Shown here in pieces: positions 1 through 39,482 of a stretch of 39,482 nt of DNA (its first letter is position 1; every line of letters begins with the position of its first letter). The notes beneath the pieces are model-generated. The model was not told the origin of the DNA. It worked only from the letters and a program-made list of their open reading frames with translations, and searched no databases. This stretch comes from Planctomycetota bacterium (GTDB lineage: Bacteria > Planctomycetota > UBA1135), in contig JAPKEZ010000002.1 of assembly GCA_028821845.1 (NCBI GenBank), positions 1 to 39,482 of the forward strand, given 5' to 3'. The position numbers and the translations under genes were made by a program.

Positions 1-116
1 AGGTGAATCTAAGGCCCTGATTGTATTCTATTTAGGCCATTTAGCATGTATAAATCAGCAAAAAACGTGCCAACATTAGACATTGATGGCCCATATTGCA
101 TGTTATAGTCAATAGT

Positions 117-3041
117 ATGATTCTAACACTCATTCTCCTTGCTGCGACACAGCTTACTGGTAACGCGCAATTTGACGTCCAGGCCAACACTTTCACCAAC
201 AACCGCCAAACAGAAGCGAGCATCGCCACCAACTCACAGGGAAATGTTTTGGCCGTCTGGGGTTCAAGGCGCCAAGAACAAGGCTCTTTTGGTGTATTCG
301 CACAATACCTCGACCCACTAGGGCGCCCTATTGGCACTGAAATTCACGTCAATCAGTACCTCCCTCGCGAGCAGGCCAAGCCATCTGTTTTTATTGATGA
401 CAACGACGTTGCTTGGGTTTTTTGGCGCTCAATCGGGCAAGACGGTGCTGGCACTGAAGTTTACGGACGCCGTTTTGATGTGCGGAATCGCACATGTACC
501 GCACAGTCTGACGAATTTCGCGTGAATAGCGACATCGTTGGCAATCAGCGCGATGGCGTTTGTTGCGCCCTGCCTAACGGCAACATTATGGCTGCCTGGG
601 TAAGCGAAAAAAATAACGTAAATACACTTTTTGGGCGTATTTTCGACCATCAAGGGCAACCATTGAGTGAAGATTTTGTTCTACACTCAAACGATGGACG
701 AGGCCTTAATCTTGTTTCCTTAGCCCCCCACCCAAAAGGCGTTCTTGCCGCATGGGCCTGTACTGATCTGAGTGGATCGCCAGAGGGTATTCAGGGCAGT
801 CTAATAAACTTCGATGAGGCCCAAAACATGTCTCAAGAGTTGTTCTCGGCTCACGATGGCGCTTCGTCACTAGCTTTTGAGCCGTCCATTGACTCTGCAA
901 ATGACGGCTCTTTCGTCGTTAGCTGGATGAGCACCATCGATGGCAGCCAATTCGATGTCACCGCGCGTCGCTTTAATAGCGATCTCAGTCCTGCCGCTGA
1001 CGAGTTTATCGTGCCTGGAGCCAACAGTGACATGCGCTCAGGTGGACAAGTTGCAGTTGCTGCCAACGGCGAATTTGTTGTTGCCTACACAGCTCACCAA
1101 AACAAACTCTGGCGCGGCCCTGGACACCGCCCTGACGAGATGGCTTCTGTTTTTGCACAAAAGTACTCCGCCGACGGTGAACTTAATGGCGAAACACTCC
1201 GTCTAAACATTTTTGATGAGGGCGAGCAAAACTTGCAAGTCGGACACAACGGCAAACACCTACTTTGGTCATCGCAAGATCAAATCATCGCGGCATGGCA
1301 CGGTAACACTGGCACCGACCATCGCGCAGTTGGCCTCAGCTTTGTAGTACCAGAATCACTGCAGCCAGAAAAACCAGAAGCAGTAGTTGCCCGCGCCGCC
1401 GGCTCCGACCTAGAGCTAAGCGACGTTTATGGTAATGAAGCTAAACCTGTTTACGACCCATTCTTTGTCGCACCAGCACCGACTACCCCACCGATGGCTC
1501 TCGGCGGCACCGGCGGTTTCCAAGCATTCAGCTCAACAGGCTGGACACCACCTGACCCTGATTTAGCAGTTGGCCCCAACCATATAGTTGCCGTAGTAAA
1601 TGGCGGCATTCGTATTTTTGACAAGAGTGGTAATCAAAGTTATTCCAATAGCCTTGTGAGTTTCTGGAGCTCAGTAGGCGCCGGAGGGTTCGTTTTTGAC
1701 CCGGTCGCTTTATATGATACGCACACTCAACGCTATGTTGTCGCTGCAGCCGATGGTGCCGGAACCAACGACGCTATTTGTATCGCTATATCTGACGACA
1801 ACGATCCGAATGGCACATGGCATAAATACCGCTTCCCTGTAACTTCGACTTGCGTGTTCCTTGATTTCCCGAACATGGGTGTCAACAAAGATGCACTATT
1901 CTTAGCAGGCGATTGTTTTAGCGGCGGCGGCAACAGAATTTTCATGTGGGATATGAGCAAACTAATCAACGGCTCTTCAGTCACCATGAAGCAAAAGCAG
2001 TGCTCAACTAGCACACAATCTCTTGGTGCAACAAAAAATTACGACGCTACAAGCACCGCCGCTTACTTTGGCACAACTTACGCTGGCAGTTCGACTCAAA
2101 TTATGTTGCGCGCAATTACAGACCCAAATGGTAGTCCGGTTTTACACAGCAAATACCTGTCAGTGCCATCATATAGCTTTCCACCAAATGCCAGTCAAAT
2201 GGGAACCTCTAATCAAGCTTCAACCATCGACTACCGCATCAAAAGCGGAGTGGTACGCAATGACACACTGTGGTTGTGTCACAATACTGCTAACAACAAT
2301 GCCTGTCAGGTGCGCTGGTATGAAATCGACTTAAACGGTTGGCCGACATCAGGCTCATACCCGTCATTGGCGCAATCAGGAACCCTCAATTATGGTAGCG
2401 GACAACACACTTGGTTTGGAGACATCAACGTTAGCGCAAGTGGCGCCGCGGCTATTTCATTCTCACGTTCATCGTCATCGCAATACATTAGCATTGAATC
2501 GGCCCTCCGCACTGCTTCTGACCCAACCGGAACTTTTCGTTCACCAGAACTTTTACAGTCTAGTACTTCACCAGAAACTGGCAGTCGCTGGGGAGATTAC
2601 TCGGGACTCGAAGAAGATCCAGCTATCCCGGGAAAATACTGGAGCCACAACGAATTCAGAACATCAGGATGGCGTACCTGGATCGGTGAATTTGAATTAC
2701 CACACGACTTAGATTTAAGTGTTAGCTCAATCGCCGCTGGCGGACTATCTGCATTCACTGCCACCAATGGCACTGTTGGAGAAAACATTTACTTCTTAGT
2801 ATCGCTCAACTCTGGTGCCTATGCCCCGCCGCAACTCGGGGGGCTGGCTCTTGACCTAGCGCAACCGATTTATCATGTTGGCACAACCAGCGTAAACGCT
2901 TTTGGCATAGCTGGAATTAATGTCAGCATCCCGTCTAATGCACCCGTTGGTGCAACAGCTTATGTGCAGGCAGTTGCCAAGCGTGGCGTGGGCGGCAACG
3001 CCTCGGTTAAGTCTAACTTAGTAGCCGAAGTGATTAACTAG
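117..3041 (+). CDS. Large secreted multidomain protein: about 7 N-terminal repeats, a central PPDPxxAVG...WGDY domain and a C-terminal beta domain
   Basis: ORF 96..3041; ATG 117 preferred because it gives the hydrophobic N-terminus MILTLILLAATQL and lies 7 nt after TGtTATAGT. Repeats such as EFRVN..Q..P.V....G.FVV.W.S. Central motifs PPDPDLAVGPNHIV, FDP..LYD and RWGDYSG. Confidence 0.8.
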   Translation: MILTLILLAATQLTGNAQFDVQANTFTNNRQTEASIATNSQGNVLAVWGSRRQEQGSFGVFAQYLDPLGRPIGTEIHVNQYLPREQAKPSVFIDDNDVAWVFWRSIGQDGAGTEVYGRRFDVRNRTCTAQSDEFRVNSDIVGNQRDGVCCALPNGNIMAAWVSEKNNVNTLFGRIFDHQGQPLSEDFVLHSNDGRGLNLVSLAPHPKGVLAAWACTDLSGSPEGIQGSLINFDEAQNMSQELFSAHDGASSLAFEPSIDSANDGSFVVSWMSTIDGSQFDVTARRFNSDLSPAADEFIVPGANSDMRSGGQVAVAANGEFVVAYTAHQNKLWRGPGHRPDEMASVFAQKYSADGELNGETLRLNIFDEGEQNLQVGHNGKHLLWSSQDQIIAAWHGNTGTDHRAVGLSFVVPESLQPEKPEAVVARAAGSDLELSDVYGNEAKPVYDPFFVAPAPTTPPMALGGTGGFQAFSSTGWTPPDPDLAVGPNHIVAVVNGGIRIFDKSGNQSYSNSLVSFWSSVGAGGFVFDPVALYDTHTQRYVVAAADGAGTNDAICIAISDDNDPNGTWHKYRFPVTSTCVFLDFPNMGVNKDALFLAGDCFSGGGNRIFMWDMSKLINGSSVTMKQKQCSTSTQSLGATKNYDATSTAAYFGTTYAGSSTQIMLRAITDPNGSPVLHSKYLSVPSYSFPPNASQMGTSNQASTIDYRIKSGVVRNDTLWLCHNTANNNACQVRWYEIDLNGWPTSGSYPSLAQSGTLNYGSGQHTWFGDINVSASGAAAISFSRSSSSQYISIESALRTASDPTGTFRSPELLQSSTSPETGSRWGDYSGLEEDPAIPGKYWSHNEFRTSGWRTWIGEFELPHDLDLSVSSIAAGGLSAFTATNGTVGENIYFLVSLNSGAYAPPQLGGLALDLAQPIYHVGTTSVNAFGIAGINVSIPSNAPVGATAYVQAVAKRGVGGNASVKSNLVAEVIN

Positions 3042-3697
3042 TATGTCTTTGCTTTAATCTGCAGCGACATATGCCGATCGGAATCTGTAACAATTTTGTA
3101 ATTACGGATTCCGATTTCTTCTGCAAGAGCATCCAGCTCGTCCTGACGTAGTGCGGCACATAACGAGGCGTAAAATAAATCTTTAGCGTGTTGTGATTCT
3201 TCGCCGGCATACATTTCTACCAATTCGCTGGCGCGTTGCTCACTATCGGGGCGAAACAGATCTCGAATCAACAGCATGCCTCCTGGCTTTAACACGCGCC
3301 ATGCTTCGCGCAAAAAATCGATTGGATCAGGAATGTGATGCAAAATAGAATTCGAAAACACACTGTCAAAGCTGTTGTCATCGGAGCCGATACCTTTAGC
3401 ATCAGCATGCACGAACTCGACTTGTTCACCATTGGCGCATTCTTTTTGATGCTCAAGAGCGGCTAATAGCATATTCTTAGAAAGATCAAGCGCCACCACA
3501 TCAACGTGTGGACATTCGGTCACCAATTGCAACGGAATATGACCAGGGCCACAACCTATATCAAGGCACAAGCCATCGACGCCCAGTGTTTTCAAGCGCG
3601 CAATGAACAAATCGTTCACCGCACTGTGGTCCATGGCGTCGTAGGTGGCTGCATCTTCTGCAGTATCCATAACTTCGGGTTCAAGTACGCGTTGCAT
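3038..3697 (-). CDS. Class I SAM-dependent methyltransferase
   Basis: Motifs LDIGCGPG, ALDLSKNML, ADA, SNSILHH and VLKPGG. Start moved to ATG 3697 (MQRVLEPEVMDT) to avoid overlap with the divergent gene. Confidence 0.9.
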   Translation of the reverse strand: MQRVLEPEVMDTAEDAATYDAMDHSAVNDLFIARLKTLGVDGLCLDIGCGPGHIPLQLVTECPHVDVVALDLSKNMLLAALEHQKECANGEQVEFVHADAKGIGSDDNSFDSVFSNSILHHIPDPIDFLREAWRVLKPGGMLLIRDLFRPDSEQRASELVEMYAGEESQHAKDLFYASLCAALRQDELDALAEEIGIRNYKIVTDSDRHMSLQIKAKTY

Positions 3698-3731
3698 GAG
3701 CATAGAATACTGTTCCCCCACACTTAGAACG

Positions 3732-4442
3732 ATGAAACTAGTCACCATCTCTCGCGATTTAGCTACGGCTTGCAATCAACTCGATTTCCCCGAACCCGTT
3801 ACGCATGTATACAACCCACTGCAATACGCGCGCGCGCCACATGAAAAATTCTTGCGTAAATACGGGCGCAAGAAGCCGTCGGCAATTTTATTGGGGATGA
3901 ACCCCGGACCTTGGGGCATGGCGCAAACCGGCGTTCCCTTTGGCGAGATTGCTGCCGCCCGTGATTTCCTTAACGTCGCTGGCCGAGTAAAACAGCCTGA
4001 CTTGATTCACCCCAAACGCCCCATTGAAGGCTTCGGCTGTCAACGCAGTGAAGTTAGTGGACGACGCTTATGGGGGTGGGTCGCCGATCGTTTCGAATCC
4101 GCCGACGCCTTCGCTGATTACTATTATGTATGCAATTACTGCCCACTCGTTTTCATGGAAGGAGGCGGCCGTAATTTTACTCCTGACAAATTAAAAGCCG
4201 CCAAACGCGACGAGCTATTTTCTATTTGTGACGACGCCTTGCGCAAAACCGTCGACTACTTAAAACCTGAATGGGTTATCGGTATTGGTAAGTTCGCAGA
4301 ATCACGCGCGGCAAAAACTTTGGCCGACTACGATGTTAAAATCGGTACCATCTTGCACCCCTCTCCTGCCAGCCCCATGGCCAATCGTGGATGGCAACCG
4401 TACATCGAAAAACAATTAACCGCCCTCGGTTTACCAAATTAA
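3732..4442 (+). CDS. smug1: SMUG1-like (UDG family 3) single-strand-selective uracil-DNA glycosylase
   Basis: Motifs VYNPL.YA, GMNPGPWGMAQTGVPFG, SEVSG.R.W, NYCPL and HPSPASP. ATG at 3732. Confidence 0.92.
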   Translation: MKLVTISRDLATACNQLDFPEPVTHVYNPLQYARAPHEKFLRKYGRKKPSAILLGMNPGPWGMAQTGVPFGEIAAARDFLNVAGRVKQPDLIHPKRPIEGFGCQRSEVSGRRLWGWVADRFESADAFADYYYVCNYCPLVFMEGGGRNFTPDKLKAAKRDELFSICDDALRKTVDYLKPEWVIGIGKFAESRAAKTLADYDVKIGTILHPSPASPMANRGWQPYIEKQLTALGLPN

Positions 4443-4443
4443 C

Positions 4444-5217
4444 ATGCGCATTATCAGTTTAAATATGAATGGCATTCGTGCCGCCGAACGCAAAGGTTTT
4501 TACCCGTGGCTAGAGAAACAAAATGCCGATGTGATTTGTTTGCAAGAAACCAGAATTCAGCAACATCAACTCACAGAGCAAATGCTCAAGCCAAAAGGAA
4601 TGCACAGTTTTTTTAACTGCGCCGAACGCCCTGGCTATTCGGGGGTCGCCATCTACAGCAAGGAAAAACCAACTCGGGTGCATGTTGGGATAGGCTGGGC
4701 GCCCTTCGACGCTGAAGGCCGAATGATTCGCCTCGATTTCGGGCAAACATCTGTAATTTCACTATATTTACCGTCTGGTTCGTCAAAAGATTCGCGGCAA
4801 GTCTTCAAATATCAGTGCATGGATAAGATTAAAGAGTACATGGACTCGATTGCCAAAACGCGACGCAGAGTAGTCATGTGCGGCGATTGGAATATCGCGC
4901 ATACTGAAAAAGACCTTAAGAACTGGCGCGGCAACAAGAAAAACTCTGGATTCTTACCCGAGGAGCGCGCGTGGATGACGTCCTTATTTGCTGAGAACAA
5001 GTGGCGTGACAACTTTAGAGACTTGTATCCCGACGTGGAGGGTGATGGATATACATGGTGGTCAAATCGGGGGAACGCTTTCGCCAACAATACTGGGTGG
5101 CGCATCGATTACCAGATATGCACTTCCAACATTGCAAAAAAAGCCGTGAGTTCAGGGGTTTTTAAGGATGAAAGATTTTCTGACCATGCCCCATTAATTG
5201 CAGACTATGCGCTATAG
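4444..5217 (+). CDS. xth: Exodeoxyribonuclease III / AP endonuclease
   Basis: Motifs N.NGIRAA, LQE, GYSGVA, EGR, GDWNIAH, YTWWS.R, GWRIDY and SDHAP. Confidence 0.95.
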   Translation: MRIISLNMNGIRAAERKGFYPWLEKQNADVICLQETRIQQHQLTEQMLKPKGMHSFFNCAERPGYSGVAIYSKEKPTRVHVGIGWAPFDAEGRMIRLDFGQTSVISLYLPSGSSKDSRQVFKYQCMDKIKEYMDSIAKTRRRVVMCGDWNIAHTEKDLKNWRGNKKNSGFLPEERAWMTSLFAENKWRDNFRDLYPDVEGDGYTWWSNRGNAFANNTGWRIDYQICTSNIAKKAVSSGVFKDERFSDHAPLIADYAL

Positions 5218-5225
5218 TGAAAGTC

Positions 5226-6173
5226 ATGAAATTTCCCCTTCCGCTCATCTTTGTTCTTGCTGCATCACCTCTTGCCGCGCAGAACGTTCAATTTTCTAGC
5301 CAGTTAGACCAGCCAAACAATGTCATCGGTTGGGACGTAACCTCAAGCCTTGGTACTATTAATGTTTCCCCTAGCACTTTCAAGATGGGAGGAACCTTTG
5401 ATTTTATGCTGGATTCAGTAAATAGCCCATTTCAGTCTGGGTCTTTCAATGGGGGCTTAACTTACACGAACCCAACAACATTGCACGGAGAGATGCCCAA
5501 CCCATTTCCTTTCTTGCCGCCTTTAGCTGAATTTGATATATACAATCTAGAAATGGCCTATTCGGCCCCATCCTTTGCTATTGATCCTAATACAGGTGAC
5601 TTTTCTGCAACCGCTACCTTCGTAGTAACTAAGGGCGACTTTGAAATGTCAGGAATACTCGGGAACTCTAGTAACTCTCTAGCCGGCACTACCGGTATTC
5701 CGACAGTGATATATGGCACAGTAAGTCAAAATGGCAGCATTATTAGCATGTGGTTTGACATGACTCTCTCTATCAGTGTCACTGACCCCGGCTCAGGCAT
5801 CACGGTCGGAGTTGCTTTCACTGGTGATGTTGAATCATTCGTGTCAACTTCCGATGCTAACAGCATGCACATTGATGTGCCTTACGGACTCGCTGCTGGT
5901 GCAACGAATACGATACAGTTCTCAAATGGCACTCCCAACGGTACTATTTACCTTGCAGGCTCTGCTCGAGGTCGTGGAACATTCTCGATACCTTCATTCG
6001 GCGTCGATCTTGGCCTGAGCAATCCACGACACGCTGCAACTGCAAATGCCGACATGAACGGCAATGGAAGCTTTAGCCTTTACGTCCCAGCAAGCTTTCT
6101 TGGTTTATCAGTACTGTTCCAGGCTGTTGAGCCGGGCAGCGTATCAAACGCCGCTGGTACATACATCGAGTAA
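5226..6173 (+). CDS. Secreted beta-rich hypothetical protein with conserved C-terminal domain
   Basis: Signal peptide MKFPLPLIFVLAASPLAA|Q. The C-terminal ~100 aa resembles the C-terminus of 117..3041. Confidence 0.8.
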   Translation: MKFPLPLIFVLAASPLAAQNVQFSSQLDQPNNVIGWDVTSSLGTINVSPSTFKMGGTFDFMLDSVNSPFQSGSFNGGLTYTNPTTLHGEMPNPFPFLPPLAEFDIYNLEMAYSAPSFAIDPNTGDFSATATFVVTKGDFEMSGILGNSSNSLAGTTGIPTVIYGTVSQNGSIISMWFDMTLSISVTDPGSGITVGVAFTGDVESFVSTSDANSMHIDVPYGLAAGATNTIQFSNGTPNGTIYLAGSARGRGTFSIPSFGVDLGLSNPRHAATANADMNGNGSFSLYVPASFLGLSVLFQAVEPGSVSNAAGTYIE

Positions 6174-6189
6174 GAGTGCCCGCCATACG

Positions 6190-6234
6190 ACAAGAAGGCT
6201 CCGTCAACATGTTTGGCGGAGCCTTCTTGTTTTT
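6190..6234 (+). terminator. Rho-independent terminator
   Basis: 14-bp perfect stem ACAAGAAGGCTCCG (6190-6203) / CGGAGCCTTCTTGT (6217-6230), followed by a T run, 16 nt after the stop at 6173. Confidence 0.9.
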
Positions 6235-6247
6235 GTAAACTATGTCA

Positions 6248-7225
6248 ATGTTGATTTCAATAATCCTTGCTTCGTTTACACAACTGCAATCTCCGGCATA
6301 CGACCACGTAATTCTTATAAGTGTCGACGGACTACGCTCTGATGCACTATTAACAGATCAGGCTAAGTCTTTTCACAACTTCCAGCGCTTACTAACTGGC
6401 GCCTACACGCTAAATGGTCGAACCGACTGCGATTTCACGGTCACTTTGCCTAATCATATTGGCATGCTTACTTCTCGTTTAACAAATGGGGATGGCGGCC
6501 ATCATTACACGGCAAATAGTACACCCCCCGAAGAAGCCCGCTTGATTGACACTGATGGCAAAATAATTGATAGCGTCTTCACTATCACCGCTGCTGCCAA
6601 AGTGCATTCGTCGCTAGTGGCATCAAAGGAAAAGTTTATCTTATTCAAACAAAGCTACGGCGACATGATTGATGACTACTTTATCGACTCAAATGGCGAT
6701 AAGGAAATTGTTCACTTACTCAATGACTTAAAAGACCATGCGCAGCAACGCACATTCAACTTTATCCATTTCTTACACCCTGACGTCGCCGGTCATTCTC
6801 ATGGATGGAACTTGTCTCCTGATTCGAAATATATGCAATCAGTAGCTGATGTCGATGCTTTACTAGGAGATCTTTTTGATTACCTCGATGCCAATCCCGA
6901 ATACGCTAAGCGTACAGCGATTGTATTGACCGCCGACCACGGTGGCGGCGCGCCGCATCACAATCATCATGGCATTGGTCACTTATCGATTAATTACGTC
7001 ATTCCGTTCATAACTTGGACTGGAGACGGTCAAGCTAAGGCTGACCTAATAGACCTCAACTTTGCCACCCACCGTGACCCGGGTATAGACGACCCGCGCC
7101 CGCAAATTGGGCAGCTGCCTGTTATCCGCAACGCCGATGCCGGGAACTTATGCTTATCTCTTTTAGGTATGCCTCCGATTGCAAATTCAACGCGCAACAC
7201 GCAACAGAGCATCGTAATTAAATAA
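6248..7225 (+). CDS. Alkaline phosphatase superfamily nucleotide pyrophosphatase/phosphodiesterase, probably exported
   Basis: Motifs ISVDGLRSD, TVTLPNH (Thr nucleophile), PDVAGH.HGW and TADHGG. Start is 6242 or 6248. Confidence 0.85.
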   Translation: MLISIILASFTQLQSPAYDHVILISVDGLRSDALLTDQAKSFHNFQRLLTGAYTLNGRTDCDFTVTLPNHIGMLTSRLTNGDGGHHYTANSTPPEEARLIDTDGKIIDSVFTITAAAKVHSSLVASKEKFILFKQSYGDMIDDYFIDSNGDKEIVHLLNDLKDHAQQRTFNFIHFLHPDVAGHSHGWNLSPDSKYMQSVADVDALLGDLFDYLDANPEYAKRTAIVLTADHGGGAPHHNHHGIGHLSINYVIPFITWTGDGQAKADLIDLNFATHRDPGIDDPRPQIGQLPVIRNADAGNLCLSLLGMPPIANSTRNTQQSIVIK

Positions 7226-8688
7226 TGCGAGACGCCATCCTCGCTATAGATCAGGGAACGACCTCGTCGCGAGTTGTTCTTTTTGGTCTTGACGGCGAAG
7301 TCCTTCAATTTTTTCAGCACGAGTTTGCGAGTAGTTACCCGCAAAGTGGCTGGGTTGAGCAAGATGCTAATTCGATATGGGAGGATGTCTTTAGATTGTG
7401 TAGCGAAGCTGTTGCATATGCTAGCCTCAATGATTTACGAATCGATTCTATGGGCATCACGAATCAAAGAGAGACTGTTGTTTTCTTTGACAAAACCACT
7501 CAGCTCGCCCTTTCTCCGGCGATTGTTTGGCAAGATCGCCGGACTACAGAAGCCTGCCGCAAGCTCATAGATGCTGGACGCAGCGAGTTTGTAAAGCAGC
7601 GTACTGGGTTGGTAATTGATCCCTATTTTTCAGCGAGCAAAATTGAGTGGGGCCTAAAACACGATAGTAAAGTTCAAGAGGCGTTGGCTAATCAAAATTT
7701 AGGCGTCGCCACTATCGATAGCTGGTTGCTATACAAATTAACCTATGGCAAGCTGCACGCTACCGATTCGTCTAACGCCTCGCGAACAATGTTGTTTGAC
7801 ATAGTCGAACACCGTTGGTGCGAGGAGCTACTCGCGCTGTTCGATGTTCCGCAAGAAATATTACCACGAGTCATGAACTCGATTGACGATTATGGGTCAA
7901 CCGCCGATGGATTATTTGACATAACTATACCTATATGCGCACTGATTGGTGACCAGCAGTCGGCAGCCATTGGCCAAAACTGTCTCACTAAAGGTGATGG
8001 CAAATGCACTCTAGGCACGGGTGCTTTTGCCATGCAAAACATCGGCAACGAATTCTGTATAAACGGTAACGGGTTGTTAACAACAATTTTATTCAGCTAC
8101 AAAGGCACTATTACCTACGCCACCGAGGGCAGTGTTTTTTCAAGTGGCAGCACAATGCAGTGGTTACGCGATTCGCTCGGCATCATCAATCATCCTCGCG
8201 ATAGTGAAAAAATTTCCGCCAGCATCGACGGCACTGGTGGGGTCTACTTAGTACCGGCATTCAACGGACTTGCCGCACCGCATTGGAGTCCCGATGCGCG
8301 CGCAATGATGGTTGGTATCAGCAACAAAACCACACGCAAAGAAATCGTCCGCGCAGCGCTCGAAGCTGTCAGTTATCAATGTCATGACATTTTCTCTGGT
8401 GACCTACCAGAGTCATTGAAAGTCGATGGCGGTATGTCCGCAAACGATTGGCTGTTGCAGCACCTTGCCGATATTTTGCAATGCCGCGTGGTGCGGGCCG
8501 CCAACCTTGAAGCATCCGCCTGGGGAGCTGCACGTTGCGCTGCCATTGGGCACGGCTTATTAGACCTAGCTAGTGACGTTACAATAAGCGGCGACAGCTT
8601 CACTCCAATGATGAAAAAGGACGAGCGGCAACAACTATTAGCAGGCTGGTACGCCGCTGTCGACAGCTGTATCAAACTAAATGCCTAA
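7225..8688 (+). CDS. glpK: Glycerol kinase
   Basis: Motifs AIDQGTTSSR, GITNQRET, AIVWQDRRT, IDPYFSASK, GDQQSA and VDGG. Confidence 0.93.
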   Translation: MRDAILAIDQGTTSSRVVLFGLDGEVLQFFQHEFASSYPQSGWVEQDANSIWEDVFRLCSEAVAYASLNDLRIDSMGITNQRETVVFFDKTTQLALSPAIVWQDRRTTEACRKLIDAGRSEFVKQRTGLVIDPYFSASKIEWGLKHDSKVQEALANQNLGVATIDSWLLYKLTYGKLHATDSSNASRTMLFDIVEHRWCEELLALFDVPQEILPRVMNSIDDYGSTADGLFDITIPICALIGDQQSAAIGQNCLTKGDGKCTLGTGAFAMQNIGNEFCINGNGLLTTILFSYKGTITYATEGSVFSSGSTMQWLRDSLGIINHPRDSEKISASIDGTGGVYLVPAFNGLAAPHWSPDARAMMVGISNKTTRKEIVRAALEAVSYQCHDIFSGDLPESLKVDGGMSANDWLLQHLADILQCRVVRAANLEASAWGAARCAAIGHGLLDLASDVTISGDSFTPMMKKDERQQLLAGWYAAVDSCIKLNA

Positions 8689-10744
8689 CTCTATACGTCC
8701 GCGCAATGCTTTGCTTACTGCCATTAAACGCATATGGTGGCTTATGGGAGCACTGCTAATCATTATGAGTGGCTTTCGCCTACTCTTCGTGATTCAGTTT
8801 GCTCACCCTGAGGTATTTACCGATTTTTTCAGCGCCTTGCCATCGGCATTCGCCTTCGGAGTATTGCACGACTTGCGAATCCTGTCATTGATTTCGCTAC
8901 CAACCACTCTTTCACTTTTGTGGATGCGTCAGCGCACGCCAAAACGCTGGAGTCTTTGGTTGGGCCGCACGACACTTTACTGGACCTTCGTTATTTCATT
9001 CATTTTCATCGCACTTGGCGCTGATCAAATCTATTATTCTTACTTTCAGAGCCACTTCAACATTCTCGCCTTTGGCGCAGTTGAAGACGACGTTAGTGCC
9101 GTACTGATTAGTGCCTGGGAAACATACCCATTGGCCCTATACTTCGCAATGATTCTCGGGACCACCTATTTGCTCTACCGGGTAGTCCGCCGCGCATTTC
9201 GAGTTTCAAACTTCTTGCATATCGAAAAGCAGCCCGAGATAAAACAAGTTGAAATTATGTTCAACTGGCATTTCAGTTCTCATTTAGTATGCACTGTTAT
9301 GCTTTGCTCGATATCGCTAACACCAGCCTTTGTCCAGCTTAACAAAAATTTCCCCCAATCAAACTTTGTGCGTTCAGTAAGCGAAAGTGGTGTTGAAGAA
9401 CTGGCCGAAACAGTTTGGAATAGGATTCTGGAGAGAGATCTTTCTACGGCTACAAAGTTTGGGTACGCTACAGCCGACGGTGCTCTTAGCGAACTATTTC
9501 CCAACAGAACCTTTGGCGGCGAAACTCTATTCAGTAAGATACCCACGCAATATTTTAAGCCCGAGATTAAAAGTGACAGCAGACCGCACGTCGTGTTGAT
9601 AGTCATGGAAAGTTTAGCCACTCATCTATTGCGATTCCAAGACAGTAACTTCGATTTGCTTGGCAGCGCCAAGCAACATTTTGAGAACGGTGTTCTCTTT
9701 GAACGCTTCCTGCCAGCTGACAATATTTCTGCAGGAAGTATTCTTGGTCTCTTCACCAATTTGCCTTACCGGCCAAACACCAAACAGCTATCTCAGGGCA
9801 CAAGCCAGGGCGCTACCTTTTTAACCTCATCTGCCTCGCTGTTTGCCAATCAGGGTTATGACACTGCCTTTTATTATGGCGGAGAAACAAACTGGCGAGA
9901 TCTCGACACGTTTTTACCTTTACAAAACTACAAAGAACTCGTCGGGCAAAAAGAGATTGTAGAGCGCTACCAACTAAACTTAGAAAAAGATGCCGCTCCA
10001 TGGGGGATCTGGGATGAGCATTTGTTCCGCGCGGTAGGCGATCGATTAAAGGAAGCACAGAGTCCTACATTTATGATTGTGTTTACCACCACCAATCATC
10101 CACCAAATCAGTTGCCGGCCAACTCTGACCTGCCAAAATTAAACCCAAGTAAATCTTTTTTACAGCTGGCCGCTGGCGACCAAGGTTTAAGTTCAATACA
10201 GCAGCAGCAAATTTTAACGTATCAATATTCAAATCATCAACTAGGTGATTTCCTCGACGACTTAAAGACAAGCGGGCTCGCAAAAGACACGGTAATTGGC
10301 ATCACCGGAGACCACACCGCTGGCATGGGCATCCCTTTTGCCCAGAGCGAGTTGATTCTCAAGCGCGCCGTACCATTTGTATTACTCACGCCAGATTACA
10401 TCAGCGAGCAATACCAGGCGAATTCACTCACGCCAGGCAGCCATAAAGATGTAATCCCCACCCTGTTTCATGCCGCTGGATTGGGGCATAAAGGCTACAA
10501 AGGTCTGGGCACAAGCCTACTCGACAACAGCATCTATCATTTTGGATGCAACGCCGATGGTTTCGTGATTTACGATGGTGGGCTGGCAAATATGCGCCAA
10601 AATGGATTTGATAGCTACAAATGGTCTGATAGCGGATATTTGATTAACGACGAACCTGATGATGAAAACGCTGAAATAGCCGTAAATCGCTATAGAGCGA
10701 TTGTGTCGCTCACCGATTGGTTAATTTTCTCATTTTCGGATTAA
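8681..10744 (+). CDS. LTA synthase (LtaS)/phosphoglycerol transferase-family membrane sulfatase-fold protein
   Basis: About 5 N-terminal TM segments followed by a sulfatase-fold domain: VVLIVMES, TTTNHPP, GDH, VPF and SHKD..PT. Confidence 0.85.
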   Translation: MPNSIRPRNALLTAIKRIWWLMGALLIIMSGFRLLFVIQFAHPEVFTDFFSALPSAFAFGVLHDLRILSLISLPTTLSLLWMRQRTPKRWSLWLGRTTLYWTFVISFIFIALGADQIYYSYFQSHFNILAFGAVEDDVSAVLISAWETYPLALYFAMILGTTYLLYRVVRRAFRVSNFLHIEKQPEIKQVEIMFNWHFSSHLVCTVMLCSISLTPAFVQLNKNFPQSNFVRSVSESGVEELAETVWNRILERDLSTATKFGYATADGALSELFPNRTFGGETLFSKIPTQYFKPEIKSDSRPHVVLIVMESLATHLLRFQDSNFDLLGSAKQHFENGVLFERFLPADNISAGSILGLFTNLPYRPNTKQLSQGTSQGATFLTSSASLFANQGYDTAFYYGGETNWRDLDTFLPLQNYKELVGQKEIVERYQLNLEKDAAPWGIWDEHLFRAVGDRLKEAQSPTFMIVFTTTNHPPNQLPANSDLPKLNPSKSFLQLAAGDQGLSSIQQQQILTYQYSNHQLGDFLDDLKTSGLAKDTVIGITGDHTAGMGIPFAQSELILKRAVPFVLLTPDYISEQYQANSLTPGSHKDVIPTLFHAAGLGHKGYKGLGTSLLDNSIYHFGCNADGFVIYDGGLANMRQNGFDSYKWSDSGYLINDEPDDENAEIAVNRYRAIVSLTDWLIFSFSD

Positions 10745-10793
10745 TTATCAGCGGAAATACGTTATTATTGATATATCCAACATGGGTAACATA

Positions 10794-11828
10794 ATGAAAA
10801 AAACACTTAGCATAATTTTAGCTTTAGCTGGCATAGCTGTTTTCAGCTCTCCGGCATTTGGCGCACCTCAATGATGAGGCGGCGGCGGCCCCCGTGGGGG
10901 TGCTGGTTACTCGGGTCCGGGTGACACATCAAATCCAGGCGGTGCAGGCCCTGCTTCGCCTTCTACACCTACTGGTGGCGGCGTTCCAGGCGCGCCTTCG
11001 ACACCAGGTGGTGGCGCAGGTCCAGCGACCCCAGCAGGCGGTGGCGCAGCAATGCCATTACCGCCGCACGGTCAAACGGCTAAAGATATCATGAAGCTAA
11101 AGTGGGATTTCCCTACTCATAATATCTACAAGCGCGAAGATACCAAAGGTGCCAACGCAACTATTGCAACAAAAATAGAAGCCGCTCTTCCAGAGCAAGA
11201 AGCTTATTTTACGATTGCAGGCGACGACCGTCGTCCGTTGCTAGTGCTTCGCGAGTGTTTGATATGTAACGGCACTGATGACGCATTACTTTCAAGTTAT
11301 GAAAACAATGAAGCCGTCTTGATAGTTACTCGTTGGTTCCATTGCGTTAAGTTGCCTACAGACATTCTTAGCGACGAGCATTCATTCCATACTTTGTTCG
11401 AGGGTGACCACCCACCGCACTTATTCGTGTCGCGCTGGGATGGCAGTAATCCAATTGAATTGCGCGGAGATTTGTCTCGTAGCGAATTGTTGGGCAACAT
11501 GTACGCAACCTTGAAGGCGGAATACAAAAAAGACGCAAAAAAGGCGGCTAAAGAAATAACTAAGCTCATGTATGTTTACGACATGCTTGATGAAAAGATT
11601 CAACGTCTTGAAATCACAATCGACGACGAGCTAGAAAGACGTGGCCCTAAGTCTAAAAAGCTTAAGAAGTACCGCAAGCAGCTCGAAGCCGCACAAAAAG
11701 AAATGGCAGCAGCGAAAGAAAAGGAAGCCGTGCTTTCTAACCTTCAGCTAAAGAACCCTGACGAAGCGCCAAACGCACTCGCAGAACTCCTAGAGTCGCG
11801 TAAAAACGGCCTGCCGGCTGGTCAGTAA
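10794..11828 (+). CDS. Secreted thioredoxin-like (CxxC) protein with tandem in-frame TGA TGA; candidate Sec-Sec selenoprotein
   Basis: ATG 10794 (or 10782) is in frame with the 11052 ORF: MKKTLSIILALAGIAVFSSPAFGAPQ-TGA(10872)-TGA(10875)-GGGGPRGGAGYSGPGDTSNPGG..., then RPLLVLRECLIC ... WFHCVKLP and a coiled-coil C-terminus. 344 codons with read-through. Confidence 0.75.
10883..10905 (+). promoter_or_regulatory. Candidate bacterial SECIS hairpin
   Basis: CGGC-G-GCCCC [CGTG] GGGGT-GCTG forms about 9 bp with one bulged G. The apical loop has G at position 2 followed by U and begins 18 and 15 nt after the two TGA codons. Confidence 0.55.
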
Positions 11829-11833
11829 TTTAT

Positions 11834-11870
11834 TACAATTAGGGAGATGCATCGTCACTCCCTAATTGTA
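11834..11870. repeat. Perfect 13-bp inverted repeat enclosing a start codon
   Basis: TACAATTAGGGAG (11834-11846), then the loop ATGCATCGTCA, then CTCCCTAATTGTA (11858-11870). Confidence 0.9.
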
Positions 11871-13088
11871 CGTTTCTCTCTTTTGTGCCTAGCGTTAGTC
11901 ACATGTACTACATTTGCTAGCGCACAAAAGAAGAAAGACGGCGACGATAAAGAAAAGAAATATAAAGAAGATCCATACACCGAGAATATCGAAGATGTAT
12001 GGCGCGTAGCTGGTTATGAAGCTATGGGTGATTTTGGCTGGGCCGACGGTCACGGTACAGTAAACATCGAAGATGCCATTGGCGAAGAAGAGTTAATCTT
12101 CATCGAAACTAAACACTTTAAAATTGGTTGCTGTTTGCCAAACTATAAAATTTCTCGCGAAGATAAAGTCGAAAAAAATAAAATAGAGGGTGAACTAGAT
12201 GAATTACGCAAAATAATTCCTAATATACCTAGACGCGTAAAGGTACTCGACAAATGGTTGCGACTGCACCTTTATGCCATGCGTATCGAAAAGCTATACA
12301 CTAGTATTCAGAGTATACTGCAAGTTAGCGACGATGATTTCCCGACTGGTCCTGGTCAATTAAAGAATGGTAAATACATGGGTGAAGGCCCCTACTTGGG
12401 GATGAAGTCTAAGTTCACTTTATTGCTGTTTGACAAAGAGAGTAGTGTCGGCCGTTACCGCACTGCATTCATGGGGGAAACGGGTGTTATCCCTATTCGC
12501 TTCTTGTTTCCGAACGAAGGCACTCTGCTGTATGCATGTGCTGCTCAAAACGAAGGTCTTGCTTCTGATACCACCATGCACTGCGCAATGGTGTATGCGG
12601 TTACTCAGAATCTTCTAAACGGTTATCGGCACTATGGCCAGGCGATGCCGACTTGGTTACCGCTGGGTGTTGCTCATTCGTTGGCCCGCGACATTGATCA
12701 GAAACGCAACTATTTCACCGATAAGCGGCTCTACGATTCGGAAGACAAGAACATATGGAAGTGGGACACTAAAACCCGCAAACGCGTCGATTACGATATC
12801 GCCATTCCGTATCAAGCGATGACAGCGTGGGGTTCGCCGACTTCCTTGTCTTATAACGACCACGTAATGGCGTGGGCGCGCGTAGATTTTCTGCTGAAGG
12901 AACATAAGGATTGGGTGGCTAAATGGCTGTACCGGATGCAGGACAGCTATGCTCCAACCCTAGTTCCGTCTGCTGAGCAACTTGTAGAGCGCGACAAAGA
13001 GACCGTGGCAGAGATATTTGTCTTTGAAGATGGTGACTTCGAGTCAGTTTGGCAGCAGTGGGTTAAAAAAAATTATAAAAGAAAATAG
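11847..13088 (+). CDS. Secreted hypothetical protein, possibly a degenerate zincin-like (peptidase MA-like) fold
   Basis: Signal peptide ending TFASA|Q. PTWLPLGVAH resembles the PxWxxEGxA motif, but no HExxH is present. Confidence 0.7.
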   Translation: MHRHSLIVRFSLLCLALVTCTTFASAQKKKDGDDKEKKYKEDPYTENIEDVWRVAGYEAMGDFGWADGHGTVNIEDAIGEEELIFIETKHFKIGCCLPNYKISREDKVEKNKIEGELDELRKIIPNIPRRVKVLDKWLRLHLYAMRIEKLYTSIQSILQVSDDDFPTGPGQLKNGKYMGEGPYLGMKSKFTLLLFDKESSVGRYRTAFMGETGVIPIRFLFPNEGTLLYACAAQNEGLASDTTMHCAMVYAVTQNLLNGYRHYGQAMPTWLPLGVAHSLARDIDQKRNYFTDKRLYDSEDKNIWKWDTKTRKRVDYDIAIPYQAMTAWGSPTSLSYNDHVMAWARVDFLLKEHKDWVAKWLYRMQDSYAPTLVPSAEQLVERDKETVAEIFVFEDGDFESVWQQWVKKNYKRK

Positions 13089-13153
13089 CAATTTTATGCT
13101 TTAGTAAAGCGATTTAAAGCCGCAAATGTGTGCGAGGGAGACCTCGTAACGTC

Positions 13154-15076
13154 ATGCGACTTCAAAAACTTTTACTACTAGCACTGCTAATAACTGTACT
13201 TCCGGCCTGTGGGGCTGCTGGTGAAGATTCGCATAATAGTCCGCCAAATAGCGGCCCTGATGGAGATGCGAATGAGCCCATCTATCCACCAGACGTACTG
13301 TCTGGTCCTGCTACTTTTTATGTTGATCACAGTAGTGGAGCGAACGATGTTCCTCCAGGAGATGCTGCAAAGGGTTTTGCGAGTGCTCATACTTCTGAGG
13401 GACTCATGCGCGAACTGAATGACACAGGCACTGCTGGTGGGCTATTACGCCATGATCTGCGGGTCAATATTCCTCGCGGAGGTGTGCCAACCTCACTCTT
13501 GGAAGGCGAGAGAATAGGGCTCTAAACCTGGATAACCGCGATGGGAACTCCTCTCGATCAATCTCCTTCTACGGAGGGCGAGGAATACAACTCTGGCCTA
13601 GCGCCCTACGCACGCTGGACCCCGATGAGCGCTGATATCTGGGCAGATACGGTTGTCACTATGCTCGAGAATTACGAATCGCGTAACGGGTTCGTGCCTA
13701 ACTTTGTAGAAATATGGAATGAGCCAGATCGTCGTGAATTTTACAACGGAGACATCGCGGACTACTTGGAAGTCTACACAGCTACTTCTCAAAAAATTAA
13801 ATTCCGCTGGCCGGAGATACAAGTGGGCGGAATGGGACTGGCCGGGTACAGGTCAGAAATGGGCGGAACTCAATCGGCAATCTTGTCGTTAATAGATCAT
13901 GCCGCTGCCAATAATCTACCTTTAGATTTCGTGTCTTGGCACCATTACACCATTGCCAATGGCCTGCAGTACTCAGGATTTTTAGAAGAGGTACGACAAC
14001 GCTTGAGCAGCTACAACATGTCGGAGGTTAAATTAATAATTTCTGAATGGAATATTTATCCATCGCCGAATGCCGAGTTCGATCGTGGACATAATGCTGC
14101 TAACTACGCAGGGTTTCAAACTACAGCTCGCGAATTAGGGCTGGACGGAAACATTATGTTCGTACTACAAGATATAACGCGAGGTAATGCTAGCATTGGT
14201 GACTTTACTGGAAACGGCATGGGCTCGATAACTGAACACGGCATCAAAAAGCCAGCCTTTCATGTTATTGAAGCGATCCAAGCAATGTCGAGTGAACCTA
14301 TGCTTACAACAATCCGCCCGGAGAATGAACTCAGCGTAAATGTTTATGCAACGAAGATGGGCAACCGCGTACGGTACGTTGTTAGCAATGATTCCGTCCC
14401 AGGCGAATGGGTATGGGCGAATAGATTACGCGACGCCGGCCTGGCCCCTGGTTACTTGTGGACGCTTTACTCTAACGCATCAGAGAATAATGGGAATTCA
14501 CACAGACCGACTAACGTCGAATTACTTGATGAGGGAATGGCAGAATTAGAAATTACTGCCATCCGCGAAATCGAAGACGAATTGAATATGTCATGGATTT
14601 TTAAAGGAAAAGATCGCCCAGTTGAGATTGTCTTTGGCGGAGACCAACTTCCAAGCATATCTAATGTTCGCCGTTTTGATAGCACTCACAACAACTTTGC
14701 TGATCGCGTCGAAGAAATAATGCCTTACCTTGTGCAGACTGAAGAAAACGCGAAATGGTATGCGCAGAATGAGGCGGCAGACTACCTTGGCACTTACGGA
14801 ATTATTGTTAGCCCTGAAGAACTCGCTCTTTACGATGACATACAGCAATGGGCTCTAGAAAATGATGTGCCGCAAGGCATCGTTAGCAGCGCGATAAGTG
14901 TTTACCAAAAATCATTTGCTGAAGGACGTTTATTTGATGTGGATTTATTGAATCACTTACCACAAATGAGTGTCAACTCAATGACGGCCAGAGAGGCTAA
15001 CGTGACGTCTGTCGCCGGTTCAGTGGCCTTTCAAATGGAACCGAATTCGGTTGTCATCTTTGATCTCTACCTTTAA
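13154..15076 (+). pseudogene. GH39/clan GH-A glycoside hydrolase lipoprotein interrupted by one in-frame TAA (13523-13525)
   Basis: ORFs 13130..13525 and 13541..15076 share a frame, joined as ...ERIGL*TWITAMGTP.... Lipobox LPAC; catalytic motifs EIWNEPD, DFVSWHHY and IISEWN. Confidence 0.75.
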
Positions 15077-15571
15077 TCAGTCGGCTCTGTAATACCAAAC
15101 ACCAAGCTGTCCCTCGGTTTCTTCAACCGCCATGCGCATCGAATGCACTTCCATATCTGCGAAGTTGTGCTGCAATTTTTTCAGCAACAAACGGCCAACG
15201 TAGGCAGCAAGATTTTCAGCCGAAGTATTGTTCACCGGCAAGATAATGATATCTGCACTGGGCGCAGCGTAGTAGCGTTCGCGATAATTGATTTCGACAA
15301 CTCCATCATCGCGAGTACTGTGAGTAAGCTCGGAATGTTCACCTGGAATCAGCCAACGTTCGTCTAAAGAATCGACAATTTCGCGAATGAGTGGCTTAAC
15401 CTGGGTGAAGTCAATCACTAACCCAAACTGCGACAAGCCGCCAGACACTTCGCAGAACACCCGGTAGTTATGGCCATGTAAGCGTTCGGCGCTGCCATCG
15501 GGGAATATCAAAAAGTGTGCCGCTGAGAACTTCAGGTATTCCTTTTTTATTTCTATTGCCCAGCGTTCCAT
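15077..15571 (-). CDS. 6-pyruvoyl-tetrahydropterin synthase family, PTPS-III type (ExxHGH)
   Basis: Motifs FSAAHF, AERLHGHNY (Glu, no Cys), NTSAENLA and VEET. Confidence 0.85.
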   Translation of the reverse strand: MERWAIEIKKEYLKFSAAHFLIFPDGSAERLHGHNYRVFCEVSGGLSQFGLVIDFTQVKPLIREIVDSLDERWLIPGEHSELTHSTRDDGVVEINYRERYYAAPSADIIILPVNNTSAENLAAYVGRLLLKKLQHNFADMEVHSMRMAVEETEGQLGVWYYRAD

Positions 15572-15572
15572 T

Positions 15573-16397
15573 TTATATTTTAATATCGGCTAAAGAAAAG
15601 ACCGGGCCTTGGCTGCATGTCGTCGCGTAGGGCCAATCAGAGAATTTTCCCTCGACACTAGTAGGTACCGGGCAAGAATTGCAAACTCCGAAGCCACATC
15701 CCATATAAGTTTCTAGGCTTAAAAAAGAGGTGAGGTTGCGCAAACGAGCGAAATCGGCAAATGCATGCAGCAAGCCCTCTGGGCCACATGCTACAAATAT
15801 GGACTTGCTTGAAATACGTTTCTTATCTAGCTCGACTGCAAGACAAGCAATGACGTTGCCTTTGAAGCCCTGACTACCATCGTCCGTTGAGTAATGAGTA
15901 TTAATACTTAACTCATCGAATGACTTATGGTCAAATAAATGCTGCTGCGTACGTCCGCCAAAAAACATGTGAGTGTTTTCTGGTGCGCCAAGCGCGATGC
16001 GTTGTTGAGCATACATTAGAAACGGTGCGCTACCAACACCTCCGGCAACCATGACTACGTCTTGATCAGCGGCAGCGACATCGAAACCGTTGCCCAGCGG
16101 CAATAAACAGCGTAGCATGGTGCCAATGGGTGCTTCGACTAAGGCTGCTGTGCCCTTTCCCATTTTTTGGACAAGAAAAGTAAATATATTTAGCTCAGGC
16201 CGCTCATAAACTGAAAACGGGCGCGCAATAACTGTTGGCGAATTTTCAGATAGCGACAACATCGCGAATTGCCCAGGACGCAAACCATCAGCGATGCCGT
16301 TGATTTCGACGTCAATAACCCAAGCCTGCTCGCCAACCTCTCGGCTAGCGACGATGGGTGCTAAAACTACTTGGGAGCTATCTAAGGCTGATGCCAT
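15573..16397 (-). CDS. pyrK: Dihydroorotate dehydrogenase B electron transfer subunit (FAD, 2Fe-2S)
   Basis: Motifs PGQF, RPFS, GKGT, PLGNGF, VAGGVG, ACGP and SLE..MGCGFGVCNSC...C..GPVF. Confidence 0.88.
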   Translation of the reverse strand: MASALDSSQVVLAPIVASREVGEQAWVIDVEINGIADGLRPGQFAMLSLSENSPTVIARPFSVYERPELNIFTFLVQKMGKGTAALVEAPIGTMLRCLLPLGNGFDVAAADQDVVMVAGGVGSAPFLMYAQQRIALGAPENTHMFFGGRTQQHLFDHKSFDELSINTHYSTDDGSQGFKGNVIACLAVELDKKRISSKSIFVACGPEGLLHAFADFARLRNLTSFLSLETYMGCGFGVCNSCPVPTSVEGKFSDWPYATTCSQGPVFSLADIKI

Positions 16398-16435
16398 AGG
16401 CTAATTGTAGCCTCGCGCAGGATTACAATGTAGCT
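16398..16435. promoter_or_regulatory. Back-to-back divergent leaderless promoters
   Basis: Minus strand: TACAAT-tagcct-ATG(16397). Plus strand: TACAAT(16424-16429)-gtagct-GTG(16436). Confidence 0.7.
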
Positions 16436-16873
16436 GTGGTTTATTCCGACAATCCAATAATCGCAAGTGGCGTGGTGCTTTACTCAAGAAACGCTAGTGG
16501 GTGTACTTTTTTGCTCTTGCAAAGTGCTCGCCATCAGACATGGGGCTTCGCCAAGGGGCACGTCGATGGCGACGAAACATTATTGCAGTGTGCCCTACGC
16601 GAGGTGTCCGAAGAGACTGGCTACAAATTGTCGAGCGGAGATGTATTCGATATTTTCAATGATTGCTCTACGTATACTCTACCTAAAAGCGGCGAGCTGA
16701 AGCGTACTGTAATGTTCGTCACGCGTAATCCGGTAGTAGCGAACGATCTGAAAATCTCTGATGAACATCAGCAAGCTAAGTGGTGCAACCTAAGCGAAGC
16801 ACTTGAATTGCTTGAGCACCAGCAATCAAAAAGTTGTCTGCTACGCGCTGCCGATTGGCTGCAACTCAATTAA
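16436..16873 (+). CDS. NUDIX hydrolase, Ap4A hydrolase-like
   Basis: Nudix box WGFAKGHVDGDETLLQCALREVSEETG, plus ISDEH...W. Confidence 0.85.
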   Translation: MVYSDNPIIASGVVLYSRNASGCTFLLLQSARHQTWGFAKGHVDGDETLLQCALREVSEETGYKLSSGDVFDIFNDCSTYTLPKSGELKRTVMFVTRNPVVANDLKISDEHQQAKWCNLSEALELLEHQQSKSCLLRAADWLQLN

Positions 16874-17466
16874 TGGATACCTCCGAGGCAAATGACATCC
16901 TTAATGGAGTTGATGAGGATGGCGAGTCTTGGCCTCAACATTGCCGCCAAGTGGCACGTGTATCTCGTTGTTTGGCCGATGCCCTAAACAATTGCGGCAC
17001 CGATATAGATGCCGAATTATGCGAGCGCCAGGGCCTATTACACGACATTGGACGCAGTAAAACTCACGGGCCACTTCATGGCTGGACAGGATTCACCATG
17101 CTACGAGGTCTCGGACATTCTCCAGAAGCGCGTGGATGCCTTGCCCATTGGACTAAAGGTCGTCGCCAGGAAGAACTAGAGGCGGTGCAGATGTGGAAAC
17201 CGTCTTTTGTGGCGCGGGTATTTGAGGTGTTCGAGCAGCGACCATGGGATATTTACGATTCGGTGGTTAGTGCGGCCGATTCTTCGGTGCGTCATACAGA
17301 GATTGTGTCGATTGAAGCACGCCATCAAGATTTATTCGATCGCTACGGCGATTCCATTTGGATGCGCCGTGCTGCCGAACTTGCGCATATTCACGCCACT
17401 GAGTTGGGCGATATATTAAAATCTCCGGTCGCAGAGCTAATAAGCCCTCTCTACGGCACCGAATAA
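16873..17466 (+). CDS. HD-domain (HDIG) phosphohydrolase
   Basis: Motifs HC..VA, GLLHDIGR, H...G, H and AAD. Starts at a TAATG overlap at 16873. Confidence 0.85.
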   Translation: MDTSEANDILNGVDEDGESWPQHCRQVARVSRCLADALNNCGTDIDAELCERQGLLHDIGRSKTHGPLHGWTGFTMLRGLGHSPEARGCLAHWTKGRRQEELEAVQMWKPSFVARVFEVFEQRPWDIYDSVVSAADSSVRHTEIVSIEARHQDLFDRYGDSIWMRRAAELAHIHATELGDILKSPVAELISPLYGTE

Positions 17467-19175
17467 TGACTACCACCCAGCCACTTCACGGCCTCGACGC
17501 CTTCGCCTTGCCCATTCGTCAAGCAGTTTGTGCTGCCCTCGATGTTAATCTCGATTTGATTTCACTCGAACGACCACGGCAAGAAGAGTTGGGAGAATTT
17601 GCGTTGCCATGTTTTCGTTTCGCGAAGCAAGCGCAAATGTCGCCACCTGCTTTGACAGCGAAATTGGCAGACGAATTGAGTATCGACAACGTCACCTGCG
17701 AGGCCGTTGGCCCGTTTTTGAATTTCAGAATTGGGGCAAAGGCATTGGCGCAAGCCATTGTCACTTCGGCACAGAGCAGCACTTATGCTGGCGGAGATGA
17801 AGGCTTAACGACTCTAGTTGAATTCTCGTCACCAAATATTGCCAAGCCAATGCACGTCGGGCATATGCGCACCACTGTAATTGGTGCAGCGCTTAGTCGC
17901 ATTTTTTCCCACCTTGGCCACGACGTAAAACGAATAAATCACCTCGGCGACTGGGGGTCACAGTTTGGCAAATTAGTAGCCGCATGGCAACGTTGGGGCA
18001 GCGAAGAAGAACTAAACGCTACACCTATTGAGCACCTACTCGAGTTGTATGTGCGTTACCACAAGGAAGAAAAGGAAGACGAAACTCTAGCGGCTGATTC
18101 AAAGAAGTCTTTCCAAGAGCTAGAATCTGGCGAAGAAAACAAAACGCGCGCTACTTGGAGAAAATTCACTGATATTTCGTTGGCTGAATTCAATAAAGTT
18201 TACGCCCGCTTTGGCATCGAGTTTGACTACTTACGCGGCGAGTCTTGGTACGAGGACCAACTCAACGACATGATTACTTGGTTGGACGAATGCGGCGTAA
18301 CTGAATTATCAGATGGCGCAACTATCGTAAATCTTGAAGAGCAGGGTATTAAAACCCCAAGCTTGGTCAAGACTGCTCATGGTACAACTCTATACGCCAC
18401 TCGCGACTTAGCAGCTGCTAAATCGCGCTGGGAAGAATTCTCTTTCGACCAATCGCTGTATGTCGTTGGCGCCGAACAAACGCTGCATTTCCAGCAATTA
18501 AAGGCGGTACTGTCCCGTTGCGGGGTCGAGTGGGAACAACGCATGGAACACATTCCTTTTGGCTTGATTCGCCTTACCGAGGGTAAACTGTCTACGCGCG
18601 AAGGGCGAGTCATTGCCCTGAGTGACGTGCTCGATCGCTCGGTTGAACTTGCCGCTAAATCAATCGAAGAAAAAAATCCTGAGCTACCAAACAAAGAATT
18701 AGTTGCCGAGCAAATTGGTTTAGGTGCGATTGTGTTTCACGACCTCAAGCACCAGCGCCAAAAAGATGTGGTGTTCGACTGGAAAGAAGTTTTATCTTTC
18801 GAGGGCGACACAGGCCCGTATCTGCAATACACTCACGCCAGGTGTTGCTCGATTTTACGTCGCGCCGACAAAGATGTACCAAGCATCAACGACATTGATT
18901 TTTCAATACTAGAGGGTGGGCGTGAACTTTGGGTTGCCATTGGGCGCCTGCCGCAAGCCACCCGCGAAGCTGCTATTAAACGCGAACCGATGTTGATTGC
19001 TAACGCATTGTTGAAAATAGCTGCAGCGGGGAACGGTTTTTATCGTGACAACCAAGTATTGGGCACGGGCGATGATAATTTAGAAAGCGCGCGTCTAGTT
19101 GCGATTGATACTTTGCGTAAAACATTGGCGCTTGGCATGCGGTTACTTGGTGTGCCTGCTCCGCAAGAAATGTAA
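17466..19175 (+). CDS. argS: Arginyl-tRNA synthetase
   Basis: Motifs VEFSSPNIAKPMHVGH, NHLGDWGSQFG, GKLSTREG and FEGDTGPYLQYTHAR. Confidence 0.97.
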   Translation: MTTTQPLHGLDAFALPIRQAVCAALDVNLDLISLERPRQEELGEFALPCFRFAKQAQMSPPALTAKLADELSIDNVTCEAVGPFLNFRIGAKALAQAIVTSAQSSTYAGGDEGLTTLVEFSSPNIAKPMHVGHMRTTVIGAALSRIFSHLGHDVKRINHLGDWGSQFGKLVAAWQRWGSEEELNATPIEHLLELYVRYHKEEKEDETLAADSKKSFQELESGEENKTRATWRKFTDISLAEFNKVYARFGIEFDYLRGESWYEDQLNDMITWLDECGVTELSDGATIVNLEEQGIKTPSLVKTAHGTTLYATRDLAAAKSRWEEFSFDQSLYVVGAEQTLHFQQLKAVLSRCGVEWEQRMEHIPFGLIRLTEGKLSTREGRVIALSDVLDRSVELAAKSIEEKNPELPNKELVAEQIGLGAIVFHDLKHQRQKDVVFDWKEVLSFEGDTGPYLQYTHARCCSILRRADKDVPSINDIDFSILEGGRELWVAIGRLPQATREAAIKREPMLIANALLKIAAAGNGFYRDNQVLGTGDDNLESARLVAIDTLRKTLALGMRLLGVPAPQEM

Positions 19176-19176
19176 T

Positions 19177-19698
19177 ATGGCTATCGACTTAAAATCTTTT
19201 GTGCGCGACATCCCAGACTATCCTACCCCAGGGATTGTCTTCAAAGACATTACACCATTACTGCAAAACGCCGATGCCTTGCGCCAAGCAATTGCGGAGA
19301 TGGTGGTTATCGCCAAACAATACGATATTACGCATATCGCCGGCATTGAGTCCCGCGGCTTCATTTTTGGCACTGCCCTTGCCGTTGAGTTGGGTTCAGG
19401 ATTTTTACCAATCCGTAAGCCAGGAAAACTGCCTTGGAAGACTTTCGCCGAAGCTTACGATCTAGAATATGGTAGAGATAAGCTCGAAATTCACGTTGAT
19501 GCCGCTGCGGCTGGCGAAAGGGTACTCTTAATCGACGATTTAATAGCAACCGGTGGTACTGCCGGGGCCGCAGTAAAGCTAATACGCCATACTGGTGCAG
19601 AAGTTGTGGCGTGCTGTGTGCTAATCGAGCTCGAATTCCTGAATGGCTTCGAAAAAATGCACGGTGTGCCGCTGCATTCGCTTATTAAAATTAGTTGA
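19177..19698 (+). CDS. apt: Adenine phosphoribosyltransferase
   Basis: Motifs PDYP.PGI.FKDITP, ESRGF, RKPGKLP, YDLEYG and LIDDLIATGGT. ATG at 19177. Confidence 0.96.
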   Translation: MAIDLKSFVRDIPDYPTPGIVFKDITPLLQNADALRQAIAEMVVIAKQYDITHIAGIESRGFIFGTALAVELGSGFLPIRKPGKLPWKTFAEAYDLEYGRDKLEIHVDAAAAGERVLLIDDLIATGGTAGAAVKLIRHTGAEVVACCVLIELEFLNGFEKMHGVPLHSLIKIS

Positions 19699-19741
19699 GC
19701 TAAGTGTAGCGACTGGGCTCTGCCTACAATAAACTTTGACT

Positions 19742-20524
19742 ATGGCTGATGCCACCACCGACCCTGCAGGCGCCCCGCAAGTTTCTACCGAAGAACTTTG
19801 GGTAGAGCTGAAACGTACTAACGATGATGAAATTCGTCATGAGATTGTGCGTCGCCATCAACCCTTGGTGCGCTACCTTGCCGAACACATGGCTCGAAAA
19901 TTGCCGCGCTCGGTTGACGCCGACGATCTGGCGCAGGAGGGTTCATTCGGGTTAATGGATGCCATCAATAAATTTGACCCCGAGCGAGGCATTAAATTCA
20001 AAACCTATTGCTCTACGCGAATTCGTGGAGCGATTCTCGATTCGTTACGTGCGCAAGATTGGGTACCGCGCTTAACTCGACAACGCGCGGTGAAGATACA
20101 AAAATTCACTGCCGATTTTGTAGAAGAAAACGGACGCGAGCCATCACTAGAAGAGATAGCAGAAACTCTTGATATCCCAATGAAGGCGGTTAAAAACGCG
20201 CAACCATTGGCAATGAATCAAGCATCGGATCGCCGTCCACAGCCTAACGAAGATTACGATAACAATCTCGATAGCATTAGCGAATCTAAAGAAGACAACC
20301 CCTTCGATTCAGCGAATAAGAAGGATTTAGTAGCGGTTATTACCAATGAACTTGGCGAAAAAGAGCGTTCAATCCTGCAGATGTATTACATTCAGGGTTT
20401 GACTTTGCGTGAGATTGGCAGCGCGTTATCAATTACTGAATCGCGTGTTTGTCAAATTCACTCTAACGTGATTAAACGCCTGCGCACTAAGCTTAAAGGC
20501 GATGCCGACAAGTTCTCAGCTTAA
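19742..20524 (+). CDS. fliA: FliA/WhiG-family (sigma-28) RNA polymerase sigma factor
   Basis: Motifs DDL.QEG.FGL, FDPERGIKFKTY, RIRGAILD.LR..DWVPR and TLREIG..L.ITESRVCQIH. Start is 19736 (TTG) or 19742 (ATG). Confidence 0.9.
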   Translation: MADATTDPAGAPQVSTEELWVELKRTNDDEIRHEIVRRHQPLVRYLAEHMARKLPRSVDADDLAQEGSFGLMDAINKFDPERGIKFKTYCSTRIRGAILDSLRAQDWVPRLTRQRAVKIQKFTADFVEENGREPSLEEIAETLDIPMKAVKNAQPLAMNQASDRRPQPNEDYDNNLDSISESKEDNPFDSANKKDLVAVITNELGEKERSILQMYYIQGLTLREIGSALSITESRVCQIHSNVIKRLRTKLKGDADKFSA

Positions 20525-21296
20525 GCGGCTGATCGCTAAATTGCCTGCGCGTCGTTTGTTCGCGCGCGACATCGAAGTTGTTAAGGAATGCGATTCAACC
20601 AACGACGAATTAAAACAGCGCATCGTTGCCGGAGAAAATATGGGCAACACTTTGTTGGTTGCTCACCATCAGCAGTCGGGGCGCGGTCGCTCAGCACGAG
20701 ATTGGTGGTCCGGCGACGCAGGCGACAATTTATGTTTTAGTCTAGGATTGCGCTATAAAAATATGCCGCCGCATGTTGTTGGCCTAATTGGTGCCGTTGC
20801 GTTAGCTGATGTTTGCCAGCAATTGTTGCCCAATGAACAACTGGCTATAAAGTGGCCGAATGACATTCTACTGAACTCTGCGAAGATGGCTGGGTTTTTA
20901 TGTGAGTTGCCCGCGGGTGGCGACACACTCGTGTTGGGATTAGGCGTAAACGTTCGCACTAAACCCTCAGGCGCGGACATCCCCTATTCGGTCGCTTGCT
21001 TGAATGAGTTCGGTGTAAGCTCCGAACCACTCGAATTGCTTGCATTGGTGATTTTTCGTTTCGAGGAGCTAATGATTCGCTATCAGCGTTGCGGCAGTGC
21101 TGATTTCGAATGCCGCTTTTTGAATTATTTGCAGAATTGGGCACCAAATGGTGTGCGAAATCCGTCTAACCAAAAGGTGGGCGCGTTGTTAAAATTCTCG
21201 GTCACAAATGGCTTGTCCCTTGATGTTGATGGTGAGCAGTTCACCCAACCAATGGAAACCATAAATTGCCTCGAAAGGATTGACCATGCCACGTAA
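20502..21296 (+). CDS. birA: Biotin--[acetyl-CoA-carboxylase] ligase without an N-terminal HTH
   Basis: Motifs STN, Q..GRGR..R.W, IKWPNDI, K.AG.L.E and GLGVNV. Confidence 0.88.
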   Translation: MPTSSQLKRLIAKLPARRLFARDIEVVKECDSTNDELKQRIVAGENMGNTLLVAHHQQSGRGRSARDWWSGDAGDNLCFSLGLRYKNMPPHVVGLIGAVALADVCQQLLPNEQLAIKWPNDILLNSAKMAGFLCELPAGGDTLVLGLGVNVRTKPSGADIPYSVACLNEFGVSSEPLELLALVIFRFEELMIRYQRCGSADFECRFLNYLQNWAPNGVRNPSNQKVGALLKFSVTNGLSLDVDGEQFTQPMETINCLERIDHAT

Positions 21297-22011
21297 CGAT
21301 TCCCGTACTCCTACTGACTTACGCCCACTGAAGTTCACGCGCAAATTCACCAACCATCCTGCAGGATCTGTTCTGGTTGAAGCCGGGCAAACTCGTGTGT
21401 TGTGCACCGTCACCGTCACCGAAAGCGTACCTCGCTGGCGCCAAGGCTCTGGCAAAGGTTGGCTCACTGCCGAATACGCGATGTTACCCGGTTCGGTGGT
21501 TGGTCGCAAAAAGCGCGAGCACGATCGTCGCGACGGTCGATCCGTTGAGATTCAACGCTTAATCGGACGCGCGCTGCGCGCTGCGATTGATATGCGCTCT
21601 TTCCCCAATGTTACCCTACAGGTCGATTGCGATGTTTTGCAAGCCGATGGTGGTACTAGATGCGCGTCAATATGCGGTGCCATGATGGCGCTCAGCGACG
21701 CAGCGCATCACTTGAACGACAATGGGAAACTAAAGTCATGGCCAATCAAGCATTGGCTTGCAGCTGTGTCCGTTGGCCATGTTGGCGGTCGCGCGTTGCT
21801 TGACTTAGATTACTGCGAAGACTCGACTGCCGATGTTGATATGAATGTTATTGCGACAGAAAGCAACCAAATAGTCGAAGTGCAGGGAGCTGCCGAGGGC
21901 GAACCGTTTTCTTTAGACGTTCACCACGAGTTACTTTCACTGGCCATGAAAGGCACCGCCGCCATCATCGCACAGATGAAAGAATTATCCGCCGATAAAA
22001 CCGAAGTATGA
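21286..22011 (+). CDS. rph: Ribonuclease PH
   Basis: Motifs GWLTAEYAMLP, GRSVEIQRLIGR, QADGGTRCASI and LDLDY.EDS.ADVDMNV. Confidence 0.96.
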   Translation: MPRNDSRTPTDLRPLKFTRKFTNHPAGSVLVEAGQTRVLCTVTVTESVPRWRQGSGKGWLTAEYAMLPGSVVGRKKREHDRRDGRSVEIQRLIGRALRAAIDMRSFPNVTLQVDCDVLQADGGTRCASICGAMMALSDAAHHLNDNGKLKSWPIKHWLAAVSVGHVGGRALLDLDYCEDSTADVDMNVIATESNQIVEVQGAAEGEPFSLDVHHELLSLAMKGTAAIIAQMKELSADKTEV

Positions 22012-22634
22012 GCCAACGCATCCTGCTTGCCTCGAGTAATTCTAAAAAACTGGCTGAGCTGCAATCACTATGTGAAGGTTTAGATATTGATATCCTCTCA
22101 CTGGGAGATATTGACGCCGAGCTGCCAGACGTTATTGAAGACGGCGATGATTTCCTAGCGAACGCTAGCAAGAAAGCTATCGAGTTTAGTGATTTTGCAT
22201 CTAAGCATTTAGGTGACGATGTCTGGACGCTTGCCGACGACTCTGGCTTATGCGCCGATTATTTAGACGGCGCTCCAGGTATTTACTCTGCGCGTTATGC
22301 TGGTGATGATAGCCCGCAGCGAGACCAGTCGAACAATGACAAGCTGTTAAGGGAAATGCGAAATGCGACTGGCGACCAGCGTAAGGCCGCATTTTGGTGT
22401 GTGATTGCTGTGGCTCATCAAGGTCAGGTGTTATTTGCCGTCGAAGGCAGCGTTAACGGCAACATTTTGCACGAAGCTGACGGAGAAGGCGGATTTGGTT
22501 ACGACCCAGTGTTTTATCATGTAGAATCTGCATCTAGCTTCTCCAATCTCACCCCTGAAGCGAAGTCACGAATTAGCCACCGTGGGCAGGCGATTGCGCG
22601 ATTGCGTAACGTATTAGAATCGGTAGCTAAATAA
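22008..22634 (+). CDS. rdgB: Non-canonical purine NTP pyrophosphatase (RdgB/HAM1)
   Basis: Motifs AS.N..K..E, ADDSGL, GAPGIYSARY, GFGYDPVF and SHRG. Confidence 0.95.
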   Translation: MSQRILLASSNSKKLAELQSLCEGLDIDILSLGDIDAELPDVIEDGDDFLANASKKAIEFSDFASKHLGDDVWTLADDSGLCADYLDGAPGIYSARYAGDDSPQRDQSNNDKLLREMRNATGDQRKAAFWCVIAVAHQGQVLFAVEGSVNGNILHEADGEGGFGYDPVFYHVESASSFSNLTPEAKSRISHRGQAIARLRNVLESVAK

Positions 22635-22637
22635 GTC

Positions 22638-24446
22638 ATGAGCAAATCATTCCCTCCCGAGCGCATTCGCAACTTTTCGATTATCGCGCATATCGACCAT
22701 GGTAAATCTACTTTGGCCGACCGCTTTTTAGAAATGACCGGCGCTGTTGACAGCCGCAATAAACAGGCGCAGCAACTCGATTCAATGGATATCGAGCGTG
22801 AACGTGGTATTACCATTAAAGCTGCTGCTGTGTCATTAACGACAACGGTCGATGGCGAAGAGTATCTGCTAAATCTTATCGATACTCCGGGGCACGTTGA
22901 CTTCGCTTATGAAGTTGAAAAATCTTTGCAAGCATGTGAGGGAGCGGTGTTGTTGATTGACGCAGCGCAGGGAATTCAAGCGCAAACTGTGGCGAATGCC
23001 ATGCTAGCGATGGAGCAAGACATGACCATCATCCCGGTGTTTAACAAAGTCGATTTACCACACGCGCGCCCCGAGGAATTCGCGGGCGAGCTTGAAAATA
23101 CACTATTGCTTGAGCCAGAGCTGGCGCTGCACTGTTCAGCAAAAACGGGGCAAGGCGTTGACACCATCATCGAGAGTATTATCGATCGCATCGAGCATCC
23201 ACAAGGCGACCCTGACGCGCCACTGCAGGCTTTGATCTTTGACGCTAAGTACGACGAATACCGTGGCATTGTGGTTTATCTTAGAATTATCAATGGCACT
23301 TTGCGTAAAGGCGATATCGCGCACACTATTGGTGTTGGCGCCGACTACGAAGCTGTTGATATCGGAAAGTTTATGCCGAAGATGGTGCCACACGATATCT
23401 TGTCAGTAGGAGAAGTTGGTTACTTCATCTCGAACATCAAGAAACTAGAAGACGTCCGCGTTGGTGACACTATAACTGTTGCTAAGGGTGAGCAAGCGGA
23501 TGCGCTTAAAGGTTATCGCGAGCCGCAGCCGATGGTGTGGTGTGGCGTGTTCCCAGTTAGCTCGGGCGATTTCGAAAATCTGCGCTCTGCATTAAATCAA
23601 CTAAAGCTGAACGATTCATCCATTATTTTCGAGCCAGAATCTTCTGAGGCCTTGGGCTTTGGTTTCCGTTGTGGTTTTCTTGGCTTGCTACACATGGAAA
23701 TAGTACAAGAGCGACTAGAACGCGAATCTGGTTTGAGCGTAGTACAAACTGCGCCATCGGTGCCGTACCAAATCGTATTGAAAGACGGTTCCGTAAAAGA
23801 TATTCGCTCGCCTGGAGCGTTGCCCGACCCTAATTTGTTCGAAGATATTCAAGAGCCAATTGTTAGCACCAATATTTTGGTACCTACCGAGTCAATTGGC
23901 GCCATCATGTCACTGTGTGCGGAACGCCGAGGGACATTCCTCCGCCAAGACCATCTATCGGCAAACCGCGTAATGCTCACCTGGGATTTGCCTCTCGCTG
24001 AAATAATTTACGACTTCTACGACAAGCTAAAATCTGGTACTAAAGGTTACGGCACAATGAACTTCGAGCCGCCAAGGTTTGAATCGGCCAACTTGGTCAA
24101 GCTGCGCATTCTTGTTTCCGGCAACGATGCTGACGCGCTGTCCACTATTTGTCACGCCGACAATGCTCAGCGACGCGGACGCGCTGTACTCAAGGTGTTG
24201 CGCAAAGAAATTCCGCGTCATCAGTTTGAGATATCGTTACAAGCTGCCGTTGGCGGGAAGATTTTAGCGCGCGAGAACATCCGTGCCCTGTCAAAAAATG
24301 TTACGGCTAAATGCTATGGTGGTGACATTACTCGCAAGCGTAAACTATTGTCTAAACAAAAAGAAGGCAAGAAGCGGATGAAGAGTATCGGCAATGTTGA
24401 AGTGCCGCAAAAAGCATTTTTGTCTGTGCTTACTACCGATGAATAA
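22638..24446 (+). CDS. lepA: Translation elongation factor 4
   Basis: Motifs IRNFSIIAHIDHGKSTLADR, DTPGH, GFRCGFLGLLH and KCYGGDITRKRKLL. Confidence 0.98.
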   Translation: MSKSFPPERIRNFSIIAHIDHGKSTLADRFLEMTGAVDSRNKQAQQLDSMDIERERGITIKAAAVSLTTTVDGEEYLLNLIDTPGHVDFAYEVEKSLQACEGAVLLIDAAQGIQAQTVANAMLAMEQDMTIIPVFNKVDLPHARPEEFAGELENTLLLEPELALHCSAKTGQGVDTIIESIIDRIEHPQGDPDAPLQALIFDAKYDEYRGIVVYLRIINGTLRKGDIAHTIGVGADYEAVDIGKFMPKMVPHDILSVGEVGYFISNIKKLEDVRVGDTITVAKGEQADALKGYREPQPMVWCGVFPVSSGDFENLRSALNQLKLNDSSIIFEPESSEALGFGFRCGFLGLLHMEIVQERLERESGLSVVQTAPSVPYQIVLKDGSVKDIRSPGALPDPNLFEDIQEPIVSTNILVPTESIGAIMSLCAERRGTFLRQDHLSANRVMLTWDLPLAEIIYDFYDKLKSGTKGYGTMNFEPPRFESANLVKLRILVSGNDADALSTICHADNAQRRGRAVLKVLRKEIPRHQFEISLQAAVGGKILARENIRALSKNVTAKCYGGDITRKRKLLSKQKEGKKRMKSIGNVEVPQKAFLSVLTTDE

Positions 24447-24451
24447 TTTTC

Positions 24452-25864
24452 ATGTCTAAGAAAAAAGAAAAATCGAAGCATCCTTTTCGCGAGAACATCG
24501 AAGTGGTGTTGTTTGCGATTATAATGGCCATGGGTCTAAAGGTGTTTGCGATTGAGGCTTATCAAATACCAACTGGTTCAATGCAGCCGACATTAATGGG
24601 TACCGAACTGCTTGACCCGGCGACCAAGCTCCCTGATGGCCGTTTGAATGACAGAGTATTGGTTGACAAAATTTCTTATTTTTTCAGAGATCCGCAACGC
24701 TGGGAAGTAGTAGTTTTCCGTTACCCTCTACTTACGCATAACAACTACGTTAAGCGAGTAGTTGGCTTGCCCAACGAACAGCTCTGGATTGACGGCGGCA
24801 ATTTATATGTACGCGAGCTGGACAGTGACGACGATTTTGTCGTTTTAACTAAGCCATGGAAAGTCATGCAAAACATTTGGAAGAAAGTTTTGCCCGGTGT
24901 AGGCGACGACCCTACTCAATGGCATGGCTGGAGCACAACTGGCGAGGCAGAGTCGAACGACTACGGGCACATTGTTTTTAGCGGCAATGGTAAAACCGAA
25001 TACGCGTCGAGCATTCGTAACGGTTACCTGCACGGCTACCCCGACGAAATTTATTTTTCGGTGCCGAATACGTCATCCCGCTCACGCGAAGTTGTCGGCG
25101 ACTTGCGCTTACAGTTTCAGTTAAACGGTCAGCAGGCAACTGGTACCATAGATGTCGGATTAGAGCTTGGCAACCATATTCTCAGTGCAATGTTTGATGC
25201 CTCTGGCTCACTTGTCTTGTCACTACCTACTGGCGGGAAACGCACCATAGATATCCCGGCTCACCTTAACGCCGAGGTCGATATCGCATTCTGGGATCAC
25301 CATTTACGTGTAGCGTTGGGTGACGAAGTTGTGTTTGACGAGACTCTTGATATTGAGCCGCACACCACGAAACTTCCCCGCAACCGCATGAATTTTACTG
25401 TTCAAGGAAGCCAATGGATATTAAGTCCCGTAAAGGTGTCGCGCGATATCCACTATTTGCCTCCGCGTCAAAACGCAGCCCCGGTCTTTGGAATAACCAA
25501 GGGTAACTATTTTATGATGGGCGACAACACCCAGAACTCTTTAGACAGTCGCGATTGGCAACGAGAAACTTTTAGTTACGATAACGGCAATGACGCGCCT
25601 TTCAAAGTTGCGGGCGATTATCTGAAACACGGTTCTGACCCGATGTATAACAATCCGCGCTGGAACATTAGCCATGACATCATGACGCTGCGTGACGAAT
25701 TCGGGAACATCCACACCCTTGACGGAGATACCGTCAAGCAATCTGCAGATATTCTGCAACATGCCCCGTTGGTGCCACGTAATTACATGCTAGGCCGCGC
25801 GTTGGCTGTGTTTATGCCGCTAAAACCACTCTCTCCCACTAACCGTTTTAACTGGATCCAATAA
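24452..25864 (+). CDS. lepB: Signal peptidase I with a large insertion
   Basis: Motifs IPTGSMQPTL (Ser), YVKRVVGLP (Lys) and YFMMGDN..NS.DSR.W. Confidence 0.92.
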   Translation: MSKKKEKSKHPFRENIEVVLFAIIMAMGLKVFAIEAYQIPTGSMQPTLMGTELLDPATKLPDGRLNDRVLVDKISYFFRDPQRWEVVVFRYPLLTHNNYVKRVVGLPNEQLWIDGGNLYVRELDSDDDFVVLTKPWKVMQNIWKKVLPGVGDDPTQWHGWSTTGEAESNDYGHIVFSGNGKTEYASSIRNGYLHGYPDEIYFSVPNTSSRSREVVGDLRLQFQLNGQQATGTIDVGLELGNHILSAMFDASGSLVLSLPTGGKRTIDIPAHLNAEVDIAFWDHHLRVALGDEVVFDETLDIEPHTTKLPRNRMNFTVQGSQWILSPVKVSRDIHYLPPRQNAAPVFGITKGNYFMMGDNTQNSLDSRDWQRETFSYDNGNDAPFKVAGDYLKHGSDPMYNNPRWNISHDIMTLRDEFGNIHTLDGDTVKQSADILQHAPLVPRNYMLGRALAVFMPLKPLSPTNRFNWIQ

Positions 25865-25865
25865 G

Positions 25866-26594
25866 ATGAGCATTATTCTAGAGACTAAAGGAGTCAGTAA
25901 ATCATTCAAAGGTCGCTCTGTTGTTAACGGTATCAATTTAGTCGTTAACGATGGAGAAATAGTTGGCCTGCTTGGGCCTAACGGCGCTGGCAAGACTACT
26001 ACTTTTAATATGTGCATGGGAATGGTTACTCCCGACAGTGGGCAAATTTTGTTGCACAACGAAAACGTTACTGACATGCAAATATACCAGCGTGCACGCC
26101 GCGGCTTAGGTTACTTGGCTCAAGAGGCTTCAGTCTTTCGCAAGCTATCGGTTGCTGATAATATTCTTGCCGTGCTTGAGACTTTGTCACTAAATAAAAT
26201 TGAGCGCCAGCAAAAGTGCGACGCTCTACTCGACGAGTTTGGTCTAACTCATTTACGTGATAGCATGGGAGAAGTTCTATCTGGTGGCGAGCGCAGACGC
26301 GTTGAAATTGCGCGCGCTCTGGCGACTAGCCCTAAATTGATTTTACTAGACGAGCCCTTCAGTGGCGTAGACCCCATTGCCGTTGAAGACATTCAATCTA
26401 TTTTGATGCAGCTACAAGCAAAAGGCATTGCTATCTTGCTAACCGACCATAATGTACGCGAAACGCTCAGCATTACTAACCGCTCATACATTTTGTCATC
26501 CGGTACGGTTCTCGCAGAGGGAACAGCGGAAGAATTAGTGCATAATAGTGCCGTGCGGGAGGCTTATTTAGGCGAGAATTTCGAGTTAAGATAA
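25866..26594 (+). CDS. lptB: LPS export ABC transporter ATP-binding protein
   Basis: Motifs GPNGAGKTT, YLAQE.SVFRKL, LSGGERRRVEIAR, LLDEPFSGVDP and TDHNVRETL. Confidence 0.95.
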   Translation: MSIILETKGVSKSFKGRSVVNGINLVVNDGEIVGLLGPNGAGKTTTFNMCMGMVTPDSGQILLHNENVTDMQIYQRARRGLGYLAQEASVFRKLSVADNILAVLETLSLNKIERQQKCDALLDEFGLTHLRDSMGEVLSGGERRRVEIARALATSPKLILLDEPFSGVDPIAVEDIQSILMQLQAKGIAILLTDHNVRETLSITNRSYILSSGTVLAEGTAEELVHNSAVREAYLGENFELR

Positions 26595-26663
26595 AGCACG
26601 TCATCCGCGAAAATGGTGGCGAGGGTAGAATATCGCGCCCCCAGTCACACGATATACCTTGTC

Positions 26664-27401
26664 ATGGAAATTTTTAGCTTCGTTAAACGCGTCCCTTCCA
26701 CAACCGCTAATGTGGAAATAAAAGACCAGCAACTCGACACCTCAGGCTGCGAGTTTGAGATCAATCCTTACGACCGCTTCGCTGTTGAAGAAGGTTTGCG
26801 CCAAAAAGAGGCTGCCGGCGGCGGCAACGTCACCGCTATTAGTTTTGGCGACGATGCGGCGCAAAAAGAATTACGCACAACTTTAGCGATGGGCGCCGAC
26901 GCGGCTTTACTGCTGAAAAATGACGCGGCTGATTCTGCCGACGCGGCCACTACTGCCAAGGTGATTGCTGCTGCAATCGGCGAGCGCAGTTTTGATTTGC
27001 TGTTGTTTGGTAAGCAAGCAGTCGGCCACGATCAACACGGAGTTGGCGCAGGCGTTGCGACTCGCTTGGGTATTCCTTGTATCACCGAAGTAATCTCTTT
27101 AAGTATTTCCGATGGCCAGGTTACTGCGCAGCGCGGTGTCGAAGGGGCACTTGAAACTATTGCTGCAAGCTTACCTTGCGCAATTACTTGTCAAAAGGGT
27201 CTTAACGAACCACGCCTTGCTTCATTGAAGGGTATCATGGCCGCGAAGAAGAAGCCGCTGGAATCTGTCGAAGTCGAAATACCGGCGTTGGCACTCATTG
27301 TCGAATCTACTCAACCACCAGCTTCTCGCCCGGCAGGACGCATCGTTAATAACGCTGCCGAATTGGTCGACGCTCTTCGCAACGAAGCAAAAGTTCTATA
27401 A
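26664..27401 (+). CDS. etfB: Electron transfer flavoprotein beta subunit
   Basis: Motifs VKRVP, INPYD.FAVEE, LAMGAD, GKQA and NEPR.ASL.GIMAAKKK. ATG at 26664. Confidence 0.94.
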   Translation: MEIFSFVKRVPSTTANVEIKDQQLDTSGCEFEINPYDRFAVEEGLRQKEAAGGGNVTAISFGDDAAQKELRTTLAMGADAALLLKNDAADSADAATTAKVIAAAIGERSFDLLLFGKQAVGHDQHGVGAGVATRLGIPCITEVISLSISDGQVTAQRGVEGALETIAASLPCAITCQKGLNEPRLASLKGIMAAKKKPLESVEVEIPALALIVESTQPPASRPAGRIVNNAAELVDALRNEAKVL

Positions 27402-27413
27402 GAGGTACATTAA

Positions 27414-28352
27414 ATGTCATCCATACTAGTTATTCTTGAAACTCGCCAAGGTGAGCTGCGTCCTTCGTGCCTAGAGGCTGTTGGTGCAGCTCGCGTTATT
27501 GCCGATGCTAATGGTTGCGCGGTAGTTGCTCTCGCTACAGAATCTGCCAACCTCGATGCTGCTGTCATTGGCGCCGCAGGCGCTGATCAACTAATGATCG
27601 CGGCAGCTGAGTCTCACTCTGCAGATGCCGCTGCTGCAACCGCTGCACGTGTCGCTAAAGAAATTAGCGCCAACACAGTGTTGCTTGCCGCGACTGTTCG
27701 CGGCCGCGACATCACTCCGCGCATCGCTGCCCTACTCGATACTGGCTTTGCTCCCGACTGCACAGCGGTCGACGCAAACACGATGGTCTTTACCCGCCCA
27801 ATTTGTGGCGGCAAAGCTTTCAGCAACGTCAAAGTGAACGGCGACGTTGTAGTTGCAAGCTTGCGCCCTAACTTCTTTGATGCTGCCGGGCGCGAACATA
27901 CTGCCGAGGTAAGCGAAATCACGAGTGAGGTCGCTAAAGCGCAGGTGATTGAAGTCGCAGCACAAAGTGGCGAACGTCCAGATGTCGCTGAAGCATCTAT
28001 TGTTATATCCGGCGGCCGCGGAATGGAAAGCCCCGACAACTGGCATTTGCTTGAAAAAGTTGCCGATGCAATCCCTGGCTCAGGCCTTGGCGCATCCCGT
28101 GCAATAGTCGACTCAGGATGGCGTCCGCATAGTGAGCAGGTTGGTCAAACAGGTAAAACCGTTTCGCCAGAACTATATATTGCCGTTGGCATCTCAGGCG
28201 CAATTCAACACTTGGCCGGCATGAGCTCGTCAAAAGTTATTGTGGCAATCAATAAAGACGCCGACGCGCCTATCTTTAAGCATGCCACTTACGGCATTGT
28301 TGGCAATGCCCTAGAAATTTTGCCAGAGCTAGCGGCCGAGTTAGAGAAGTAA
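27414..28352 (+). CDS. etfA: Electron transfer flavoprotein alpha subunit
   Basis: Motifs SGGRG, GASRA.VD.GW, QVGQTGK, GISGAIQHLAGM and AINKDADAPIF. Confidence 0.96.
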   Translation: MSSILVILETRQGELRPSCLEAVGAARVIADANGCAVVALATESANLDAAVIGAAGADQLMIAAAESHSADAAAATAARVAKEISANTVLLAATVRGRDITPRIAALLDTGFAPDCTAVDANTMVFTRPICGGKAFSNVKVNGDVVVASLRPNFFDAAGREHTAEVSEITSEVAKAQVIEVAAQSGERPDVAEASIVISGGRGMESPDNWHLLEKVADAIPGSGLGASRAIVDSGWRPHSEQVGQTGKTVSPELYIAVGISGAIQHLAGMSSSKVIVAINKDADAPIFKHATYGIVGNALEILPELAAELEK

Positions 28353-28353
28353 T

Positions 28354-29352
28354 TTATCGACGTTGGTAATCGGCAAGTAAAGCTTCTACCAAATACTGAC
28401 GCCGAATTAAATCTTCATCGATTGCCACCGAAGCGTGTGAACTAGTTATTAAGTTCACACGCTTTAAAAATTGGCGCAGGTTTTGTTCCATCGGGTCACC
28501 TACACTGACAGCGTTTTGCGGTTCATTTGCATGAGCGGCAAACTGCATTTTATAGTTTTCTCCTATGATGCGATGACATAGTTTGTCGTCAATCGAATAT
28601 TCTGCTGGCGGAGGAAGCGTACCTATGTCTTCTAAGATGATCTCGCATTCTAATGCGCGCGAATGCGTGCAATACTCGAAGCGCAATGCCGAATCTAGGG
28701 AGTCACCAGAGTGTTCAGCGTATTCGACCTTTTCAAGATGTGCCGGGCCAGGAGAAATTTTTTGAATGAGGCTTAACGGATGAGACAAAATGTCTTGCCA
28801 ACGATGTTCGCCGCGTAATTTGGGAGACAGTAACATCGAAAACTTGCGGGCCTTGGTAATATCGCTTCGCGGATGCAAAGCCTGCCAAGCATCTAAAGTA
28901 AAGGGCCATTGACAATTTTCGCTAATCAACAATTCGTTGGCGCTAAATGCACGGATCAAATCATCGCAATGTTTCGCGCCAGAGGTGCACAATGGTTTCT
29001 CGCAAAAAACGTGCGCGCCGGAATCAAGACATTGTTGAATCCAGTCAATGTGGGTGTTGGTTGGCGAAGCAATGATTACGACATCAGGGTTAATCTCCAT
29101 TAGCATGTCTTCTTCTTCGGCATACACTTCGGGACGCATACCGTGCGCTAATAGTTCTTCACTTGCGGCACGTGCTGAATCGTAGTTTGAACCGACTATC
29201 GCAACGACTTCAGCGCCTGCCGCATTAGCTTGGCGCGCCAAGAAACCACCTGTGCCCATGACGGTTCGCCGTGCCCCAACGACTGCGACCTGCAAGCCAT
29301 CGGCGATGGTTTGAGACTTATCGGGAGTTGGTTGAGAAGATGGAGACGGCAT
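28354..29352 (-). CDS. Gfo/Idh/MocA family oxidoreductase
   Basis: N-terminal Rossmann fold, D.V.IASP...H and HVFCEKPL. Confidence 0.82.
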   Translation of the reverse strand: MPSPSSQPTPDKSQTIADGLQVAVVGARRTVMGTGGFLARQANAAGAEVVAIVGSNYDSARAASEELLAHGMRPEVYAEEEDMLMEINPDVVIIASPTNTHIDWIQQCLDSGAHVFCEKPLCTSGAKHCDDLIRAFSANELLISENCQWPFTLDAWQALHPRSDITKARKFSMLLSPKLRGEHRWQDILSHPLSLIQKISPGPAHLEKVEYAEHSGDSLDSALRFEYCTHSRALECEIILEDIGTLPPPAEYSIDDKLCHRIIGENYKMQFAAHANEPQNAVSVGDPMEQNLRQFLKRVNLITSSHASVAIDEDLIRRQYLVEALLADYQRR

Positions 29353-29382
29353 GCTTAATTGCGGTTATCCTAGCGTAACGAA

Positions 29383-30369
29383 ATGCCAGCATCACCTCCA
29401 TCCTCTTTAATGGTGCGTTTGCCGAATCCTCTCGGCGACGCGGTAATGGCATGACCGTTATTGTCCCATCTTAAACGCCAATTCCCTGATTGCTCGCTTA
29501 CTTTGGCGGGAAACCCTGCTTATGAATCATTATTCGACGGATTAACTTACGTCGACCATTTTGTTGGTCTCGATAATGACGCCACTATTGCTCAACAAGC
29601 AAAACTTTTAAAGCAGCGACAATGTGACACCATTATCTTGTGTCCAAATTCGTGGTCATCGGCAATAGTGGCCTATCGTGCAGGATTCAAACAGCGCATC
29701 GGGCGCCGTCGGCATGGGCGATCTCTATTCTTGACCCATTCTCTACCGACAATTGGCGAACCGCGTTTAATGACAGAATTATATTCTGAGTTAATCGAAG
29801 CCTTCAACTGCAACGCCGACGTCACCCCAGTTAGCCTTGCCTGCCCCGAACTCGATGTTGAATGGGCACCGAACCAAGAGAATTACTTTATGGTTGCACC
29901 TGGAGCTGCTTTTGGTGACACCAAACAATATCCACTAGCGCTTATGTCTCAAGCGATTGACGGAATTTGCGACAGACACCGCCTGTTGCCGATTCTATTT
30001 GGTGGGCCGCACGAACAGCAATCGCTCACCGAGTTGTCACAATCGCTCAAGTATCCAAGTTTGATAGCGCCGTCCAATGCAACCTTGGGTGAAATCAAAT
30101 GTATGCTTAGTAACGCGCAGTTCATTCTATGCATGGATAGTGGAGCACGTCACATAGCTGCCGCCGTAGACACCCCACAGATAGTTGTTTTCGGCCCAAC
30201 CAACCCAGCATGGACAGCGCACGCAATGGACAAAGCCGCGTTTGTTTCAAACAACACTCTAGATTGTCTTGGTTGTCATAAGAAAATCTGTCCTATTCAA
30301 GGGCATCCGTGCATGAACAATCTCGACCCGCAAATTTTAGTCGATGAGTGCTCAAAGTTTATTGCCTAA
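29383..30369 (+). CDS. waaF: GT9 ADP-heptose:LPS heptosyltransferase II-like, with an in-frame TGA at codon 24
   Basis: MPASPPSSLMVRLPNPLGDAVMA-TGA(29452-29454)-PLLSHLKRQFP is in frame with the 29461 ORF. Motifs APGAAFG..K.Y, DSG..H.AAA, FGPT.P and a C-terminal CxxC..C..C. Confidence 0.8.
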
Positions 30370-30399
30370 CGGCGAATAACTAACATTATTGACCCAAGT

Positions 30400-32433
30400 T
30401 TATGATGAGAGCAGCACGCGAATCTGCTGCTCGCTTAATACTTCGACGCCTAAATCTTGCGCCTTACGCAGCTTACTGCCAGCCTTGTCTCCCGCAACTA
30501 AGTAATCGGTTTTCTTCGACAAAGTACCTGTCACTTTACCCCCGGCCGTTTCAATAAGCGCCTTCATCTCTGGTCGTGAACATGACAGCGAACCTGTCAA
30601 CACAAACACCTTGGCCGCTACTGCATCTTTATAATCGTCAGTGCTAAGCTCCGCACTTTGCGGACGTAATCCGAAGCCAATCATTGCCTTAATGGCATCG
30701 CGGTTTTTCGCAGAGCCAACGAACTGCAACAATGAGCCCGCAACCTCTTTGCCTACACCTTCGATTTCACTTAGCTCTGCGACAGCTTGTTCGTTATCAA
30801 TTTCTGACAGCGCCAATAAAGCATCAATACTATTAAATTTTGCGCAAACCACCCGCGAAGTTTCTGGCCCGACATCGGGTATGCCTAGGCTAGACAAAAA
30901 CTTATCTAGCCGAGGTTCCAAGGATGCGGCTATGCCGTCACGCAGCGCGTCGACGGATTTGTCTCCCCAACCCTCTAATTCAGCAATAGCGCTGTAGTCG
31001 AGATTGAACAACTGTTCGGCACTATTCAGTAAACCCTCACCGTGCAATTGCACAACCGCCTTGTCGCCAATGCCGTCTATATTAAGCGCGGTGCGCGACA
31101 CCATATATTGCACACGCCGAATTAACTGCGCTGGGCAATCTATATTTAGGCAGAAACGATGTTCGCCATTTTCTTTTGCCTCTCCGCCACATTCTGGGCA
31201 TCGGGTTGGGAAAAAAAACTCGCGCTCGCTACCATCGCGCACTCCGGCGACAGGACCAACAATTTGCGGGATGACGTCGCCGGCGCGACGCACGATTACT
31301 TGATCTCCCAACTTGATGTCGAGATCAGAGATATAAGCGGCATGATGCAAAGTAGCATGCTGCACTGTTACCCCACCAATATTTACCGGTTCGAGGACTG
31401 CGCGCGGCGTCAAGCGCCCAGTGCGTCCAACTTGAACAAGTATGTCAAGCAACTTAGTGGTTTCTTCATGCGGCGCAAACTTATGTGCACAAACCCAACG
31501 CGGAGTGCGTGCGCGCGAACCGAGTAAATCGCGCAATAACTGCGAATCTACTTTGTAGACTACGCCGTCCATTTCGTACTCGATCCCATTACGCTGACTT
31601 TCGATGTCGTGGTGAAACTTAATCATTCCGGCCGCGTCATCGACAATGGCCGAATATGGCGACACTGCAAAGCCCCAATTTTTGGCGCCCTGCATTGCCT
31701 CGCCATGAGTTGCATACATTTCGCCGCCCACTACGCGCACGACTTCGTAACACATAAACCGCAAAGGGCGCGATGCTACTATCGCAGGATTCAGTCTCTT
31801 AAGAGTGCCTGCAGTCGCATTACGCGGATTGGCAAAAACGGTATCGCCATTTGCGCGCAACTCGTCGTTCATTGCGTTGAAGCCAGCAATTGGCATCATA
31901 ACTTCGCCACGTACTTCTAGCACTGCAGGAGACTTATCACCGAACAAACGCAACGGTACTCCGCCGACAGCGCGAATGTTATTGGTAATGTCTTCACCAA
32001 ACTGGCCATCTCCGCGTGAAACCGCCTGTGTCAGCACGCCATTCTCGTAAATTAAGCTTGCTGAAACACCGTCCCACTTAGGCTCGCAAATGAAAGTAGG
32101 TTGCGTAGCCGTTTCGGAGGCCAAACCTTTGCGCACGCGCGATTCGAAATCAATAATCGATTCGTTGCCGAACAGCGACTCTATGGATATCATCGGCACC
32201 GTATGCTCAACTTTCTTAAAACCACTGTCGCTGGTTACCGCTGCGCCCACGCGCTGGCTTGGGCTTGATGCATCACACCAATCTGGATGCAACTTTTCTA
32301 TTTCAATCAAACGCTGAAACTTACGATCAAATTCGGCATCGCTTGCCGATGGTTGCGCATCGACATAATATGCGTGATTTAATTCATGCAACTCTGTGCA
32401 CAACAAATCGTATTCGCCGCGCAAATCAGTCAT
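30400..32433 (-). CDS. ligA: NAD-dependent DNA ligase
   Basis: Motifs EPKWDG, SRGDG..GED, ANPRNA.AG, DGVV.K and QVGRTG, plus a Zn finger and a C-terminal BRCT domain. Confidence 0.97.
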   Translation of the reverse strand: MTDLRGEYDLLCTELHELNHAYYVDAQPSASDAEFDRKFQRLIEIEKLHPDWCDASSPSQRVGAAVTSDSGFKKVEHTVPMISIESLFGNESIIDFESRVRKGLASETATQPTFICEPKWDGVSASLIYENGVLTQAVSRGDGQFGEDITNNIRAVGGVPLRLFGDKSPAVLEVRGEVMMPIAGFNAMNDELRANGDTVFANPRNATAGTLKRLNPAIVASRPLRFMCYEVVRVVGGEMYATHGEAMQGAKNWGFAVSPYSAIVDDAAGMIKFHHDIESQRNGIEYEMDGVVYKVDSQLLRDLLGSRARTPRWVCAHKFAPHEETTKLLDILVQVGRTGRLTPRAVLEPVNIGGVTVQHATLHHAAYISDLDIKLGDQVIVRRAGDVIPQIVGPVAGVRDGSEREFFFPTRCPECGGEAKENGEHRFCLNIDCPAQLIRRVQYMVSRTALNIDGIGDKAVVQLHGEGLLNSAEQLFNLDYSAIAELEGWGDKSVDALRDGIAASLEPRLDKFLSSLGIPDVGPETSRVVCAKFNSIDALLALSEIDNEQAVAELSEIEGVGKEVAGSLLQFVGSAKNRDAIKAMIGFGLRPQSAELSTDDYKDAVAAKVFVLTGSLSCSRPEMKALIETAGGKVTGTLSKKTDYLVAGDKAGSKLRKAQDLGVEVLSEQQIRVLLSS

Positions 32434-32798
32434 TAAGCAAGCAATTCGCTAAGAGTAATAACTTTTCGCTCGCCGGCTCCCGATGACAAAATAAAAGTGA
32501 CTTCGGTAGTTGCGCACTCAGCGACTTGCGCCAAAGCGATTGCCGATGGCACTGGCCAACCTTCGACAGGTGAATACATGCCGATTCGCAAGGGGCGGTA
32601 TGAGCCGTTCACGCGACCCGCCGCCAAGGCATTTGAGACCGAATTTTGATCGAGTGTTGCATCATCGTATTCAAGACGACAACCCATTGCAACATGCCCG
32701 TCGTCGTACAAAATCGTGCAGCCCTCAATTGAATTGCGTTTCACTTTAGATGTTGCGGCGGCTTGCTCAGCAACGGCGGTTAAATTACGGTCGTCCAT
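32433..32798 (-). CDS. Cytidine deaminase-fold protein lacking the catalytic and Zn-binding residues
   Basis: G.TIL..DG....G..LE ... A.A.G ... P....LAQ..E ... LSELL follows the homotetrameric Cdd pattern. CAE is replaced by NSV and PCGxC by PSAIA. Confidence 0.65.
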   Translation of the reverse strand: MDDRNLTAVAEQAAATSKVKRNSIEGCTILYDDGHVAMGCRLEYDDATLDQNSVSNALAAGRVNGSYRPLRIGMYSPVEGWPVPSAIALAQVAECATTEVTFILSSGAGERKVITLSELLA

Positions 32799-32807
32799 TG
32801 CCCTATT

Positions 32808-33248
32808 CTAACGCACCAGACACGAAAGCAAATCGCCTTTAGCCGTCGATAACCAAATCGCCTTTTTGCTTTTTAGCTCTATTACGACACCTGGGCCACT
32901 GCCAGTGAAATAAATAGTTACCCCAGGTGACTTCTTGTAGCCCCACCCGCGTTTGCCAATTGCCCATGGGTATGTCATATGCTCGTGAATGGACATTATC
33001 GACTTAAAGGGCACATACTGCTTAGGGAATGGCGCCATTTGCAGCACTAGCTCGTCTTCGCCAAGCCAAACTTTCATACTCGACTGCAGCATAAACCAAA
33101 AGAACAATACCGTAATTGCAAAAAATGCAATTAGCGCCCCCGGCGGAGCATCCGCTAGCAACCAAACGATTATCGGAATCATCGTTATGATGGTCCCGAT
33201 AACTTTTATCACTTTCTTAGAAGGATTACGTTGTTCTAGCAGCTGCAC
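32808..33248 (-). CDS. Two-TM membrane protein with a bacterial PH-like C-terminal domain
   Basis: Two hydrophobic helices, then VPF..I..I, GWG.K and G.GV.IEL. Confidence 0.65.
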   Translation of the reverse strand: MQLLEQRNPSKKVIKVIGTIITMIPIIVWLLADAPPGALIAFFAITVLFFWFMLQSSMKVWLGEDELVLQMAPFPKQYVPFKSIMSIHEHMTYPWAIGKRGWGYKKSPGVTIYFTGSGPGVVIELKSKKAIWLSTAKGDLLSCLVR

Positions 33249-33257
33249 TAAGCATAA

Positions 33258-33662
33258 TTATACCGAAACAGCAGCGTAACCGGTAAACGGTACGCGATTT
33301 TGCAGACGGCGCACGCCAGTGATTGGATCTTCGCGCTCTTCTGGGCGAACTTCAACGATAACTTCAGCGTCGGTTAGCTCGTCAGGAGAAATCTGCAATT
33401 CGCCATTGGCAGCGATGCCAAGCGCCTGCAGCACAAATTTTACGCGAGGCAACCCACGTTCTGACCAATGAAGGCTGTCCCAGCAGGCTGTTCGCCCCTG
33501 AAATTCGCCTTTTATCACTTCCCAGCGGATACCCCAGCGTGTGTGACCAGCAGGAGACTGACTTTCGCGAACTTCAGCCACTTTGCAGCGATAATCGCCA
33601 GGTGGAACAGAACGCATGTCTTCGATGTTTTCAATAGTAGAGAGATTTATCTTCATGACCAT
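33258..33662 (-). CDS. DUF669-like protein (phage-type ssDNA-binding/OB fold)
   Basis: VPPGDY.CKV..V....S..G......WEV..GEF.GR...D......L.R.K..L.ALG pattern. Start is 33662 or 33656. Confidence 0.7.
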   Translation of the reverse strand: MVMKINLSTIENIEDMRSVPPGDYRCKVAEVRESQSPAGHTRWGIRWEVIKGEFQGRTACWDSLHWSERGLPRVKFVLQALGIAANGELQISPDELTDAEVIVEVRPEEREDPITGVRRLQNRVPFTGYAAVSV

Positions 33663-33710
33663 GTAGACGAACTCAACATTGAATCGACACTTCTTTTATA
33701 CTAGCCACCC

Positions 33711-35228
33711 ATGAATACGCTCCTACAAGCCCAAGAAGCTGCCGCCCAAACAGGCACCTTTGACTTCATCGACGCTGGCGCAGGCCACGTAGTCGAGTTC
33801 CTTGCCGGAATATTCTTCGCTCCGGTTCCTTTGCCGTACACTGACGGCACAGCGCCACTCGTTGTTCTTTGGCTTGTACTAGGTGCCATCTTCTTCACCT
33901 TTCGCATGGGTTTCATTAACCTGCGCGGACTCGGGCACTCAATCAAGGTTGTCAGTGGACGATACACCGATCCCAATTCACATAGCGCTGGCGAAGTAAC
34001 TCACTTCCAAGCACTGGCATCCGCACTTTCGGCAACAGTTGGCTTAGGCAACATCGCCGGCGTGGCAATAGCTGTCTCACTGGGTGGCCCCGGAGCCATT
34101 TTCTGGATGGTGGTGGCCGGATTCCTCGGCATGTCATCCAAATTTGTTGAATGTACTTTAGGACAGAAATATCGCGAAGTACGCCCGGACGGCAAAGTGA
34201 TGGGCGGAGCAATGTTCTACTTATCGAAAGGGCTCAAAGAAATGAACATGCCTACCTTGGGCAAAGTACTGGCAGTCATGTTCGCAGTGCTATGCATCGG
34301 CGGATCATTCGGCGGCGGCAACACTTTCCAAGTTAACCAATCACTAAACGCGCTGCAAGAAATTATTCCTGGACTGGAGAACTACCGCTGGGTTTACGGC
34401 ATATTCATGACGGCTGCTGTAGGCGTAGTGATTATCGGAGGCATTCAGCGTATCGCTTCAACTGCCGAGAAAATCGTACCTGCAATGTGCGGAATTTACG
34501 TTGCTGCCTGTCTGGGCGTGCTATTTGTATCATATGATCAAATACTGCCTGCATTCGAAACCATCTGGCAAAGCGCAATCAACCCAAGCGCGGCCTACGG
34601 CGGATTCATCGGAGTATTGGTAATGGGCTTTAAGCGTGCTGCCTTCTCAAATGAGGCTGGCGTTGGCTCAGCAGCGATAGCGCACTCTGCAGCGAAAACG
34701 GATTACCCTGTCCGCGAAGGCATTGTTGCCTTGCTCGAACCATTTATTGACACCATTGTCGTGTGTACTATGACTGGTTTGGTAATCGTAATCACTGGAG
34801 CTTACGACCCGACAACACTTGTCAACGGAACTGCCGTATACGAACCTTACCTAACAAATGCTAACGGCGCGGGCTTAACCTCCCAAGCTTTTGCCAGCGT
34901 ATTTAGTTGGTTCCCAGTTGTGCTCGGTGTCGCAGTAACATTGTTCGCCTTCTCAACCATGATCTCGTGGTCCTACTACGGTGAACGTTGCTGGGCTTAC
35001 CTTTTCGGCGACAACGCGTCGATGTCTTACAAGGTTGTTTTCCTGACTTTCACTTTCCTAGGTTCAGTGATTACGTCGCAAAACATTTTAGATTTCGGTG
35101 ACTTAATGATTCTCGGCATGGCCTTCCCTAACGTGTTAGGTGTAGTATTGCTCAGCGGAAAAGTTAAGCGCGATCTAAATACTTATTGGAAGCTATTGAA
35201 ATCAGGTGCCTTTAAAGAGTACAAGTAA
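33711..35228 (+). CDS. Alanine/glycine:cation symporter (AGCS family)
   Basis: Motifs FQAL..ALSATVGLGNIAGVA, GGPGAIFWM, RAAFSNEAGVGS, EPFIDTIVVC and WSYYG. Confidence 0.95.
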   Translation: MNTLLQAQEAAAQTGTFDFIDAGAGHVVEFLAGIFFAPVPLPYTDGTAPLVVLWLVLGAIFFTFRMGFINLRGLGHSIKVVSGRYTDPNSHSAGEVTHFQALASALSATVGLGNIAGVAIAVSLGGPGAIFWMVVAGFLGMSSKFVECTLGQKYREVRPDGKVMGGAMFYLSKGLKEMNMPTLGKVLAVMFAVLCIGGSFGGGNTFQVNQSLNALQEIIPGLENYRWVYGIFMTAAVGVVIIGGIQRIASTAEKIVPAMCGIYVAACLGVLFVSYDQILPAFETIWQSAINPSAAYGGFIGVLVMGFKRAAFSNEAGVGSAAIAHSAAKTDYPVREGIVALLEPFIDTIVVCTMTGLVIVITGAYDPTTLVNGTAVYEPYLTNANGAGLTSQAFASVFSWFPVVLGVAVTLFAFSTMISWSYYGERCWAYLFGDNASMSYKVVFLTFTFLGSVITSQNILDFGDLMILGMAFPNVLGVVLLSGKVKRDLNTYWKLLKSGAFKEYK

Positions 35229-35259
35229 GGGGAGGGTCACACTGGCCCCCCCCTAACTC

Positions 35260-35421
35260 TTGATTAACCTCCTTCTTAGCGTCTCTAAAGAAGTCGCCAG
35301 CGAACTTGTTGGACTCAATTCGCTCGGCATCACAGTAGCGTTATTCTTATGGATAACGCTACTCGCGGTTAACAGTTACTGCTTTTATCGCATTTGCCGT
35401 AAACCTAGTGCAGAAAGATAG
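35260..35421 (+). CDS. Unannotated 53-aa single-pass membrane protein
   Basis: TTG start: MINLLLSVSKEVASELVGLNSLGITVALFLWITLLAVNSYCFYRICRKPSAER*. One hydrophobic helix followed by a basic tail; fills the gap after the symporter. Confidence 0.55.
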   Translation: MINLLLSVSKEVASELVGLNSLGITVALFLWITLLAVNSYCFYRICRKPSAER

Positions 35422-35491
35422 TTACTGAGTTAAATATTTACTAAAGAAGGTGCGGATATCATCCGTAAATGGTGTAGCTCAATACTACATC

Positions 35492-35845
35492 ATGAATCAA
35501 CACCCTGCCTTTGACCACCAGCGCATCAGCTCGTTAACCGAGTTGTTTGGCGACTCTGACTCTGTGCGCGACCTGTACATTGAATTTCTAGATTCGTGCC
35601 CCGAGCGTCTTGCTGTCATTAAGCAAGGCATTGTCGACCACCGCGCCGACTTAATAGAATTCGCGGCACATGCGATTCATGGAACTAGCGCCAACATTGG
35701 TGTGCTTAACATTGAAGAAACATCTGCTGCGATTGAATCCGTAGCGCATCAACACCAATTTGCATTGGTTGGAGCCTATGTTAGCGAGCTAGAAGAACAG
35801 ATCGATGGCTTGCGCGAGCACATAGACTTGCGAGCGGTGATTTAA
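35492..35845 (+). CDS. Stand-alone histidine phosphotransfer (Hpt) protein
   Basis: L.ELFG, EFL....ERL and AAHAIHGTSANIG. ATG at 35492. Confidence 0.85.
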   Translation: MNQHPAFDHQRISSLTELFGDSDSVRDLYIEFLDSCPERLAVIKQGIVDHRADLIEFAAHAIHGTSANIGVLNIEETSAAIESVAHQHQFALVGAYVSELEEQIDGLREHIDLRAVI

Positions 35846-36549
35846 GCGGTAGCGCCGTTTGGAGAATCGAGAGTCCAACTGCACAGCTTAAAAAATTCTA
35901 ACAAGCTGAGCAGTTCTTGTTTTACAGTAGCCGAGAAATCTTCGCCAAGCGCAATCACTTCGTAAGATTTCATGCGGTGCACGATTTCTACAGCGTTCTC
36001 GCCAGGATTAACCGCACCAGCAATATCGCGCCAATCACGATTAGTCATTTCCGATAGTGGACGCGCTCCGCCACCGTTAATTTCGAAATCGAAGTTTTGC
36101 GCGAGCTTGGCAGCTGCCACTATTTCATCGCGTGAAAAATCTTCTTCGGCACGTTTAATGAGTACGTTTAAGTCGTACCACGCCGACTCATCGATGCGAA
36201 TACCCCACCAGCACTGCTTGTCGTCGATGCAGATTTGCATGTGCACATTATTACGCGCCGAGTTTAAGTCTTTGCCAAGATCTTTGCCCAAGAAGGACTG
36301 TAGCTTTTTGCGCGACTTTTTATCGCGAAAAATCATAGTGCGCTGACGACGCACACGCTTGCCATTAGTGTGATGCGGATGATGCAACGACTCGCGGCGA
36401 TCTAACGCTACCCCAACATTTTCATATTCGGCGCATACTTCATTGCCCAAGGTCTGCAAGCGACGACGCACAGCTAGACGGCTACCATTCCACTCTTCGT
36501 CGCCCTGGTAGCGAGAAGTAAACAATTCGAAGTCTGCGGCGAAAAACAT
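35842..36549 (-). CDS. Hypothetical protein with weak DUF1054/YktB-like N-terminus
   Basis: Long ORF. Start set at ATG 36549 (MFFAADFELF) because the 36585 start lies inside a terminator and TATGAT-N7-ATG precedes 36549. Confidence 0.65.
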   Translation of the reverse strand: MFFAADFELFTSRYQGDEEWNGSRLAVRRRLQTLGNEVCAEYENVGVALDRRESLHHPHHTNGKRVRRQRTMIFRDKKSRKKLQSFLGKDLGKDLNSARNNVHMQICIDDKQCWWGIRIDESAWYDLNVLIKRAEEDFSRDEIVAAAKLAQNFDFEINGGGARPLSEMTNRDWRDIAGAVNPGENAVEIVHRMKSYEVIALGEDFSATVKQELLSLLEFFKLCSWTLDSPNGATA

Positions 36550-36561
36550 AGTGTATATCAT

Positions 36562-36595
36562 AAAAAATGCGGCCCTAGTTTTCACTAAGACCGCA
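36562..36595 (-). terminator. Rho-independent terminator
   Basis: Minus strand reads TGCGGTCTTAGT-GAAA-ACTAGGGCCGCA-TTTTTT: a 12-bp stem with two G-U pairs, a GNRA loop and a U6 tail. Confidence 0.88.
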
Positions 36596-36628
36596 ACTCC
36601 ATCCCCTCAGATGGCACCTTTCGGTGTT
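36562..36628 (-). ncRNA. Candidate ~67-nt sRNA with three hairpins
   Basis: Upstream TTGCCT-N16-TAAAAT. Hairpins CACC-GAAA-GGTG and CCATCT-GAGG-GGATGG, then the terminator. Confidence 0.4.
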
Positions 36629-36730
36629 ACGTAAATTTTAGGGTAAATTTTAAACAAGGCAAATAACATTCTTACAAAAATTACATATATGCAAAAGAAT
36701 GTCTCAAAAGCTACTTCCTACGAAAGCGCG

Positions 36731-37477
36731 CTATTCTCCTTCTTGCTTCCTTTCTACCGCTAATTCGTGGTCGTGGTCGCCCTCAACACCTGCTCGGCGA
36801 CTGTCTAACGTGCGCAATATTGACAATTTACCGTAAATGACAAGCTCATCCCCAGCGTGTATTTTCACGCTGCCTTTCGGGGCGCCGATGTAGTCACCAG
36901 CACTACATTTGATGCCAAGAATCATGACACCTTCGTCGCCAAGGCGTAAATCCATCAGCGTGCGATCGCACATCCAGTCACCCTGGCGGACCATAAACTC
37001 GGCAACCGAATAATCGTGAGCGAGATGCAACATCTCGGAGTAATCCACTGCTTCAAGACGCGTGAAGCGATGTAGCGCCCATGACACTAGCGGCAACAAA
37101 CGTCGGTCAATCCACTTTGAGTAGCCAATCACAACTACCATTGAAATGCCAATAATAATCACCAGCCAGCGAAACCAAATTTGCGAAAGCAAGCCTGCCT
37201 CGGGAACCTGAATAAAGGCCACCGCTAAAGAACCTATCAAGGCAATCGCACCCGCGTTGCCGAGCATCATCAACGTGAGCGTTATTTCGCGCCGCACCGG
37301 GTTGTTGATTACCTTTTCAGATTCGCGAGTTGTGAAGCCAACACCAAAGTAAGTAGAACGTGCCTGGAAACGCGCAATTTGCCGTGACAAGCCTGTTAGC
37401 ACCAATGCCACAGTGCCAATGCGCACTATCAGAAGTTGCATCGACAGCACAAGTAGGACAGTTAGGAGTGAAAGCAT
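36731..37477 (-). CDS. Membrane protein with a K+-channel-like N-terminus and a TrkA-C (RCK_C) domain
   Basis: Motifs ARFQARS...GVGFTT.ESE..NPVRR.I...LM.LGN, and a C-terminal L.DL.L..EGV.ILGI ... GDEL.IYG. Confidence 0.85.
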   Translation of the reverse strand: MLSLLTVLLVLSMQLLIVRIGTVALVLTGLSRQIARFQARSTYFGVGFTTRESEKVINNPVRREITLTLMMLGNAGAIALIGSLAVAFIQVPEAGLLSQIWFRWLVIIIGISMVVVIGYSKWIDRRLLPLVSWALHRFTRLEAVDYSEMLHLAHDYSVAEFMVRQGDWMCDRTLMDLRLGDEGVMILGIKCSAGDYIGAPKGSVKIHAGDELVIYGKLSILRTLDSRRAGVEGDHDHELAVERKQEGE

Positions 37478-37544
37478 GGTGGTCTTTAGGTTCTCTAAAA
37501 AACTAGCTTAATAGTACCGTGCTAGAAGTTAAACTCCCCGCTCG

Positions 37545-39482
37545 ATGAAAACCCAATCCCAACTTCTAAAGGGCCTCAACACCGATCAGCACCGTGCTGT
37601 GGTGACGACAGAGGGGCCGCTGTTAGTTTTGGCGGGTGCGGGCACGGGCAAGACCCGGGTTATTACTATTCGCACGGTTCATTTGATGAACGAAGGTATT
37701 GCTCCTGAAAATATCTTGTTGGTGACTTTCACAAATAAAGCGGCCCGAGAAATGCGCGAACGCTTACGCAAGCTGTGTGGTAAAAAAGCCGAAGAAGTTA
37801 CTTGTGGCACATTTCACAGTTTTTGTATTCGTCTCATCCGTGAGCACCATGAGAAGCTCGGATTGCCTAAATCATTTGGTATTTGCGATTCGTCTGACCA
37901 GCTGAATGCTATTAAGGCGCAGTTGCGCGAATTACGCATTTCCGAAACATCCGTGAATCCGCGTACAGCTCAATCGCGTATTTCGTTGTACAAGAATTCA
38001 ATGATATTGCCGGAAGACGCTTTCAAAGAGGCGGAAGACGATTACGACATTATGATTGCGCGGTGTTACGAGAAGTACCAAGAATATTTGCGTCGTTCGC
38101 GGGTAGTCGATTTCGACGATTTTTTGCTCTATACTCACGAATTATTACGCGATAACGAAGACGTCCGTGCGCAGCTCGAGAAGCAGTTTAAGTATGTAAT
38201 GATCGACGAGTATCAAGACACGAATACCCCGCAATACGAAATCATTCGCGCTATCGTAAAAAACCATCGCAACATTTGTGTTGTTGGCGACGACGACCAA
38301 TCAATTTACGGGTGGCGCGGAGCTGACATCCAAAAGATTCTGGGATTCGAAAAAGATTTCCCGGGGGCTGGCAAGGTTTACCTAGGCACCAACTACCGTT
38401 CTACTCAAGAAATTATTGATGCTGCAAATATGGTCATCAAAAACAATAGCTCGCGCCATGAAAAAGAGTTGCGCTCGGCATACGGTTCCGGAGAAAACGT
38501 TTCGATCCTGCGAGTCGAAGATGAGATTCACGAAGCTAGTCACATTTGTGGTGACATTCGCCATCAGGTCGGACGCGAGCAAGCACACTACAGTGATTTT
38601 GCCATCTTGTGTCGTACGGCGCAGCAACCACGGGCATTCGAAACTGAATTGCGCTCGGCTAATATCCCATATAAACTTGTTGGCGGTCAAAGCTTTTTCG
38701 ATCGCAAAGAAGTACGTGATATTTTGGCTTACCTGCGTGTAATAGACAACCCCGCCGATGAAACGTCATTCTTGCGCATTGTTAATACTCCTCCCCGCGG
38801 CATTGGCAAAGGAACAATTGACAAAATACTGGCTAAAGCCACCGAAGAAGGCAAAGGGGCTTACGCAGTGTTCAAGGAGAGTCATGCCGCAAAAGAGCTA
38901 GCTGCTGCTGCTAGTAAAGGGTTCGGCAAATTGAGTGATGCATTGCGTACCGCTTATATTAGTGTGCAAGCCAACGAAGATCTGGTTGCGACTTTGCGCA
39001 AGTTGATTAGCGATATCGACTACCACGAAGAAGTGGCACGCTGTTACCCCGACCCCGACACCGCTCAAGTTCGCTGGGCAGGCGTCGACGAAATTCTTAA
39101 TTTCGCTGAAAATTATCAGCGCAAAAATGGCACCGCCGATTTAAATGGCTTCTTGCAAGAGATGATGCTCGACGAAAGCGACAATGATGATGATTCAAAT
39201 GTCGTCACTTTAATGACTTTGCATGCCGCTAAGGGCCTTGAATTCAGAAACGTTTACTTAGTTGGCCTCGAAGAAGGATTATTGCCGCACAAACGAGCCG
39301 CGATTGAGGGCAGCATAGAAGAAGAACGTCGCTTGATGTATGTAGGAGTCACGCGTGCACAACGTTTATTGCTAATGACATTCTGCACCGCACGCGCTAA
39401 ATTCGGCAAGCTGCAATCTTGTCATCCATCGCGCTTCTTGTTTGAGATGAAGGGTAAAGCTCCGCCCGACGACTGGGTGCCG
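37545..39482 (+). CDS. uvrD: UvrD/PcrA/Rep superfamily 1A DNA helicase, truncated by the window edge and absent from the ORF track
   Basis: ATG 37545: MKTQSQLLKGLNTDQHRAV...LVLAGAGTGKTR, TFTNKAA, IDEYQDTN, VGDDDQSIYGWRGA, NYRS, MTLHAAKGLEF, EEERRLMYVGVTRA and PSRFL. Confidence 0.93.
   Translation, partial: MKTQSQLLKGLNTDQHRAVVTTEGPLLVLAGAGTGKTRVITIRTVHLMNEGIAPENILLVTFTNKAAREMRERLRKLCGKKAEEVTCGTFHSFCIRLIREHHEKLGLPKSFGICDSSDQLNAIKAQLRELRISETSVNPRTAQSRISLYKNSMILPEDAFKEAEDDYDIMIARCYEKYQEYLRRSRVVDFDDFLLYTHELLRDNEDVRAQLEKQFKYVMIDEYQDTNTPQYEIIRAIVKNHRNICVVGDDDQSIYGWRGADIQKILGFEKDFPGAGKVYLGTNYRSTQEIIDAANMVIKNNSSRHEKELRSAYGSGENVSILRVEDEIHEASHICGDIRHQVGREQAHYSDFAILCRTAQQPRAFETELRSANIPYKLVGGQSFFDRKEVRDILAYLRVIDNPADETSFLRIVNTPPRGIGKGTIDKILAKATEEGKGAYAVFKESHAAKELAAAASKGFGKLSDALRTAYISVQANEDLVATLRKLISDIDYHEEVARCYPDPDTAQVRWAGVDEILNFAENYQRKNGTADLNGFLQEMMLDESDNDDDSNVVTLMTLHAAKGLEFRNVYLVGLEEGLLPHKRAAIEGSIEEERRLMYVGVTRAQRLLLMTFCTARAKFGKLQSCHPSRFLFEMKGKAPPDDWVP

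Follow-up and report, generated by a model that had tools for sequence, protein, structure and literature searches.

Two consecutive in-frame UGA codons in a bacterial gene raise the question of whether both are read as selenocysteine (Sec, U) and, if so, which RNA structure directs two insertions in a row. To our knowledge, bacterial Sec insertion is held to require a SECIS element that lies close to a single UGA, at a set spacing, and it is because of this constraint that engineered multi-Sec or diselenide proteins needed SECIS-free systems. The gene discussed here lies in a stretch of 39,482 nucleotides, in the following called the window. It stems from a marine member of the Planctomycetota, and its product is a predicted exported, thioredoxin-like protein. 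The original prediction had tentatively assigned both UGA codons to one GC-rich hairpin with a CGUG loop and had cautioned that such hairpins easily arise by chance.

The Gene and Its Two UGA Codons

The features of the locus are compiled in Table 1. Translation with table 11 yields only an ORF at 11052-11828. The full frame comprises, in this order, a predicted signal peptide, Sec-Sec, a linker rich in Gly and Pro, a predicted thioredoxin-fold domain with a CxxC motif and a C-terminal helical hairpin. A hydrophobic N-terminus is seen in all homologues, where it ends 2-4 residues ahead of the dyad, and the frame through the UGA codons is maintained in all homologous loci read. At both positions the in-frame UGA has Cys counterparts, with homology on either side, and the full-length Cys homologues P0045 and P0055 are uninterrupted ORFs. 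The two cysteines of the CxxC, C69 and C72 in domain numbering, are present without exception in 43 sequences. The linker of 58 codons stays in frame in 13 distinct close genes, its indels coming in multiples of three and being accompanied by synonymous change. UGA UGA is almost certainly read as selenocysteine at both codons.

The machinery for Sec insertion is encoded in the genome. In profile searches selB (293.9 bits), selD (303.3 bits) and selA (276.3 bits) each scored above the cut-off; SelB was detected with TIGR00475, the profile of the SelB wing (PF09105) having matched no genome, controls included. ARAGORN found a tRNA-SeC(tca), and selD itself carries an in-frame TGA. Neither an absence of release factor 2 nor a reassignment of UGA comes into question, because prfB is present and TGA terminates 129 of 803 long frames genome-wide (1 of 27 within the window).

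Table 1. Coordinates of the features discussed (positions within the window)
Feature	Position	Strand	Remarks
Selenoprotein gene	10794..11828	+	344 codons + stop; frame open from ATG 10794 with TGA = U
Signal peptide, coding part	10794..10862	+	MKKTLSIILALAGIAVFSSPAFG; cleavage site inferred by eye
Adjacent in-frame UGA codons (Sec27 + Sec28)	10872..10877	+	Cys codon at each position in some homologues
Hairpin 1	10883..10905	+	CGGCG.GCCC-CGU-GGGG.GUGCUG; 5+4 bp, one G.G mismatch; -14.2 kcal/mol (RNAfold)
Hairpin 2	10906..10925	+	GUUACUCG-GGUC-CGGGUGAC; loop 10914-10917; 8 bp; -8.6 kcal/mol
CAUCA	10927..10931	+	Predicted pairing with UGAUG (10872-10876) in the MFE structure; weak, inferred
CxxC motif of thioredoxin-like domain	11256..11267	+	TGT TTG ATA TGT; invariant C69, C72
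Conserved neighbour gene	11847..13088	+	413 aa, exported; predicted thermolysin/collagenase-like fold; no HExxH motif visible

Two Candidate Hairpins

The predicted hairpin, here called hairpin 1, exists as described, its loop starting 18 nt past the first UGA and 15 nt past the second. Its upper part (10888-10901) can also be drawn as GCCCC-CGUG-GGGGU, which puts the CGUG loop at 10893-10896. The caution about chance was justified, since its stability goes little beyond what the G+C-rich composition provides: against dinucleotide shuffles z is -1.77, with 12 of 200 shuffles being as stable; the spacer 10878-10905 gives z = -0.36 against mononucleotide shuffles, and the 60-nt region folds with z = -1.75.

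Lack of conservation among UGA-containing homologues, which the original prediction had named as a refuting outcome, is what the window's own subgroup shows for hairpin 1: its synonymous sites change freely. Among the subgroup's 12 other distinct genes, its P-R-G-G codons appear in 3, 3, 3 and 4 different forms. Not one of the 12 keeps both the stem and the GU loop, and most are devoid of any GU loop, yet all of them retain UGA UGA. Remnants are seen in L064 and L065, which retain the CGU codon, and in L016 and L063, where the stem persists with a CGCG loop. The full codon set is present in the window only, which is nested among forms that lack it. Nor are the GGC codons of the poly-Gly stretch constrained by RNA structure, as had been surmised: GGC and GGT swap, Ser and Ala codons substitute, and the number of codons ranges from 3 to 7. 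In the sister group, by contrast, the homologue of hairpin 1 is conserved and is the only SECIS candidate; its core CCC CGU GG(G) hardly varies among 10 distinct sequences (CCC 10/10, CGU 10/10, GGG 9/10). Because it equals the sister group's SECIS, hairpin 1 may, in the window's subgroup, be a relic or an auxiliary.

Hairpin 1 is directly adjoined by another one, hairpin 2, which had gone unmentioned before.

Against dinucleotide shuffles hairpin 2 reaches z = -2.49, and 1 of 200 shuffles is as stable. It lies in a 21-nt run (10905-10925) that is invariant across 13 distinct subgroup genes, the runner-up run measuring 8 nt. Seen as codons, it makes up 7 consecutive codon-invariant columns (runner-up 2), while codon-invariant columns account for 25 of the 166 amino-acid-invariant columns in the subgroup. 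The stretch is thus under constraint as RNA. In L099, L100, L105 and L111 the codons for the same peptide, YSGPGD, form no hairpin. Homologues of hairpin 2 occur at the canonical distance, +25, in L034, L095, L096 and L110, and in comparison with them 2 of the 8 pairs are changed on both sides. Conservation and covariation are accordingly found for hairpin 2, as the invariant run and as these compensatory pairs.

Early in the loop of a SECIS a G, usually GU, is expected; it is seen in hairpin 1 (CGUG) as in hairpin 2 (GGUC). The genome offers further elements for comparison, namely a GGUC loop at +27 after the UGA of a Sec-type molybdopterin-oxidoreductase gene and an AGUU loop at +27 after the in-frame UGA of a candidate ORF on contig C120. 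The comparison with other SECIS elements of the same genome, which had been suggested as a check on hairpin 1, speaks for its neighbour: it is hairpin 2, not hairpin 1, that has the GGUC loop of the molybdopterin-oxidoreductase hairpin.

The position of hairpin 2 is peculiar. Its loop G is found at +44 from the first UGA and at +41 from the second. Counted from the first UGA, the loop G of the subgroup members lies anywhere between +41 and +53, as opposed to +22 to +29 in almost all other members of the family; a comparable distance occurs in one other sequence only (L088, +44). From a SelB that is tethered one would not expect so much variation in spacing. Each hairpin falls within the loop range of roughly 16-37 nt quoted in the original prediction for just one UGA (hairpin 1 at 18/15, hairpin 2 at 39/36). 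Hairpin 2 is the most likely candidate for the SelB-binding SECIS of the window's subgroup; it more likely directs Sec insertion than does hairpin 1.

In the MFE structure, pairing of UGAUG with CAUCA would close both hairpins into one three-way structure. The CAUCA partner is intact in 7 of 9 distinct subgroup sequences; L063 has UAUCA and L064 GUUCA, which breaks pairs. It is also conceivable that hairpin 1 serves as a compactor that brings hairpin 2 near the UGA codons. The spacer indeed folds in every case (-8.8 to -17.3 kcal/mol). With z between -1.75 and +0.94, however, its stability stays within what the base composition accounts for, so that the idea gains no support.

A Probable Single Element for Two Codons in the Family

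The family comprises more than 600 database relatives and is present in 45 of the 49 genomes searched within the window's taxonomic family. Among 82 distinct Sec forms, the dyad is UU in 35, UC in 31 and CU in 6, and U stands alone in 10; Cys-only forms make up 8 of 90 distinct sequences. In L051 and L053 the dyad region literally reads GCUG.

A hairpin was counted if it had at least 5 bp, GU at the start of its loop, and began at +15 to +55. By this definition, a GU-loop hairpin follows the UGA codon(s) in 75 of 82 Sec forms versus 2 of 8 Cys forms. A stretch farther downstream in the same genes yielded 18 of 82, and codon shuffling a mean of 18.6 with a maximum of 30. Under the fixed NGUN loop the stem covaries, with double changes in 8 of 8 pairs. 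The share of paired cells is 89% against 59% in shuffled sequences (0 of 500 shuffles), a share that is inflated by the preselection of the hairpins for at least 5 pairs and that comes from related, hence not independent, sequences.

The loop G is placed at +26 in 20 of 35 UU forms; of the 31 UC forms, 13 have it at +26 and 10 at +23. If the window's subgroup is set aside, it is found in the majority of UU forms at +26 from the first UGA and at +23 from the second. Single-Sec relatives make use of these two registers as well, which supports, for the family at large, one element for both codons. The notion of one SECIS for two UGA codons is therefore supported at the level of the family, where UU occurs in 35 of 82 forms and, outside the window's subgroup, mostly goes along with one GU-loop hairpin; the variation within that subgroup speaks against hairpin 1 in particular. 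Two hairpins for two UGA codons can be discarded as a general rule, the other UU subfamilies having mostly one.

A family covariance model, R1, was built without the window's subgroup; it is small and its E-values are rough. Applied to the gene alone with filters off, it picked hairpin 2 as best match (14.8 bits, E 0.014) and gave 2.8 bits to hairpin 1. With default filters over 136 kb, all matches had E of at least 0.45 and the window was not among them. Over the 136 kb R1 found hairpin 2 in three subgroup loci, along with unrelated sites. The hairpins of the selD and molybdopterin-oxidoreductase genes were missed by R1. A scan of the whole window with Rfam yielded nothing at the gathering score of any family, SECIS families included.

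Proposed Mechanism and Alternatives

The explanation that we consider moderately probable is an exported protein with two adjacent Sec residues, both directed by hairpin 2 via SelB, at a tip that is linked to the CxxC domain. SelB and Sec-tRNA(Sec) would decode both UGA codons, guided by an RNA structure just 3' of them within the ORF. In the window gene and its closest relatives the selected element would be the 8-bp hairpin with the GGUC tetraloop; it would bind SelB and serve both codons, that is, it would have to support two successive deliveries. Hairpin 1 would be decaying in the subgroup or merely compact the spacer; being intact in the window genome, it could contribute there. The N-terminal tip of the mature protein would then bear the two selenocysteines, possibly acting as a diselenide, and the flexible Gly/Pro linker would tether this tip to the thioredoxin-fold CxxC domain.

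The different arrangements in the subgroup and its sister group may reflect a hand-over of the SECIS function between neighbouring hairpins. An older GGUC hairpin would have been displaced by about 18 nt through an insertion; the sister group would then have taken up a new CGUG hairpin within that insertion, and the window's subgroup would have kept the old GGUC hairpin working at its unusually long and variable distance. To the whole picture, i.e., SelB inserting Sec at two consecutive UGA codons from one SECIS region within the ORF, in a family widespread in Planctomycetota whose exported thioredoxin-like proteins would bear a vicinal diselenide as their N-terminal tip, and with the hand-over included, we would give an even chance.

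Failure of the recoding would cost a signal peptide only, because the Sec dyad sits at codons 27-28. Such cheap failure may make tandem recoding affordable even at low efficiency. The tandem-UGA family offers a natural test bed for the spacing tolerance of SelB and for the reach of a SECIS past a structured spacer; it also probes the reloading of a second SelB-tRNA on one hairpin within one elongation step.

Could hairpin 1 alone be the SECIS for both UGA codons, hairpin 2 being conserved for some other reason? With its loop G at +23 and U at +24 from the first UGA it has the geometry of Escherichia coli fdhF, and the near-invariant core in the sister group speaks in its favour. So does the UU form L079, which has the same spacing and lacks hairpin 2, and CGUG loops recur on different stems within the taxonomic family (L099, L090, L091, L093). 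That the window alone has the full codon set is compatible with lineage-specific selection. That none of the 12 other subgroup genes combines the stem with a GU loop, although all keep their UGA UGA, argues to the contrary, as do the low R1 score and a stability within the expectation for the composition. Further, its loop G is at +20 from the second UGA, less than the minimum of +22 in single-Sec relatives, and the 21-nt invariance of hairpin 2 would be left unexplained. We regard this possibility as unlikely.

Both hairpins might act, be it redundantly, as parts of one three-way SECIS joined through UGAUG/CAUCA pairing, or with one hairpin favoured per UGA. In the MFE structure a closing helix of 5 bp, in which the UGA codons take part, unites the two; the subgroup keeps the Ser codon UCA at 10929-10931 without exception; both hairpins have GU loops; and there are relatives in which one or the other is the only SECIS candidate. 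The closing helix, however, is broken in L064; the GU loop of hairpin 1 is missing in most subgroup members, so a two-site mechanism cannot be general; and the other UU subfamilies mostly make do with a single hairpin in the +15 to +55 range. A joint action of the two is, in our opinion, rather improbable.

Finally, that no Sec is made, UGA UGA terminating a leader of 26 codons as a tandem stop or being the mark of a broken gene, with the domain starting from Met87 or not being made, would agree with the table 11 ORF and with public gene calls that begin 3' of the UGA codons in 18 of 20 relatives read, but it can practically be dismissed in view of the alignment of the UGA codons to Cys codons of full-length homologues, the preserved linker frame, the missing signal peptide of a domain initiated at Met87, the absence of the UGA-specific hairpin from 6 of 8 Cys forms, and the Sec machinery of the genome.

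The Predicted Protein and Its Neighbour

The AF2 model of the selenoprotein (pLDDT 88.1, pTM 0.82) points to a thioredoxin fold. The top rows of Foldseek are mostly thioredoxin-fold proteins, though weak matches (E 0.02-0.1); they include 1sen (E 0.02, prob 0.98) and the C-terminal domain of DsbD (TMt 0.55-0.60). VIA-align retrieved 3f9u_B (Z 8.8, rmsd 3.5, 118 aligned) as one Trx-like chain among many helical matches. The atlas neighbours Thioredoxin_7 and Thioredoxin_2, with a score of 0.82, may be taken as a lead only, and a sequence-profile search of the PDB gave nothing below E 0.17.

By tblastn, 15 of 18 flanked loci have the gene for the 413-residue protein beside that for the selenoprotein, with 27-93% identity. 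The AF2 model of the 413-residue protein has a pLDDT of 83.7, and collagenase peptidase domains head its Foldseek list (E 2e-3, prob 1.00). Neither protein found a family match in Pfam or NCBIfam. The locus adds an unannotated family of exported selenoproteins, which is truncated by gene callers.

Comparison with Known Systems

Among the known systems closest to the proposed element is the SECIS of Escherichia coli fdhF, for which a review (PMC8659212) gives G23 and U24. As in elements of this SelB-dependent type, a stem-loop with an apical G and U is located within the ORF, 3' of the UGA, and in most family members the loop G is at +23 or +26, compared with G23 in fdhF. The differences are that the element would here be common to two adjacent UGA codons and that, in the window's subgroup, the hairpin is about 20 nt farther away (+41 to +53), behind a variable, G+C-rich spacer hairpin.

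Eukaryotic SECIS elements reside in the 3' UTR, where the spacing between codon and SECIS would not limit. The literature searched for adjacent Sec residues and for selenoproteins of Planctomycetes yielded no bacterial Sec-Sec protein, an algal PDI_e being the sole case; nor is a bacterial protein with adjacent Sec mentioned in the portions covered of a 2026 AEM review, the GOS paper and the BSepDB paper. The algal PDI_e selenoprotein is described as having a GUGUU motif with consecutive Sec-Sec and predicted SECIS elements (Jiang et al. 2020, PMC7539508). Both proteins have Sec-Sec within the thioredoxin/PDI fold class, which does not imply family kinship; unlike in the eukaryotic alga, the proposed SECIS is here part of the ORF, and either codon is only some tens of nucleotides away.

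Bacterial proteins with a vicinal chalcogen dyad are known as well. According to the passages on them, their SECIS elements were judged by a short perfect stem and a G-containing loop, e.g., GGU; annotators truncate them at the UGA, and UC and CU variants occur, just as in the present family. Unlike the present family, they contain just one Sec in each dyad, have different folds and belong to an anaerobic, organometallic setting; UU is not mentioned in the same passages.

With periplasmic thioredoxin-fold oxidoreductases (DsbD gamma, ERp19/AGR2/PDI a-type) the protein shares the predicted fold, by weak matches with E >0.001, and the invariant CxxC. It goes beyond them in having a Sec dyad at the N-terminus and an extended helical hairpin, and it has no match in Pfam or NCBIfam.

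Mammalian thioredoxin reductase has a C-terminal Gly-Cys-Sec-Gly arm, a flexible vicinal redox dyad beside a dithiol centre. The Sec-Sec tip would likewise carry its vicinal redox pair on a flexible arm at one end of the chain, next to a dithiol centre, and the GCUG of L051 and L053 even matches the mammalian motif to the letter. Here, however, the arm is N-terminal, the protein is predicted to be exported, the partner is a predicted thioredoxin-fold CxxC domain instead of a flavoprotein, and the dyad is UU instead of CU. The resemblance would be a purely functional one.

A gene with two adjacent selenocysteine codons

The two UGA codons lie in a frame common to the upstream ATG and the table-11 ORF, and the surrounding codons read GCA CCT CAA TGA TGA GGC GGC GGC GGC CCC CGT GGG GGT GCT GGT TAC TCG GGT CCG GGT GAC. 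With UGA read as selenocysteine (Sec, U), the product is MKKTLSIILALAGIAVFSSPAFGAPQ-UU-GGGGPRGGAGYSGPGD..., followed by a Gly/Pro linker and a domain of 258 residues. The genome contains selB, selA and tRNA-Sec, plus a selD with an in-frame TGA of its own. RF2 is present and TGA terminates 129 of 803 long frames, so UGA functions as a normal stop in the rest of the genome. Judged by comparison with its relatives, the ORF is a real gene for a predicted Sec-Sec protein.

Coordinates of the features discussed (positions in the window unless a contig or locus is named)
Feature	Position	Strand	Remark
LtaS-like membrane sulfatase-family gene	8681-10744	+	Pfam Sulfatase, E 1.4e-27
Selenoprotein ORF	10794-11828	+	ATG at 10794
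Small hairpin holding both UGAs	10866-10879		CCUCA-AUGA-UGAGG
TGA TGA	10872-10877
Hairpin 1	10883-10905		5+4 bp, one G.G mismatch, loop CGU or CGUG
Invariant seven-codon block	10905-10925		GGT TAC TCG GGT CCG GGT GAC
Hairpin 2	10906-10925		GUUACUCG-GGUC-CGGGUGAC
Table-11 ORF	11052-11828
Neighbour gene	11847-13088	+	413 aa, exported
M12 metallopeptidase ORF	C120:773 (locus L078:89-1462)	+	…CDNYQY-U-GLAYL…
selD	C56:2134-3063 (locus L009)		…YAASAG-U-AAKLPP…; selA just upstream
Single-Sec paralogue L088	G418:C162:3604-4837

TGA is under-used as a stop despite the presence of RF2: the 27 long ORFs of the window end with TAA (22), TAG (4) or TGA (1), and the 803 genome-wide frames with 300 or more codons with TAA (61%), TAG (23%) or TGA (16%). 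Synteny with the upstream sulfatase-like gene is kept in close relatives and in locus L019, not further out. Pairing equivalent to the small hairpin is possible in relatives with CUUCA or CCUUC; this hairpin may be a mere by-product of the conserved P/L-Q-U-U-G codons.

At E ≤ 0.001, 617 database sequences are related to the 258-residue domain. No Pfam domain is found among the matches listed (120 of 617), and those with a named source are mostly marine Planctomycetota MAGs. Nearly all of the 18 relatives read start inside or downstream of the linker; the proteins P0045 and P0055 are full length, with a signal peptide followed by ...QCGGYGG. DNA came from 18 loci on genome contigs (L018, whose N-terminus is missing, left out), 26 loci out of 401 sampled genomes of the phylum (22 of them with a match), 19 loci on metagenome contigs (truncated L071 and L072 left out) and 40 loci from the taxonomic family of the window (L117, five same-genus genomes and three matches at contig ends left out), in which the gene occurs in 45 of 49 genomes. 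Collapsing identical 75-nt stretches left 90 distinct sequences. UGA occurs in 82 of them, as UU (35), UC (31), CU (6) or a single U (10); eight have Cys (C) only. Each UGA position is thus a Cys codon in some relatives.

A hairpin common to the family, the putative SECIS

Positions +15 to +55 (numbering begins at the U of the first UGA) were scanned for hairpins with at least five contiguous pairs and a loop of 3-7 nt opening with GU or NGU. Such hairpins are present in 75 of the 82 Sec forms versus 2 of the 8 Cys forms; the stretch from +90 to +130 of the same genes yielded 18 of 82, and codon-order shuffles gave a mean of 18.6 and a maximum of 30. With a strict NGUN tetraloop, the first 53 sequences gave 25 of 48 Sec forms and none of five Cys forms; one of 48 downstream windows qualified, and the shuffles averaged 1.4. 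Among the loops, GGUC (15), AGUU (12), AGUUC (11) and GGU (10) are the most frequent. In 20 genes whose loops are of the AGUU type, the serine codon of the loop is AGU; elsewhere in them AGU accounts for only 47 of 696 Ser codons. Stems are wholly different between subfamilies (30 distinct 6-bp stems in 46 hairpins). Fifteen tetraloop hairpins have changes on both sides at 8 of 8 stem pairs, and 89% of their cells are paired versus 59% when shuffled (0 of 500 reach 89%) and 34-57% with slid partners; because pairing was a criterion in choosing these hairpins, the paired share is inflated, but the double changes are not.

Seven distinct Sec forms (L114, L115, L116, L100, L111, L036 and L050) have no GU-loop hairpin by the scan criteria, and some of them have 4-bp or mismatched versions; the first three are UC forms with a short linker.

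The loop G lies at +26 (13), +23 (10), +29 (2) or +22 (1) in UC forms and, counted from the single UGA, at +26 (3), +23 (2) or +25 (1) in CU forms; the single UGA is the starting point for U-alone forms as well. UU forms have it at +26 (20), +29 (3), +23 (2) or, in the window's subgroup, at +41 to +53 (9), and one has none. Most UU genes thus have one hairpin, placed at +26 relative to the first UGA and at +23 relative to the second, and both registers are in use among single-Sec relatives. The +23 register is the geometry of E. coli fdhF, for which the consulted part of a review (PMC8659212) gives loop bases G23 and U24 and an upper stem-loop 11 nt past the UGA. The registers of the single-Sec relatives lend comparative support to one element serving two UGA codons, and here the original prediction of one hairpin region for both UGAs captured the family correctly.

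Three other in-frame UGAs of the same genome are followed by hairpins. In the Sec-type molybdopterin-oxidoreductase gene the loop is GGUC, at +27. An ORF for a reprolysin-like M12 metallopeptidase (Pfam E 4e-15) with one in-frame UGA, a candidate further selenoprotein, has a hairpin of 6-7 bp whose AGUU loop is at +27, and selD an A+U-richer one with an AGUU-containing loop near +36. From these positions, SelB of this genome seems to tolerate loops from +27 to about +36.

Two hairpins in the window

RNAfold reproduced hairpin 1, the predicted element, with its loop starting 18 nt past the first UGA and 15 nt past the second (-14.2 kcal/mol). Its stability is not clearly above chance (z = -1.77; 12 of 200 dinucleotide shuffles fold equally well). 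Hairpin 2 follows immediately 3' and was absent from the original list of features; it folds with -8.6 kcal/mol (z = -2.49; 1 of 200 shuffles).

The window's subgroup comprises 13 distinct genes with 65-95% DNA identity to the window. Its hairpin-1 codons P-R-G-G occur in 3, 3, 3 and 4 forms; most members have CCU CGC GGC GGC, without a GU loop, and L016 and L063 retain the stem with a CGCG loop. Hairpin 1 is therefore not conserved among these UGA-containing homologues. Nor does the suggested RNA constraint on the poly-Gly GGC codons hold, since codon, residue and length of the Gly run all vary. Codons are invariant in only 25 of 166 amino-acid-invariant columns, yet the seven-codon block matching hairpin 2 is invariant throughout. 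The second-longest codon-invariant run is 2; counted in nucleotides, the longest invariant stretch measures 21 and the next 8. In L099, L100, L105 and L111, the peptide YSGPGD has different codons that do not pair; in these genes the candidate SECIS is at another place or none was found. A covariance model built solely from other subfamilies found hairpin 2 as its best hit over the whole gene and both strands (14.8 bits, E 0.014); hairpin 1 scored 2.8 bits. Clear homologues of hairpin 2 stand at the canonical +25 in the UC relatives L034, L095, L096 and L110 (GUUACCAG-GGUC-CUGGUGAC), with 2 of 8 pairs changed on both sides in a small sample (5 distinct rows; 20 of 500 shuffles reach the score).

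We therefore lean, slightly, towards hairpin 2 as the putative principal SECIS of the window gene. The idea of one element for both UGAs holds for the family, while hairpin 1 itself is probably not the main signal. That hairpin 1 acts alone appears unlikely, although in the window it has an fdhF-like distance from the first UGA, the UU gene L079 can rely on a hairpin at exactly this spacing, and the distance of hairpin 2 is long and variable (+41 to +53). Joint action of both hairpins is equally doubtful. Because the spacer folds in every case, hairpin 2 might lie physically close to the ribosome; this folding is no better than composition predicts (z = -0.36 against mononucleotide shuffles). 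The spacings, L079 and the spacer together keep our preference for hairpin 2 a modest one.

A possible history of the hairpins

The sister group (10 distinct sequences) has the reverse pattern. CCC CGU GG(G) is nearly invariant (CCC 10/10, CGU 10/10, GGG 9/10), and no GU-loop hairpin is present other than the one it forms, which lies between +22 and +26 and in one sequence at +43 to +44; the G-Y-G-G-P-G-D codons vary freely. The exception, L088, keeps the CCC CGU GGG GG hairpin 43-44 nt from its UGA, the sole long distance outside the window's subgroup. A FastTree phylogeny, in which midpoint rooting served display only, places the window's subgroup (9 rows, support 100) beside the sister group (support 85); forms with GGUC at +25 fall outside both. 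The simplest reading would be a hand-over by insertion: GGGGPRGGAG would have moved the old GGUC SECIS away, a new CGUG hairpin would have emerged inside the insertion, and the sister group would have retained the new hairpin, the window's subgroup the old one. The window carries both, yet is nested among relatives without hairpin 1, which makes its hairpin 1 a retention or a re-evolution.

The protein and its relation to known systems

The AF2 model of the domain (pLDDT 88.1) retrieves mostly thioredoxin folds in the top Foldseek rows (ERp19, DsbD C-terminal domain, PDI, AGR2; E 0.02-0.1, prob up to 0.98). VIA-align matches residues 11-161 to a Trx-like exported cytochrome c biogenesis domain (Z 8.8) and residues 157-234 to many helical hairpins. 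C69-x-x-C72 and C98 are invariant.

Of 18 flanked loci, 15 have the neighbour gene beside that of the selenoprotein (27-93% identity), and where a Cys paralogue exists (L020, L022), each gene copy has its own neighbour copy. The AF2 model of the neighbour protein (pLDDT 83.7) is similar to metallopeptidase domains of the collagenase/thermolysin type (E 2e-3 and prob 1.00 in Foldseek); its sequence has no HExxH, and a Cys directly follows the invariant His245. This protein is a possible partner or substrate of the Sec-Sec protein.

No bacterial case of adjacent Sec residues emerged from a literature search over full text and passages of selenoproteome papers; the paper on algal PDI_e (PMC7539508), in the portion consulted, claims the first consecutive Sec-Sec, in eukaryotes. 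The present case is SECIS-directed recoding in a novel form, in a selenoprotein family hitherto undescribed. A redox-shuttle role of the UU, UC or CU tip, tethered beside the CxxC centre, is conceivable. Thioredoxin reductase carries a Cys-Sec arm, and it is this arm that the tip would resemble.
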